Source of the DNA: an uncultured Chloroflexia bacterium
GTDB lineage: Bacteria; Chloroflexota; Dehalococcoidia; DSTF01; JACRBR01
DNA length: 64,000 nt
Assembly: GCA_963843685.1 (NCBI GenBank)
Contig: CAWJLO010000009.1
Coordinates: forward strand, 11,155 to 75,154
Direction: 5' to 3'
Position 1 is the first letter of the stretch. Every line of letters starts with the position of its first letter. This document shows, one piece after another, positions 1 to 64,000 of this stretch. The notes under the pieces are model-generated. The model saw only the letters and a list, made by a program, of their open reading frames with translations, ran no database searches and had not been told where the DNA came from. The position numbers were made by a program, and so were the translations under genes.

Positions 1-1085
1 TGGTAGCCCTCGGCGTCGTCCTTCTTGGTGCGGAAGCCGAGCTCGCGGAAGGCCTCGCCCATGGCGGCGTTGTCGTTGGAGAGGAGGGTGCGGGTGAAGC
101 GGACGAGGACCTCCTGGAAGGCGGGGCCGAGGTCCTTCGCCTGGCCGAAGTCGATGAGCACGAGCTTCGGGCCGGGGAGCACCATGAGGTTGCCGGGGTG
201 CGGGTCGGCGTGGAAGAACCCGTGCTTCACGATCATCTCGGCGAAGGCGAACACGAGGATCTTGGCCACTTCCCACTGGTCGACGCCGATGCGTTGCATC
301 GCCTCGGCGTCGGTGATCTTCACGCCGTCGATGAACTCCATCGTGAGGACTCGGCGGCTGGTGTACTCCCAGTAGATCTTCGGGACGACGACATCTGAGA
401 CGCCGGCGAAATCGGCTGCGATGCGCTCCGCGTTGTGGCCCTCGTTGATGAAGTCGAGCTCCATGGGGATGTGCTTGCGCATCTCCTCGGCGACGAAGCG
501 GTAGTCCATCGAGCGGTCGAGGCGGTTGAGCACGCTGATGAAGAACGACATGTTGGCGAGGTCGATGTGAACGATGTGCTCGATGCCGGGGTATTGCACC
601 TTGACGGCGCAGACGCGGCCGTCTTTCAGCACGGCGCGGTGCACCTGCGCCAGGGAGGCGGAGGCGACCGGCTGCTCGTCGAACTCGACGAAGATCTCGT
701 GTAGCGGCCGCCCCAGCTCGCGCTCGATGTGGGCGCGGACGTTCGGGAACGATTCGGGCGGGACTTCGTCCTGGAGGCCAGACAGGACGTCGACGTAGGC
801 ATCGGGCAGGACATCGGGGCGCGTGCCGAGGAACTGACCGGTCTTGATCAGCAGGCCCTGGTTCTTGACGGCGGTCTCGTACAGCTTCCGAGCGCTCCAG
901 CGGTGATGCTGCTCGCGGCGCGGCTCTCCCCAGTCGGTACCCTTACGCTTCTCGCGGAAGCTGATGATCTTGTAGCCGATGAAGACGCGGGCCAGCATCT
1001 GGCCGACGTTGAGGAAGCGGACGACGCGATTGCGCGGTGCGTCGCCGCGGGAGCGAGTGCCGTACTCGGAGGATCGCTGAGCCAT
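1..1085 (-). CDS. ABC1/AarF/UbiB family atypical protein kinase (3' end runs off window)
   Basis: Manual translation from ATG 1085: IKTGQFLGTRPDVLP, LQDEVPP, PVASASLAQVHRA, AVKVQYPGI, FFHADPHPGNL. Confidence 0.9.
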   Translation of the reverse strand, partial: MAQRSSEYGTRSRGDAPRNRVVRFLNVGQMLARVFIGYKIISFREKRKGTDWGEPRREQHHRWSARKLYETAVKNQGLLIKTGQFLGTRPDVLPDAYVDVLSGLQDEVPPESFPNVRAHIERELGRPLHEIFVEFDEQPVASASLAQVHRAVLKDGRVCAVKVQYPGIEHIVHIDLANMSFFISVLNRLDRSMDYRFVAEEMRKHIPMELDFINEGHNAERIAADFAGVSDVVVPKIYWEYTSRRVLTMEFIDGVKITDAEAMQRIGVDQWEVAKILVFAFAEMIVKHGFFHADPHPGNLMVLPGPKLVLIDFGQAKDLGPAFQEVLVRFTRTLLSNDNAAMGEAFRELGFRTKKDDAEGY

Positions 1086-1352
1086 GTTCAGTCTTTATGT
1101 TACGGGGTTCACAAGTTGGGCCGCTAGCCGCAATCGAACGCGTACGGCTGCACATTCTGTAACGAATCTCCCAGATCGAGCTGGTTCGCGCAATGGATAC
1201 ACACTGTGTCCATTATGCGATTGACCGAATGCCGTCCAGAAATCTACGTTGCGGATGGACCCGCCTCCGGCGAACAGAGCTCCTGACCGGGCGTGGCGTG
1301 GCGTCGTTCGAGGGTGCGACGCCCCCAGCCCCGCCCGGCGGGAGCGCCGCAT

Positions 1353-2183
1353 CTATCGCCCGGAGGCCGACCGCTGCTTGACGCGCTCGAGCACGGTCCA
1401 GCTGTCCGCATCGACCGGATGCCAGTCCTGGAATGCGAGCCCGTCCGGTTCGCTTGCCGTGCTCACGATCGCGAGAAACCGTATGTCGCCGAACTCCGGA
1501 TCCCGCCACGTGAGACGATAGCTCCACCTGCACTTGGGCTCCGCCGCCGGAGCAACGTTCCACGCCGCGATGAGCCGCGCGAGGAACGCGGGATCGCCGC
1601 GCGCGAACTCCGCCAAGACTTCGTTGAAGTACGGATTGGGCGCGTCGATCGTCTCGGCGCCGCGGGGTCTCGCCTTGGCCGCGGACGCCATCATCTGCAC
1701 GACCTCGTCCCAGTTCAGAATCCGATCGGCGAAGCGGCGGTCGCTCGCCACGCTCAGCACGTTCCGCTGCGCACGCGAGGCGGCGGTTCTCTCATCCTGG
1801 AACGAAATGCCCCACACGGCGGATGCGGCCGTGTTCGCGGCGACGAGCTCGAAGTTGTCGTTCGTGACGAACTCAGGCCAGGGCGCGCACTCGACGACCG
1901 CAGGCAGCTCGTCGACAGTGTAGAAGTAGGCCGGGTAACGCTCGCCGGGGAAGAGGGTCGCGTCGGTCGCGTAGCCCGCCGCAGTGAGCATGCCGTTCGC
2001 CTCGGCCTGGGAGAGGTGGAGCGCTTCAATGAGCGTTGTCAGGCGGTCCCGAGAGGGGTGGCGGGTGCCGAGTTCGCACGACTTGATCGTGCTGGCGGCC
2101 ATGCCGGTGCGGCGCGCCAACTCCGCGCGGCTCAGGCCGAGCTCCTCGCGCGCCGCGCGCAACGCATCTCTCCACGCGTCCAT
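1353..2183 (-). CDS. XRE-family HTH regulator with MmyB-like ligand-binding domain
   Basis: N-terminal HTH (LRAAREELGLSRAELARRTG...ELGTRHPS) followed by PAS-like MmyB region (FELVAANTAA...RNVL...WHPVDADS); divergent from CoA transferase. Confidence 0.8.
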   Translation of the reverse strand: MDAWRDALRAAREELGLSRAELARRTGMAASTIKSCELGTRHPSRDRLTTLIEALHLSQAEANGMLTAAGYATDATLFPGERYPAYFYTVDELPAVVECAPWPEFVTNDNFELVAANTAASAVWGISFQDERTAASRAQRNVLSVASDRRFADRILNWDEVVQMMASAAKARPRGAETIDAPNPYFNEVLAEFARGDPAFLARLIAAWNVAPAAEPKCRWSYRLTWRDPEFGDIRFLAIVSTASEPDGLAFQDWHPVDADSWTVLERVKQRSASGR

Positions 2184-2294
2184 GCCCGAAGCGTAGCGCA
2201 GGCTGGGCCGACCGATCATCGTCGTCTAGAGCCTAGGAGCGGCGCGGCATAGGATTTGCTCGCACGCGTTGCCACTGGCCGGAGGGAGTGTCTC

Positions 2295-3545
2295 ATGGCG
2301 GGTCCGCTGTCCGACGTCACGATTCTCGATCTTACGTGGGTGCTCTCGGGGCCGTATGCCAGCATGGTGCTGTGCGACCTCGGGGCGGACGTGGTGAAGG
2401 TGGAGCGGCCGCCGTGGGGGGACGTGGCGCGGACGACGGGGCCGCACGTCAACGGAGAGAGCGCGTACTTCTTCAGCATCAATCGCGGCAAGCGGAGCAT
2501 CGCCATCGACCTGGGGACCGACGCCGGGAAGGAGCTGTTCCTCCGCGCGGTGGAGCAGGCGGACGTGGTGATGGAGAACTTCACGCCGGGGACGATGGAC
2601 AAGCTCGGGCTGGGCTGGGACGTGCTCCACGCGCGCAATCCGCGGCTGATCTATGCGGCCACCTCCGGCTTCGGGCAGACGGGGCCTGACAGGCTGCGGC
2701 CGGCGCTGGACATCGTCGTGCAGGGGATGGGCGGGGTGATGAGCATCACCGGCGAGCCGGGCGGGCGTCCGGTGCGGCCGGGGCTGTCGCTCGGCGACAT
2801 CAGCGCGGGCCTGTTCACGGCGGTGGGCATTCTCTCGGCGCTGCACGAGCGAGAGCGTTCGGGTGAGGGGCAGATGGTCGACGTGAGCATGCTCGACTGC
2901 CAGATCGCCGTGCTGGAGAACGCGATCGTGCGCTATTCGGCGACGGGCGTCGTGCCGGGGCCGATCGGCACGCGGCATCCGCTGGCGACACCGTTCCAGG
3001 CGTTCCCGACGAAGGACGGGTACATGGTGCTGGCGCTGTCGTGGGGGGTGCCGAACCAGTGGGAGCTGTTCTGCGCGATCATCGGCCGGGCGGACCTGAT
3101 CGACGACCAACGGTTCGAGACGAGCGCGTTGCGGACGCGGCACCACGCAGAGTTGGAGCCGATGTTGAACGACGCGCTGTCGCAACGGACGACGGCGGAG
3201 TGGATCGGGGAGTTCGACGCGATCGGCATGCCGTGCGGTGCACTCAACAACATCCCGCAGGCGATGGCGCAGCCGCAGGTCCGCGCGCGCGACATGCTGG
3301 TGGAGCTGCAGCATCCCCGGATGGAGAAGCCGCTGACGATCTCGAACACGCCGGTCAAGCTGTCGCGGACACCGGGGGGTGTGCGAGGGCTGCCACCGGA
3401 CGTCGGCGAGCACACGGAGCGCGTGCTCGCGTCGTGGCTGGGGCTGGCGGCGGAGGAGATCCGGCGACTGGAGGATGAGGGGGTGATCGCGCAGGCGACG
3501 GGCGAGGGGCTGACACTCCCGCCGGAGGTGCTCGGGAAGGGCTAA
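2295..3545 (+). CDS. CaiB/BaiF family (class III) CoA transferase
   Basis: GPLSDVTILDLTWVLSGPY, NRGKRSIAIDL, DVVMENFTPG, SGFGQTGP motifs; RBS GGAGG upstream. Confidence 0.93.
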   Translation: MAGPLSDVTILDLTWVLSGPYASMVLCDLGADVVKVERPPWGDVARTTGPHVNGESAYFFSINRGKRSIAIDLGTDAGKELFLRAVEQADVVMENFTPGTMDKLGLGWDVLHARNPRLIYAATSGFGQTGPDRLRPALDIVVQGMGGVMSITGEPGGRPVRPGLSLGDISAGLFTAVGILSALHERERSGEGQMVDVSMLDCQIAVLENAIVRYSATGVVPGPIGTRHPLATPFQAFPTKDGYMVLALSWGVPNQWELFCAIIGRADLIDDQRFETSALRTRHHAELEPMLNDALSQRTTAEWIGEFDAIGMPCGALNNIPQAMAQPQVRARDMLVELQHPRMEKPLTISNTPVKLSRTPGGVRGLPPDVGEHTERVLASWLGLAAEEIRRLEDEGVIAQATGEGLTLPPEVLGKG

Positions 3546-3755
3546 CCTGGACGTCCGGCGCACGTTATGTCGCGGACGAGACGATCTGGGCGGATCTCGA
3601 ACGATCGTAATACGAAATTCGGCCAATAAGCGCGGCGGAAGCGCGATTTCCTGTTGCGACAACCCACGGCCGTTCGTGTAACCTCTGCTAAGGCCCCCAT
3701 GTTGGAGGAGGTCCTGGGCCGCGAGACCGGCTCAGTACAGTCAAGGAGGACACAC

Positions 3756-4260
3756 GTGGTACGAACAATACGGCTCATATTGAGCGTGACGGCGATCGAC
3801 AGCCGCGTCATGCTACGGACACGCCTTCCAGTCGCGACAAGCGCGCAATCGGCTTCGTGCGCAGGCCAACAAACGATCACGGCAGGCGATATTTCCGCGG
3901 AGGGCAACCAAACACCGGACCCGACGGCGACGGCGACATCGACATCGGCGGGTGACCCCACGGCCACGTGCACGGTGCCGCCGGTCGTCCACACGGCGAC
4001 GCCGACGCCGACGAACACTGCGCCGGCGACGGACACGCCGGTACCGGCGACCGAGGCGCCGGCGACGGACACGCCAGTGCCACCGCCCCCGACGGCGACG
4101 CGAGCCGGGCGGCGGCGTGGGAGGGCAGGGCGTGCAGCCGCCGAACACCGGCAGCGGACCTGACGCGCGGAGCGTGAACTGGCTTGCGCTCGGCGGGGCA
4201 TTGGTCCTCCTGCTCGCGGGCGGGACGTCGCTTGCCGGAGCAGCGCGACGGCGGCGCTAA
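3756..4260 (+). CDS. Secreted Pro/Thr-rich protein with LPXTG-like C-terminal sorting signal (frameshift ~4105)
   Basis: AAGGAGG RBS + GTG; TPTPT/ATDTPVP repeats; second frame ends QPPNTG-hydrophobic helix-RRRR. Confidence 0.65.
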
Positions 4261-4365
4261 TCGCCGGCATTCGGTAACGCTGAACGGGACGCCGTCACGA
4301 TCGTGACGGCGTCCCGTCGCGTCACTCGGCGCACAACAGAGAACGGATTCCGCCGGGAGGTTCGG

Positions 4366-5314
4366 TTGGCGCACGATCGCGTCTTGGCAGCCATGGCTGC
4401 ACTGGTGTCATGTCTCCTGGCCGCGTCGGCCTCGGCGTGCGGGTCCAGCACACCTCGACATCTGATCGTGTACGAAGCGCAGGTGGGCGACGCGACGAAC
4501 GTGTACACGATCGACGCTGGGTCCGGCGCGACGAGGCAGCTCACGCACGGCACGACGTACGACGGCAATCCGGCGTGGCTCGCCCGACCACGAGCACATC
4601 GTGTTCAGCTCGCGGCGCGACGGCCAGGCGAAGAACGACCTCTACGTGATGGACGCGGACGGGTCGAACGTGCGGCGCCTGACGGACACGCCCGACAACG
4701 GCGAGTGGAGCGCGAAGGTGTCGCCGGACGGCGGGCGCCTGACGTACGTCCGCGACGCGCCGGACGGCACGTGGTCTCTCTGGATCGCGAATGCGGACGG
4801 CACGAACCAACGCCAGGCGGCGGGGCCGTTCGCGTTCGCGGAGTTCCCGGTGTGGTCTCCCGATCCGAACGAGATCTACTTCGCCGCGATCATGCAGGCC
4901 ACATCGGAAGAGCCCGCGCCGCAATCGCACATCTACTCGGTGGACGTCACGACGAACGCGGTGCGCACGCGCATCGACACAGGCGGGACGGACGCGTGTC
5001 CGCACTTTTCGCACGACGGCAAGACACTGACGTATGCGGCGACGAGCAGCGGGGACGAGTACGGCAGCGGGGGGAACCTCGACCTGTTCGCGCACGATCT
5101 CTCGTCGGACGACACGACGGGGGCGCACGACGTTCGGCTGACGACGGACCCGGCGCGGGACGACTACGGGAATCCGTCGCCGGACGACAAGCAGATGGTC
5201 TTCATCTCTGACCGAGACGGCAACGCCGAGCTGTACGTGATGGACCGCGACGGGAGCCACCAACGCCGGCTCACGAACACTCCCGACGCACGAGAGAACG
5301 TCCCGGACTGGTAG
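4366..5314 (+). CDS. TolB-like/PD40 beta-propeller lipoprotein (frameshift ~4579)
   Basis: Lipobox-like ASACG; repeated SPDG/FSSRRDG/LYVMDADGSNVRRLT units; two ORFs join after removal of one C. Confidence 0.85.
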
Positions 5315-5410
5315 ACAACGTCTTCGGACTCGCCCCTCGGCGCCAATCCTGCTTCAATCCGGGAAAGGGCCGACCCAGCGCGGGCGGCGGACTCAGCGAC
5401 GGAGGACGGG

Positions 5411-6034
5411 ATGACGATGCTGGAGCGGTTCCAGGAGCAGACGAAGGGGCTGTTTCCTTCAGTCCTCGGGATGCGGATGGTCGAGGCGACGCGGGAACGT
5501 TTGGTGGCGGAGCTGACGGTGCGGGCGGAGCTGTGCACGGTGCCGGGGATCATGCACGGCGGCGCGATCATGGCGTTCGCGGACACGCTGGGCGCGGTCG
5601 GTACGTCGCTGAACCTGCCGGCGGGCGCGGGGACGACGACGGTGGAGTCGAAGACAAACTTCTTCGCGCCGGCGCGCACGGGCGAGACGATCCGCGGCGA
5701 GTGCGTGGCGCTGCACCGCGGGCGGCGGACGATGGTGTGGAACACGAGGGTGACCGGGCCGGAAGGTCGGCTGCTGGCGCTGATCACGCAGACGCAGATC
5801 GTGCTCGAGGGGGCGCCGGACCCGGCGCAACAGCTGGCGGCGTTGTTCACGGGGAAGTCGACGGAGGAGCAGAAGGCGCTGCTGGCGTCGCTGGAGCGAA
5901 GCGGTGCGGCGGTGTACCGGGCGCTGGCGGAGCGCGAGACGGACGCCGGGGCGAAGGCGGCGCTGCTGGCGGCGGCGGACCGCGAAGAGGAGAACGCTGG
6001 CGTGCTGGACGATCAGCTCGGGAGGATGCAGTGA
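5411..6034 (+). CDS. PaaI hotdog-fold thioesterase with C-terminal ferritin-like helical extension
   Basis: GIMHGGAIMAFAD, TTVESKTNF, HRGRRTMVW; extra tail LERSGAAVYRALAERE...ADREEENA. Confidence 0.8.
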   Translation: MTMLERFQEQTKGLFPSVLGMRMVEATRERLVAELTVRAELCTVPGIMHGGAIMAFADTLGAVGTSLNLPAGAGTTTVESKTNFFAPARTGETIRGECVALHRGRRTMVWNTRVTGPEGRLLALITQTQIVLEGAPDPAQQLAALFTGKSTEEQKALLASLERSGAAVYRALAERETDAGAKAALLAAADREEENAGVLDDQLGRMQ

Positions 6035-7069
6035 AGGCGCTGCGCTACTACGGTCCGCGTGACATCCGGTACGACGACATGGACGAACCGACAATCCGGC
6101 GACGACCAGGACGCGATCGTGCGGATGGAGATGGCCGGGATCTGCGGCAGCGACCTGCACATCTACCACGGGCAGGGGTTCTCGCCGGAGACGGGCTACG
6201 CCGTCGGGCACGAAGCTGTGGGCACGGTGGTCGAGGTTGGATCGGCGGTGCGGCGACTGAAGGCCGGGGACAAGGTGATGCTGTCGGCGGCGGTGGGCTG
6301 CGGGGCGTGCGCGCCGTGCCTGGCGGGGAACGTCGGCCGGTGCGAGACGGCGGGGGCGGGGGTCTACGGGGTCGGGCCAGCGCTGCAGGGGTGCCAGGCG
6401 GAGCTGATCCGCGTTCCGAAAGCGGACTTCAACGCGGCGCGGATCCCGGAGGGGCTCACGCACGAGCAGGCGCTGATGCTCACGGACAACCTGCCGACGG
6501 CGTACTTTGGCTGCCTGAACGCCGATATCGGGCCAGGAAAGACCGTGGCGGTGGTGGGGCTGGGGCCGATCGGGTTGATGGCGGTGGAGATCGCGTCGGT
6601 GATGGGCGCGAGCCGCGTGTTCGCGATCGACCTCGTGCCGGAGCGGCGGGCGATCGCGCAGTCGATGGGCGCCGAGCCGCTGGACGGCGCAACGGCGGTG
6701 CAGGAGATCTTCGCGGCGACGAAGGGGCGGATGGTGGACTGCGTGGTGGAGGCGGTGGGGGCGGACGCGACGGTGCTGATGGCGATCCAGCTGGCGGGGC
6801 CGGGCGGGACGACGTCGGTGATCGGCGTGAACCAGAACATGCAGTTCAACTTCCCGATGGTGCTGGCGTTCGTGAAGTCGCTGACGTTCCGGATCGGCCT
6901 GTGCTCGGTGCAGTGCCACTGGCCGCAGCTGGTGCCGCTGGTCCGGGCGGGGCGGCTGCACCCGGAGCGCTTCATCTCCCACAGGATGCCGTTGAGCGAA
7001 GGCGCGCGGGCGTACGAGCTGTTCGACGGCCGGGCTGACGGCGCGCTGAAGATGGTGCTGACGGCGTAG
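6031..7069 (+). CDS. Zn-dependent alcohol dehydrogenase (MDR family), frameshift ~6100
   Basis: GTG start MKALRYYGPRDIR in one frame; GICGSDLH, GHE, CGACAPC, GLGPIG in next frame. Confidence 0.9.
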
Positions 7070-7078
7070 GGCTACGCG

Positions 7079-8896
7079 TTAGCGCGTCTCCAGGCCGGCG
7101 AGCGTACCGTCGGCGCGCCAGTCCTCGAGGATCTTGACGAAGGCGATGGGGCCGCCGCCGTAGGGTCCGTTCTGGGCGCGGCCGAACGAGGTGCCGCTGC
7201 CGGACTGCTCGTAGGGCTTGCCCTCGTTGTTGTAGTAGCCGGGCGTGCAGGACTCGAGGAAGTCCTGGTTCATGCGGGCGAGGCCGATGATGGTCTGCAC
7301 CCACTGCTCCTCGGCCTCCTGCGAGGGCTCGAGCGCGCGAACCTCGTGGTCCTGCGCGTGCTTGACGATGTAGGCGACGTGCTTCGCCTGCTCATTGAGC
7401 ATGTGGGGGAAGTTCACCGTGAAGCCTGACTGGGCGTTGCTGATGACGAAGCAGTTCGGGAAGCCGCGTACGTGGAACCCGTGGAGCGTGCGGATACCGT
7501 CGGACCACGCCTTCGTCAGAGACAGACCGTCGCGGCCGTAGAGCTCGTATCCGGAGCGGCGGGTGTAGTCGGTGCCGACTTCGAAGCCGGTGGCGAAGAT
7601 GATGCAGTCGAGCGGGTACTCCTGTCCGTTGGCAACGACGCCGCGCTCGGTGATGCGCTCGACGCCCTTGCCGTTGGTGTCGACGAGGGTGACGTTGGGG
7701 CGGTTGAACGTGTCGAGGTACTCGTCGTGGAAGCAGGGGCGCTTGCAGAACTGGCGGTAGTAGGGCTTGAGGGCTTCCGCCGTCGCGGGGTCGTTCACGA
7801 TCGTGTCGACGCGGGCGCGGATCTCCTCCATCTTCTCGAAGTCGGCCAGCTCCATCGTCTTGCCGAGCGCTTCCGGCGAGAAGTCGGGGTTCTCGCTCTG
7901 CTGCACCATGACGAGGAGCTTGCGGATGATGTCGGTCCATCCGTCGCTGACGAGATCCTCCGACTGGAAGCCGCCGGACACGAGGATGTTGAAGTTGTCC
8001 ATGCGCTGCTGCTGCCAGCCGGGCTGGAGGCTTGCGGCCCACTCCGGGTCGGTGGGGCGGTTGGCGCGCACGTCGATGGACGATGGGGTGCGCTGGAAGA
8101 CGTAGAGCTGCTTCGCGGCGGCGCCGACGTGCGGGACGCACTGCACGGCCGTGGCGCCGGTGCCGATGACGCCGACGACCTTGTCGGCGAGGCCGGTGAG
8201 GTTGCCCTGCGACGAGCCGCCGGTGTAGGCGTAGTCCCAGCGGCTGGTGTGGAACGAGTGGCCCTTGAACGTCTCGATGCCGGGGATGCCGGGGAGCTTG
8301 GCGCGGTGGAGGGGGCCGTTCGCCATGACGACGAAGCGGGCGCGCATGCGATCGCCGCGGTTGGTGGAGATGATCCAGCGGAGGGCTTCGTCGTCCCAGC
8401 GCAGCTCCGTGACCTCCGTCTGGAAGCAGGCGTTGCGGTAGAGGTCGAACTTCTCGCCGATGGCCTTGCTGTGGGCGAGGATCTCGGGCGCGCGGCTGTA
8501 CTTTTCGACGGGGACGTAGCCGATCTCCTCGAGCAGGGGCAGGTAGACGTAGGACTCGACGTCGCAGGCGGCGCCGGGGTAGCGGTTCCAGTACCAGGTG
8601 CCGCCGAAGTCGCCGCCCTTCTCGATCATACGGATGTCTTTGACGCCGGCTTCGCGCAGGCGCGCGCCGGCCAGCAGACCGCCGAATCCGCCGCCGATCA
8701 CAGCGACGTCGACGTCGTCAGTCAGGGGCTCTCGGTGGAAGCCGGGCTCGACGTACGGGTCATCGACGAAGTGGGCGAACTCACCGCTGACCTCGAGGTA
8801 CTGCTGGTTGCCGTCGTCGCGGAGGCGCTTGTCGCGCTCCTGGCGGTACTTCTCGCGGAGGGCGTCGGGGTCGAAGGGGCGGTTGGTGGTGACCAT
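7079..8896 (-). CDS. Baeyer-Villiger flavin monooxygenase
   Basis: [21 protein letters not shown] fingerprint [22 protein letters not shown]. Confidence 0.93.
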
Positions 8897-8962
8897 GGTG
8901 GCAGCCTCGTTACGGGGAGATTGCGGACTCGCGAAAGTCTAGCAAGCGGCCCTTCGAAAGCG

Positions 8963-9327
8963 TTAGCCCTCGGGTCTGCGGATTCGAACGATTCCGGGCT
9001 GGACAACCACGATACAGCCCCTCAGCGCGTCAAGGTCGTGCTCCACCAGCAGCGCCGCGAGTGCGGTCTCGAAGGAGATTGGCCGTTGATCGGGGAGCCT
9101 GAGCACGACGATTCCCGGGTGGCTTCCGGGAGGGTACGCGCGGATGTCGGCGAACCCTCGGTCAGGAGGGTTATAAGCAGTCGGTCCTCGTCGCGAACAT
9201 GCTGGGCGACACGTTCGTCCGTGGCCCCGGCCAGCCCCTCCTCGGACAACGTATGGGTGTCGTGCCCGTGGTCAGCGAGGAGTCGGACCAGGCGCGAAGG
9301 CAGGTTCTCATCGAGCTTCGCCCTCAC
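8963..9327 (-). CDS. DUF5615 PIN-like toxin (frameshift ~9165)
   Basis: KLDENLP...GATDERV...LLITL then shifted frame DRGFADIRAYPPGSHPGIVVLRL to TAA 8963. Confidence 0.8.
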
Positions 9328-9560
9328 CGGCTCGGGGATTCGAGTCGCACGATCTCCTCGCGCGCGAGGCGGGCACCGTATGACGCCGCCGCGCGGAGGG
9401 CGTCGACGGTCAGCGTGGGGTACTCCGTCAGAATCTCAGCGTCGGACATGCCGGCGGCGAAGCAATCGAGGATGACGCTGACCGGGATGCGCGTGCCCTT
9501 GATGCACGCCTGTCCGTGCGCGATCCGAGGATCGACGGTGATGAGCGACAGATCGTCCAT
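9324..9560 (-). CDS. DUF433 family antitoxin
   Basis: ITVDPRIAHGQACIKGTRIPVSVILD...EILTEYPTLT; 4-nt overlap with PIN gene. Confidence 0.88.
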   Translation of the reverse strand: MDDLSLITVDPRIAHGQACIKGTRIPVSVILDCFAAGMSDAEILTEYPTLTVDALRAAASYGARLAREEIVRLESPSR

Positions 9561-9619
9561 GACGGCCTCCGTGTCGCCAGTCTAGCAGCCTGAATCACCG
9601 CCTCGCCTTCGCCGTCCGC

Positions 9620-10350
9620 TCACTCAGCTTCCGAGAGCTCGAGGGTCTGGAGGCGGAGGATGGCGGCGTAGAGGGCGCCGATGGTGACGGCGGCGAGGAG
9701 GGGGAAGGCGTAGCCGGCGCCGATCTGGGAGCTGAAGACGTCGGGGCTGATGGTGCTGATGGCGGCGGCGATGGCGAGGCAGTACTCGCGGATGCTGAGG
9801 TAGGCGGTGGCGCTAAAGAGGTTGGTGAGGACGCCCTCCCAGACGAAGACGTAGGCGAGGCCGACGAGGAGGGCGCGACTTGTCATGACGCTGAGCAGGA
9901 TGAAGAGCGCGGTGTAGGCGAGCGCGGCGAGGCCGACGGCGATGGTGAAGGCTGGGACGAGGCCGTGGCTCGGGGCGCCGGCGATGCCGATGGCGCCGGA
10001 GACAGCGGTAGAGACGACGACGAGCGTGGCGCCGACGAGGGCGGAGGCAGCGAACTTGGCGGTGACGATGCTCGACCGAGGGATCGGCTTCGTGAGCAGA
10101 TAGACGACGGTGCCGTCATCGATCTCCGTGCCGAGGGCGGAGGTGCCGAGGACGAGGCAGGTGAGGGGCAGCACGAGCGTGACGACGACGCCGTGCATGA
10201 GGACGTTGGCGGCCCAGTCTTGCGGGTCGACGCGGTCGCCGGCCTGATAGATGAGGGCGAGCGCGATCGGCACGATGGCGAGCAGCACCAGCAGCAGGGA
10301 GCGGCGCTGGCCGGTGAGCTCGCGCAGGGTGACGGTGAAGATGGCGCGGT

Positions 10351-10354
<4 letters not shown>
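9620..10354 (-). CDS. ABC-2 type transporter permease
   Basis: Six hydrophobic segments, EIDDGTVVYLLTKPIPR motif. Confidence 0.85.
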
Positions 10355-11285
<931 letters not shown>

Positions 11286-11289
<4 letters not shown>

Positions 11290-12176
11290 ACGGAGACCCT
11301 CGAGTAGCGGCGGAGGATGATGAGGAGGCAGACGACGGCCATGAGCGCCGCATCGAGCGCATAGACGGAGCCGTTGAGGTTGGCTTCGAACAGCTGCCTG
11401 TCGTCGCTGAAGCTCGGCGAAGAGCCGAAGATCCAGAGCGTGAAGCCCTGCGCGACGTGCAACGGGCTCAGGAGCAGGGCAAGCCTTCCCGTGCGTGCGC
11501 CCGCCGCCTCGAAGACAGCGGTAGCGATGCCGGTGCTGAGGAGGAAAGCGGCGACGATGGCGACGGTGGAGTAGGCACGATTGGGGGTCTGGCAGGCGAT
11601 GGCGAGGCCGATGCCGGCGACGAGCGACGAGAGGAGGAGGGCGCTGGCGACGATGGCGGGGAGATCCTGCCAGTTGTCGCGCAGGTATCCGCCGACGTCG
11701 GTGGAGGCGCTCATGTTGCCGGAGAACATCAGGAGCTGCGGCACGAGGGTCATCCCGAGCATGGCCGTCACCATCGCTGCGCACTTGGCGAGCGCGTAGT
11801 CCTCGCGGCGGAGGGCGCGCGAGAAGTAGAGCGAGAGCGTCTTCGTGCGCTGGTCGCGGCCCATGAGCTCGGGCGCGATGAAGGCGCAGAAGACGGCGAG
11901 GAGCGGCTGGATGACGCCGTAGTAGTCCTCGGGCTTGACGATGTTGAGGTCGGCCGGAGCAACGGCGGCGACGCCGAGCTGGATCACGGCCGGCAGCAGC
12001 GCGATGGCGAGCGGCCCGAACGCGAACAGCTTCGCCCAACCGGAGCGGCCGAGACCGAAGACGCTGCGGAGGCTCTGCGTGTAAAGCGCCCAGACCGCGT
12101 GCCGGCGTCCCAGCCGGGCGCCCGCGTAGCGCTGGTAGCCCAGCTCGTAGATGCTGCCGGAACCCTGGTTAGCCAC
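11286..12176 (-). CDS. ABC-2 type transporter permease
   Basis: Multiple TM segments, DQRTKTLSLYFSRAL motif. Confidence 0.85.
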
Positions 12177-13158
12177 GGGCAGCACCTCCGCCGGCGGCGG
12201 CAGGCTCCACGTCGAACAGCTCCTCAAGGCGACGGCGGTTCCGATCCAGGCGGATCAGGCCCATGTCGTGCTCCACGATGCCGTCCCGAATCCAGTCGAA
12301 GACGTTGTCGTCGGCGTGGTGCACGAGCAGGTAGCGGCCGCGCTGCTCGGCAGTGGCGCCGCGTCGGCGCAGATATTCGGCGAGCACGGCGCTATCGCCC
12401 TCGACCTCGACGACGAGATCGCTGGTGGTGGCCGTGAGCTCCGCCATGGGCGCGGAGCGGGCGAGGCGGCCGTCCTCGATCTCGACGAGGTGGTCGCAGA
12501 CGCGCTCGATCTCGCTGAGCAGGTGCGAGGAGAGGATGACGGCGACGCCGAACTCGGTGCCGATGCGGCGAATGAGGACGAGCATCTCGTCGCGGCCCTG
12601 GGGGTCGAGGCCGTTCGTCGGCTCGTCGAGGAGGACGAGGCGCGGGTCGTGCACGAGGGCCTGCGCGAGCTTCACGCGCTGCTTCATGCCGGTGGAGTAG
12701 CCGTTGATCTGGCGGTAGCGGGCCTCGAACAGGCCGACGTGGCGGAGGATCTCCGACGTGCGCTCGCGGGCGGCGGCGCGCGGGAGGCCGCTGATCTGCG
12801 CCATGTGGGAGACGAACTCCGTGCCCGTCGCGTCGGGCGGCAGGCAATCGTGTTCCGGCATGTAGCCGACGAACTGACGCAGGGTGGGGCCGTCGCGGGC
12901 CACGTCCAGCCCCATCACCTGCGCGGAGCCGGAGGTGGGCTCGAGCAGGCCGAGCAGCAGCTTGATGAAGGTGCTCTTGCCGGCGCCGTTCGCGCCGACG
13001 AGGCCGATGATGCCGGGGGCGAGATCCAGGTCGAGGGCGTCGAGGGCGGTGACGGTGCCGTAGCGCTTGGTCAGGCCGCGGGAGACGATCAGCGGCGCGC
13101 TGGGGTCGAGCGACGGCGCCACCGGAGACATCCGTTCTGGTGCGGGGGCGACATCCAT
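12169..13158 (-). CDS. ABC transporter ATP-binding protein
   Basis: GANGAGKST, YSTGMKQR, LVLLDEPT. Confidence 0.92.
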   Translation of the reverse strand: MDVAPAPERMSPVAPSLDPSAPLIVSRGLTKRYGTVTALDALDLDLAPGIIGLVGANGAGKSTFIKLLLGLLEPTSGSAQVMGLDVARDGPTLRQFVGYMPEHDCLPPDATGTEFVSHMAQISGLPRAAARERTSEILRHVGLFEARYRQINGYSTGMKQRVKLAQALVHDPRLVLLDEPTNGLDPQGRDEMLVLIRRIGTEFGVAVILSSHLLSEIERVCDHLVEIEDGRLARSAPMAELTATTSDLVVEVEGDSAVLAEYLRRRGATAEQRGRYLLVHHADDNVFDWIRDGIVEHDMGLIRLDRNRRRLEELFDVEPAAAGGGAARG

Positions 13159-13250
13159 AGATCCTCTGTCCAACCGGCTGGCTACACGCAGAGTCTATTG
13201 GAAAAAGGGTGGCCGATGCACCGATGGGATGCGCTGCCGATGAACGCCGG

Positions 13251-14187
13251 CTACCACCAGATCTTGTCTTCGATGTCGCTCGGGAGGTCCTTGTAGTCGG
13301 TGGTCCAGAGCTGGGTGCTGAGGTACTTCCAGCCGGCGTCGGCGAAGAGGCAGACGATGTTGCCGGCGTCCAGGCGCTCGGCGACGCGCTGGGCGGTCTT
13401 GACGACCGCGCCGGCGGAGATGCCGGCGAAGATGCCTTCTTTCTGCGTCAGCTCTTTCGATGACGCGAAGGAGGTGTGGGAATCGACGACGATCTTGCCG
13501 TCGAGGATGCTCTCGTCGAGGACGGGCGGGATGAAGCCTTCTTCCAGGCTGCGCAGGCCCTGCACGAGATCGCCAGGGTGCGGGACGGCGGCGACGATCT
13601 TCACGCCGGGCTTCTTCTCCTTGAGGTAGCGGCCGGTGCCGGTGAGCGTGCCTCCCGGTGCCCATGCCGGCGACGAAGACGTCGATCTCGGGCAGGTCGC
13701 GCAGGATCTCCGGGCCGGTGGTCTCGTAGTGGGCGCGGGGGTTCATCTCGTTGCCGTACTGGTACGGCATGAAGTAGGCGGGGTCTTCGGCGGCGATCTG
13801 GTTGGCCATCTCGATACTGCCGTTGGTGCCGCGGACGCCGTCCGAGTAGACGATCTCGGCGCCGAACGCCGTGAGCAGCTCGGTGCGCTCGGCGCTGACG
13901 CTCTCCGGGATTACGACCTTCAGACGGTAGCCCTTGATGCGGCAGATCATGGCGAGCGAGATGCCGGTGTTGCCGGACGTCGGCTCGAGGACGATGCGGT
14001 CCTTCGTGAGGACGCCGCGACGCTCGGCGTCCTCGATCATGTACTTCGCGATGCGATCCTTGACGCTGCCGCTGGGGTTCTGGCCCTCGAGCTTTGCGTA
14101 CAGGTGGACGCCGGGCTTCGGGCTCATCCGCGTCATCTCGACGAGGGGGGTGTTACCGATGGCGTCGATGAGGTTCTCGTACAGCAT
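13251..14187 (-). CDS. cysM: Cysteine synthase, CysM type (likely CysO-thiocarboxylate dependent); frameshift ~13655
   Basis: IGNTPLV, NPSGSVKDR (PLP Lys), EPTSGNTG, GMGTGGT across an extra G, ADAGWKYLST and extended C-terminal ...KIWW; near cysO. Confidence 0.85.
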
Positions 14188-14189
14188 GG

Positions 14190-14603
14190 CTATCGCGGCC
14201 CCGCCTGCCAGACGCCGATGACGTTTCCGGCTGGGTCGCGGAACGTCGCGATCCAGAGTTCACCCTCCGGGTAAGGGGCGCGGACGATCTCGCCGCCGTT
14301 CGCCTCGATCTTCGCGACGGTGTCGTCGATGCGGTCGACGTAGACGTAGGGGAGCACGCCGGGATCGCGCGAGATGGCGTGGCCGGTGATGAAGGCGCCG
14401 ATCAGGTCGCCGCTCGTGTCGGCGAACGAGCGATGCGCGGGGTTCTGGTCGTCGCGGCTGCTCCAGCCGAAGACGGCGGTGTAGAAGGCGGCCGAGCGGT
14501 CGACGTCGAGCGCGGGGATCTGGACGTAGGAGAGCTTGCCGTTGCGCGCGAGCTGTACGTCTACGCCGTTGACGGTCTCCCCCTGTGTCGTGGCCTCGCT
14601 CAT
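14190..14603 (-). CDS. VOC/glyoxalase-bleomycin resistance family protein
   Basis: DVDRSAAFYTAVFGW, KIEANGGEIV, FRDPAGNVIGVWQ. Confidence 0.88.
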   Translation of the reverse strand: MSEATTQGETVNGVDVQLARNGKLSYVQIPALDVDRSAAFYTAVFGWSSRDDQNPAHRSFADTSGDLIGAFITGHAISRDPGVLPYVYVDRIDDTVAKIEANGGEIVRAPYPEGELWIATFRDPAGNVIGVWQAGPR

Positions 14604-14622
14604 GCTCGCGTCTCCAGTCCGG

Positions 14623-14892
14623 CTAGCCGCCGGCCAGCGCCGGGAGGATGGAGATGGTGTCGCCGTCCTTCACGCGCGTGTCGAGCTGGTCGAGGTACCG
14701 GATGTCCTCGTCGTTCAGGTAGATGTTGACGAAGCGATGCAGGTGGCCCTCCTGCATGATCTGCTGCTTGAAGCCGGGGTACGACGTGTCCAGGTTCGAG
14801 AGCAGCTCGGCGACGGTTCCGCCGTCTCCCTCGACGACCTTGGCGCCGGTCACCTTCTGCAGCACCGATGTCACTTTTACCTTGACGGCCAT
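14623..14892 (-). CDS. cysO: MoaD/ThiS/CysO ubiquitin-like sulfur carrier
   Basis: 89 aa, HRFVNIYLNDEDIRYL...DGDTISILPALAGG-stop (free C-terminal GG). Confidence 0.88.
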   Translation of the reverse strand: MAVKVKVTSVLQKVTGAKVVEGDGGTVAELLSNLDTSYPGFKQQIMQEGHLHRFVNIYLNDEDIRYLDQLDTRVKDGDTISILPALAGG

Positions 14893-14931
14893 GTGTGTCC
14901 CCTGTCCGCACTCAGTGGTTCGTAGTTCCGG

Positions 14932-16110
14932 TCAGACCTGCGCCTTGTCGCGAACGGCCTTCGCGGCGTCCATCGCCTTCTGCTCTTCCTCGTTCGTGTG
15001 GCCGAAGGCGCCGCCGCAGAACGCCTCGTAGTCGATGAGCTCCGTCACCGTGGGCTCTTCGCCGCAGAGGACGCAGTGCGGGTCGCGACGGATGCGCACC
15101 TGGCGGAACTCCATGGCGAGTGCGTCGTACAGCAGCAGGCGGCCGTGCAGCGAGTCGCCGACGCCGAGGATGAGCTTCAGCACTTCCGTCGCCTGGATCG
15201 TGCCGACCGTGCCGCAGAGCGCACCGAGCACGCCCGCTTCCGCGCAGCTCGGCACCATGCCGGGAGGCGGCGGGGAGGGGTAGAGGCAGCGGTAGCAGCC
15301 CTGTCCGGGCAGGTACACCGTCACCTGACCCTCGAAGAGCAGGATCGAGCCATCGACCAGCGGCTTCTTCAGGAAGTGGCAGGCGTCGTTGACGAGATAG
15401 CGCGCGGCGAAGTTGTCGGCGCCGTTGATGACGTAGTCGTATGGCTTGATGATCTCGAAGGCGTTGTCCGACGTAATCGGCACCTGGTAGGTCACGACTT
15501 CGACGTCCGGGTTGTAGGCGTTGATGGTCTCCTTTGCGGAGATGGCCTTCGACTTGCCGATGTCGGCGTTCTGGTGGAGGATCTGGCGCTGCAGGTTCGA
15601 GATGTCGACCGTGTCGAAGTCGACGACGCCGATCTTGCCGATGCCGGCGAGCGCGAGATAGACGGCGATGGGCGAGCCGAGGCCGCCGGCGCCGATGATG
15701 AGCACGCTGGACTCCATGATCTTGCGCTGCCCGGAAGGGCCGACCTGCGGCATGATGATGTGGCGCGAGTACCGGTTCACCTGCTCTGCCGTAAGCGCGC
15801 CGATGCGCTTTCGCTCGGGCTCGTCGCCTGAGCCGCCGGCCATGGCCGGGATCACGGCGACTTCGTCGCCGTCGTTGAGCTTCGTCGTCACGCCGTCGAG
15901 GGCGCTGATCTCCGTCTTGTTCACGTAGATGTTGATGTGGCGGGGCACCTCCGTGCCGCCCGCGCCGAAGACGAGGTCACGGAAGCCGGGGAACTGTTTG
16001 TCCAGGTTGGCAAGCACCTCGGCGACGTCGCTGCCCTCGGCGGTGACGTGCTGGCGGTTGCCGGCGAACTTCCGGAACGGCGTGGGGATGTAGACGGAGA
16101 CGGCGGGCAT
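14932..16110 (-). CDS. moeB: Fusion of MoaD/ubiquitin-like domain and MoeB/ThiF E1-like adenylyltransferase
   Basis: N-terminal beta-grasp ending IPAMAGG (15832-15837) reads through into RYSRHIIMPQVG, GAGGLGSP, DFDTVDISNLQRQ, CYRCLY, SCAEAG, CVLC; no rhodanese domain. Confidence 0.88.
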   Translation of the reverse strand: MPAVSVYIPTPFRKFAGNRQHVTAEGSDVAEVLANLDKQFPGFRDLVFGAGGTEVPRHINIYVNKTEISALDGVTTKLNDGDEVAVIPAMAGGSGDEPERKRIGALTAEQVNRYSRHIIMPQVGPSGQRKIMESSVLIIGAGGLGSPIAVYLALAGIGKIGVVDFDTVDISNLQRQILHQNADIGKSKAISAKETINAYNPDVEVVTYQVPITSDNAFEIIKPYDYVINGADNFAARYLVNDACHFLKKPLVDGSILLFEGQVTVYLPGQGCYRCLYPSPPPPGMVPSCAEAGVLGALCGTVGTIQATEVLKLILGVGDSLHGRLLLYDALAMEFRQVRIRRDPHCVLCGEEPTVTELIDYEAFCGGAFGHTNEEEQKAMDAAKAVRDKAQV

Positions 16111-16252
16111 TGCGCTCCCTCCGGAGTACGGCGAACGGCGGCTCATCTCGTCAATGACGCCGGTCGTGCGGTCGATGTGCAGATGTCCGTGTTCCATTAT
16201 TCCCTGTCCATTCCCCATGCGGATCGAAATCGTACCGAGACTCGCTAGTTAT

Positions 16253-17197
16253 TTACAAGTTAACACTCAGGTAGCGCTCACCGGTGTCGCAGAGCATCGT
16301 CACGACGCGCTTACCGGCGCCGAGCTTCTTCGCGACGGCGATCGACGCCCAGACGTTGGCGCCGGCGCTGATGCCGACGAGCAATCCCTCTTCGCGCGTG
16401 AGCCGCGCGGCCATCGCGAAGGCGTCCTCGTCCTTCACCTGGATCAGCTCATCGCAGACATCGCGGTTGAGCACGCCGGGCACGAAGCTGGCGCCGATGC
16501 CCTGGATGCCGTGGATGCCGGCTTTGCCGCCCGCCAGCACGGGCGATCGCGACGGCTCGACAGCGACGACGTGCACACTGCCCAGCTCCTGCTTCAGCAC
16601 CTCGCCGACGCCGGTCACGGTGCCGCCGGTGCCCACGCCAGCAACGAATGCATCGAGGCGGCCGGCGGTGTCGCGCAGGATCTCGCGCGCGGTTGTCTCG
16701 CGATGCGCCTCAGGGTTGGCGGCGTTGTTGAACTGCTGCGGCATGAAGTAGCGGTGTTTCTCGACCAGTTCCTGCGCGGCGTACACGGCGCCGCTCATCC
16801 CCTCGATGGCCGGCGTCAGGACGAGCTGGGCGCCGAACCGCGTGAGCAGGCGGCGCCGCTCGACGCTCATGTCCTCAGGCATGGTGAGGATGAGCTTGTA
16901 GCCCTTCACCGCCGCGACCATCGCGAGACCGATACCGGTGTTACCGGAGGTCGGCTCGACGATGGTGTCGCCGGGCTTGAGCGCGCCGTCGCGTTCGGCC
17001 GCCTCGATCATCGAGAGGGCGATGCGGTCCTTCACGCTGCCGGCGGGGTTGAGCGACTCCATCTTGCCGAGCACCTCCGCGGCGCCTTCGGGCACGACGC
17101 GGTTCAGGCGCACGAGCGGCGTCGAGCCGACGAGGTCGAGCACGCTTTCGGCGATGCCGGCTTCTCGCTGCAGGCGGATCTTCGCGCTAGATGGCAT
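16253..17197 (-). CDS. cysK: Cysteine synthase A (O-acetylserine sulfhydrylase)
   Basis: VGSTPLVRL, NPAGSVKDR, EPTSGNTG, GVGTGGT, HGIQGIGA, DTGERYLS. Confidence 0.93.
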   Translation of the reverse strand: MPSSAKIRLQREAGIAESVLDLVGSTPLVRLNRVVPEGAAEVLGKMESLNPAGSVKDRIALSMIEAAERDGALKPGDTIVEPTSGNTGIGLAMVAAVKGYKLILTMPEDMSVERRRLLTRFGAQLVLTPAIEGMSGAVYAAQELVEKHRYFMPQQFNNAANPEAHRETTAREILRDTAGRLDAFVAGVGTGGTVTGVGEVLKQELGSVHVVAVEPSRSPVLAGGKAGIHGIQGIGASFVPGVLNRDVCDELIQVKDEDAFAMAARLTREEGLLVGISAGANVWASIAVAKKLGAGKRVVTMLCDTGERYLSVNL

Positions 17198-17615
17198 AGC
17201 GGGCACCCGTGGCATCGTACTCGCGCTCACGCGCGGCCAGGTCGGCGATGGTGACGCCATCCAGGATCTTGCACGTCGCCTCCTCCACCTCGTGCCAGAC
17301 TTCGTGCGCGGCGCGGCACTGGTGGCCCTCGTCGTGGAGGTGGGAGACGGGCGACAGTGAGCCCTCGAGCGTGCGGATGACGTCGCTCAGGCGGATCTCG
17401 TCGGGCCGGCGGATGAGCGCGTGGCCGCCCTGCGGGCCGCGGACGCTGCGGATGAAGCCGGCCTTGCGGAGGGTCGTCAGCAGTTGGTCCAGGTAGGGCT
17501 CCGGGATGCGCTGGCGCGCGGCGATCGTGGCGCTCTGGACTGTGCCCTCACCGTAGTGGTGGGCCAGCTCGATGAGGGCGCGGACGCCGTAGTCACCCTT
17601 GGTTGAGATGCGCAT
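17187..17615 (-). CDS. Rrf2 family transcriptional regulator, CymR-like
   Basis: MRISTKGDYGVRAL, YLDQLLTTLRKAGFIRSVRGPQGG; lacks the 3-Cys Fe-S motif; ends ...RYAI. Confidence 0.88.
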   Translation of the reverse strand: MRISTKGDYGVRALIELAHHYGEGTVQSATIAARQRIPEPYLDQLLTTLRKAGFIRSVRGPQGGHALIRRPDEIRLSDVIRTLEGSLSPVSHLHDEGHQCRAAHEVWHEVEEATCKILDGVTIADLAAREREYDATGARYAI

Positions 17616-17642
17616 TTTGAATCTGTCTGCCGAGGTTGTCCT

Positions 17643-17696
17643 GAAAGTTAAGCGATTACATCAACAATTATAGCGAGGGGGTCAAGGGGGGTGCAA
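17643..17696 (-). promoter_or_regulatory. Sigma70-type promoter (TTGCAC-N18-TATAAT) with adjacent 24-bp putative operator
   Basis: -35 at 17696-17691, -10 at 17672-17667; motif GAAAGTTAAGCGATTACATCAACA (17643-17666) shared with sir promoter. Confidence 0.65.
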
Positions 17697-17750
17697 GGGG
17701 GTGGGGGAGGGTTCGAAAGGTTGGAGGCGGGCAGAACACGCAAGTTCGTC

Positions 17751-18161
17751 TCAGAACAGCGGATCCAGTTCAACCTGACCTTCTCGAATCGCCACGACTA
17801 GCCGGAAGTCAGCCAACAGATCCATGCCGAGCACGGGGCCCAGTCGATGATCCGGTTGCACCGGCACCGCCACCCAAATCGGAAACGGGCGCAACGGAGG
17901 GTTGGCGTGGGAGAAGGCGATTGCAGCCCGGACCCGAGCGTAGTCCTGCGAGCCGCCGATGCCGACGCCGCGGACACGCCTGGAAGAGGTCAGAAGCGGG
18001 GCTGAATCCGCGCCCAACGCGTCGAAGATCGAGCGCGGAAGGATGGTCAGGTGTGAGCCGGTGTCAACGAGCAGTTCCACGACCACCGATCCCGCCGTGC
18101 CGGGGAGCGATACGTCAGCCCTGACGAAGGGTTGCTGGTCACGGACGAACCCGCGAATCAA
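17751..18161 (-). CDS. Retropepsin-like (clan AA) aspartic protease
   Basis: LLVDTGS catalytic motif, GVGIGG flap, VLGMDLL motif. Confidence 0.8.
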   Translation of the reverse strand: MIRGFVRDQQPFVRADVSLPGTAGSVVVELLVDTGSHLTILPRSIFDALGADSAPLLTSSRRVRGVGIGGSQDYARVRAAIAFSHANPPLRPFPIWVAVPVQPDHRLGPVLGMDLLADFRLVVAIREGQVELDPLF

Positions 18162-18424
18162 GGGGTGCGATACGGCCCCGACCCCGGGTAACGCTGCACC
18201 AATACTTCGCCCAGTCCGATGCCTCTGGCGCGCAGATCGCGAGTGACCTCGTCAGGATCAGCGGAGTGAATGAGCTCACCACGGACGATCACGAACCAGT
18301 GGTCGGGCCAGCGCAGCATCAATTCGTCGAAGAGCGCGTACTCGCGGGCGAGTTCCGCCTCAGTGATCTCGGTATCGGCTTTGCGGTCGATCGTCATCGC
18401 CTTCATCATACGCCCGCTGGCCAT
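18158..18424 (-). CDS. Small DUF5678-like protein paired with aspartic protease
   Basis: EYALFDELMLRWPDHWFVIVRGELIHSADPDE pattern; 4-nt overlap with protease. Confidence 0.55.
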   Translation of the reverse strand: MASGRMMKAMTIDRKADTEITEAELAREYALFDELMLRWPDHWFVIVRGELIHSADPDEVTRDLRARGIGLGEVLVQRYPGSGPYRTP

Positions 18425-18439
18425 GCGCGGGTCAACCCG

Positions 18440-19573
18440 TCACGCGAAGAGCAGGATGAGGGGGATGACGAAGATGACGCCGAGGAAGAGGGCGAAGCCG
18501 CGGCGGCTGCCGGTGGCGCGGTTGGCGGCGGCGAGGATGAGCTCGCGGAAGGGGTCGAAGACGAAGACGAGGATGAGGGTCGAGACGGCGAGGACGGCGA
18601 CCATCTCGCTGAAGATGATGGTGAACGCGCGGGGCGCGTCGAGCAGGAGGGTGACGAAGAGCTTGTCGACGAAGGTGCCGATCTGGGCGCCCATGACGTA
18701 GGGGATGATGTACTTGCGGCGGACGATGCCCTTCATGGAGAGGGGCACGAGGATGGTGAGCGAGACAGCGACCGAAACCGTGAGCACGGTGATGGCGATG
18801 CCGAGGACGAACATCGTGAACTTCTGGTGGAAGAACTCGACGACGCGCTGGAAGCGGGCGTCGGTCGACTCCAGCGTGGGGAGGGCGGCGTCGAACAACT
18901 TGAGCGAGACGACGGCGGCGACGACGCCGGCGGCGAAGAGGCCGAGCAGGGGGAGGAAGCCGTCGAAGAAGTCGACGGCCGGTGCGTAGGCGTCGTTGAC
19001 GCCCTTGATGAGGCCCGGCGAGCCGAAGCGCACGCCGTCAAACCAACCGCTCTTGAGGAACAGGTAGCCGAGCGGGATGCCGAGCGCGTAGACGGCGGCC
19101 GTGGTCATGAGCGCGACGGCACCGATGTAGAGGCCGTCCGGCTCGCGGCGGCCACGGACGTAGTAGAGGAAGCCGACGAAGAGGACGATGAAGGACGCGC
19201 CGAGACGGCCGCCACTGATCATGAAGAAGGTCTCGGTGTCGGTGAGGACGCCGCGGCTGAAGAGCGTGAGCGCGACGGAGGCGACGGGCGAGCCGCTGCC
19301 GAGGATGTAGGCGTTGAGCCAGCCGAAGCCGATGTAGTTGACGGCGCCGTGGACGCTGAGGGCGTCGAGGATCGGCGTGATGCCGGTGGCGCCGCGCTTC
19401 ATGAGCTGGAGCGAGAGGATGAAGAGGGCGAGCGCGACGAAGACGGCGGCGAGCCGACGTACGAGCCGGTAGCTCAGCACCAGCCGCGGCACGCGCGGGA
19501 CGGGGATGGCGAGATCGCCGTCGAGCGCGGGGGCGACGGGGACGGCCGGGCGCGCGGGGCCCGCTTCCATCAC
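18440..19573 (-). CDS. Na+/Pi-cotransporter-like membrane protein
   Basis: About 10 TM segments, two internal repeats with [15 protein letters not shown] and GAQIGT motifs; overlaps sat stop. Confidence 0.7.
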
Positions 19574-20734
19574 GAGACCTTCGCGCGCTCCGCGGCGATC
19601 AGCACGCGCGCGACTTCGGGCCGGGAGAACTCGTGCGGCGGCTCGATGCCCTGCGAGAGGAACTCGCGCACCTGCGTGCCGGAGAGCGAGACGCGCTCTT
19701 CGGCGCCGTGGGGGCAGGTCTTGCTGGAGGCCATGCCCTCGCAGCGGCGGCAGAAGAACGTGTGCTCGAAGAACAGGGGCGTGATGCCGAGGCGCTGCGG
19801 GTCGAACTCATCGAAGATGCGCTGCGCGTCGTAGGTGCCGTAGTAGCTGCCAACGCCGGCGTGGTCGCGGCCGACGATGAAGTGCGAGCAGCCGTAGTTC
19901 TTGCGCATGATGGCGTGGAAGATGGCCTCGCGCGGGCCGGCGTAGCGCATGGCGGCGGGCAGCACCGAGAGCAGGACGCGGTCCTTCGGGTAGTAGTTGT
20001 CGAGCAGCACCTTGTAGCACTCCATGCGGACGTCGGCGGGAATGTCGTCCGACTTCGTGTCGCCGACGAGGGGGTGGAGGAGGAGTCCGTCGGTGATCTC
20101 CAGCGCGGCCTTCTGGATGTACTCGTGGGCCCGGTGGACGGGGTTGCGTGTCTGGAAGCCGACGACGCGCTTCCATCCGCGGTCGGCGAAGGCAGCGCGG
20201 GTCTGCGCCGGGTCGAGGCGGTACTCCGGGAACGTGGGATTGGCGGGGCGGCGGAACACCTGCAGCGGGCCGCCAGCGAGCAGTTCGTCCTGGGCGTAGA
20301 CGGCGGCGACGCCGGGATGCTTGTCTTCGGTCGTGCGGTAGACCTTCTCGGCCTCGTGCTCCTTGTCGTATTCGAAGACCTCGGCGACCGTCATGACGGC
20401 GAGCGGATTGCCGTCGCCGTCGGTCAGCGCGATGTCACCGTTGTACGCGTTGGCCTGCTCCTTCGAAATGCTGAGCGTGACGGGGATCGACCACGGGAGG
20501 CCGTCCGGCAGAGTGCATGGTGTCGACGACGCTCCTGTACTGGGCCTGCGTCATGAAGCCATCGAGGGGGCTGAAGCCGCCGTTGGCGAGCAGCTCGAGG
20601 TCGGAGAGCTCGCGCGAGTTGAGCATGCGTTGCGGGAGCGAGCGCGCCTTGTCGGCGAGCGCGTTCGTCGCGTCGCCGCGCACCTCGCGCGGGTTGAGCT
20701 TGCCGCCGTGTGGTTCGATCAGTCCGTCGGTCAT
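19570..20734 (-). CDS. sat: Sulfate adenylyltransferase (frameshift ~20512)
   Basis: [58 protein letters not shown]. Confidence 0.93.
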
Positions 20735-20758
20735 TGGGTCATCCGTTTCATATGACGA

Positions 20759-20784
20759 GGGCGGCCACGTGAGGCCGCCCCTAC
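20759..20784 (-). repeat. GTAG-type REP-like palindrome
   Basis: Minus strand GTAGGGGCGGCCTCACGTGGCCGCCC: GTAG tetranucleotide plus GC hairpin in the cysC-sat spacer. Confidence 0.5.
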
Positions 20785-20801
20785 GATTGCGGTCGATCTT
20801 C

Positions 20802-21351
20802 TCAGGCGCTGACAGCGGCGGGGATGTGGCCGAGCTCTTCGAGGCGGGCGATCACCTTGGCGACGCTCTCCTCCAGCTCCTCGAGCTCCGAATCGACGGT
20901 GACCTCCGGATCCAGCGGCTCCTCGTACGGGTCACTGATGCCGGTGAAGTTCTCGATCTCGCCCTTCAACGCCTTCTCGTAGAGGCCCTTGACGTCGCGG
21001 CGGGTGAGCTCCGGGATGGAGCAGCGGACGTAGACCTCGACGAAGTTGCCGACGTTGCGTCGCACTTCGTCGCGGATCTCGCGGTAGGGCGAGATGGCGG
21101 ACGCGAGGACGCAGACGCCGTTGCGGGTGAGGACTTCGGCGACCCAGCCGATGCGGCGGATGTTGGTGTCGCGGTCCTCCTTGCTGAAGCCGAGGCCCTT
21201 GCTCAGGTGCGTGCGCACGACGTCGCCGTCGAGCTTCTCGAGCTTCGCTGACGCCGCGCTCACGCAGCAGCGGCTCGATGGCGTCCGAGATGGTCGTCTT
21301 GCCGGCGCCGGAGAGCCCGGTGAACCAGATCGTGAATCCCTGCTGTTCCAA
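20802..21351 (-). CDS. cysC: Adenylyl-sulfate kinase (frameshift ~21247)
   Basis: [56 protein letters not shown]; TTG start after GAGGAG. Confidence 0.92.
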
Positions 21352-21359
21352 CTGTTTGC

Positions 21360-21404
21360 TCCTCACCCCCGACCCCCTCTCCCCAGGTGCGTGGAGAGGG
21401 GGAG
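21360..21404. repeat. Short palindromic intergenic element (CCCTCTCCC...GGAGAGGG type)
   Basis: CCTCACCCCCGACCCCCTCTCCCCAGGTGCGTGGAGAGGGGG hairpin between cysH and cysC. Confidence 0.5.
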
Positions 21405-21415
21405 CTTGACTCACT

Positions 21416-22162
21416 TCATTCGGCGGCGACGTCCCTTACCTCGCTCGGCGCGGGGTCGGGGACGTGCAGGCCGCACTCCGTCTTGTCGAAGCCCTGCCAG
21501 CGACCGCTGCGGGGGTCATCGCCGGGCGCCACTGCCTTCGTGCAGTGCGTGCAGCCGATGCTCGGGTAGCCGCGGTCGTGCAGCTCGTTGTACGGCACGG
21601 AGTTGTCCAGGATGTACTTCCAGACCTGCGACTCCGTCCAGCCGGCCAACGCGTTGATCTTTACGAGGTCAAACTTCTCGTCCCACTCGACGATGTCGAT
21701 CTCGGCGCGGCTCTTCGCCTGGTCACGACGGATGCCGCTGATCCACGCGCGCTTGCCTTCGAGGGCGCGCCGGTTGGGCTCCACCTTGCGGATGGCGCAG
21801 CAGGCGTCGGGGTCGCGAGACCAGAGCGCGTCGCCGTGCTTCTGCGCCTGCTGCTGCGGGGTGAGGAGCGACATGTAGCCGGCCGGCTCGAAGCCGTACT
21901 TCGCGGCGGCCAGATCCCGGAGCTTGTAGGTCTCCGGGAAGAGGAAGTCCGTGTCCAGGTAGAACACCTCGACGCCCTTGTCGATGCCCATGATCATGTC
22001 GAGGAGCACCATGCCTGAGGGGCCGCCGAAGCTGCAGGCGAGCGTGAGGCCGGGCTGGTAGGTGTCGACTGCCCAGCGCAGGATCTCCTGCGGCGTCCGG
22101 CCCTCGAGCGCGGCGGACGCCGCCTTCAAGTCGTCGATCGCGTCGCTTGTCGCCTGCACCAT
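21416..22162 (-). CDS. cysH: APS/PAPS reductase with [4Fe-4S] motifs (APS reductase type)
   Basis: SFGG, LDTDFLFPET, CCAIRKVEP, SIGCTHCT, RSGRW, KTECGLH. Confidence 0.92.
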   Translation of the reverse strand: MVQATSDAIDDLKAASAALEGRTPQEILRWAVDTYQPGLTLACSFGGPSGMVLLDMIMGIDKGVEVFYLDTDFLFPETYKLRDLAAAKYGFEPAGYMSLLTPQQQAQKHGDALWSRDPDACCAIRKVEPNRRALEGKRAWISGIRRDQAKSRAEIDIVEWDEKFDLVKINALAGWTESQVWKYILDNSVPYNELHDRGYPSIGCTHCTKAVAPGDDPRSGRWQGFDKTECGLHVPDPAPSEVRDVAAE

Positions 22163-23934
22163 CAGACCGCGCACTCCCCTTCGCCCATGTCGTCGAGGGT
22201 GAAGAACTTGGTCTGGCCCCAGTCGACGTAGGCCATCGGGTTCTCGTTGAACTGCGGCACGACCTTGTACTCGGCGAGCACTTCCTGCACGTGAGGGGTG
22301 CCGACGCGCGCGGACCATGACGCGAACTTCTCGCCGTCGCCGCGCTCACCGACGTAGGCGTCGATCAGCTTCTCGACGGCGTCAGGGATGTGCCGCGCGG
22401 GGAGCTTCATGGTGATCTTGCCGAGGCGGCCGTCGCCCTGCGCGTTACCGCCGAGCAGGAGCTGGAACGCGGGGACCTGGCGCTCGCCCACGCGGATGGC
22501 CATGCCGTAGAAGCCGATGTCGGCGACGTGGTGCTGGCCGCAGGAGTTCGGGCAGCCGCTGATCTTGATCTTGATGTCGTTGACGAGCGGGTCGCGGTAG
22601 CGGCCGTTGCCGGCGAGGATGCGCTCGCGGAGCTCGGTGCCGAGCCCCTTCGAGGAGGTCACGCCGATGCTGCAGGTGTCGGCGCCGGGGCAGGTCATGA
22701 CGTCCGAGATGGTCATGGCGTGGTCTTCGGCGAGGCCGATGTCGGCCAGCGCACCGTGGACGGCCGTCAGGTCGTCCTCGTGCACCCAGCGCAGCACGAA
22801 GTTCTGCGTCGCGGCCGTGCGGACGTGGCCGCCGGCGTACTTTCGGGCGATCTCGGCGAGGGCGTGCATCTGGTCCGCCGTGACGTCGCCGATCGGGAGC
22901 AGCACGTGAACGGTGAAGTACGGCTGGATCTTCTGCTTGATGGCGTTGGTGCGGCGCCAGACGTCGAAGCCGGGGCGAGGCGCCGCGGGGCCGCCGTTGT
23001 TCGCCGCGTAGGAGCCGTAGGCGGGTGGCTCCTCGAGCAGCGTGAAGTCCGGCTCGCGGTAGCGCTGGTCGGTGGCGGGAGGCAGTGTGGCGAGCTCCAA
23101 CTCGTAGAGCCGGCGGAACTCGTCGATGCCAAGCTTTGCGATGAGGAACTTGATGCGGGCCTTGTTCTTGTTGCGGCGCTCGCCGAGGCGGTCCCAGACG
23201 CGGATCACGGCCTCGATCGTGCGGAGCTGCTCCGACACGGGGATGTAGTCGACGAGCACGTCGGCAACGCGCGGGGCGGCGCCGAGACCGCCGCCGACGC
23301 TGACGCGGAAGCCCTGCTGGCCGCCGCGCTCCACGGCCATGAGGCCGATGTCGTGGATGGGGATGAGGCCGCGGTCCTCTTCGCTGGCGGAGTAGCTGAT
23401 CTTGAACTTTCGGGGGAGCTTCTGGTTGACGGGGTTGCGCAGGAAGTAGCGCATCGCCGCCTCGGCGTAGGGCGTGATGTCGAAGACGCAGTCGTCGGCG
23501 ATGCCGCTGAGCGGATCGGCGGTGACGTTGCGGACGGTGTTGCCGCAGGCCTCACGCGTGGTGACGCCGACCTCGGCAAGACGGCGCATCACCTTCGGCG
23601 CATCCTCCAGCATGACGAAGTGGAGCTGGATCGCCTGGCGGGTGGTGACGTGGCCGAGCTTGCGCAGGGTGTATTGCTCGGCGCATTCGGCGATGGCGTG
23701 GAGCTGGTCGGGGGTCATGGTGCCGTGGGGCACCTTAATGCGCATCATCTGGCGGTCGGCCTGGCGCTGGCCGTAGGTGCCGTGCTGGAGGCGGAAGGGG
23801 CGGAAGTCGTCGCCGAGGCCGCCGCCAGCGCGCCAGGCGAGCGCTTCCTTCTCGAAGTTGTTGATCTCCGCCTGGACGACGGGATCGCTGGACTTGTCCT
23901 CGGCGAACTCGGAGCGCTTCACTTCTGTGACCAT
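22162..23934 (-). CDS. sir: Siroheme nitrite/sulfite reductase (ferredoxin-type Sir)
   Basis: TTRQAIQLH, ACGNTVRNV, LPRKFKI, CPGADTC, SGCPNSCGQH, C-terminal GEGECAV; in sulfate assimilation operon. Confidence 0.9.
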   Translation of the reverse strand: MVTEVKRSEFAEDKSSDPVVQAEINNFEKEALAWRAGGGLGDDFRPFRLQHGTYGQRQADRQMMRIKVPHGTMTPDQLHAIAECAEQYTLRKLGHVTTRQAIQLHFVMLEDAPKVMRRLAEVGVTTREACGNTVRNVTADPLSGIADDCVFDITPYAEAAMRYFLRNPVNQKLPRKFKISYSASEEDRGLIPIHDIGLMAVERGGQQGFRVSVGGGLGAAPRVADVLVDYIPVSEQLRTIEAVIRVWDRLGERRNKNKARIKFLIAKLGIDEFRRLYELELATLPPATDQRYREPDFTLLEEPPAYGSYAANNGGPAAPRPGFDVWRRTNAIKQKIQPYFTVHVLLPIGDVTADQMHALAEIARKYAGGHVRTAATQNFVLRWVHEDDLTAVHGALADIGLAEDHAMTISDVMTCPGADTCSIGVTSSKGLGTELRERILAGNGRYRDPLVNDIKIKISGCPNSCGQHHVADIGFYGMAIRVGERQVPAFQLLLGGNAQGDGRLGKITMKLPARHIPDAVEKLIDAYVGERGDGEKFASWSARVGTPHVQEVLAEYKVVPQFNENPMAYVDWGQTKFFTLDDMGEGECAV

Positions 23935-23953
23935 GGGGCCTCCCGGTGTCTTG

Positions 23954-24006
23954 GAAAGTGAATCGATTTAGTCAACATTATTATCGGGAGGGGGAGGTTG
24001 AGTCAA
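23954..24006 (-). promoter_or_regulatory. Promoter of sir operon (TTGACT -35; AATAAT/GATAAT -10) with 24-bp putative operator
   Basis: -35 at 24006-24001; motif GAAAGTGAATCGATTTAGTCAACA at 23954-23977. Confidence 0.65.
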
Positions 24007-24034
24007 GGGGCGCCGTTTGACGACTGCCGGAGGG

Positions 24035-26909
24035 GCTACGGCGAGGGCGTGGCGGGTGCGGGCGATCGGAAGTGGCGAGGTCGAGGCGGTAGATGATGGT
24101 GCGGCGGGGCGGGTCGTAGCCGCCATCAGGAGCGTTGACGTGGGAGGTCGACTCCAGCAGCCAGATCCGACCGTTGCGAACGGCGAAGCGTTGCGGCTGC
24201 GTGCAAGCCGCCCCGGGGCGTGGCCAGAGAGAACTCCTCTTCCCAGGTGACCCCGCCATCGGACGTGGAGATGACTTCAGGAGGCACGTCGGCAGCACGG
24301 CTGGTCCTAGCAATGGCGAACGCGTGCTTGGCGTCGACGGGCGCGAGAGATTGAATTGACCACGGCGCCGTCGACACGGTCTGCCACGTCAGGCCGCCGT
24401 CGCGTGTGGCCAGCAGGCACCGGCAGTCACCGTCCGGATTGTACGGCGAAGCCCAACCATCCAGCGGGGTGGCGAAGACGAAGCCCGGATACACAGGCTG
24501 CGGGACTGGACGCGACTGCCACGTTTCCCCGCCGTCGCTCGTGACGCGGAGTGGCTCGTCGCAGGCGGCATTGCACGGGGACCATCCAGATGTGCTGCGA
24601 CTCGATCGACGCCGTACGTGGCATTGGGCGTAGCGTCGATCTGACGCCAGGTGAGGCCGGCGTCGTCGGTACGCCAACAGTCCGTATCGTACGTCGCGCC
24701 ACGTCGCCCCACGATCGTCACTCAAGCGTATGGTGCCGTCCGGGCCGATGGCCGAGAGCGCGCCCGTCACGGCGATGCTCCAACTGAAGCCATCGCTTCG
24801 CGGCGCCCAGGTCGCACCGCCGTCGTCGCTGAACCACAGAGCGCCCGTGTCGGTGATTGCGTAGCCCTGATCTCGCGTGGCGAACGCAACGAGCGTGAGC
24901 ACTGGTCCTGCGTCAGTGGACGCTTCATCCCACTTCTCGCTGGTCGGATCGTAGACGAGGACACCAGACGCACCGCCGGCCTTCACACGATTCGCCGGCA
25001 CTCCCGTTTGGCCGCCTGACCCCTCCGGCACCCAGGTCCGCCCACCGTCCGAAGTGTACAAACGAACGAGCCCGGAGCATCCCGAGGTGGAGCACCGGAA
25101 GCTCGCGAACGCGTGCCGCACGTCGACGCGATCCACCGTCACGGGCTCGTCCTCTGACACACGTAACACCTCCCAGGACTGCCCGTCGTCGGGCGTGTGG
25201 AGCAGGGTCTGGCGGTCCGTGCAGGGGGCGTGCCCGGGGGCGCCGGGCTCTGCGTTCGGGTCATCCTGCGGATCGCCGGGGTGGCACTGGGTCGCGAGCA
25301 GCCAGCCGTCGTCCGCCGACGAACCAGAGGCCGATGAAGATGCCGTAGCCCGGCACGTCGACGCTCTGCCACGTGGCACCGCCGTCGGTGGTGTGGAGGA
25401 GGGCGCTGGCGCCGTGGGGAGGGAAGCCCTGCGGGCTCTGAACGTAGCCCGCCGTCCATGCCTCGTCAACGCTCACGGCGGCGATGGAGGAGACGGGCGC
25501 GTCGACGCCCGTGGGCTGCGGCGTCCACGTCAGGCCGCCGTCATCGGTGTGGAGGATGACGTTGCCGGCGCCGCCGACCCAGGCGTGCTCGCGGTCGGCG
25601 ATGGCGATGGGGCCGATGAAGTCGTCGGCGGAGTCGGTCTCGCGCCACGTCTGGCCGCCATCGGTCGTGCGCTCGATGCCGTGGCCGATGATGGCGAGAC
25701 CGAACTCATCGTCGTACATCTCGATGGCGGTGGCGGAGTCGGCAGGGTGGTCGTAGATCTTCGTCCCATCCGCCGGTGGTGGCTGCGGCGGGCGAGGGCG
25801 TGGGGCCTTCGAGCGGGGCCTCGGCAGATCCGCCGCACGCGACGAGCAGGGTAGCCGAGCAGGCGAGCGCAAGATAAGGCGATCGACCCGGCGGCACGAA
25901 CTCAGCGTAGGACACGGGACGAGCCCCGACTGTGAGCCAGACAGTGCACATGAGCCGCGTACGGTCGACCGAGAGAGAACGTGCGCATCTTCGACGCCAC
26001 AGCATTCGCCGGCACTCCCGTTTGGCCGCCTGACCCCTCCGGCATCCAGGTCCGCCCACCGTCCGAAGTGTACAAACGAACGAGCCCGGAGCATCCCGAG
26101 GTGGAGCACCGGAAGCTCGCGAATGCGTGCCGCACGTCGACGCAATCCACCGTCACGGGCTCTCCTCTGACACACGTAACACCTCCCAGGACTGCCCGTC
26201 GTCGGGCGTGTGGAGCAGGGTCTGGCGGTCCGTGCAGGGGGTGTGGCCGGGGGCGCCGGGCTCTGCGTTCGGGTCATCCTGCGGGATCGCCAGGGTGGCA
26301 CTGGGTCGCGAGCAGCCAGCCGTCGTCCCCGACGAACCAGAGGCCGATGAAGATGCCGTAGCCCGGCACGTCGACGCTCTGCCATGTGGCGCCGCCGTCG
26401 GTGGTGTGGAGGAGGGCGCTGGCGCCGTGGGGAGGGAAGCCCTGCGGGCTCTGAACGTAGCCCGCCGTCCATGCCTCGTCAACGCTCACGGCGGCGATGG
26501 AGGAGACGGGCGCGTCGACGCCCGTGGGCTGCGGCGTCCACGTCAGGCCGCCGTCATCGGTGTGGAGGATGACGTTGCCGGCGCCGCCGACCCAGGCGTG
26601 CTCGCGATCGGCGATGGCGATGGGGCCGATGAAGTCGTCGGCGGAGTCGGTCTCGCGCCACGTCAGGCCGCCGTCGGTCGTGCGCTCGATGCCGTGGCCG
26701 ATGATGGCGAGACCGAACTCATCGTCGTACATCTCGATGGCGGTGGCGGAGTCGGCAGGGTGGTCGTAGATCTTCTCCCAGCCGCCGGTGGTGGCTGCGG
26801 CGGGCGAGGGCGTGGGGCCTTCGAGCGGGGCCTCGGCAGATCCGCCGCACGCGACGAGTAGGGTAGCCGAGCAGGCGAGCGCAAGTAAGGCGATGCTCAG
26901 TAAACGCAC
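24035..26909 (-). CDS. BNR/Asp-box beta-propeller (YCF48-like) lipoprotein, fragmented by frameshifts and an internal duplication
   Basis: Lipobox LLVACG; many TxDGGxTW Asp-boxes across ORFs 26274-26909, 24126-25469, 23981-24313; 3' boundary approximate. Confidence 0.75.
24990..26894. repeat. ~890-bp direct tandem duplication (24990-25883 and 26004-26894)
   Basis: Near-identical sequence offset by ~1.01 kb, separated by ~120 bp of unrelated sequence. Confidence 0.95.
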
Positions 26910-26939
26910 GATCGTAGAACGCTTCGACGGCGGTGGAGG

Positions 26940-27714
26940 TTAACGGCGCGCTCGGGATGAAGTGGCCGACGGCTTGCGGAGGAACTTGCTTGCGGAGGGG
27001 CAGAGGTCGCGGAGGACGCAGTCGGGGCACTTGGGGCGCTGGGCGGAGCAGGTGCGGCGGCCGTGCTTGATGAGGCCGATGTGGAAGGCGTAGAAGTCCT
27101 CCGGCGCGACGGCTGCCTCCAGGAGGGCGTGCGCCTTCTCGGGCGTCATGGCGGCCTTGCCGGCGCGCTCCGGAATGAGGCCGAGGCGCATGGCGACGCG
27201 GAAGACGTGCGTGTCGACGGGCATGGCGGGGCGGCCGAGGGCGAACATGAGGACGCAGGCGACGGTCTTGGGGCCGACGCCGTGCAGCTCGCGGAGCCAG
27301 GCGCGCGCTTCCTCCATCGGCAGGTCGCCGAGGAACGAGAGGTCGAACGAGCCGCCGTTGCGGTGCTTGATGTCGCGAAGGACGGCCTGGATCCGGGGGG
27401 CCTTCGTCGGCGCGAGGCCGCCGGGCTGGATGGCGGCGATCAGCTCCGGCAGGGGCGCCTCGAGTGACGGCGTCCCAGGTGGGGAAGGCCTCCAGCAGGC
27501 GGACGAAGGCGCGGCCGGAGTTGGCGTCGGAGGTGTTCTGGGAGAGGATGGTCAGGATCAGCTCGGATGTCGGGTCGTGGTGGGGGCGCCACTCCGGAAG
27601 ACCGTACGCCTCATCGAGGCGGGCAATTATTTCCGGGATCCGCGCGACGTTCGGGTGGGGCTTCGGCGCGCGCGGACGTGGGCGAGGGTTCGGCTTCGCC
27701 TGGGCTCTCGGCAT
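26940..27714 (-). CDS. nth: Endonuclease III-like HhH-GPD DNA glycosylase (frameshift ~27460)
   Basis: LILTILSQNTSD, LHGVGPKTVACVL, PVDTHVFR, CSAQRPKCPDCVLRDLC Fe-S motif. Confidence 0.88.
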
Positions 27715-27756
27715 GCGGTGAGGGTACGGCAGCGGGTCCGGGGCGAACAGGCGACG

Positions 27757-28623
27757 CTAGCCGTCGCTCTCTCGCGTCCAGCGGAAGCCGCGGGCGGCGA
27801 CGAGGAAGCCGGCGATTGTCCAGGCGGCGAGGACGGCGGCGATGAGCCCCAGGTCCCACGTGCCGCGCTGCTCCTTCACCTGGAACCAGTCCGGGAGGAA
27901 GACGAAGCGCAGGCCCTGCGCCATCCACTTCAGCGGGAAGAGCATGCCGATGAAGCGCAGGAACGGCGGCAGGTCGCCATAGACGAAGAAGACGCCCGAG
28001 ATGAACTCCAAGATGAGGTAGGGCGGCTGCACGATGGCGGACGCGGCCTGCGCGTTCGGGATCAGGCGGGTGTAGGCGATGCCGAGCAGAGAGCAGGAGG
28101 CGATGCCGAGCAAGAAGACCCAACTGAACACGAGCCAGCGCATCGGGTCGGACGGCAGGTTCAGTCCGAAGAAGATGACGCCGATGGCGAGCATGATGGC
28201 GGTCTGGGCGGCCGAGGACACGACGGCGACGCCGATCTTGCCGATGAAGTAGGAGGCCTTCGGCAGCGGCGTTGCGGAGAGCCGCTTGAGCAGGCCCTCG
28301 TGCTGTTCGATCGAGATGGTGATCGCCAGGTTGGTGAACGTCGTGCTGACGATGCCGGCGGCGATCATGCCGGCGACGAAGTACTGGCGAAACGGGACGG
28401 GCTTCGTGCCGGGCGGGCCGTCGATGTGGCCGCTGAAGATCATGCCGAAGATGACGAGCAGCAGCACGGGCAGGGAGAACGTGAAGAAGACGAGCTGGGG
28501 GTTGCGGAAGAACTGCTTGACCTCGATGACGGTGCGATCCCAACCCAGCCTGAGGATGAGGCGGAGATCCTGTCGGCGCCCGGACGCGGGCATGTCGACG
28601 GCGGCGACTTCTCGCACGGTCAC
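27757..28623 (-). CDS. ABC-2 exporter permease
   Basis: FFTFSLPVLL, EGLLKRLSATPL, ISGVFF, LFPLKWM. Confidence 0.88.
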   Translation of the reverse strand: MTVREVAAVDMPASGRRQDLRLILRLGWDRTVIEVKQFFRNPQLVFFTFSLPVLLLVIFGMIFSGHIDGPPGTKPVPFRQYFVAGMIAAGIVSTTFTNLAITISIEQHEGLLKRLSATPLPKASYFIGKIGVAVVSSAAQTAIMLAIGVIFFGLNLPSDPMRWLVFSWVFLLGIASCSLLGIAYTRLIPNAQAASAIVQPPYLILEFISGVFFVYGDLPPFLRFIGMLFPLKWMAQGLRFVFLPDWFQVKEQRGTWDLGLIAAVLAAWTIAGFLVAARGFRWTRESDG

Positions 28624-29564
28624 GCGTCGCCTCCCTCAAGCGCGTCACCGCCTCGGTCACGGATCATCTGCAGGTAGACGTCCTCCAACGACGGCCGCCC
28701 GATGGCCAGCCCCGGGATCTCGTCGACGCCGGAGGCCCGGGCCCAGGCGGCGAGCGCGGTCACGACGGCCGTCGGCGCATCGGTGAGCACGCTGGCGCGG
28801 CTCCCATCTACCGCGAGTGTGCCCGGCAGTTCGGGCAGTGGGCGGGCCGTGAGCGGGCCGGTCAGGGTGAAGGTGACGTGCGCCCGCGCCTGCTGGCGGC
28901 CGCCGAGCTCGGCCGGGGCGGCGACGGCGACCAGCTCACCGTGGACGATGACGCCGACGCGGCCGGCGAGGGCCTCGGCTTCGTCAAGGTAGTGGGTGGT
29001 GAGCAGGACGGTCTTGCCGAGCGACGTCAGCTCTCTCACCGTCTCCCAGGCGTGGCGCCGGGCCGACGGGTCGAAGCCGGTGGTCGGCTCGTCGAGGAAG
29101 ATGAGCTCCGGGTCACCCACGAGCCCCAGGGCCAGGTCAACGCGGCGTCGCTGGCCGCCGGAGAGCGTGCCGCAACGCGCGTCGCGCTTCTCGGCCAGGC
29201 CGGCCAGCTCGATGACATGGCCGACCGGCATCGGCGCCGGGTAGAAGTTGCCGAAGTGGGTGACGACCTCCGTCACGGTCAACGTGTCGAAGAGCGCGGT
29301 GGTCTGGAGGACGACGCCGATGCGCGCGCGCCAGCCCGCGCCGCCGGCGGCCGGGTCGACACCGAGCACCGCGGCCTCGCCGGACGTGCGCCGCCGGAAC
29401 CCCTCCAGAATCTCGACGAAGGTCGTCTTTCCGGCGCCGTTGGGGCCGAGCAGGGCGAAGACCTCTCCGGGGGCTACCTCGAGGTCGACGCCGCGCAACG
29501 CCTCAACGGCGGAATAGCGTTTGCGGAGGTCGCGGGTGCGGATGGCGGCTGCGGTCTCTGTCAT
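28620..29564 (-). CDS. ABC exporter ATP-binding protein
   Basis: GPNGAGKTT, LSGGQRRR, FLDEPTTG, TTHYLDEA. Confidence 0.92.
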   Translation of the reverse strand: MTETAAAIRTRDLRKRYSAVEALRGVDLEVAPGEVFALLGPNGAGKTTFVEILEGFRRRTSGEAAVLGVDPAAGGAGWRARIGVVLQTTALFDTLTVTEVVTHFGNFYPAPMPVGHVIELAGLAEKRDARCGTLSGGQRRRVDLALGLVGDPELIFLDEPTTGFDPSARRHAWETVRELTSLGKTVLLTTHYLDEAEALAGRVGVIVHGELVAVAAPAELGGRQQARAHVTFTLTGPLTARPLPELPGTLAVDGSRASVLTDAPTAVVTALAAWARASGVDEIPGLAIGRPSLEDVYLQMIRDRGGDALEGGDA

Positions 29565-29660
29565 GCGGTCCGGCCTCGGCGAACGGGTGAGAGGGCAATC
29601 GTAACATCAGGCGTCGCCGCAGTTCCGCGTGCCGGATCTGCGAACAACGCAGAATTGCAG

Positions 29661-29700
29661 AAAGCACACGGCCGGACGACGTCGTCCGGCCGTGTGCTTT
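29661..29700. terminator. Perfect 40-bp palindrome, probable intrinsic terminator
   Basis: AAAGCACACGGCCGGACGAC|GTCGTCCGGCCGTGTGCTTT, 20 nt after the 3D-domain gene stop. Confidence 0.7.
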
Positions 29701-29720
29701 GCCCGTGTTCGCCTGTGTCG

Positions 29721-30587
29721 TTAGTTGACGATCTCGATCTCCGTGACCGTCGTGCCGAGGTTGCTCTGCCAGGCCATGCCCTCGGTGGTGTCGTTGAAGT
29801 AGACGTCGATCCAGGTAGGCGTGAGCCGCCCGCGGTCGAGGCACTCGTAGGTACGGCCTGTCGGGTCGCCGGTGATCTTCAGCTTCGTCCCGAACGGGAG
29901 GTTGTCGCTGCAGGCGACGGCTCCCGGAAACGGCGCGCCGCCCGCGGACATGTGCTGGCAGAAGCCGCCACCCGGCCCGTAACAGCCGTAAATCGTGATC
30001 CTAGCCCGAATCTTCGTGCCCGGCGCGAAGCCGGAGGTCCCGTTCAGGCTGTACGACGGAGCGGGCGCCGCGACCGAGCGAGCCGGGGTCGAACTGGCCG
30101 GCGTCGTCGCGGCGATCCAGTCGCGATAGGCAGCCAGCTTCACAAGCGACTGCTCGAACGCGGCCTGCTTCGGCGACTGGTAGCGAGCCAGGCCGGAGCC
30201 GGCTGCGCCGGCATCGAACAGCGCGTGCTGTGCGTGCGGGCTGCCCATGCCGACGACCGCCCGGGGGGCGGCCGTATCAGCTCCGTCGGCCCGCAGCGTG
30301 CTGGCGACGGCGGTCACGGCAGGGATCGATGCGGCGAGGATGATGCCGGCCACACCGATCGCCAGCGCGGCGAGAACCCGCCGCACGATGAACCCCCGTG
30401 CGGCCGATGACCAGGCTGCGGGCGCCGGCGATGACGGGGGTATCGCGGCGAGCGGACTGTAGGGCGTGGCCTCCACGAATGCGGGGGCCAACGTTCGTTC
30501 ATTCGTGAGCGCGACGCCGAAGGACGCGGCCGCACTGGCGACCATCGCGGCCGCTCTTGCGCACGCGAAGACTCCTCGGTAACTCAG
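29721..30587 (-). CDS. 3D-domain (double-psi barrel) cell-wall protein with TM/signal segment
   Basis: ITIYG...AVACSDNLPFGTKLKI...CLDRG...WIDVYF; strong AAGGAGG precedes in-frame CTG 30587 (alternative ATG 30545). Confidence 0.75.
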   Translation of the reverse strand: MSYRGVFACARAAAMVASAAASFGVALTNERTLAPAFVEATPYSPLAAIPPSSPAPAAWSSAARGFIVRRVLAALAIGVAGIILAASIPAVTAVASTLRADGADTAAPRAVVGMGSPHAQHALFDAGAAGSGLARYQSPKQAAFEQSLVKLAAYRDWIAATTPASSTPARSVAAPAPSYSLNGTSGFAPGTKIRARITIYGCYGPGGGFCQHMSAGGAPFPGAVACSDNLPFGTKLKITGDPTGRTYECLDRGRLTPTWIDVYFNDTTEGMAWQSNLGTTVTEIEIVN

Positions 30588-30654
30588 CGGTCCCTCCTTC
30601 TCAGATGCGCGCGGGGTCGTAATATGTCAACAACCGGCTGCGGGTGGGCCGGGC

Positions 30655-30867
30655 TGTGTCCCCCCGCCGGGGGCACAAAACGCCCGATTATAACGGCGAA
30701 TTCAGCGAGATCAAGGCCGAAACAGGCGAAATGGAGGCTTACGGGAGCCTATTGTTTAAGGGATTGCTAGCTCGCTCACGCTCCATTTTTGAACCTGGAA
30801 GGCACCCGGTGAAGCCATCCGGGGGCACGGTGAGGGAGATTTAACGGAATCGTCGACGGCGGACACG
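30655..30867 (+). ncRNA. Candidate structured RNA, 6S-like
   Basis: CGGGAGCCT/AGGCACCCG pairing with central A.A mismatch, GU-rich apical stem, GTGTCC/GGACAC closing pair, downstream hairpin 30871-30891; judged by eye only. Confidence 0.3.
30687..30714 (-). promoter_or_regulatory. Putative sigma70 promoter TTGATC-N16-TATAAT
   Basis: Sequence match upstream of the 3D-domain gene. Confidence 0.5.
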
Positions 30868-30959
30868 CGAGAGGGCCCGGATCGGGCCCTCAGAGGGGTT
30901 CTCGGAGAACAGGCGTGCTGGCGCAATCTTCGAAACTTCGCGTCAGGTCGATCTCGCCG

Positions 30960-32132
30960 CTAGAGGCGCTCGAAGATCGACGCGATGCCCTGGCCGCCGC
31001 CGATGCAGAGGCTGACGAGGCCGTACTTCGAGCCGCGCCGCTCCATCTCGTGCATCAGTTTCACGGTCAGGATGGCACCGGTCGCACCCAGCGGGTGTCC
31101 CAGCGCGATGGCGCCGCCGTTGACGTTGACCTTCTCCGGATCGAGCCGGAGGGCGGTGCTGCAGGCGGCGCCGACGGACGCGAACGCCTCGTTCAGCTCG
31201 ACGAGGTCGATCTGGTCGATGGTCATGTTGGCCTTCGCCAGCGCCTTCTGGACGGCGGGGATGGGACCGCTGCCCATGATGGACGGCTCCACGCCCGCCT
31301 CGGCGCGTGCGACCAGCCGCATCTTGGGGGTTGCGCCCAACTCTCTCGCGCGCGACTCGCTCATCACCACGAGGGCGGCCGCGCCGTCGTTGATGCCGCT
31401 GGCGTTGCCGGCGGTGACCATGCCACCGTCCTTGAAGGCCGGCTTGAGCTTGCCCAGCGCCTCCATGGTGGTCTGGCGGGGGTGCTCATCGGTGTCGATG
31501 GTCACCGTCTCCTTGCCCTGCTTCACCTGGACGGGGACGATCTCGTCCTTGAACTTGCCGGCCTTGATGGCGGCAGCGGCCCGTTCCTGGGAGCGCATGG
31601 CGAACTCGTCCTGGGCCGCGCGGGAGACCTCGTACTTTTCGGCCAGGTTCTCGGCCGTCACGCCCATGTGGACCTTGCTGAAGGGATCGCCAAGGAGGTG
31701 GAGGATGCCGTCCTCCAGCACGCCGTTGCCCATTCGGTAGCCGCTGCGGCCCTGGCGGACGTAGTAGGGCATCATGGTCATGTTCTCGGTGCCGCCCGCC
31801 ACGATGGTGGAGGCGTCGCCGACCTGGATGTAGCGGGCGGCGGTGTTGATCGCTTCCAGACCGCTGCCGCAGATTCGATTCACGGTGAGGGCCGGCGCCT
31901 CGATGGGCATGCCGGCCTTGACGGCGGCGTGGCGGGAGATGTAGCCGTCCTCGGCGACCTGGCCGACGCAGCCCATGATCACGTGCTCGACGTGCTCCGG
32001 CTTGAGGCCCGCCCGTTCGACGGCGGCTTTGATGACGAGCGCGCCCAGGTCGGAGGCCGAGAAGTTCGAATAGGCGCCCTGGAACTTGCCGACGGGCGTG
32101 CGCACGCCGCTGACGATGACCACGTCTTCCAT
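30960..32132 (-). CDS. Acetyl-CoA C-acetyltransferase (thiolase)
   Basis: TVNRICGSG, NEAFA, NGGAIALGHPLGATG, SLCIGGGQG. Confidence 0.95.
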   Translation of the reverse strand: MEDVVIVSGVRTPVGKFQGAYSNFSASDLGALVIKAAVERAGLKPEHVEHVIMGCVGQVAEDGYISRHAAVKAGMPIEAPALTVNRICGSGLEAINTAARYIQVGDASTIVAGGTENMTMMPYYVRQGRSGYRMGNGVLEDGILHLLGDPFSKVHMGVTAENLAEKYEVSRAAQDEFAMRSQERAAAAIKAGKFKDEIVPVQVKQGKETVTIDTDEHPRQTTMEALGKLKPAFKDGGMVTAGNASGINDGAAALVVMSESRARELGATPKMRLVARAEAGVEPSIMGSGPIPAVQKALAKANMTIDQIDLVELNEAFASVGAACSTALRLDPEKVNVNGGAIALGHPLGATGAILTVKLMHEMERRGSKYGLVSLCIGGGQGIASIFERL

Positions 32133-32304
32133 GATTGGGACTCCTGTCGTCGCGACGGCGACGTTTCCTAACGGGCGCGGGAGATTGCGATCCGAGTATA
32201 TGAAGGCCGTGCGGAACGCGTCAATCCGATGGCGCGATGGCGATTGACACAGAAGAGGCGCGCCTTTCGACGCGCCGTTCTGTGTAGGTCGCCTGAGGGC
32301 GGGC

Positions 32305-32943
32305 TCAGGCGGGTCCGTGCCGAGGAGTCAGCCTCGCAGCACCTGACTGGTGGTGCGTGATGGCGTTCACGGCGCCACCCGGCTCCCATGGCGTGCCCAG
32401 TGCCGGCAGCAGCCAGCGGTCGACGCCGATCCAGCCTGCGACCTTCCACCCGAGGAGGACGAGGACGGCAAGGATGAACATCACCGGGTTCGTGCTCGCC
32501 GAGCCGGCCATCATGAAGTTGAAGTTCAGCATCGCGCCGCCGAGCGCCGCCAGGCCGGTGAAGGCGCCGATGATGAGGCAGACGCCGACGGTCATCTCGC
32601 CGAAGGCGATGACCCATGCGAACCAGTGGTACCAGCCGTGGTTGTCCATGTAGGTGAGGAACGTCCGGTACCAGTCGTACTTGATGGCCGCGCTACCCGT
32701 CGTCGGAATCGCAATCGCGTGATCCCAGAAGGCCTTGAGGCCGAGCCCGTCCGGGCCCGGCTGGGCGATCCAGCGCTGGTCGCCCCACACCTTGTGGGAG
32801 CCGGCGAGGATCCACTGGTAGCCGAGGTAGACGCGCACGAGCAGCCACAACGGGGCGAGCCACGTGTTGCCGAAGACCGCCTTGATCGCGCTGGGGTCGT
32901 GCAGCTCCTTCTTCTCGAACGCCTTAGTGAAGAACGCCATCAC
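32305..32943 (-). CDS. DoxX family membrane protein (TQO small subunit DoxD-like)
   Basis: WLLVRVYLGYQW, IAFGEMTVG, LNFNFMMAGSASTNP, GWIGVDRWLLP. Confidence 0.85.
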   Translation of the reverse strand: MMAFFTKAFEKKELHDPSAIKAVFGNTWLAPLWLLVRVYLGYQWILAGSHKVWGDQRWIAQPGPDGLGLKAFWDHAIAIPTTGSAAIKYDWYRTFLTYMDNHGWYHWFAWVIAFGEMTVGVCLIIGAFTGLAALGGAMLNFNFMMAGSASTNPVMFILAVLVLLGWKVAGWIGVDRWLLPALGTPWEPGGAVNAITHHQSGAARLTPRHGPA

Positions 32944-33140
32944 GCCCCTCCTTCGTGGTCACTGAAGACCCGCTCCGTGACGGCCTCGCCGATGCCCCAC
33001 GCGGCGATGACGCCAGCGAGGATGGGGAGGAACATCAGTACCTGGTTCTTGTCTCCCATGTTGAATGCGATGAGCACCGCCAGACCCGCAACCGCGGCCC
33101 AAGCGACGACTCCCAGCACCAGAGCTGTCAGCTTCGACAT
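32940..33140 (-). CDS. Small two-TM membrane protein
   Basis: 66 aa, AAGGAGG RBS, overlaps doxX start. Confidence 0.7.
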   Translation of the reverse strand: MSKLTALVLGVVAWAAVAGLAVLIAFNMGDKNQVLMFLPILAGVIAAWGIGEAVTERVFSDHEGGA

Positions 33141-33290
33141 GGTGCCCTCCTTTCGTTATCTGCTTCTTCACTCGTGAATCTTTTCCGTCCTGTGCATTGT
33201 CTTCGCGACGGGGATCCGCTCCTAGGGACGATCGACTCCAACGTGCGGGACCATACGGCTCCGCCGGGGTATCCGGTTGGCGGAGGCGGA

Positions 33291-33494
33291 CTAGGGCTCC
33301 GAGGGGGCTGAATCGGGGTTCGAGGGGCCAGATTCGTATCCAGGGCAGTGGAGGACGGGGAGCCGAGGGTACTTCGGATAGCGGCGATCGTCCCGGGAGC
33401 GTTCACAGAGGAGGAACACGGAACCACGGGCGTTTGCGACGTTCCGAGCGTGCAGGCAGGCCGGGCAGAGGCCCCTTACGGGGTCGAGCTTCAT
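33291..33494 (-). CDS. Small Cys-rich (CxxC...C...C) hypothetical protein
   Basis: MKLDPVRGLCPACLHARNV...FLLCERS...YPKYPRLPVLHCPGYE, tail of ORF 33291-34319. Confidence 0.6.
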   Translation of the reverse strand: MKLDPVRGLCPACLHARNVANARGSVFLLCERSRDDRRYPKYPRLPVLHCPGYESGPSNPDSAPSEP

Positions 33495-33514
33495 GATGTC
33501 AGTGTACGACGCGA

Positions 33515-34259
33515 TCAGCGGCCCTCGAACCGGGGAGGGCGTTTCTCCAGGAAGGCGCGGACTCCCTCGGCCCGGTCGGCCGTCGTCTGCAGGATGACGG
33601 TGAGATCGGTCTCGTAACGCAGCGCCTGATCGAGCGGCATGTCGAGGCCGCGGGAGATGGCTTCCTTCGCATAGCGCAGGGCCAGCGGCCCGCGGCTGGC
33701 GAGGACGCGAGCGAGCCGATCGGCCTCTGCGTCCAAGCCCGCGCGATCGGCGGCGACGAAGTTCACCAGCCCCCAGGCTAGCGCCGTCTCGGCCGTGATC
33801 GCGTCGCCCAGAAGCATCATCTCGGCGGCGCGCGCTCTGCCGATGAGGCGCGGCAACCGCTGGGTGCCGCCGAACCACGATTCGACGTGGGAAGCGAGCG
33901 GCATCGCGAAGCGCGCTCCGGCGTGCGTGAGGCGCACGTCGCAGGCGAGGGCGAGCTCGAGGCCGGCGCCTGAAGCATCGCCGGCCAGCACCGCGATCAC
34001 GGGCTGTGGCAAGAGCTCGAGGCAACGGAACGGGAGCCGGTCCGGAGGTGGCCGGCGATCCGGCCCAGCCGTCCGAGAAGACGTCGCCCTCGGTGGCAAG
34101 CTGGACGACCGAAATGTCGGGCTGGCCGGCGATCGTGGCGGCCACGGTGTCCAATTCGTCGAGAAGCAGCTCAGCGATGGGGTTGCCGTCATCCGGCCGG
34201 TTGAGGCGGATGACGGCCAGGGGGCCATCGAATGAGAGGGTGAGCGTCGCGAAGGGCAT
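33515..34259 (-). CDS. Enoyl-CoA hydratase/isomerase family (frameshift ~34050)
   Basis: VIRLNRP, PVIAVLAG..GAGLELALACDVR, GGTQRLPRLIG, EGVRAFLEKRPPRF. Confidence 0.88.
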
Positions 34260-34472
34260 CTGCGCGATCATAGCAGGCGGCTCCGGCCAGACGGGGCTGG
34301 CGCGGGAGACCACGGGCACTACCGGAATCCACGCTCATCGGCCACCACGCGGGGATGGGCGCTGGCTGGCAGCCAGACTTCGTTTTGCGCAGCCGGAGGG
34401 GCCCTCTACCTACCGCTCGGACAACGTACACTGGAAGGTGTACCGGCGCCCGCCGGTCAACAGGAGCAAACG

Positions 34473-34982
34473 ATGAAGGTACTCGCGACGTTCGACGGAT
34501 CCGACTACTCCGAGTCGATCATGCAGCAGCTTACGACGATCGCCGGGCTGGCGCCGTCGGAGTTCATCTTCCTGGCCGTGGCGCACGAGCCACACGGGCG
34601 GCTCTCGCAGCTTTCGGGCGTGCATCCGGAGGGCACGGGCGAGGTGCTTGGTTCGCAGCCGGTCACCGTCGGAGTGCCGGATCCTCGTTGGGCCGAGAAC
34701 AAGGGCCAGGCGATCGAACGCAGGCGGGCATCGCTGGAGGATTACCTCTCTGAGCTGGGGACGAGGCTGCCCCAGGCGAGCAAGGTCGAGGTAAAAGCGA
34801 TCATTGCCGACCACCCCGAGAGGCAGATCATCGAGGAGGCGCGCGAACGTGGCGTCGACGTCATCGTCATGGCCACGCACAGCCGCGGGCCGATCGCGCG
34901 GGCGCTGTTCGGCTCCGTGACGGAGCAGGTGGTGCGGTCCGGCGTGGCGCCGGTGCTGGTGGTGCACCCACAGGAGAAGTAG
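34473..34982 (+). CDS. Universal stress protein
   Basis: KVLATFDGS, DVIVMATHSR, FGSVTEQVVRSGVAPVLVV. Confidence 0.9.
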   Translation: MKVLATFDGSDYSESIMQQLTTIAGLAPSEFIFLAVAHEPHGRLSQLSGVHPEGTGEVLGSQPVTVGVPDPRWAENKGQAIERRRASLEDYLSELGTRLPQASKVEVKAIIADHPERQIIEEARERGVDVIVMATHSRGPIARALFGSVTEQVVRSGVAPVLVVHPQEK

Positions 34983-34994
34983 CGCCGTCGACGG

Positions 34995-35372
34995 TCAGCG
35001 GCCCGTCGGGATGAACTTGCGCTCGGGCGACGAGAAGACGATGAAGGCGCGGACGGGCTCGCCGCCTTCGTTCAGCAGGCGGTGGGGCACACCGCGCGGC
35101 ACGACGATGAGGTCACCGGCGCGGAGCGTCGTCCGCTGGTCGCCGAGGGTGTGGACGACCTCGCCGTCCAGCACGTAGACCACTTCCTCACAATCCGGGT
35201 GCGTGTGCTCGACGTTGCTCTTGCCGGCGTCGAACACCGCCAGCCCGACCGTCTGCTCGGCGCCGAGCGGATCGCCGGCACGCGCGGCCCAGTGCACGCT
35301 GCCGAAATCGGCGGATTCGGCGGCGGAACCGACGTCACGGCGCACCTGCGTCTCGATCGGCGGCACGTTCAT
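34995..35372 (-). CDS. Cupin domain protein
   Basis: HTHPDCEEVVYVLDGE and GDLIVVPRGVPHRLLN cupin motifs. Confidence 0.88.
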   Translation of the reverse strand: MNVPPIETQVRRDVGSAAESADFGSVHWAARAGDPLGAEQTVGLAVFDAGKSNVEHTHPDCEEVVYVLDGEVVHTLGDQRTTLRAGDLIVVPRGVPHRLLNEGGEPVRAFIVFSSPERKFIPTGR

Positions 35373-35389
35373 GCTCGGTGCTCCCTCTC

Positions 35390-36868
35390 TCAGGCGCGGC
35401 GGAGCATGCGGCCGGCACGCGCGTCGGTCTGGCGGCCCTGGTCGACGGCGACGGCGCCGTTCACGACGACGTAGTCGATGCCGGCAGGGTATTGTCGCGG
35501 CTCGGTGTAGGTGGCGACGTCGGCGATGGTCTCCGGGTTGAAGACGACGACGTCGGCGAAGGCGCCGGGGCGGAGCTCGCCTCGATCGGCGAGCAGGTGC
35601 GTCTTCGCCGGGAGTGACGTCATCTTGCGCACCGCCTCTTCGAGGCTCAGCAGCGGCTGCTCGCGGACGTACTGCTGGATCGTGCGGGCCATGGTGCCGT
35701 AGAGGCGCGGGTGCGGCTTGCCTTCGGACGGGAGGCCGTCGGAGCCGATCATGCTGTACGGATCGCCGACGACGCGACGGACGTCGTCCTCCTCCATGAC
35801 GAACATGATGACGCTCGGTGAGTTCTCCTCGTCGTGCAGGATCTTGCGGATGGCGTCGCCGATCGGCAGGTCCATCTCCTGGGCGATGTCGGAGATGTAG
35901 CGTCCCTCGTACTTCTCGTGGTCGTACTTGACGCTGGCGATGATGGCGGGGACGGCCTCGAACGCGGCCTCGCGGCCGACGCGGAACATCGCGGCGAGGC
36001 CGGAGGACGAGGCGACGTACGGGTAGACGTCCTGCGACACGCTGACGCCCCGCGCGCGGGCTTCGGCGATGAGGGCCAGCGACTGCTTCGTGAGGCCGTA
36101 GGCGCCGGGGCCGCCGGCCTTGTGGTGCGAAAGCTGGACGTGGCAGCCGGCCTGCTCGCCGATGGAGATCGCCTCGCGGACGGCCTCCAGCAGGCCGAGG
36201 CCCTCGTTGCGGATGTGGCTGGTGTAGATGCCGCCGTGCTTCGCCACGACCTTCGCCAGCTCGACGATCTCGGGCGTCTGGGCGTAGGTGCCAGGGACGT
36301 AGACGAGGCCCGTCGACATGCCGATCGCGCCGGCGCGCATGCCCTCCTCGACCAGCTCGCGCATCGCGGCCAGCTCGTCGTCGGTCGGGGGGTCCTTCTT
36401 GAGGCCGACGACGTTGTAGCGGACGACGCCCTGCGGGACGTAGGCGGCGACGTTGCACGCGGGGTGCGCCTCATCGACCGCGGCGAAGTACTCGCTGACG
36501 GTGGACCAGGGCATGGCGCATTCGCCGAGGATGGGGGCGAAGCCGACGGCGTAGTACTGGCGGAAGGCGTCGTTCGCGGGGGCGACGCCGGCGCCGCAGT
36601 TGCCGGCGACGTCCGTCGTGACGCCCTGCATGATCTTGAAGTCGACGCGGGGGTCGCGGACGACGGCGGCGTCGTCGTGCGTGTGGACGTCGATGAAGCC
36701 GGGCGCGACGGCGTGGCCGCGGGCGTCGATCTCGCGCTTCGCGGTGCCAGCGACGGCACCGACGGCCGCGATGCGGTCGGCCGCGATCGCGAGGTCGCCG
36801 GGGTGAGGCGTCGCACCGGTGCCATCGACGATGCTGCCGTTGCGGATGATGAGGTCGTAGTCGGGCAT
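35390..36868 (-). CDS. N-acyl-D-amino-acid deacylase (D-aminoacylase) family amidohydrolase
   Basis: PGFIDVHTHDD, GNCG, GMSTGLVY, SHIRNE, PHPRLYGT. Confidence 0.9.
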   Translation of the reverse strand: MPDYDLIIRNGSIVDGTGATPHPGDLAIAADRIAAVGAVAGTAKREIDARGHAVAPGFIDVHTHDDAAVVRDPRVDFKIMQGVTTDVAGNCGAGVAPANDAFRQYYAVGFAPILGECAMPWSTVSEYFAAVDEAHPACNVAAYVPQGVVRYNVVGLKKDPPTDDELAAMRELVEEGMRAGAIGMSTGLVYVPGTYAQTPEIVELAKVVAKHGGIYTSHIRNEGLGLLEAVREAISIGEQAGCHVQLSHHKAGGPGAYGLTKQSLALIAEARARGVSVSQDVYPYVASSSGLAAMFRVGREAAFEAVPAIIASVKYDHEKYEGRYISDIAQEMDLPIGDAIRKILHDEENSPSVIMFVMEEDDVRRVVGDPYSMIGSDGLPSEGKPHPRLYGTMARTIQQYVREQPLLSLEEAVRKMTSLPAKTHLLADRGELRPGAFADVVVFNPETIADVATYTEPRQYPAGIDYVVVNGAVAVDQGRQTDARAGRMLRRA

Positions 36869-36878
36869 CTGCGCCTCC

Positions 36879-37973
36879 TCAGCTCAGGTCGACCGGCCGG
36901 CCGGTGCGGGCGGACTCGTAGATCGCGTCGACGACCTCGTGAGCGTAGAGCGCGACGTCGAAGTCGAGCCAGCTCTGGCGGTCCTCGCTGACGGCCTTGA
37001 GGAACGTGTAGTCCTCGAGCAGGTACGCCTGGCCGAGGTTGTGGGGGAGGACGGCCTCGCGCAGCCGCTGGTCGGTCACGCCAGCGCTGGCGATAAACCG
37101 GTCGACCACTTCCTGCGACGAGATCTCGCTGACGCCGCCGGCCGTGTTGGTGTCGCAGCGGATGGGGCCGGCGTAGTCGTCGTCGTCCCAGCGGTACTGC
37201 GCGTTCTCGCAGATGACGTGCATACGGCGGCTGGAGCCGCGGTGCAGGACGTTGTGCCAGATGGAGGTGTGCGTGGCGACAGCGCCGCTCTCGAACTCGA
37301 GCATGGCGCTGCTGAGATCCTCGACACCCTCGCGTTCCGCGAAGTAGCGCGTGACGCCGTGCGCGCGCTTCACGCGGCCGAAGTAGGAGATGAGGACGTC
37401 GATGTCGTGGATGGCGTGCTCGAGCAGTGTTCCGGCGCCGACCAGCTTCGCGTCGCCGCGCCAGGTGCTTGCGTAGTGGCCCTGTATCGGGAAGAACTGG
37501 TCGTCGACCATCACGCACGTCATCGGGCGGCCTGACGCGGGGTCGTTCAGCAGGTCGCGCGTGACGGTGACCACGGGCGAGAAGCGCATGACGAGGCCGA
37601 CCTGGTGCGTGACGCCGGCGGCCTTCGCGGCGTCGCGCATGATGCGGGCGTCGTGGGCGTTGAAGGCGAGCGGCTTCTCACAGAAGAGCGCCTTGCCGCG
37701 GCCCAGGACGTCCCGCGCCAGCTCGACGTGATTGAACGTGGGCGTGCAGACGTAGACGGTGTTGATCTCGGGCGAGGCGATCAGCTCATGGGCGTCGGCG
37801 GTGACCACGCGAGCGCCGGACGCCTCGGCGAAGCGGGCTCTGCGCTCCGGATCGGGTTCGGCGATGCCGACGAACTCGCCATCGATCAGCCCCGACTTGA
37901 AGCAGAAGTGCGTGGTCTTGCCGTGGGCGGTACCCATGACCCCGGCGCCGATGATGCCGACCTTCGGGCGCAT
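36879..37973 (-). CDS. Gfo/Idh/MocA family oxidoreductase
   Basis: VGIIGAGVMG, VCTPTFNH, CEKPLA, GTLLEHAIHDID. Confidence 0.9.
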   Translation of the reverse strand: MRPKVGIIGAGVMGTAHGKTTHFCFKSGLIDGEFVGIAEPDPERRARFAEASGARVVTADAHELIASPEINTVYVCTPTFNHVELARDVLGRGKALFCEKPLAFNAHDARIMRDAAKAAGVTHQVGLVMRFSPVVTVTRDLLNDPASGRPMTCVMVDDQFFPIQGHYASTWRGDAKLVGAGTLLEHAIHDIDVLISYFGRVKRAHGVTRYFAEREGVEDLSSAMLEFESGAVATHTSIWHNVLHRGSSRRMHVICENAQYRWDDDDYAGPIRCDTNTAGGVSEISSQEVVDRFIASAGVTDQRLREAVLPHNLGQAYLLEDYTFLKAVSEDRQSWLDFDVALYAHEVVDAIYESARTGRPVDLS

Positions 37974-38036
37974 GCCGCGGCTCCTCTCGCTGTGTGACAG
38001 CGTATCGGCCAAGGCTGCGAGGGAGTAGGCGCGGGC

Positions 38037-38468
38037 TCAGTCGCGGGGCTCCCACCGCCAGCGGGGCAGCTCGCGCACGACGGCCGCGCTGAGCTTCGCG
38101 AAGAGCGCGTCCACGTCGATGTTCTTCAGCAGCCACTCGTCGGCGCCGGCGAGGCGGGCGGCGCCCCACATTTCGGCATCGAAGAAGGCGTTGTGGACGA
38201 CGACGAGCGGCCGAAGCGCCTCCGGCTCGGCGGCCAGCGCCGACACGACGTCCAGGCCACCGCCGTCTTCGCGCCGCGTGTCGATGAGGACCGCGTGCGG
38301 GGCGTGATCGCGGACGAGGCGCAGGGCGTCATCGCGAGAGGCCGTCGCGCCGACGACGTGGATGCGTCCGTCCGCGTGCAGACGGCGGACGAGCGCCTCG
38401 CGCGCGCGATCGTGATCGTCGACGACGACGAGCTTCAGGCTTCGGACGTGCGGCTGCTGGCCCGGCAT
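38037..38468 (-). CDS. Single-domain response regulator (receiver only)
   Basis: LVVVDDH, AVLID, GADEWLLK; no output domain. Confidence 0.75.
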   Translation of the reverse strand: MPGQQPHVRSLKLVVVDDHDRAREALVRRLHADGRIHVVGATASRDDALRLVRDHAPHAVLIDTRREDGGGLDVVSALAAEPEALRPLVVVHNAFFDAEMWGAARLAGADEWLLKNIDVDALFAKLSAAVVRELPRWRWEPRD

Positions 38469-38541
38469 ACGCGGATGCTATCGGTCACGAACTGTGACGC
38501 GGATGGGCCGAACGGCGGTTTTAAGGGCGGACGGGCGGCCC

Positions 38542-39303
38542 CTACAGCGTCCCCAGAAGGGAATAGCCGCCATCGACGAGGAGGGTCTGGCCGACGATCA
38601 TGCTCGCCGCGGGCGAGGCGAGGAAGGCGACGGCTTCGGCGACGTCCTCCGGGTGCACGTGGCGGCCGGCGGGCACCTTCGCGCCGTAGTCGCCGACCAT
38701 CTCCTGGTCGAGCATGCGCACGCCGTCCGTGCCCTCGACGAGGCCGGCGGAGACGGCGTTGACGCGGATGCCGCGGGGCGCCAGCTCGACGGCCAGGTAG
38801 ACGGTGAGCGACTCGAGGGCGCCTTTCGAGACGCCGACGGGGGCGTACTTCGGGAGATAGCGGTCGGCGCCGGGGCTCATCATATTGATGATGGCGCCGC
38901 CGTCGCTCATGAACTTCACGGCGGCCTGCGCGGCGAACCACGGGCCGAAGACGTTGACGTCCATCGTGTGCTTGAGGTGCTTGGGGAGCGAGTCGATGGC
39001 GGCGCGGGGCCGCTCCAGACCGCGGGCGGCGCTGTTCACCAGCACGTCGATGCGGCCGAACTGCTCGCCGACGCGGTCGACCATCTCGAACACGGACTCC
39101 CGCTGGCCGACGTCGCACTGGTACGCCTCGGCGCGCACACCGAGCGCGCGCAGCTCGGCGAGGGCGGCGTCGGCGTGCTCCTGGCTGCGGGAGTAGTTGA
39201 CGGCGACGGCCGCGCCCTCGGAGGCGAGCTTGAGCGCGATGGCCTTGCCGATGCCGCGCGTGCCGCCGGTGACGAGCGCGACCTTGCCGGTGAATCGGGG
39301 CAT
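38542..39303 (-). CDS. SDR oxidoreductase, FabL-like enoyl-ACP reductase
   Basis: TGGTRGIG, VNSAARG, RYLPKYAPVGVSKGALESL. Confidence 0.85.
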   Translation of the reverse strand: MPRFTGKVALVTGGTRGIGKAIALKLASEGAAVAVNYSRSQEHADAALAELRALGVRAEAYQCDVGQRESVFEMVDRVGEQFGRIDVLVNSAARGLERPRAAIDSLPKHLKHTMDVNVFGPWFAAQAAVKFMSDGGAIINMMSPGADRYLPKYAPVGVSKGALESLTVYLAVELAPRGIRVNAVSAGLVEGTDGVRMLDQEMVGDYGAKVPAGRHVHPEDVAEAVAFLASPAASMIVGQTLLVDGGYSLLGTL

Positions 39304-39411
39304 GGGTGATGAGTCTGTCAGTCTCTCAGCGCCTCAGCTAGTCAGTCCTTCGGCCGGTGAGTTATACCGCACGCCCTCGGCGGCCGTCCGCGGCCGTGCG
39401 ATACTCCAGAC

Positions 39412-40162
39412 ATGACGCTAGAAGGACGCGTGGCGCTGGTGACGGGGGCGGGCGGCCAGGGGATGGGCCGTTCTATTGCGCTGACGCTCGCGCGGGACGG
39501 GGCGGACGTGGCTGTGAACTACCGGCGCAATCGCGACGGCGCCGATGAGGTGGTGCGCGCGATCGAGGCGATGGGGCGGCGGGCCCTCGCCGTGCAGGCG
39601 GACGTCGGCGACGCGGCCGCGGTCGATGCGATGGTGGCGGCTGTCGTCGAGCGATTCGGCAAGGTCGACATCGTCGTCAACAGCGCGGGCGGGCCGTGGA
39701 AGCCGCAGGACGTGACGGAGATCGCGCCGGAGCACCTGCGCGCGGTGCTGGCGCAGGAGGTCGAGAGCGTGTTCTACCTGCTGCGGGCGACGCTGCCGGG
39801 GATGCGCGAGCGGGGGTGGGGGCGGATCGTGAGCATCGGCGGGCACGGGGCGGACGACTGGCGGTATGGGCCGCCGGAGGCGCCACTCGACTACCCGCTG
39901 GGCAAGGCGTCGAGGCACTGGATCACGCGCACGCTGGCGCCGCGCGAGTCACAGTACGGGATCACGATCAACGCGGTGGCGCCGGGGCCGACGGAGCGCG
40001 TTTCGGCGCGAGGAGGCGCTGGCGGCGGTGCGAGGTGAGCGGAGGCCGCACGACGGCAACACGCCGCAGGACATCGCGGAGGTGGTGGCGTTCCTGTGTT
40101 CGGACGCGGCGGCGCGGGTCACGGGGGCGGTGGTGCCGGTGCCGGGGGCGACGGCGGTGTAA
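39412..40162 (+). CDS. SDR oxidoreductase (frameshift ~40003)
   Basis: TGAGGQGMG, VNSAG, YPLGK, NAVAPG; tail TPQDIAEVVAFLCS in second frame. Confidence 0.85.
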
Positions 40163-40165
40163 CGT

Positions 40166-41137
40166 TCAGCCAACCATCGTCACGAGATTCCGCAGCTTCT
40201 TGCCGTGGGCGAAGCGCTGCAGGTTGTCGAGGAAGATCGACATCGAGCGCTCCATGTTCAGCGGCGAGAAGCCGGAGTTGTGGGGCGTCAGCACGACGTT
40301 CGGCATGTCCCACAGCGGGCTCGTCTCCGGCAGCGGCTCGACGGTGAAGACGTCGAGGCAGGCGCCGGCGATGCGGCGCTCGCGCAGGGCGTCGATCAGG
40401 GCCGCCTCGTCGACGACGCGGCCGCGGGCGATATTGATCAGCGTGGCGGTGGCTTTCATCGCCCGCAGCTCCGCCTCGCCGATCAGTCCCTCGGTTTCTT
40501 TCGTCAGCGGGCAGGCAAGGACGACGAAGTCGCAGCGCTTGAGCATCGCGTGAAGCCGCCGCGATGGGAGCATCTCGTCGACATAGCGGGCGGGCTTGGC
40601 GGAGCGGCGCACACCGAGCACCGTCATACCGAATGCCTGGGCGAGACGGGCGACCTCGCCGCCGATCGCGCCCGTGCCGACGATGCCGACTGTCTGGCCG
40701 GTCAGCTCGGCCGTATGGATCTGCTTCCACTCGCGACGGGACTGTTGCGCGCGCCAGTCGTCGACGCGCTTGGCCGTGTGCAGCATCATCGCCAGCACGT
40801 ACTGGGCGATGGACGGGGCGGAGGCGCCGGAGGAGTTCGTGAGCAGCGTGCCGCGATCGATGAGCACCTTGAAGGCGGGCGAGTCGGTGCCGGCGCTGAA
40901 CGTGTGGAACCAGCGCAGCCCTTCGAGCCGGAAGACGACGGGGAGGACGGTGCGGCGCAACTCCTCCTCCTGCCAGAGGTCCTCGGAGAAGCAGCAGACG
41001 TCGGCCTTCGCGGCGTCGCCGCTCCAGCGCAGCTCGCCGGATTCGACGGACGGCACGATGAGCTTCGCACCCGGCGCGATCTTGCGGATGCGGGCGCCGT
41101 ATTCGCGCGAGACGCGGGGTGAGGCGACGATCTGCAT
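40166..41137 (-). CDS. D-2-hydroxyacid dehydrogenase family
   Basis: VGIVGTGAIG, LINIARGRVVDE, LDVFTVEPLP, TPHNS. Confidence 0.92.
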   Translation of the reverse strand: MQIVASPRVSREYGARIRKIAPGAKLIVPSVESGELRWSGDAAKADVCCFSEDLWQEEELRRTVLPVVFRLEGLRWFHTFSAGTDSPAFKVLIDRGTLLTNSSGASAPSIAQYVLAMMLHTAKRVDDWRAQQSRREWKQIHTAELTGQTVGIVGTGAIGGEVARLAQAFGMTVLGVRRSAKPARYVDEMLPSRRLHAMLKRCDFVVLACPLTKETEGLIGEAELRAMKATATLINIARGRVVDEAALIDALRERRIAGACLDVFTVEPLPETSPLWDMPNVVLTPHNSGFSPLNMERSMSIFLDNLQRFAHGKKLRNLVTMVG

Positions 41138-41176
41138 GGCACGAACAGGGTAGCCCGGACAGGAGCCAGAGTGTAG

Positions 41177-42076
<900 letters not shown>

Positions 42077-42094
42077 CAGCAGGGCCTCCGGCCG

Positions 42095-42448
42095 CTAGGT
42101 CTTCTCGAAACGCTCCACGTCGAGGACGAAGAGGATGGCGCCGCCGACGCGCACCTCGATCGGTTCCTGCAGCACCGAGCCTTCACCGAAGAAGGGCAGC
42201 GTGTGCACGGGGACGTACTCGGTGCGCGCGTAGCACTCTGCACGCACCATGGCGACGATGCCGTCGACTTCGTTCGCTTCGACGCCGGAGAGGATGGTGG
42301 CGTTGCCCTTGTGGAGGAAACCGCCGGTGCTGCTGACCTTGGTGGCGGGGTAGCCCTGCTCGATGAGCTTGCGGGTGAGTTTCTCGGCATCGGCGTCTGA
42401 CGCGATGATGATGACGAGCTTGAGCTGGCCGTCGCCGCCGTTTGCCAA
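42095..42448 (-). CDS. darA: Cyclic-di-AMP receptor, PII-like DarA/PstA family
   Basis: KLVIII, TKVSSTGGFLHKGNATILSGVE, VRVGGAILFVLDVERFEK; TTG start after GGAGG. Confidence 0.85.
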   Translation of the reverse strand: MANGGDGQLKLVIIIASDADAEKLTRKLIEQGYPATKVSSTGGFLHKGNATILSGVEANEVDGIVAMVRAECYARTEYVPVHTLPFFGEGSVLQEPIEVRVGGAILFVLDVERFEKT

Positions 42449-42632
42449 TACGCCTCCGTTCGCAGCGCCCCTCGCCGCATCGTAGACCTCGCCCGATCGG
42501 GCTGTCAACGCCACGGATCGCGCTCCGCGCTTCAATCGTGACCGGGTGTCGGCTTCGGGCACGAGCCTGTAACCTGAGGCTCAATTACGGAATGCGCGCG
42601 AGTCATCGCCCATCCAGGGCGGGAGGTTCAAG

Positions 42633-43976
42633 TTGGCGGACGAGAGCGACGGCCTGAAGCCCAAGACCGACATGGAGACGCTGGTCTCCCTGTGCAAGCG
42701 GCGGGGCTTCGTGTTTCAGAGCAGCGAGATCTACGGCGGGCTGCAGGGCGCGTGGGACTACGGGCCGCTGGGCGTCGAGATGACGAACAACATCAAGCGC
42801 GCGTGGTGGCGGGCGATGGTGCAGGAGCGCGACGACATCGTCGGCATCGACGCGTCGATCCTGATGCACCCGGAGGTCTGGCGCGCGAGCGGCCACGTCG
42901 AGACGTTCACGGACCCAATGGTGGACTGCCGGAACTGCCAGTCCAGATTCCGGGAGGACGAGCTGGCCTCCGACGTCTGCCCGACGTGCGGCGCCCGAGG
43001 GCAGTTCACCGAGCCGCGGATGTTCAACCTGATGCTGCAGACGTTCCTGGGGCCGGTGGCGGACGACGCGGCGCGCGTGTACCTGCGGCCTGAGACGGCG
43101 CAGGGCATCTTCGTGAACTTCGAGAACGTGCAGACGACGACGCGCCGGAAGCTGCCGTTCGGCATCGCCCAGATCGGCAAGTCGTTCCGCAACGAGATCA
43201 CGCCGCGCAACTTCATCTTCCGGGTGCGGGAGCTGGAGCAGATGGAGATGGAGTACTTCTGCTATCCGGAGGACTCCGTCCAACTGCACGGCGAGTGGAT
43301 CGAGGAGCGGCGCCGCTGGTATCAGCGTTTCGGGCTGAGCATGGAGCGGCTGCGCGTGCGGGCGCACACGAAGGAGGAGCTGTCGCACTACTCGTCGGCG
43401 ACCTCGGACTTCGAGTACCTGTTCCCGATCGGCTGGGCGGAGCTGGAGGGCGTCGCGCATCGAGGCGACTTCGATCTGACGCAACACGCGAAACACAGCG
43501 GCAAGGCGCTCACGTACTACGACGAGGAGCGCAACGAGCACATCGTGCCGCACGTCGTCGAGCCGGCGCTGGGCGTCGGGAGGTGCATGCTGGCGTTCCT
43601 GAGCGACGGCTACGAAGAGGAGACCGATGAGAAGGGCGAGAAGCGCGTCGTGTTGCGCCTTCACCCGGCGCTCGCGCCGATCAAGGTGGCGATCCTGCCG
43701 CTGAGCCGAAACGAGAAGCTCACGCCGACGGCGCGCGGTGTCTACGCGACGCTGCGCAAGCACTGGATGACGCAGTACGACGACGCGCAGAGCATCGGCA
43801 GGCGCTACCGCCGCCAGGACGAGATCGGCACGCCGCTGTGCGTGACGGTCGACTTCCAGACGGTGGAGGAGGACCAGGCCGTCACGATCAGGGAGCGCGA
43901 CAGCATGGCGCAGGTGCGCGTGCCGATCAGCGGCCTCGTGGAGGCGCTGCGGGAGCGGCTCGTCGACGTGGGGTGA
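42633..43976 (+). CDS. glyQS: Glycine--tRNA ligase (alpha2 type)
   Basis: [52 protein letters not shown]. Confidence 0.96.
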
Positions 43977-43995
43977 GGTGACGGACGGAGGCGCG

Positions 43996-44568
43996 ATGCT
44001 CCCGCTGCTCGCGGACAACGGCCTCGACGGCAATCAACTTGCATGGGACATCGTCGACGCGTTCCTCCACGGATTCCTCATCGCGTGGCCGGTCACGTTC
44101 GGCCTCGTTGCCATCTTCATCGGCTCCATCTTGCTCGGGATCTGGCGGCGGATCCGGCTCGCACGATCGGGCATCAAGGACATCGACAAGTTCAGCGGCA
44201 AGGTGTTCGAGGAGTACCTGGAGGTGCTCTTCCGCCGCCTTGGGTATCGCGTGGAGCGCACGCAGTTCGCCGGCGACTATGGCGGCGACCTCGTGCTGCG
44301 GAAGGACGGCGTGCGCACAGTGGTGCAGGCGAAGCGCTACAGCCGGTCGGTCGGCGTCCGCGCCGTGCAGGAGGTCGTCGCGGCGAAGGCGCACTACGAC
44401 TGCGCCGAGGCGATGGTCGTGACGAACAACCGCTTCACGAAGCAGGCGGAGCACCTCGCGGACAAGAACGGCGTTGAGCTGTGGGACCGCGACGAGCTGA
44501 CGCGACGGCTGATGGCAGCCGGCGGCAAACGGAAGCTCCGCGCATCGATCGATGCGCCTCCGCGGTGA
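43996..44568 (+). CDS. Membrane-anchored Mrr-like restriction endonuclease
   Basis: N-terminal TM; FEEYL, GDYGGDL, VVQAKRY, VTNNRFT Mrr_cat motifs. Confidence 0.88.
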   Translation: MLPLLADNGLDGNQLAWDIVDAFLHGFLIAWPVTFGLVAIFIGSILLGIWRRIRLARSGIKDIDKFSGKVFEEYLEVLFRRLGYRVERTQFAGDYGGDLVLRKDGVRTVVQAKRYSRSVGVRAVQEVVAAKAHYDCAEAMVVTNNRFTKQAEHLADKNGVELWDRDELTRRLMAAGGKRKLRASIDAPPR

Positions 44569-44755
44569 GCCGACGGAGAAGCGTGTACACGACAGGCCGC
44601 CATCACCACGACCCGCTTCGCCCGCGGCGGTGGCGACGTGCCGCACGTGCGCGAAGGTGCTTTCGGCCGGCGAACGGCGCTACTGCCGGGACAACGCGGA
44701 GCGCTTCCTCGGCCAGATGTTCTGCTATCGACACCAGCGCCAGCGTCGCGCCTGA
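44552..44755 (+). CDS. Small Zn-binding domain (CxxC...YC...CxxH), possibly frameshifted C-terminus of Mrr
   Basis: CRTCAKVLSAGERRYCRDNAERFLGQMFCYRHQ overlapping the Mrr stop. Confidence 0.55.
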   Translation: MRLRGEPTEKRVHDRPPSPRPASPAAVATCRTCAKVLSAGERRYCRDNAERFLGQMFCYRHQRQRRA

Positions 44756-44767
44756 CGCGGATGGCCG

Positions 44768-45017
44768 CTAGCGGGGGCTCTCCGCCGCCGTCGTCCCGTG
44801 CGGCAAGCTCGATGCCACAGGCGCCGCAGTGCGTCGCACCGGGCGGGGGCAGCGGCACACCGCACGCGGGACACTCGGTCGCCAGACGCACGCCACAGCC
44901 GGCGCAGAACTGCCAGTCGGGCTGCAGGAGCAGGCGGCAGCTCGCGCACTCCGTCTGCAGGACGTGGTAGGACTCGACGATCTCTTCCAGGTGCTTGGGG
45001 TCGGGCTGCTCTGCCAC
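44768..45017 (-). CDS. Double zinc-ribbon protein (3' end uncertain)
   Basis: Four CxxC pairs (CASC, CAGC, CPAC, CGAC); GAGGTG RBS + GTG; probable indel before TAG 44768. Confidence 0.65.
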
Positions 45018-45098
45018 GGGAATCACCTCACGCCACATGATCGAGGCGGCGGGCCGCCGATGGCAGGGCCGTTTGGGCCGATCAGCAGGGCCGTGCGG

Positions 45099-45875
45099 TC
45101 ACGCTTTTTCGCCGACGAGGATGCAGCGGCGGCTGTCCATGGTCAGCGGCGAGCCGTCGAAGTCGCCGTACGAAGCGACGACCGGCAGGCCGGCCGCCTC
45201 GAACATGCGGCGGAGCTCGGCGGGCGTGTACATGCGGATCGCGATCTCCCGTTCGCGGCGCGCGCCGTCCGGCGTGACGTGTGTCCAGGTCGAAGCACTA
45301 CGCCCGGTCAGCGCGTCGTAGCGGCGCTCCTCGAGGAAGAGGGTGCCGTCATCAAGCCGGTTGATTGTCGATGGTTGAAACTGCCGCAGAACGCGCACGC
45401 TGTTGTTGAAGTCCATGAGGAAGCGTCCGCCGGGCTTCAGCGCCGCTGCCACGCGCGCGATCACGCCGGCGTCCTCGTCGTCGCTCTCCAGGTAGCCGAA
45501 CGAGGAGAAGAGGTTGACGACGGCGTCGAACGGCGGCTCGACGGGCAGGTTGCGCATGTCGTCGTTGATCAGACTGAGCGCGACGTCCGCGTCCGCAGCG
45601 GCCTTCGCGGCCAGCTCGATGTGGTACGCCGAGAGGTCGAGGCCCGTGACGTCGTAACCGCGGCGCGCCAGCGCGACGCTGTGTCGCCCGTGGCCGCAGC
45701 AGAGGTCCAGCAGGCGCGCGCCCGGCTCGATGCGGAGCGCCTCGGCGATGAAGGCGGTCTCCCGCTCGCTCGCCTCCGGTCCGACGATGCCACCCGGCGC
45801 GCGTACCAGCGAGTAGAACGTGTCGAAGTAGTCGCGCTCGAAGAAGGTGCGATACCAGGGATCGGCTTCTGCCAT
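45099..45875 (-). CDS. Class I SAM-dependent methyltransferase
   Basis: LLDLCCGHGRH, VTGLDLS, FDAVVNLFSSFGY, LKPGGRF. Confidence 0.92.
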   Translation of the reverse strand: MAEADPWYRTFFERDYFDTFYSLVRAPGGIVGPEASERETAFIAEALRIEPGARLLDLCCGHGRHSVALARRGYDVTGLDLSAYHIELAAKAAADADVALSLINDDMRNLPVEPPFDAVVNLFSSFGYLESDDEDAGVIARVAAALKPGGRFLMDFNNSVRVLRQFQPSTINRLDDGTLFLEERRYDALTGRSASTWTHVTPDGARREREIAIRMYTPAELRRMFEAAGLPVVASYGDFDGSPLTMDSRRCILVGEKA

Positions 45876-47173
45876 CAGTCGAGCGACCCACCGAGCACGC
45901 CGGCCGCCCGCAGCGCGTCGATGCGGGCGTCGTCGTAGCCGAGCTCGCGCAGCACCTCGTCGGTGTGCTGGCCGAGGGTGGGGGAGGGGCCCTGCGCGGC
46001 GAGCGGCGTGTCGCTCATCTGGATCATCGGGCCGACCATGCGCACGGGGCCCATGAGGGGATGGTCGACGCTGGTGACGAAGTCATTTTCGAGGACCTGC
46101 GCGTCCTCGAGCAGCTCCTCGGTGAACTTCAGGGGGCCGGCGGGCACGCCCGCGTCGTCGAGGATGCGCAGCCACTCGTCGGTGGGCTTGCCGGCGAAGA
46201 TCGCCTCCGCCTGCTCGACGAGATGCTTGCCGTACGCCTGCACCGCGGGGTCGGAGGGGTCGACCTCGTCGGGCCGCTTGCCGATGCGCCAGTCCTCCAT
46301 GCCGATCGCGCCGAGGAGCTTCTTGCGCAGTGGCGTGCTGAGGCAGCCGACGGCCATGAAGCCGTCGGCGGTCTTGTAGCAGCGGTAGTAGATGTTGCCC
46401 ACGACGGGTCGCACGTTATGGACGACGTCGAGCTGCTCCTTGTAGGTGCCGCCGCCCGCGCGGAGCTCGCGCACCTTCTCGAGCGCCTGGTGGCGCGCGT
46501 CGGTGTCGGTCGCCTCGATGGACATGAAGCGCGTGTTCTGGAGCGAGAGCGCGCTGGACATGAGCGTCGTGTCGACGCGCTGGCCGCGGCCGGTGCGCTC
46601 GCGCGAGAAGAGCGCGGCGCAGATGCCCCAGGCGATCGCGATGCCGGTCGCGAGGTCGGCGGAGGGGAGGGCGTTGACGAGCGGCACGCCGTCCAGCTCG
46701 CGGCCCTCGACGGACATCAGGCCCGTCACGGCCTGGGCCACGAGGTCGTAGCCGGGGCGGTGCGCGTACGGGCCGCGGCGGCCGAAGGCGGTGTTGTCGC
46801 AGTAGACGAGGCGCGGGTTGTCGCGCGAGAGGGTGGCGTAGTCGATGCCCAGCTTGGCGGCGACGTCCGGGCGGTAGTTGACGATGGCGGCGTCGGAGCG
46901 GGCGGCGATCTTCTGCGCGATCTCCTGGCCCTCCGGCGCGTTGAGGTCGACCGTCATGCCGCGCTTGCCGCGGTTGAGGGAGATGTAGCCGCGGCCCTCG
47001 CGGAGGCCGAGGGGCTGGAAGCCGCGCCAGGGGTCGCCGGCGGGCGGCTCCACCTTGATCACCTCGGCGCCCATGTCGGAGAGGAGGACGCCGGCGAAGG
47101 GCGCGGCGATGATCTCCGAGAACTCCAGCACCTTGATGCCGGCCAGCGGTCCCGAATGTCCGTTCGCGGTCAT
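45875..47173 (-). CDS. CaiB/BaiF family CoA transferase
   Basis: GPLAGIKVLE, NRGKRG, NYRP, PTLGQHTDEVL. Confidence 0.92.
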   Translation of the reverse strand: MTANGHSGPLAGIKVLEFSEIIAAPFAGVLLSDMGAEVIKVEPPAGDPWRGFQPLGLREGRGYISLNRGKRGMTVDLNAPEGQEIAQKIAARSDAAIVNYRPDVAAKLGIDYATLSRDNPRLVYCDNTAFGRRGPYAHRPGYDLVAQAVTGLMSVEGRELDGVPLVNALPSADLATGIAIAWGICAALFSRERTGRGQRVDTTLMSSALSLQNTRFMSIEATDTDARHQALEKVRELRAGGGTYKEQLDVVHNVRPVVGNIYYRCYKTADGFMAVGCLSTPLRKKLLGAIGMEDWRIGKRPDEVDPSDPAVQAYGKHLVEQAEAIFAGKPTDEWLRILDDAGVPAGPLKFTEELLEDAQVLENDFVTSVDHPLMGPVRMVGPMIQMSDTPLAAQGPSPTLGQHTDEVLRELGYDDARIDALRAAGVLGGSLD

Positions 47174-47280
47174 GCCTCAACCCCCTCGGCGGCGTGAGCG
47201 TCGGTCACGGCGGAGTGGGATTAGTATAGGACGGAGTTGGCGCTGGTTGAACTGCAACGGGCCGTTCGGCCGAGGAACGC

Positions 47281-47706
47281 CTAGAGGCGTTTCTCCATGG
47301 CGATGTGGGGGATGCCGACCTCGTCGTAGACGTCGCCGACGGGGGTGTAGCCGCAGCTCTGGTAGAAGCCCTGGGCGTGGAGCTGCGCGCTGAGCTTGAA
47401 GTGCCGGATGCCCCGCTCGACGCCCGCCTGCTCGAGCGCCTCCAATACCTCCGCCCCCAGACCGCGGCCCCGGTGGTCCGCCAGCACCGCCATGCGGCCG
47501 ATCTTCGCGTAGTCGTGCTCGACGATCAGGCGGCCCGCAGCCACAGGCACGCCATCTTCGTAGCCGACGATGTGGACGGCGGTGGCGTCCAGCTCGTCCA
47601 GCTCGTCTTCGCGGGAGATCCCCTGCTCGTCAACGAACACGGCGATGCGTACGGCGAAGGCGTCCTCCCGCTGCTTATCCGTTTTGACGACGCTGATCCG
47701 GACCAT
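47281..47706 (-). CDS. GNAT acetyltransferase, ElaA/YjcF-like
   Basis: VRIAVFVDEQG, KIGRMAV, RGRGLG, LSAQLHAQGFY, IPHIAM. Confidence 0.9.
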   Translation of the reverse strand: MVRISVVKTDKQREDAFAVRIAVFVDEQGISREDELDELDATAVHIVGYEDGVPVAAGRLIVEHDYAKIGRMAVLADHRGRGLGAEVLEALEQAGVERGIRHFKLSAQLHAQGFYQSCGYTPVGDVYDEVGIPHIAMEKRL

Positions 47707-47868
47707 CGGCCCCCCGGGGCGCTGCGCGTGCCGCTGGCCGCACCCCCTCCAGCTGGGCAGCCGGCACCACCCGTCAAATCGCCGGGCCGTCAAGGCGTGG
47801 CTTGTGGCGGCCCCGGCCGGGCACTACCATCTCCGCACCTCGCTTGATTCCCGCGAACGGAGGACACC

Positions 47869-48472
47869 GTGCTGAACCGATTCGGGTGGGCGCTCGCCGG
47901 CGCCCTCGGCCTGATCGCCGTGACTCGCGCTCGCCCGCGCCATCGAGGCGGGGCCGATCGATCCGCCGGGTCCGGTGGGGTCGACGATGCGCACCCTAGA
48001 TGAACTGTTGCCGTCGTGCGGACCGTCAACTCACCGCCGCCGGGACGGACGTCTGCAACTCCGCGCGATTCCAGTGTGGTCCTTCTCCTGACGCGACCTA
48101 CACCGACGGCGCCGCCGTGCTCGACAGGGAGCCGGGGCTGGTGTGGTCTCGAGCGTGTCCCGCAACGCGGAGGAGACGACGGCACATGGGTCCGCCGTCT
48201 ACTACTGCGAAACGTCGAAGCTGGGCGGCCGCTGGGCATGGCGGCTGCCGACGTTGGACGAACTTACCAGCCTGCTCCTTTCCGACGGCGCGGGACCGTT
48301 CGGCATCGGACCCGATCCGGAGTTCTGGAGTGCGACCGGTAACGCACTCGTCCCGGGCAACTACCTGTTCGTCTCGTTCACCGGAGCAGGCGCGCTCTAC
48401 GCGGACGTGCCCACGGCGACCCATCGCTACTGGTGCGTGCGCGGCGGAACGTCGCACGACCCCGTGCAGTAG
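47869..48472 (+). CDS. Secreted Lcl C-terminal/DUF1566 domain protein, multiply frameshifted
   Basis: GGAGG+GTG signal peptide; fragments GPIDPPGPVGSTMRTLDEL, AVLDREPGLVW, YC...WRLPTLDELTSL, FWSAT, WCVRGG. Confidence 0.65.
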
Positions 48473-48556
48473 TTGCCGTTCTACAGGGCGGTCGGCACCG
48501 CACCGGCGACTGACGCATGTGCCGACGATGCCAGCATCCCGCTCCAGCCGCATCGC

Positions 48557-49297
48557 TCATTCGCCGAACGCGAAGCCTGCGGCGGTCAACGCGAGCCTCC
48601 GTGCGGCGACGTTTGAATCGCGTAGCAAGTCCGGCGCGCGCGACCAGCCCCAGACGGGCTGCACGGCGTCGGCAAAGAACTCACGGGCGTCACTGCACGC
48701 GGCCGAGCGGCCCTCGCCACGCACGTGCTCCATGAACCGCAGCTCATCGCCCGGGCCGGAGGACGCGCCGCCTCGGCCTCGGCCAGCGACCGCGGCAGGG
48801 CGCGCAGGGTCGCCAGAGCACCGCTCTCGAGACGACGAAGTCGAGAACGCGTCACGCGCGTACGGCAGGACCTCGGCGGGATCGCGTCGGCGCGACGATC
48901 GACTAGTTGCAAGCGTAACCTTGCTCTCCGGCCGAGGGCCGCGAAGCCCTCCTGAACTTCGGGAGAGAGTGCGTCCTGCATCGACCGAACGGTGAAGTCG
49001 GCGGTCGAGCCTCGTCCGCAAACGCTGTTGCAGCCGCAGCTTTGAGCCACAGGACCAACTCCGCCAGCGTGACGAACTGATCTCGGCTCCGTCGCTCAAT
49101 CTCGACAAGGAGCGCGTCAGGAATCTTGTAGTGCGGGAAGGTGCCTGCGCCGTTCATTCCTGCCGCGTCGCCGCGACCGGCGCTCGAGCAGCCGATCGTG
49201 CAGCGCTCGGCCGGCGTTATCTCGCTGCTCGCCCGCCACATCAGTTCGTCAGCAGTAGCGCCGAGCAGCGGTGGCCGCGTTCGTCCACGCTCTTCAT
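48557..49297 (-). pseudogene. Heavily frameshifted hypothetical ORF
   Basis: Protein-like fragments in alternating frames (FPHYKIPDALLVEIERRSRDQFVTLAELVLWLK; ELRFMEHVRGEG); no family recognised. Confidence 0.3.
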
Positions 49298-49336
49298 CGT
49301 GATCCCATCATAGCGCCGTTGCGCCTCTCCTACGGC

Positions 49337-49366
49337 AGAGGACGCGGCCGAACGTCCGCGCCCTCT
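49337..49366 (-). terminator. GC hairpin downstream of aldehyde dehydrogenase
   Basis: Minus strand AGAGGGCGCGG-loop-CCGCGTCCTCT; weak U tail. Confidence 0.4.
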
Positions 49367-49406
49367 TCATTGACAGGCTGACACGCTGCGTCACTGACAG
49401 ACTGCG

Positions 49407-50894
49407 TTACGCCAGCTTGATCTGGATCGCCTTGGTCTCCATGTACTCTTCCAGGCCCTCGTGGCCGAGCTCGCGGCCGATGCCGCTCTGCTTGTAGCCG
49501 CCGTACGGCATATTCGGCAGACCGGCGCTGTGGTAGGAGTTGACCCAGACCGTGCCGGCCTGCAGCCCCTTCGCCATCTTGAACGCCGTGTCGATGTTGC
49601 GGGTCCAGACGGCTGACGCGAGGCCGTAGATCGTGTCGTTCGCCAACCGCAATGCCTCGTCCGTGTCCTTGAACGTCATCACGGACAGGACGGGGCCGAA
49701 GATCTCGTCCTGCGCGATCTTCATGGTGTTGTTGACCTTGTCGAAGATGGTCGGCTGGACGAAGAGGCCCTTGTCGTAGCCCTCGCCCGTGAGGCGGCCG
49801 CCGCCGACCAGCATCTCGGCGCCCTCCTCCTGGCCGACGTGGACGTAGCGGACGACCTTGTCGAGCTGCTCCTGGTTGATCACGGGGCCCATGGTGGTCG
49901 TCGGGTCGTCGGGCTTGCCGACCTTCACGGTCGCGGTGAACGCCTTGAGCTTGGCCATGAACTCGTCCTTGACCTTCTCGTGGACGAACAGCCGCGAGCC
50001 CGCCTGGCAGACCTGACCGGTGTTCAGGAAGATGCCGAAGAACGAGCCGCCGACGGCCTGGTCGATGTTCGCGTCATCGAACACGACGTTGGGCGACTTG
50101 CCGCCCAGCTCCAGCGAGATCTTCTTCAGGTTGCCGGAGGCGGCCTGCATGATGGTCTTGCCGACGGCGGTCGAGCCGGTGAAGGCGATCTTGTCGACCT
50201 TCGGGGACGCCGCGAGCTCGGCGCCGACGACGGTGCCGGGGCCGGTGACGACGTTCATCACGCCCTTCGGCGCGCCTGACTCCGAGATGATGCGCGCCAG
50301 CTCGAACGTCGTGCCGGCGGTGAACTCGGACGGCTTCGCGACGATGGTGCAGCCCGCGGCCAGCGCCGGCGCCAGCTTCCACGTGATCAGCAGCACGGGG
50401 AAGTTCCACGGCGTGATCACGCCGACGACGCCCACGGGCTCGTGCACGGTCAGGCCGACGGCGTCCGGCACGAAGTTGGTGATCGCGTCGCCTTTGACGT
50501 CCAGCGCCAGACCGGCGTAGTAGTCGTAGACGTCGGCGGCCATCGCGATCTCGGCGATCGCCATGTTCTGCGGCTTGCCGACCTCCTTCGAGAGCAGCTG
50601 CGCGAGCGGCATCAACTCCGCGCGGATCTTGGCCGCCGTATTGCGCAGCACGGTCGCGCGCGTCGTCGCCGGCGCCTTCGACCACGTGCCGGCATCGAAC
50701 GCCGCCCGCGCCGCGTCGATGCCGCGGCGCGCGTCCTCGACGTCGCCCCAGGCGATCGTCTCGACGAGCGTGCCGTCGGCAGGATTCATGCGCTGGTGGG
50801 TCTTGCCGTTCGCCGCGGCGATCCACTCTCCGCCGATGAACTGCTGGTAGGTCCGGGACTCGGTGGCGTTGGGGTTCTTCGTTTCGACGACCAT
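49407..50894 (-). CDS. NAD(P)-dependent aldehyde dehydrogenase
   Basis: ITPWNFP, FTGSTAVG, LELGGKSP, GQVC, EIFGPV, YGGYKQSGIGRE. Confidence 0.95.
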   Translation of the reverse strand: MVVETKNPNATESRTYQQFIGGEWIAAANGKTHQRMNPADGTLVETIAWGDVEDARRGIDAARAAFDAGTWSKAPATTRATVLRNTAAKIRAELMPLAQLLSKEVGKPQNMAIAEIAMAADVYDYYAGLALDVKGDAITNFVPDAVGLTVHEPVGVVGVITPWNFPVLLITWKLAPALAAGCTIVAKPSEFTAGTTFELARIISESGAPKGVMNVVTGPGTVVGAELAASPKVDKIAFTGSTAVGKTIMQAASGNLKKISLELGGKSPNVVFDDANIDQAVGGSFFGIFLNTGQVCQAGSRLFVHEKVKDEFMAKLKAFTATVKVGKPDDPTTTMGPVINQEQLDKVVRYVHVGQEEGAEMLVGGGRLTGEGYDKGLFVQPTIFDKVNNTMKIAQDEIFGPVLSVMTFKDTDEALRLANDTIYGLASAVWTRNIDTAFKMAKGLQAGTVWVNSYHSAGLPNMPYGGYKQSGIGRELGHEGLEEYMETKAIQIKLA

Positions 50895-51085
50895 GTTGCA
50901 CCTCCTGCAAGGGTGACGAATTGGCGCCGGCCGCAGGTTCGCGTGGCGTCCGAGGGCCGGATGAGGGATACTTAGTGTGCGCTAGATTAATGGTACGCCC
51001 GGGCGCCGAAGGCGATCAAGCGGCGTCCGGCATGATTCGAGATTGAATTGCCCGCTCCGCGCGGCGCCGCCTACACTTCCGGTCT

Positions 51086-51667
51086 ATGAACCTGACTATT
51101 CGCACCCACCACACATCCACCTTCGGCGACTTTGAAGAGCACGCCGAACAGAAGCTCGCCAAGCTGGAGCGCTGGCTCCCGCGTGTCGACGACGTCACCG
51201 TCGAGGTCGGCCACCAGGAGACACGCGCCGCGTCGAGCCGCTACGCGGTCCAGATCACCGTCCGATCCGGCCCCGCCATCCTGCGCGCCGAGGAGAAGAG
51301 CGCCGACCCGCGCATCGCCCTCGACATGGCGGTCGGCGTGCTCACGCGACAGGCGCGCCGGCACAAGAAGCGGCTACACGAGCGCCATCATCCGCACATC
51401 GAGAAGGAGGCGATCGTCGCCGCGCTCTCGGAGCCCGTGGCCGAGGCGGAAGCGGAGGAGGCGGTCGAGGAGTACATCGCCGGCAAGGTGGTGCGGATGA
51501 AGGGCTTTGACGCGACGCCGATGTCCGAAGAGGAGGCGCTCGCCCAGATGGACCTCATCGGCCACGACTTCTTCATCTTCCTGGACGCGAAGACGAACGA
51601 TTACGCGCTGCTCTACAAGCGCAAGGACGGCGACTACGGCATGCTCTCGCCGCGGCGCCCCGGATAG
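51086..51667 (+). CDS. hpf: Ribosome hibernation promoting factor (long HPF)
   Basis: KLAKLERW, ILRAEE, and C-terminal PMSEEEALAQMDLIGHDFFIF...YKRKDGDYG dimerisation domain. Confidence 0.92.
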   Translation: MNLTIRTHHTSTFGDFEEHAEQKLAKLERWLPRVDDVTVEVGHQETRAASSRYAVQITVRSGPAILRAEEKSADPRIALDMAVGVLTRQARRHKKRLHERHHPHIEKEAIVAALSEPVAEAEAEEAVEEYIAGKVVRMKGFDATPMSEEEALAQMDLIGHDFFIFLDAKTNDYALLYKRKDGDYGMLSPRRPG

Positions 51668-51683
51668 GCCGCGGCCTCAGCGA

Positions 51684-52612
51684 TCAGACGGCGACCAGAA
51701 ACGAACGCAGCGCCGCGCGGGTCTCATCCGGCCGCTCCACCCACGGGAAGTGCCCGGCGCTATCAATGACAACACGTTTCCCGCGTGGAAGCGCATAACG
51801 CAGCGCCGCGCGCGTCTCGTCCGGCCGCTCCACCCACGGGAAGTGCCCCGCGCCATCGATAATCACGCGCTCGCCACGCGGCAACGCGCGAGAAGCGAGT
51901 CGGTGGCCCAAGCCGGCCGCGGATCCTCCGTGCCGTGCAGGATGAGCACCGGGACGTCGAGCGAGCGGCAGCGCGCCAGCGTGTCCTCCTCGCGCAGCGT
52001 GCGCGTCTCGGCGTTCAGCTCCGCGTTGCACCGGTAGTTGACCGGGAAGCCCTCGTCGAGGAATCTCGCAACGAGATCCCGCGCACCCTGAGGATCCGCA
52101 TAGTCCGTCGACCAGGCGAGCAGCAGGTGCTCGCGTTCCTCGTCGGGCGTGCGTGCCGGGTTCGCGCTGAGCACCTCGTACCGCGCCCATTGCTCGTCGG
52201 ACATGCGGCTGCGGCGCGCTTCGTGATACGCCGGGCGCCACGCGGTGCCGGCGCCGGTGCCCGACACGAGGATGAGCGCCTCCGTCCGCTCGGGATGCGT
52301 GAACGCGTAGTGCAGCGCCAGCCGCGCGCCCCACGAGTGGCCGCCGACGATCCAGCGCTCGTGGCCGAACGCCGTGCGAATAGCCTCGAGGTCATCGACG
52401 TACCTGGCGATGGTGTACGGCCCCGCGACGGTCGAGCGCCCGCAGCCGCGTTGATCCCATCGATGGACTTCGGCGAGGTCGCTCACCATTGCGGCCATCG
52501 GTTCGAGGTAGTCCCACATGCCCGGGCCGCCGTGACAGAACACCATCGGCTGGCCACGGCCGTCGGTGGCGGTCCAGAGCTCGACGCCGTCGCCGGCCTG
52601 CACGTGTTCCAT
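51684..52612 (-). CDS. Alpha/beta hydrolase (proline iminopeptidase-like); frameshift ~51890, duplicated C-terminal segment
   Basis: HGGPG, DQRGCGRS, GHSWG, HGTEDP, AGHFPWVE (twice). Confidence 0.88.
51704..51887. repeat. 93-bp-period diverged tandem repeat in hydrolase 3' end
   Basis: 51704-51794 vs 51797-51887 encode near-identical 30-aa segments. Confidence 0.92.
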
Positions 52613-52632
52613 GTGTGACACGGGGACCTCGG

Positions 52633-53388
52633 CTACCGGAACATGTCCTTTTCGGCCGCACGGATCAGCTCCGACGTCGCCGCTTCCGCGGCTTCGTAAT
52701 CGACGCCGCGCACGATGGCGACGGGCACGCGCGCGAGCTTGCCGTGCACCAGCTCCGCCGCGGCTGCCAGCTCGTCGACGACGGCCATCTGCGTGACGCG
52801 CAGCTCGTAACCCGCGGGGTCGAACTGACCGGCGTAGTCGATGACGGGCTTGATGCCGGCGACGCCGATGGCGAAGTTCACGTGCCCCTCGCGCCAGGGC
52901 CGGCCGAACGTATCGGAGATGATGACGGCCACATCGACGCCGAGCGCCGCCTTCACCGCGTCACGGATCCCGCGAGCCGAGGCGTCGGGGTCGACGGGCA
53001 GCAGGCACAGCGTGCCGTTTTTCTCGACGTTCGAGGCGTCGACGCCGGCGTTGGCGCAGATGAAGCCGTGGTGCGTCTCGCAGATCATCACGCCGTGCGC
53101 CATCCGGACGATGCGCTTCGTCTCGCCGAGCACCACCTCGATCTGGCGCGCGTCTTTCTCGAACATCTCGGCGTAGCGCTCGGCGAACGGCGACGGCGTG
53201 ACCGACGCGAGGTCGACGATGCGGCCCTCCGCCTTCGAGACGACCTTTTGGGTGACGACGAGCACGTCGCGGGGCTCGATGCTCACGCCGGACGCCTTCG
53301 ACGCAGCGACGACCATCGCGGGGAGATCGTCGCCGGGGTGGACCTCCGGGATGCCCTCGAGGCCGATGATCCTGACTTCGGCGCTCAC
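52633..53388 (-). CDS. cofE: Coenzyme F420-0:gamma-glutamyl ligase
   Basis: PEVHPGDDL, VVTQKVVSKAEG, ANAGVDASN, SDTFGRPWREG. Confidence 0.93.
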   Translation of the reverse strand: MSAEVRIIGLEGIPEVHPGDDLPAMVVAASKASGVSIEPRDVLVVTQKVVSKAEGRIVDLASVTPSPFAERYAEMFEKDARQIEVVLGETKRIVRMAHGVMICETHHGFICANAGVDASNVEKNGTLCLLPVDPDASARGIRDAVKAALGVDVAVIISDTFGRPWREGHVNFAIGVAGIKPVIDYAGQFDPAGYELRVTQMAVVDELAAAAELVHGKLARVPVAIVRGVDYEAAEAATSELIRAAEKDMFR

Positions 53389-54035
53389 GACACGCCCGCG
53401 ATGCGGATGCCGGCCTGCGTCTTGTAGTTGCGGTTGACGGCCACCAGCAGCACCGTGATCCCCTCGACGAGCTGCGCGTTCGCGAGCGGCCCGCCGTCGA
53501 TGCCACGCGCGCCCTCGATGGCGGCCGCCAGCTCGATGATCCGCTTCTTCGCGGTGGCGTCGTCCGCGCAGACGACGACGTCAGCCTCGATCGGGGCGCC
53601 GCGCAGCAGCTTCTTCGCGCTCAGGTTCTGGAACGCGGCGACGACCGTCGATCCGGGGAGGAGCGCCTGCTCCTGCTGCGCCGCCGAGCCTTCGGGCACG
53701 GACAGCAGCGAGGCGCGGCCCTCCGCGAACGCCATCGGCACGACGGTGCTGACGACGATCTTCGTCTCGAGCGCGCCGGCCAGCGGGGGGAGCGTCGCGG
53801 CCTGGGCGGCGTATGGCGTCGTCACGACGACGATCTCGCCAGAGACCGCAGCGTCGGCGTTCGTCGCGGCGGTGAGTGGGAGCGATGCGTCTTTCTCCAG
53901 CAACTCTGCGACGGCGCCCTGCGCCTTTTCGATGCTGCGGGAGCCGATGATGCAGGCGTGGCCCGCCTTCGCGAACCGGTACGCGAGCCCCATCCCCTCT
54001 TCGCCCGTGCCGCCGATGAAGCCGATCGCCGTCAT
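53385..54035 (-). CDS. npdG: NADPH-dependent F420 reductase
   Basis: GGTGEEGMGLA, IGSRS, EGSAA, VVAAFQNLSA, DGGPLANA. Confidence 0.9.
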   Translation of the reverse strand: MTAIGFIGGTGEEGMGLAYRFAKAGHACIIGSRSIEKAQGAVAELLEKDASLPLTAATNADAAVSGEIVVVTTPYAAQAATLPPLAGALETKIVVSTVVPMAFAEGRASLLSVPEGSAAQQEQALLPGSTVVAAFQNLSAKKLLRGAPIEADVVVCADDATAKKRIIELAAAIEGARGIDGGPLANAQLVEGITVLLVAVNRNYKTQAGIRIAGVS

Positions 54036-54818
54036 CTAGTGCATCTCCGAACCGCCGGTGACGTTGATCGCCTCACCGGTGATGTTGTCGGCCTTGCAGA
54101 GAAATACGGCGCACTGGCCCATATCGGCGGCTGTCTGCGGCCGGCCGAGCGGCACCTCCGTCTTCGAGACCAGCTCCCACGCCTCTTCTTTCGAGATGCC
54201 GCGGCCGGCGGCGACGGCGGGGACCAGCACGTTCTGCCACATGTGGGTGTCGACTTCGCCGGGGCAGATGGCGTTCACCGTGACGTCGAAGGGCGCCATC
54301 TCCTTCGCCAGCGACTGGGTGAAGCCGATCACGGCGAACTTCGACGCGCAGTAGTGGGAGACTGCGGCGCTGCCGCTCTTGCCCGCCTGTGACGACAGGT
54401 TGATGATGCGGCCCTTGCGCCGCCCCATCATGTGCTGGGCGACGGCCTTCGAGCAGAGGAACGTGCCCTTCACGTTGACGTCCATCACCAGGTCCCACGC
54501 CTCCTCCGTCAGCCCGACGACGAAGCCGACGGAGATCACGCCGGCGTTGTTCACCAGCACGTCGACCTGGCCCCATTTGTCGATCGTGGCCTGGACCATC
54601 GCCTGGCACTGCGCGAAATCGCGCACGTCGACGTCGATGGCGATGGCGTCGCTGCCGAGGCGCTTGATCTCGGCGATCGTCTGGTCGCGGTCGGCGGCGG
54701 TCGCCGGCACGTCGGCGATGGCGATGCGCGCGCCCTCCTTCGCCAGCTCGCAGGCGATGCCGCGGCCGATCCCGCGCGCTCCACCGGTGACGATGGCGAC
54801 GCTGTCTTTGAGTTCCAC
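54036..54818 (-). CDS. SDR oxidoreductase (acetoin/sorbitol dehydrogenase-like)
   Basis: TGGARGIG, VNNAG, YCASK, NAICPG. Confidence 0.92.
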   Translation of the reverse strand: MELKDSVAIVTGGARGIGRGIACELAKEGARIAIADVPATAADRDQTIAEIKRLGSDAIAIDVDVRDFAQCQAMVQATIDKWGQVDVLVNNAGVISVGFVVGLTEEAWDLVMDVNVKGTFLCSKAVAQHMMGRRKGRIINLSSQAGKSGSAAVSHYCASKFAVIGFTQSLAKEMAPFDVTVNAICPGEVDTHMWQNVLVPAVAAGRGISKEEAWELVSKTEVPLGRPQTAADMGQCAVFLCKADNITGEAINVTGGSEMH

Positions 54819-55055
54819 GGTCAGTTCCTTTCAGGGAGGCGTCGGCGGACAGGGGCAATTGTCGCCTACGGGGAACGTAGAACCAAGCCGCCGGACGCTG
54901 CTTGCGGCCGGGCCGACGGGCGCACTAACATCGGAGCACATACACGCGAGCGAAGAAGACGCGCGGGTTCGCCCCGAGCGTCTGACGCTGGCGGGGCTTG
55001 CCCTGCCGGACGATCAGACGGGCGGGGCGCATTCTTTTCTCGCGGAGGTGCGGAC

Positions 55056-55712
55056 ATGGCCGGCGCAGACGAGATCCAGTGGGCGCGGCGCGTCAAGCCG
55101 GAGAAGATCCGGCGGCTCTACACGCTCGACTCCAAGGGCATCGTCGACGAGGAGCTGATCGACGAGGTGGGTTACGCGATGTACGCCCGCTGTCACAGCA
55201 TCCGGCAGGCGACGCGGGCGCACGCCGGCAAGGCGATGTGCCCCCGCTGCCGCGCCGACGTACTTCGCTCCTCGCCGGACTGGAAGACGTGGACGAAGGA
55301 GGAGCCGCTGGTCTGCGGCTGCGGCTGGTCGACGACATGGGGAGAGTACAGCAAGAGCTACCAGCACAAGCAGCTCTACGGCGGACAGGCGTACCCGATG
55401 TTCCGGGGCTTCATCGACCGCTGGCCGGCGGCGCGCACGTCGCGGGACAAGCTCCTCGCCATCGATTGGCTGATCCATGCGTGCCACGGCGAGTGGCAGG
55501 GCGGGATGGGGCGGCCCGCGGCGTGCAACCTCATCGAAGGAACGGCCACGCAGCTCGTGCGCTTCCTGCACGAGCTGGCGTACGGGGAACAGAGCACGGA
55601 GGGGATCGTCGAGACGCGCACGCGGTGGGACCAGGGCGTGGAGGCGGCAGGGTGGCTGCGACGAATGCGCGATTCGGATCCGAAGGTCAGGCGCGGCGCG
55701 GACGGCGAGTAG
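55056..55712 (+). CDS. Hypothetical protein with internal Zn-ribbon (CPRC...CGC)
   Basis: GGAGG RBS + ATG 55056; typical codon bias. Confidence 0.7.
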   Translation: MAGADEIQWARRVKPEKIRRLYTLDSKGIVDEELIDEVGYAMYARCHSIRQATRAHAGKAMCPRCRADVLRSSPDWKTWTKEEPLVCGCGWSTTWGEYSKSYQHKQLYGGQAYPMFRGFIDRWPAARTSRDKLLAIDWLIHACHGEWQGGMGRPAACNLIEGTATQLVRFLHELAYGEQSTEGIVETRTRWDQGVEAAGWLRRMRDSDPKVRRGADGE

Positions 55713-56070
55713 TGGTTGCGCGGGCCTGCTCGTTCGCGCGCGCTTTCGCCTTCACGAGCTTCTTCAGCAGGGCGACCGGGATCGGCTTGCCGAGCGGAAA
55801 GCGCAGCGTGCCCTTGCCGGCCTTGTACGGCTGCACCGCTTCGGCGAACTCATCGAGGAAGGTGGAGCTGAGAGCGTAGACGCCTACGTGGTTCTTCGCG
55901 GCGGCGAAGCCCACGAGCCAGCCGTGGTGTTTGTACATCGGCATCTGGTAGCTGATGCGCTCCTCGGCGTCGGGGGCGGCTGACCGCACGAGGGCGCGGA
56001 GCTGCTCAAGCATGGGGCGCGCCTCGGGCGGCGCGGTGGCGATGTAGGCGTCGACGTCTTTCGCTGGCAT
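55687..56070 (-). CDS. DUF1801/YdhG-like protein
   Basis: VDAYIA, APDAEERISYQMP, GKGTLRFPL. Confidence 0.88.
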   Translation of the reverse strand: MPAKDVDAYIATAPPEARPMLEQLRALVRSAAPDAEERISYQMPMYKHHGWLVGFAAAKNHVGVYALSSTFLDEFAEAVQPYKAGKGTLRFPLGKPIPVALLKKLVKAKARANEQARATTTRRPRRA

Positions 56071-56094
56071 GTTTCCTCCGCCTTGGGCGGCTCG

Positions 56095-56578
<484 letters not shown>

Positions 56579-56679
56579 GCGCGGCCCCTTCGGGGGAGAA
56601 TCCATGGCCTACAACCAAGAACCTGGACGCCGGACCGCCGCTCGGTTCCAGATTCCAGGTTCTCGATTCGTTCGTCGTG

Positions 56680-56766
56680 TGGCGGAGAGGGTGGGATTCG
56701 AACCCACGAGGCTCATCGCCTACCGCTTTTCGAGAGCGGCACCATCAACCACTCGGACACCTCTCC
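56680..56766 (-). tRNA. tRNA-Ser(CGA)
   Basis: Acceptor stem, anticodon loop CT-CGA-AA, long variable arm, T-loop, encoded CCA. Confidence 0.96.
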
Positions 56767-56832
56767 GAACGGGAAGGGCCGCACGGAGCGACCCTCGGGC
56801 GGCAGTATATACCACGTGCCAGAGTCGGCCGA

Positions 56833-57432
56833 TCAGCCGCGCGTCATCTGGCGGAAGCGCTTCTCCTGCTCATCCTGCGCCTCGCGCGAGGCACGACGGC
56901 CGGCACGGATGGCGGCGCGGATGCGGGCCTGGAGACCGGACGGCGGCACGGCGGCGACGGGCTCCATCTCCGGGTTGCGGAACTCCTCTGGCACGGTGTC
57001 CGGCTCTTCCTCGCCGGGCCGCGCGAACAGCCAGAACGCGAGCGCGACCGCCGCGGCGACCACGGCGATGATGACGAAGGCGATCAGCAGCCCGTGGCCG
57101 CGCGACTCCGTCACTGCCTTCGGGTGCTTCTCGGCGCGCTTGGCCGCCTTCGCCGCCGCCTTGGCCGCGGACCTGGCGGCCGCCGCCTCGGCTTGCTCGC
57201 GCTTGCGGAGCTCGCGCTTCTCCTTGTTCGACTGCGGCTCGACCTCGAGGTCCAGCGAGCCGAACGGGGTGTCGAAACCCAGCGCGTACTCCGGCGCCTC
57301 TTCTTCTTCCTGCTTCTTGCGTTCTCTCCGGCTCAGCCGGCGGGGCGGCGACGGGCTCACGTCCACCGTCTGCTCCTCGGGTCGCTCGATGACGGCGACG
57401 TCGGACGCGGTGGTGGTTTCGTCTTCAGCCAT
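56833..57432 (-). CDS. Hypothetical single-pass membrane protein
   Basis: GGAGG RBS; charged coiled region, one TM, basic tail. Confidence 0.7.
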   Translation of the reverse strand: MAEDETTTASDVAVIERPEEQTVDVSPSPPRRLSRRERKKQEEEEAPEYALGFDTPFGSLDLEVEPQSNKEKRELRKREQAEAAAARSAAKAAAKAAKRAEKHPKAVTESRGHGLLIAFVIIAVVAAAVALAFWLFARPGEEEPDTVPEEFRNPEMEPVAAVPPSGLQARIRAAIRAGRRASREAQDEQEKRFRQMTRG

Positions 57433-57473
57433 GGCAGACCTCCGTACGCGGGACTACGGCCGGGGTTCGCGTG

Positions 57474-57833
57474 TTACTTGTCGGACTGCTTCGTGTCGGC
57501 GCCCGTCATACCGGCGATGACGCTCGCGGCGCGCCGCACGCCCGCCACGACGCCGTACGTGCGGATGATGGGCGTCACAGCCGCCTGGGACACGTAGCCG
57601 GCGGTGCCCTTTACGTTGTCCGCGGTCTCCTTCGCGCTGCCGAGCAGCGGCTTCACGCTGTCGTCGAGCATCGACGTCGACTTCTTCAGGAGCGCGCGCG
57701 CCAGCAACCCCAGCACGATGGTCATGATCAACGCCACGAAGAAGAACGCCGCGACGGCGATCCCCATAAAGATGATCACCCAGTCGCGGAACGTCGCGAC
57801 GAACAGGGGCGAGAGCTGAGACAGTGTGTCCAC
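57474..57833 (-). CDS. DUF948-like membrane protein
   Basis: N-terminal TM followed by amphipathic helix (SAKETADNVKGTAGYVS). Confidence 0.6.
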   Translation of the reverse strand: MDTLSQLSPLFVATFRDWVIIFMGIAVAAFFFVALIMTIVLGLLARALLKKSTSMLDDSVKPLLGSAKETADNVKGTAGYVSQAAVTPIIRTYGVVAGVRRAASVIAGMTGADTKQSDK

Positions 57834-57924
57834 GGCAGGTTCCCTCGACCGGTTAGTCGTGCAGACCAGCATCATAACACGGCTGTTTCGGCCGATCACC
57901 GCCGCAGGTTGACTTCGCGCTCGC

Positions 57925-58533
57925 CTACGCGGCTGGCCGCATGGAGCGGAAGCGCCACAGCCGCCAGGCCACCGTGGCGTAGCTCACGGCGCCCATGACA
58001 ACGAGCGCCCACCAGCACTGCCCGAGCGCCGCCCCCACGGCCAGCGCGAGGAGCCGCACGTCCCGGCCCGCCACGCCCAGCAGATCCGACGCGACGTCCC
58101 GCCCACCCTCCGTTTCCAGCCGCGCGCGCGAGTACGACACGAGCAGAAACCCGACGATGGCCGCGAACCCGACCAGCGCCGCCTGGCCCCATGATTCGTG
58201 CTCATGCGCGTACCAGGCCATGCCGGCGACGATGGCGGCGTCGGCGTAGCGGTCGAGGACAGCGTCGAAGGCGCCGCCGAACCGCGTCGCCATCGCCTTC
58301 GCGCGTGCGAGGTCGCCGTCCACACCGTCGACGATCGACGACGCCTGGATCAGCACGCCCGCCTCGATGTTTCGCCCGACCGCCAGCAGCCCCGCCGCGC
58401 CGGCAGCGACCAGTGCCGCCAGTACCGACACCTGGTTCGGTGTCGCCGGCGTGCGCGCTAGTAGCGAAGCGATCGGGACGGAGATGCGTCGGTTGAGGTA
58501 GCGCGAGACCGGCCCGTCAAGCGACGCGGCCAT
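57925..58533 (-). CDS. CDP-alcohol phosphatidyltransferase, DIPPS-like
   Basis: DGPVSRYLNRRIS, TPNQVS, DGVDGDLAR...G..FDAVLDRY, GRDVRL. Confidence 0.85.
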   Translation of the reverse strand: MAASLDGPVSRYLNRRISVPIASLLARTPATPNQVSVLAALVAAGAAGLLAVGRNIEAGVLIQASSIVDGVDGDLARAKAMATRFGGAFDAVLDRYADAAIVAGMAWYAHEHESWGQAALVGFAAIVGFLLVSYSRARLETEGGRDVASDLLGVAGRDVRLLALAVGAALGQCWWALVVMGAVSYATVAWRLWRFRSMRPAA

Positions 58534-59234
58534 CAGCCTCGCGCGCGAACATGGTTTCCGCGCTCCGCAGGTCGGCCGGCGTGTCGACGTCGATCCAGCG
58601 CGCGCCGGTCACGTCGACGGCGTCCAACTCGCCGGCGCGTGCGAGCTTCGCGAAGACGTCGCCGGCCTCACCGTCGCGCAGAGCCGGCGTCATTACGTCG
58701 AAGACCCGCCGCGTGCACCAGAAGGCGCCCGTATCGAGCGCGTTCCAGTCGCGCAGGCCCTTGCCGAGGTCGACGACGCGTCCGTCACGCACGCGCGCGC
58801 GCGTCGCTTCGTCCGCGCGCTCGTCGCCGGCGGCAGCCCGATCGACCGCAAGGCGGCACCGTTCGCCAGCACCCAAGACGAGCGACCGCAGGAGCCCGGA
58901 TTCGACGACATGGTCGGCCATCGCGAGCACGAAGCCGTCGCCCACCGCATCGCGCGCCGCCCACAGCGACCGCGCGTTGCCCAGCATGTACGCGTCGTTC
59001 TGCACGAACCGCAGCGACATCCCGGCGGGCGTCCCGTGCGCCAGTTCGCGCCCGCAGCCGGTCGGCGCGATGGCCCACCACGATCGCCGCATCATCGACG
59101 CCGGCCGCCGCCAGCGCATCGAGCACGCGGTGGATGATGGGCCGCCCGGCGACGCGCAGCAGCGGCTTCGGCAGCTCCGCCGTATGCGGCATGAGCCGGC
59201 CGCCGTCGCCGGCCGCAAGGATCACAGCTTGCAC
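58517..59234 (-). CDS. NTP-transferase, IPCT/LicC-like cytidylyltransferase (frameshift ~59060)
   Basis: AVILAAGDGGRL, PKPLL, GNARSL, LAMADH, DTGAF, WIDVDTPADL. Confidence 0.82.
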
Positions 59235-59353
59235 AATCGGGCGCCTTTCGCGGGAGATACGCACACGCGCGTCAAGGCGATCTCCACGATCGAAGGTAGC
59301 GAGGCGTGCGCGCCCGCGTCAAACGGACGGTGCGAGGCGGTCGACCAACGTGC

Positions 59354-59848
59354 TCAGAACGGCAGGCCCTTGAGGCCCTGCATGCCCTTCACCGCCGAGA
59401 TGTCGCCCGTGTGGCCGGCCGAGTGCAGTCCGACGAGCTGGACGACCCACCCCAGCGACTTCTTGCCGAAGAACTGCGTGTCGATCTCGCGGTCAAGGTC
59501 GGCGTCCGTCAGCGAGCCGACGTAGTCCAGCGCCGCGGCCTCGATCTCCTTCGCGTAGGCGTTGATCGCCGCCATCGGGATCGTGCCCTCGAAGGACCAG
59601 ATCCCCATCGGATTCGCGGGCAGCCCCGCCTTCGGGCCGTGGTCAGCCCAGAGCAGCGGCTTGCCCTGCGCGATGGCGTTGATGAAGAAGTCGATCGACG
59701 TCGTCGCGTGCACGTGCGACTTCGCGATCGAGTTGCATGTACCGGACGGCGCCCAGTTGTACTGCGCCTCGTCCATGCCGTCGGAGGTGGCGTTCATCAG
59801 GTTGAAGATTTCGCCGAGCGAGAGCTTGGCGTATGCAGGTCCGTTCAT
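59354..59848 (-). CDS. DinB family protein
   Basis: NSIAKSHVH, LTDADLDREI, HSAGHTGDI. Confidence 0.8.
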   Translation of the reverse strand: MNGPAYAKLSLGEIFNLMNATSDGMDEAQYNWAPSGTCNSIAKSHVHATTSIDFFINAIAQGKPLLWADHGPKAGLPANPMGIWSFEGTIPMAAINAYAKEIEAAALDYVGSLTDADLDREIDTQFFGKKSLGWVVQLVGLHSAGHTGDISAVKGMQGLKGLPF

Positions 59849-59911
59849 GGCTGGTGATCTCCTTTTCTAGAGTCACTACTTTCCACCAAGCCGGTGTCTG
59901 GGTCAAGACGG

Positions 59912-60997
59912 TCAGTCGCGCTCCGCCCGAAGGATGGCGCCGCCGCCGAGCACCTCGTCGCCGTCGTAGAACACGGCCGCCTGCCCCGGCGTGATCGCCC
60001 GCTGCGGCGCGTCGAAGACGACGCGCGCTGCTCCGCCGGCCAGCGGCGTCACCGTCGCAGGGGCGGCCGGCGTCCGATACCGGATCTTCGCGTCGAGCCG
60101 CAGCGGTCCGTCCGGGGTGCCGCCGACCCAGTTCACGCTCTCGGCGGTCAGCGCACCGGCCATCAGGTCTTCCTCCGGCCCGATGGTGATCACGTTCAGC
60201 TCCGGGTCGATGTCCGTCACGAAGCGCTTCTGCCCGACGGCGACGCCCAACCCGCGCCGTTGGCCGATGGTGTAGCCGGCGATCCCATCGTGCCGGCCGA
60301 CGAGGGCTCCCGCCGCGTCACGCATCGCGCCGGGCTCCTGGGGCAGCCGCTTTCTCACGAACGAGGCGTAGTCGCCGTCCGGCACGAAGCAGATGTCGGC
60401 GCTGTCCGGCTTGTCGGCGAGCAGCAAGCCCATCTCGTGCGCCAACGCGCGGATCGACGCCTTGTCGTAGCCGCCGACGGGGAACAGCGTCTGCGCCAGC
60501 TCCGCCTGCCCCATGGTGTACAGCACGTACGACTGATCCTTCGCCGGATCGACGGCCCGCAGCAGCCGATAGCGGCCGCCGGCAGCGCGGTCGATACGCG
60601 CGTAGTGTCCGGTCGCCAGGAAGTCGGCCTCCAGCGCGACGGCACGGTCGAGCAGCGCGCGGAACTTCACATGCTCGTTGCAGGCGAGGCACGGGTTCGG
60701 CGTGCGGCCGCGGCCGTATTCGGCCACGAAGTAGTCGATAACGCGGTCGTGGAACTCGCGCTCCATGTTGAGCACGTAATGCGGGATGCCAAGCACGTCG
60801 GCCGCCTGCCGCGCGTCGTCGGTGTCCTCCACCGAACAGCAGCGCTTCTTCCCGACCGGCGCGTCCGGATCCTCCAGCGTCCACAGCCGCATGGTGATGC
60901 CGACCACGTCGTAGCCGGCGCGCGCGAGCAGACCTGCCGCCACCGCCGAGTCGACGCCGCCGCTCATCGCCACCACGACCCGCTGCTTCTTGCTCAT
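59912..60997 (-). CDS. mnmA: tRNA 2-thiouridine(34) synthase
   Basis: AMSGGVDS, CC, TPNPCLACN, ATGHY, KDQSY, TIGQRRG, TPGQ. Confidence 0.95.
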   Translation of the reverse strand: MSKKQRVVVAMSGGVDSAVAAGLLARAGYDVVGITMRLWTLEDPDAPVGKKRCCSVEDTDDARQAADVLGIPHYVLNMEREFHDRVIDYFVAEYGRGRTPNPCLACNEHVKFRALLDRAVALEADFLATGHYARIDRAAGGRYRLLRAVDPAKDQSYVLYTMGQAELAQTLFPVGGYDKASIRALAHEMGLLLADKPDSADICFVPDGDYASFVRKRLPQEPGAMRDAAGALVGRHDGIAGYTIGQRRGLGVAVGQKRFVTDIDPELNVITIGPEEDLMAGALTAESVNWVGGTPDGPLRLDAKIRYRTPAAPATVTPLAGGAARVVFDAPQRAITPGQAAVFYDGDEVLGGGAILRAERD

Positions 60998-61162
60998 CTC
61001 ACTCCGATTGACGACCCACGACGCGGAGCGCGGGCGTCCCCGGCCCGCGTCGCTTCATCGCGGCCCGGGCCGCCTCGATACAGGTTAACGGCGGCTCCGC
61101 GACGTTCGCCAATGCTATACTCAGACCCGAACCTGCCCCCGCTCACACTCGGAGAACGCTTA

Positions 61163-61504
61163 CTGGAGTCCGCTGACCTCGCCCAACGCATCGCCGACCT
61201 GCTGTCCGACCGCCAGGCCGAAGACATCGTCCTCATGGACATCAGCAAGGTCTCGACGTTCACCGACCACTTCGTCATCGCGACCGCGGGCAACCCCCGC
61301 CAGATGAGCGCGCTCATCGATTCGCTCGACCGCGACCTCCGGCCCGACGCGAAGCCCTTCCGCAGCGAGGGCACGGCGGACTCCGGCTGGGTGCTCATCG
61401 ACTTCGGCGGCGTTGTCGTCCACCTCTTCGCCCCGGAGGAGCGCGCCTACTACAACCTCGAGGGGCTCTGGGCGCAGGGCGTCTCCGTCGTCCACATCCA
61501 GTAG
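61163..61504 (+). CDS. rsfS: Ribosome silencing factor
   Basis: AEDIVLMD, DHFVIAT, WVLIDFG, HLF...RAYYNLEGLW; start either CTG 61163 (GGAG RBS) or ATG 61112. Confidence 0.92.
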   Translation: MESADLAQRIADLLSDRQAEDIVLMDISKVSTFTDHFVIATAGNPRQMSALIDSLDRDLRPDAKPFRSEGTADSGWVLIDFGGVVVHLFAPEERAYYNLEGLWAQGVSVVHIQ

Positions 61505-61615
61505 CCCTCCTTCGTTCTTGACGTTCTCCGACGCCGCTCGCATTCGGGCTGCTGCCTGTCGTACGCTCTACGCACCCGACATGGGCTCACGTGCCGAAAC
61601 GGGAGGGGTGCAAGC

Positions 61616-62725
61616 ATGACTGTCTCGCGGGAGATCCCGACGACGCCGGCCGAACTCACGCCGTCATGGCTCACGCGCGCGCTGCGCGCGGGCGGCGTTA
61701 TCGACGACGCGACCACGGTAACGTCCGCCGAGCACAAGGTCCTCGGCGAGGGCGCAGGCTTCGTCGGACAGGTGGCGCGCGTCACGCTGACGTACGACCG
61801 GCCGGCGCCCGGCGCGCCAACGTCGCTGATCGCCAAGCTGCCGGCGCTCGACCCCGGCGCGCGCGAGCTGGCGGCGCTCTACGGCCTCTACGAACGCGAG
61901 TACCGCTTCTACAACGAGCTGGCGGACGAGATCAGCTTTCGTACCGCGCGCTGCTACTACAGCGACGGCGACCCGGAGTCCGTCCGCTACGTCCTCCTGC
62001 TCGAAGACATGTCGGGCAGCGGGCGCGCGGGCGACCAGGTGGCGGGATGCACCGCCGACGAGGCGAAGCTCGCGCTCGCGCACCTCGCCGAGCACCACGC
62101 GCGCTGGTGGGAGCACCCGCGGCTCACCGAGATCCCGTGGCTCAACCCCGGCGTCGATCTCGTGAACGGCGCAATGCAGCAGTCCTACCCGCAGGCGTGG
62201 TCCGTCACGATCGCTGGATTCGGAGACCGCATCCCGGCCGAGATCCGCGAGGTGCTTCCCGGCCTCGGCGAACGCATCACGAAGCTGATGGAGCCGATCG
62301 CCGAGGGCGCGATGACGATCGCGCACGGCGACTACCGTCTGGACAACATGTTCTTCGGCCACGCCGGCAGCGATTACACGGTGGCGGTGCTCGACTGGCA
62401 GAGCCCGAACATGGGCTGGGGCGCCTACGACATCGCCTACTTCCTCTACAGCAACGTCGATATCGAAACCCGCCGCGCGCACGAGATGGACATCTTGCGC
62501 GAGTACCACCGCGCGCTCACCGCCGGCGGCGTCACGGGCTACACCTTCGAGCAGCTCGTCGAGGACTACAAGAAATCGCTGCTCGTCAGCCTGGGCATCT
62601 GGATCGTCAACGCCGCCACGCTCGACACCGCGAACGAGCGCGGCAAGGCGCTGTTCGATCTCTTCTTCGACCGGCTGTCGGCGGCCATCATGGATCTCGG
62701 CGCGCTGGAGTACCTGCCGGCGTAG
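61616..62725 (+). CDS. APH/EcKinase-like phosphotransferase
   Basis: LIAK, REYRFY, LLLED, HGDYRLDNMFF, LDWQ. Confidence 0.88.
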   Translation: MTVSREIPTTPAELTPSWLTRALRAGGVIDDATTVTSAEHKVLGEGAGFVGQVARVTLTYDRPAPGAPTSLIAKLPALDPGARELAALYGLYEREYRFYNELADEISFRTARCYYSDGDPESVRYVLLLEDMSGSGRAGDQVAGCTADEAKLALAHLAEHHARWWEHPRLTEIPWLNPGVDLVNGAMQQSYPQAWSVTIAGFGDRIPAEIREVLPGLGERITKLMEPIAEGAMTIAHGDYRLDNMFFGHAGSDYTVAVLDWQSPNMGWGAYDIAYFLYSNVDIETRRAHEMDILREYHRALTAGGVTGYTFEQLVEDYKKSLLVSLGIWIVNAATLDTANERGKALFDLFFDRLSAAIMDLGALEYLPA

Positions 62726-62786
62726 CGGACAGACCGCATTCAACTGGACGAGAGGGTCAGACGAAAGATTCGCCCTCGTATCTAGC

Positions 62787-62816
62787 TTGACAGCTATCTA
62801 GCAATATGGCTAAATA
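62787..62816 (+). promoter_or_regulatory. TTGACA promoter overlapped by 22-bp palindrome (ArsR operator)
   Basis: TTGACA at 62787; TATCTAGCAATATGGCTAAATA (62795-62816) is an imperfect palindrome. Confidence 0.7.
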
Positions 62817-62822
62817 TGGGCC

Positions 62823-63137
62823 ATGGATGTGTACGAAGCCGTGGCCGACCCAACGCGACGACAGATCATCGAGCTGCTCGCGACCGGCGAGCGGAACGCC
62901 GGAGACATCGCGGGGCGATTCGCGATCGCCGGCCCTTCGATCTCCCGCCACCTGCGCGTGCTGCGCGAGAGCGGCGTGGTGAGTTACAGGAAGCGCGCCC
63001 AAGCGCGGATCTATCGACTGGAGGGCTCTGCCCTCGCGGAAGCGACGCAGTGGATGGAAGCGCAGCTCGGCCTCGTGCGGGCGCGCTTCGACCGCCTCGA
63101 GAGCCACCTCGATTCAATGAAGGAAAGGGAGGGCTGA
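62823..63137 (+). CDS. ArsR/SmtB family regulator
   Basis: VADPTRRQIIELL, ISRHLRVLRESGVV. Confidence 0.92.
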   Translation: MDVYEAVADPTRRQIIELLATGERNAGDIAGRFAIAGPSISRHLRVLRESGVVSYRKRAQARIYRLEGSALAEATQWMEAQLGLVRARFDRLESHLDSMKEREG

Positions 63138-63138
63138 C

Positions 63139-63792
63139 ATGGCCGACGCCGAACTCGCGCGATTCATCGACCGGTTCACCATCGAGTACGTGCGCGTGTA
63201 CGCGCACCCGATCGACCGCGTGTGGCGCGCGATCACGGACCCCGCGGAGTTCCGCGTCTGGTTCATCGCCGGCACGCTCGACGCACAGACCGGCGGCGCC
63301 TACCGGTTCGGCGACGACCACTTCAGCGGCGTCGTGGTAGAGGCCGAGCCGCCGACGCTGATCCGCTTCGCGGGCCCAACGGACGAAGCGGGCTACTTCC
63401 TGTACGAGCTCTCCGAGGCCGAGGCCGGAACGCGGATGCGCTTCGTGCAGCACTTCCCGCCGGGCGGCGACTACAGCGAAACGCCCGACGACCTCGGAGG
63501 CGACCTGCCGGGCGGTCCCGGCACGCCGTGGAAGCCGGCCTTCGTCGGCGGCTGGGACGAGTTCTGGGACGCGCTCGGTGACTTCCTGGACGGCGTGCCG
63601 GTCGGTAGTCGCCTGCCCGACACCGAGTTCAGCACGCTGGCGACCGCCTGGACGAAGAAGATGGCGCGGATGGGCGCCTTCACGCCAAAGGCGGCGGAGC
63701 GCGCCGCCCTCAGCCTGCGACGGCACGAGCGCTGGAACGACCTGAACAAGATCTACCGGGAGCACATCAAGGCGACACTGCCGCCGGTCTAG
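63139..63792 (+). CDS. SRPBCC/AHSA1 domain protein
   Basis: HPIDRVWRAITDPAEFRVW, EPPTLIRF, GGWDEFWDAL; usual ArsR partner. Confidence 0.82.
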   Translation: MADAELARFIDRFTIEYVRVYAHPIDRVWRAITDPAEFRVWFIAGTLDAQTGGAYRFGDDHFSGVVVEAEPPTLIRFAGPTDEAGYFLYELSEAEAGTRMRFVQHFPPGGDYSETPDDLGGDLPGGPGTPWKPAFVGGWDEFWDALGDFLDGVPVGSRLPDTEFSTLATAWTKKMARMGAFTPKAAERAALSLRRHERWNDLNKIYREHIKATLPPV

Positions 63793-63829
63793 TGCACGTG
63801 CCCGCGCTGGCAAGCGCACGCTGGTTCGA

Positions 63830-64000
63830 TCACCGCTCCAGGTGACGTCGCAGCGCGGCGTTGAACAGATCCGGCCGCTCGTACTGCGGCGAGTGGCCGG
63901 CCTGCGGGATGATCTGGACGACGCAGCCCGGGATCAGCTCGCCCATCCGCTGGATGGCGCGCAGGAACGCCGCGTCCAGCTCGCCGCAGATCGCCAGCAC
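63830..64000 (-). CDS. Alpha/beta hydrolase C-terminus (5' end outside window)
   Basis: VLAICGELD...IIPQAGHSPQYERPDLFNAALRRHL-stop. Confidence 0.75.
   Translation of the reverse strand: MLAICGELDAAFLRAIQRMGELIPGCVVQIIPQAGHSPQYERPDLFNAALRRHLER

What the first reader, a model, noticed from the sequence alone, without database searches (positions are those of the whole stretch)
13251..24006. Self-contained sulfate-to-protein-thiocarboxylate cysteine cluster lacking Mec/JAB peptidase and rhodanese
Seen: co-oriented sir, cysH, cysC, sat, transporter, protease pair, rrf2, cysK, Ubl::MoeB, cysO, VOC and cysM. Known: Mycobacterium CysO/CysM needs MoeZ (E1 plus rhodanese) and the JAB peptidase Mec. 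The Wolinella HcyS/HcyF/HcyD/Sir pathway loads sulfite-reductase-derived sulfide onto an adenylated carrier for homocysteine. Inference: this is a hybrid in which Sir feeds sulfide straight to CysO-AMP for CysM, in parallel with the free-sulfide CysK route. No JAB gene lies in the 64 kb, so the step that releases cysteine from CysO-Cys is unexplained.
Basis: partly seen in the sequence, partly recalled or inferred. Interest (0 to 1): 0.75.

Follow-up and report, generated by a model that had tools for sequence, protein, structure and literature searches.

The report
Chloroflexota cysteine cluster, Mec encoded elsewhere
This Chloroflexota gene cluster likely turns sulfate into cysteine by two routes, one of them the carrier-protein route known from mycobacteria; the peptidase and sulfur-transfer enzyme reported as missing are present together elsewhere in the same genome, so it is a rearranged variant of a known pathway rather than a pathway with a gap.

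Summary
The gene list is right; the headline is not. All twelve named genes are present on the minus strand, and CysM/CysO are Mycobacterium-type. Single-base frameshifts in cysM, sat and cysC are absent from short-read contigs, so likely assembly errors. The genome does encode a Mec-type JAB peptidase with an intact JAMM motif (contig C32), two genes downstream of a CysA2/CysA3-type tandem rhodanese. Across 120 Dehalococcoidia genomes, 65 of 66 with this CysM have Mec, 24 within 7 kb of cysM. 'Sir feeds CysO directly' remains possible: sir and rrf2-cysK-moeB-cysO-cysM share one operator. But the sulfurtransferase sits next to cysM more often (11 versus 3 genomes), and 13 CysM genomes have it without a sir match. 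I favour the stand-alone sulfurtransferase as donor (about 45%) over free sulfide (about 35%). Residual interest: an unclassified 120-aa sulfurtransferase neighbour with an invariant C-x-DDG cysteine, and an invariant internal GG in the fusion. The scan noted a related Chloroflexota cluster before (e1-1166539).

The parts
23955..24006 (-). sigma70-like promoter (TTGACT-18-AATAAT) with a candidate Rrf2 operator (23980-23955) upstream of sir
   Evidence: operator upstream of sir in 8 of 8 relatives with enough flank
22162..23934 (-). sir, ferredoxin-type siroheme sulfite/nitrite reductase, 590 aa; sulfite specificity inferred from context
   Evidence: PF01077 E 2e-58, PF03460; no NCBIfam model over cut-off
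21416..22162 (-). cysH, APS/PAPS reductase
   Evidence: NF002537 253 bits over cut-off 154
20802..21363 (-). cysC, APS kinase; one extra base near 21248 (start approximate)
   Evidence: two frames match PF01583; base left out in contig of run X2
19570..20734 (-). sat, ATP sulfurylase; one extra base near 20512
   Evidence: PF14306 + PF01747; base left out in X1 and X2
18440..19573 (-). Na+/Pi-cotransporter-family membrane protein, candidate sulfate importer (inferred from position after sat)
   Evidence: PF02690 E 1e-8; in 29 of 80 related loci
17751..18424 (-). 88-aa ORF and clan-AA aspartyl protease; poorly conserved passengers
   Evidence: 1 and 5 of 80 loci
17644..17696 (-). second promoter (TTGCAC-18-TATAAT, read by eye; missed by the scan) with overlapping candidate Rrf2 operator (17669-17644)
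   Evidence: sequence, alignment of 21 upstream regions, motif core in 67 of 73 related loci
17187..17615 (-). Rrf2-family regulator, nearest CymR
   Evidence: NF047409 124 bits, under cut-off 195; 73 of 80 loci
16253..17197 (-). cysK, O-acetylserine sulfhydrylase A
   Evidence: TIGR01139 445 bits over cut-off 351
14932..16110 (-). Ubl::MoeB fusion, 392 aa: N-terminal ThiS/MoaD domain ending in internal AGG (aa 91-93), linker, E1 domain, no rhodanese; the only E1 match in the genome
   Evidence: internal P-x-x-[AS]-GG in 78 of 78 full-length relatives, linker 9-39 aa
14623..14892 (-). CysO sulfur carrier, 89 aa, free C-terminal GG
   Evidence: PDB 4n6e_B E 2e-23, 3dwg_C E 1e-19
14190..14603 (-). 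VOC/glyoxalase-family gene, passenger
   Evidence: 4 of 80 loci
13251..14187 (-). Mycobacterium-type CysM (O-phosphoserine sulfhydrylase); one extra base near 13655
   Evidence: both halves hit 3dki/3dwg first (E 4e-54, 6e-24); base left out in X2, X3, X4

Best explanation
This is a conserved Dehalococcoidia gene set that likely makes cysteine from sulfate by two routes, and the Mec-type peptidase and CysA-type sulfurtransferase that the carrier route is predicted to need lie together on another contig of the same genome. Steps: (1) Sat, CysH and Sir reduce sulfate to sulfide (family matches shown; activity inferred). (2) CysE plus CysK join sulfide to O-acetylserine (genes shown; activity inferred). 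(3) The E1 domain of Ubl::MoeB adenylates CysO-GG (inferred from family). (4) Sulfur is put on CysO-AMP most likely by the stand-alone tandem rhodanese (active site CRIGER as in M. tuberculosis CysA2), standing in for the rhodanese domain of MoeZ; free sulfide from Sir is the close rival and both may operate (inferred; about 45% versus 35%). (5) CysM condenses CysO-COSH with O-phosphoserine (inferred from best structural homologue). (6) Mec on C32 releases cysteine and trims carriers made with residues after GG (gene and motif shown; activity inferred). The Rrf2 protein likely controls both window transcription units through one shared operator (motif shown; binding inferred); the sulfurtransferase-mec unit lacks that operator and likely serves all carriers of the cell.
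For: Mec: G000:C32:54118-54528, Prok-JAB 83.5 bits, E-x-CG...HSHTHTEAYPSPTD; motif intact in 30 of 30 and 14 of 14 homologues. Present in 48 of 50 related genomes, 19 of 19 closest; in 65 of 66 CysM genomes of a 120-genome class sample, within 7 kb of cysM in 24; inside 14 of 80 loci around the fusion. 44 of 75 relatives' CysO carry residues after GG, as do two other carriers of this genome, which calls for a trimming peptidase. Sulfurtransferase: best PDB hits 3aax/3hwi E 7e-103 = M. tuberculosis CysA3/CysA2 (PMC6856128, passages); within 3 kb of mec in 13 of 19 closest and 19 of 50 genomes; within 2.5 kb of cysM in 11 class genomes against 3 for sir within 15 kb; 48 of 50 genomes with it have this CysM against 18 of 70 without; 13 CysM genomes have it with no sir match; directly upstream of a Ubl::MoeB fusion in L176. 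Precedent for E1 plus separate rhodanese: TtuC/TtuD and MoeB/YnjE (PMC5372739, PMC3227635, passages). Operator: top two genome-wide scores of a matrix built from relatives are upstream of rrf2 (47.0) and sir (24.9).
Against: 11 of 66 CysM genomes have a sir match but no match to this sulfurtransferase, and 7 have neither (single-protein queries at E 1e-60, genomes at least 90% complete, kin not independent), so it is not obligatory. The operator is upstream of sir (8 of 8) but in 0 of 33 windows upstream of the sulfurtransferase (the 33 include duplicates and genes lying inside operons), so that gene is not co-regulated with CysO/CysM here. In 11 closed Tepidiformaceae chromosomes neither sir, mec nor the sulfurtransferase lies within 100 kb of the E1 gene. 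If its sulfur came from cysteine, as for TtuD, the route would give no net cysteine; it needs thiosulfate or another inorganic sulfane source, which was not tested. No biochemical or expression data.
Confidence: 0.75

Rival explanations
1. One reading: sulfide made by Sir attacks CysO-AMP directly, as recalled for Wolinella HcyS/HcyF/Sir; the rhodanese has another job. Mec on C32 still releases cysteine.
For: Shared operator upstream of sir and rrf2; sir within 25 kb of the E1 in 9 of 19 closest genomes, the rest split by contig ends or missing; 11 CysM genomes have sir but no sulfurtransferase match; Iyer et al. 2006 row 4e describes rhodanese-less E1 in sulfate-reduction operons; no TusA/SirA match in this genome. 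Wolinella chemistry is recalled; the paper was not held.
Against: 13 CysM genomes have the sulfurtransferase and no sir match; sir is near cysM in only 3 of 66 class genomes and at least 460 kb from the E1 in all 12 closed chromosomes. Co-regulation with sir is already explained by CysK, which uses free sulfide.
Confidence: 0.35
2. A cysteine desulfurase (alone or through the rhodanese) supplies the sulfur, so the CysO/CysM branch mainly recycles or protects sulfur under oxidative stress, and the E1 chiefly serves molybdopterin, thiamine and MetO carriers.
For: Only one E1 for seven ThiS/MoaD-family matches; several class-V aminotransferase/desulfurase-family genes; IscS donates to MoeB/MoaD in E. 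coli and TtuD takes sulfur from desulfurases.
Against: The E1 gene sits between cysK and cysO-cysM under a sulfate-assimilation operator in most related loci; a cysteine-fed route gives no net synthesis.
Confidence: 0.15
3. The original headline: cysteine is released from CysO-Cys without a JAB peptidase, by an unknown enzyme such as the cluster's aspartyl protease.
For: mec is in none of the 23 closest loci (L013-L034, L054); an aspartyl protease lies in the block.
Against: Mec is in the genome and in 65 of 66 CysM genomes; the protease is in only 5 of 80 loci, four of them at 31-34% identity.
Confidence: 0.03

Closest known systems
Mycobacterium tuberculosis mec-cysO-cysM with MoeZR (PMC3227635, abstract and passages)
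   Same: CysM and CysO are the closest solved homologues; Mec-type JAB present; CysA2/CysA3-type sulfurtransferase present; parallel CysE/CysK route.
   Different: E1 has no rhodanese domain and carries an N-terminal Ubl; it is encoded next to cysO; mec is moved to the sulfurtransferase locus in this family; sulfate-reduction genes adjoin.
Predicted operon types 4c and 4e of Iyer, Burroughs and Aravind 2006 (PMC1779556, section 12 and table passages)
   Same: [quoted passage not shown]
   Different: Combines 4c's cysteine synthase with 4e's rhodanese-less E1 and reduction genes; no SirA/TusA match, which 4e always has; no O-acetylhomoserine sulfhydrylase in the block.
Thermus TtuB/TtuC/TtuD and E. 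coli MoaD/MoeB/YnjE (PMC5372739, PMC6225789, PMC3227635, passages)
   Same: Carrier, E1 and a separately encoded rhodanese protein. A 285-aa rhodanese, PDB 1uar, is hit at E 9e-101; that it is TtuD is recalled, not shown by a call.
   Different: Those systems take sulfur from cysteine for tRNA or cofactor synthesis, not for making cysteine.
Wolinella HcyS/HcyF/HcyD/Sir (recalled) and Streptomyces MetM/MetO (GapMind 2026 preprint 10.1101/2024.10.14.618325, passage)
   Same: Thiocarboxylated carrier trimmed by a JAB; this genome also has a ThrC-like-NIL-Ubl module on C19 resembling MetM/MetO.
   Different: Those make homocysteine; the window's acceptor enzyme is CysM-type.

Membership tests
Mycobacterial CysO/CysM/Mec/MoeZ pathway | CysM of the O-phosphoserine/CysO type | tested here: met
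   Both halves hit 3dki/3dwg first, with the GLRSLEEGF loop, GWKYLS and C-terminal tail aligned; both motifs in 70 of 73 relatives, the other 3 cut by contig ends
Mycobacterial CysO/CysM/Mec/MoeZ pathway | CysO-type carrier ending in GG beside cysM | tested here: met
Mycobacterial CysO/CysM/Mec/MoeZ pathway | JAMM/MPN+ peptidase Mec in the genome | tested here: met
   C32:54118-54528, intact motif; not adjacent in this family
Mycobacterial CysO/CysM/Mec/MoeZ pathway | E1 fused to a C-terminal rhodanese (MoeZR) | tested here: not met
   single ThiF match, ThiS+ThiF only; top 120 homologues all PF02597+PF00899; genome 90.5% complete
Mycobacterial CysO/CysM/Mec/MoeZ pathway | Uses O-phosphoserine and CysO-COSH as substrates | not testable with these tools
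   serA over cut-off with an adjacent class-V aminotransferase on C20 would supply O-phosphoserine; no assay
Iyer 2006 type 4e / Wolinella-type sulfur operon | Rhodanese-less E1 with sulfate activation and reduction genes | tested here: met
Iyer 2006 type 4e / Wolinella-type sulfur operon | SirA/TusA gene in the neighbourhood | tested here: not met
   no PF01206 match in the genome (90.5% complete)
Iyer 2006 type 4e / Wolinella-type sulfur operon | O-acetylhomoserine sulfhydrylase as acceptor enzyme in the cluster | tested here: not met
   PLP enzymes of the block are CysK and CysM
Iyer 2006 type 4e / Wolinella-type sulfur operon | Sulfide from sulfite reductase forms the thiocarboxylate | not testable with these tools
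   genomic evidence mixed
CysA2/CysA3-type thiosulfate sulfurtransferase (C32 gene) | Tandem rhodanese with CRIGER active-site loop | tested here: met
   motif as in PMC6856128
CymR | Score over the NCBIfam CymR cut-off | tested here: not met
   124 bits against 195; best named Rrf2 subfamily

The most novel reading that the evidence does not exclude
Dehalococcoidia replace MoeZ's rhodanese domain with a new two-protein sulfur relay: the CysA-type sulfurtransferase passes a persulfide to the invariant C-x-DDG cysteine of an unclassified 120-aa protein (no Pfam/NCBIfam family, no clear fold match), which delivers it to adenylated carriers; Mec also cuts the fused Ubl off the cell's only E1 at its invariant internal GG, gating all carrier-based sulfur transfer.
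Probability: 0.15. Interest if true: 0.65.

Novelty: new variant of a known kind. Interest (0 to 1): 0.3.

Why it matters
The puzzle posed (cysteine release without Mec) disappears. What remains is modest: a CysM that one review calls actinobacteria-only (PMC9547175, passage) is in 66 of 120 sampled Dehalococcoidia genomes, paired with a rhodanese-less E1, which makes this a clean test system for how a CysO-type carrier gets its sulfur (free sulfide versus a separate sulfurtransferase). It also gives a candidate Rrf2 operator and a small uncharacterised cysteine-tail protein family tied to CysA-type sulfurtransferases.

Tried and rejected
No JAB-free release mechanism needed. Second Prok-JAB match (C10:956118, 25 bits) reads as RadC-like by eye and was set aside. 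Frameshifts as pseudogenes: rejected. The enzyme after cysO in Tepidiformaceae first labelled 'cysK' is CysM-type. The moeB query was out of frame; its moeB counts are not used (corrected). ESM Atlas gave no usable hit for the two unknown C32 proteins. Fold searches of the 120-aa protein model (pLDDT 92.9) gave no Foldseek match at E 0.001 and best Z 4.3: inconclusive, not proof of a new fold. The Ubl::MoeB model was mediocre (pLDDT 68, linker disordered) and says nothing on cleavage. Names and taxa of distant homologues of the 120-aa protein could not be looked up. No RNA holder listed. A third operator-like site (C5:119052, score 24.3) lies inside the start of a 112-aa ORF and was not explained. 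Paper searches listed nothing on this Dehalococcoidia cluster; the library lacks most subscription papers, so this is weak.
Full report
Setting. The window is G000:C9:11155-75154 of a 3.44-Mb, 36-contig assembly, 90.5% complete. The nearest relatives of its Ubl::MoeB protein are Dehalococcoidia/Chloroflexota MAGs at 80-91% identity. The two runs holding over half of the sampled words are a soil and a salt-marsh metagenome (laid).

Observation. The minus-strand order sir, cysH, cysC, sat, transporter, 88-aa ORF, aspartyl protease, rrf2, cysK, Ubl::MoeB, cysO, VOC, cysM is as described. CysK passes the CysK cut-off, and a cysE over its cut-off is on C10. Both halves of CysM hit M. tuberculosis CysM first among solved structures (E 4e-54 and 6e-24) and CysO hits 4n6e_B and 3dwg_C. 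The E1 has an N-terminal ThiS-family domain and no rhodanese, and is the only ThiF match in the genome. cysM, sat and cysC each have one extra base against relatives; contigs of short-read-like runs leave one base out at 13654/13657, 20511/20513 and 21249, and the genes are in one frame in 69 of 69, 26 of 26 and 21 of 22 relatives. I read these as assembly errors.

The missing genes are not missing. A Prok-JAB search of the genome finds a 136-aa protein at C32:54118-54528 (83.5 bits) with the JAMM motif. It ends a co-oriented run: tandem rhodanese (275 aa), 120-aa unknown, 211-aa unknown, mec. The rhodanese matches 3aax/3hwi at E 7e-103, which are M. tuberculosis CysA3/CysA2 with the same CRIGER loop (PMC6856128, passages). 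Of 50 related genomes (50 of the 80 loci, chosen by me: 19 of the 23 closest and 31 others that had no mec in their locus), 48 have mec, including 19 of 19 closest; mec and the sulfurtransferase lie within 3 kb in 13 of 19 closest and 6 of 31 others. One of these genomes, G002 (loci L014, L105), is marked unpublished; it adds one to these counts and to the 8 of 8 operator count below, and no claim depends on it. mec lies inside 14 of the 80 loci, usually just after cysM, but in none of the 23 closest; in three more genomes the sulfurtransferase-mec run is 15-23 kb from the E1. In an even sample of 120 class genomes at least 90% complete, 66 match the CysM C-terminal half at E 1e-40 or better (my threshold; weaker matches dropped as ordinary cysteine synthases), 65 of them have mec and 24 have it within 7 kb. 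44 of 75 relatives' CysO have residues after GG. So the locus was split in this family and the release step is ordinary.

Modules and regulation. The conserved core is rrf2-cysK-Ubl::MoeB-cysO-cysM (rrf2 73, cysO 78 of 80 loci, many cut by contig ends). A conserved motif overlaps a promoter upstream of rrf2. A matrix made from relatives only ranks the sites upstream of rrf2 (47.0) and sir (24.9) first in the genome, with a third at C5 (24.3). It is upstream of sir in 8 of 8 relatives, upstream of cysH in the 4 loci where cysH heads the block, and in 0 of 33 stretches upstream of the sulfurtransferase (duplicates and mid-operon genes included). I infer two Rrf2-controlled units plus a separately controlled carrier-servicing unit.

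Who gives sulfur to CysO. For Sir: co-regulation; linkage within 25 kb in 11 of 50 genomes (9 of 19 closest, most others split by contig ends); 11 CysM genomes with sir but no sulfurtransferase match; and the rhodanese-less E1 of sulfate operons in Iyer et al. 2006 (PMC1779556, section 12 and table passages). For the sulfurtransferase: adjacency to cysM in 11 class genomes against 3 for sir; 48 of 50 genomes with it have this CysM; 13 CysM genomes have it without a sir match; direct adjacency to a Ubl::MoeB gene in L176; precedents TtuD and YnjE (passages); cysA, cysM and moeB share a regulon in S. coelicolor, and a cited title reports cysteine auxotrophy on loss of a rhodanese-like gene in Saccharopolyspora (PMC4340878, passages and reference list only). 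Seven CysM genomes have neither match. These counts use single-protein queries, draft genomes and related taxa, so they show tendency only. I put the sulfurtransferase at about 45%, free sulfide at about 35%, a desulfurase-fed route at about 15%. The Wolinella details are recalled; the paper was not held.

What is left unexplained. (a) The fused Ubl keeps P-x-x-[AS]-GG in 78 of 78 full-length relatives before a linker of 9-39 residues. JAMM enzymes cut MoaD-MoaE fusions (PMC8832034, abstract and passages), so Mec may cut here; Ubl-E1 fusions as such are known (PMC2948915 passage; PMC1779556). (b) The 120-aa protein has 180 homologues and 84 representatives at 50% clustering, no Pfam or NCBIfam match, a confident model without clear fold match, and an invariant cysteine (31 of 31 aligned; 26 of 26 distant homologues that show the DDG motif, of 41 examined, and 119 of 119 close ones of 120). 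It neighbours a CysA-type gene in 9 of 10 loci from other Chloroflexota families and 15 of 15 metagenome loci (the latter mostly close to one query), mostly without mec. It is rare (9 of 300 phylum genomes), so it cannot be required for the pathway in general. A sulfurtransferase activated by its neighbouring gene product is known in M. tuberculosis (PMC12375888, title, abstract start and passages).

Verdict. A real cluster, built from described modules (M. tuberculosis CysO/CysM/Mec; Iyer types 4c and 4e), with a lineage-specific layout. The claimed gap came from reading one window. New variant of a known kind; interest 0.3. No supplementary files were read.

Noticed in passing
G000:C32:55167-55529 (-), L011, protein P0001: Unclassified 120-aa protein with invariant C-x-DDG tail, nearly always beside a CysA-type sulfurtransferase; candidate activator or persulfide carrier.
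   Followed up: partly
G000:C32:54531-55166 (-), L011:8532-9167: 211-aa acidic, cysteine-rich unknown protein directly upstream of mec in 20 of 30 mec loci; no Pfam, NCBIfam or Atlas hit.
   Followed up: partly
G000:C19:74006-76250 (-), L149: ThrC-like PLP enzyme, NIL-like small protein and a CysO-like carrier, resembling MetM/MetO; the same module adjoins the cysteine cluster in L089 and L091.
   Followed up: partly
G000:C27:135871-136809 (+): Second Mycobacterium-type CysM paralogue (53% to the window's C-terminal half) with K in place of the loop R (GLKSLADGFIP); similar second copies in many class genomes.
   Followed up: no
window 18440-19573: Na+/Pi-cotransporter-family protein conserved right after sat (29 of 80 loci); possible uncharacterised sulfate importer.
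   Followed up: no
G000:C13:15216-15497 and C11:46202-46402: MoaD-like carrier next to a molybdoenzyme and ThiS, both with residues after GG, further likely Mec substrates.
   Followed up: no
window 24126-26909: BNR-repeat protein region upstream of sir appears as two or three near-identical, frameshifted copies; tandem duplication or assembly artefact.
   Followed up: no
G000:C5:119052 (-): Third strong match to the Rrf2 operator, at the start of a 112-aa ORF of unknown function.
   Followed up: partly
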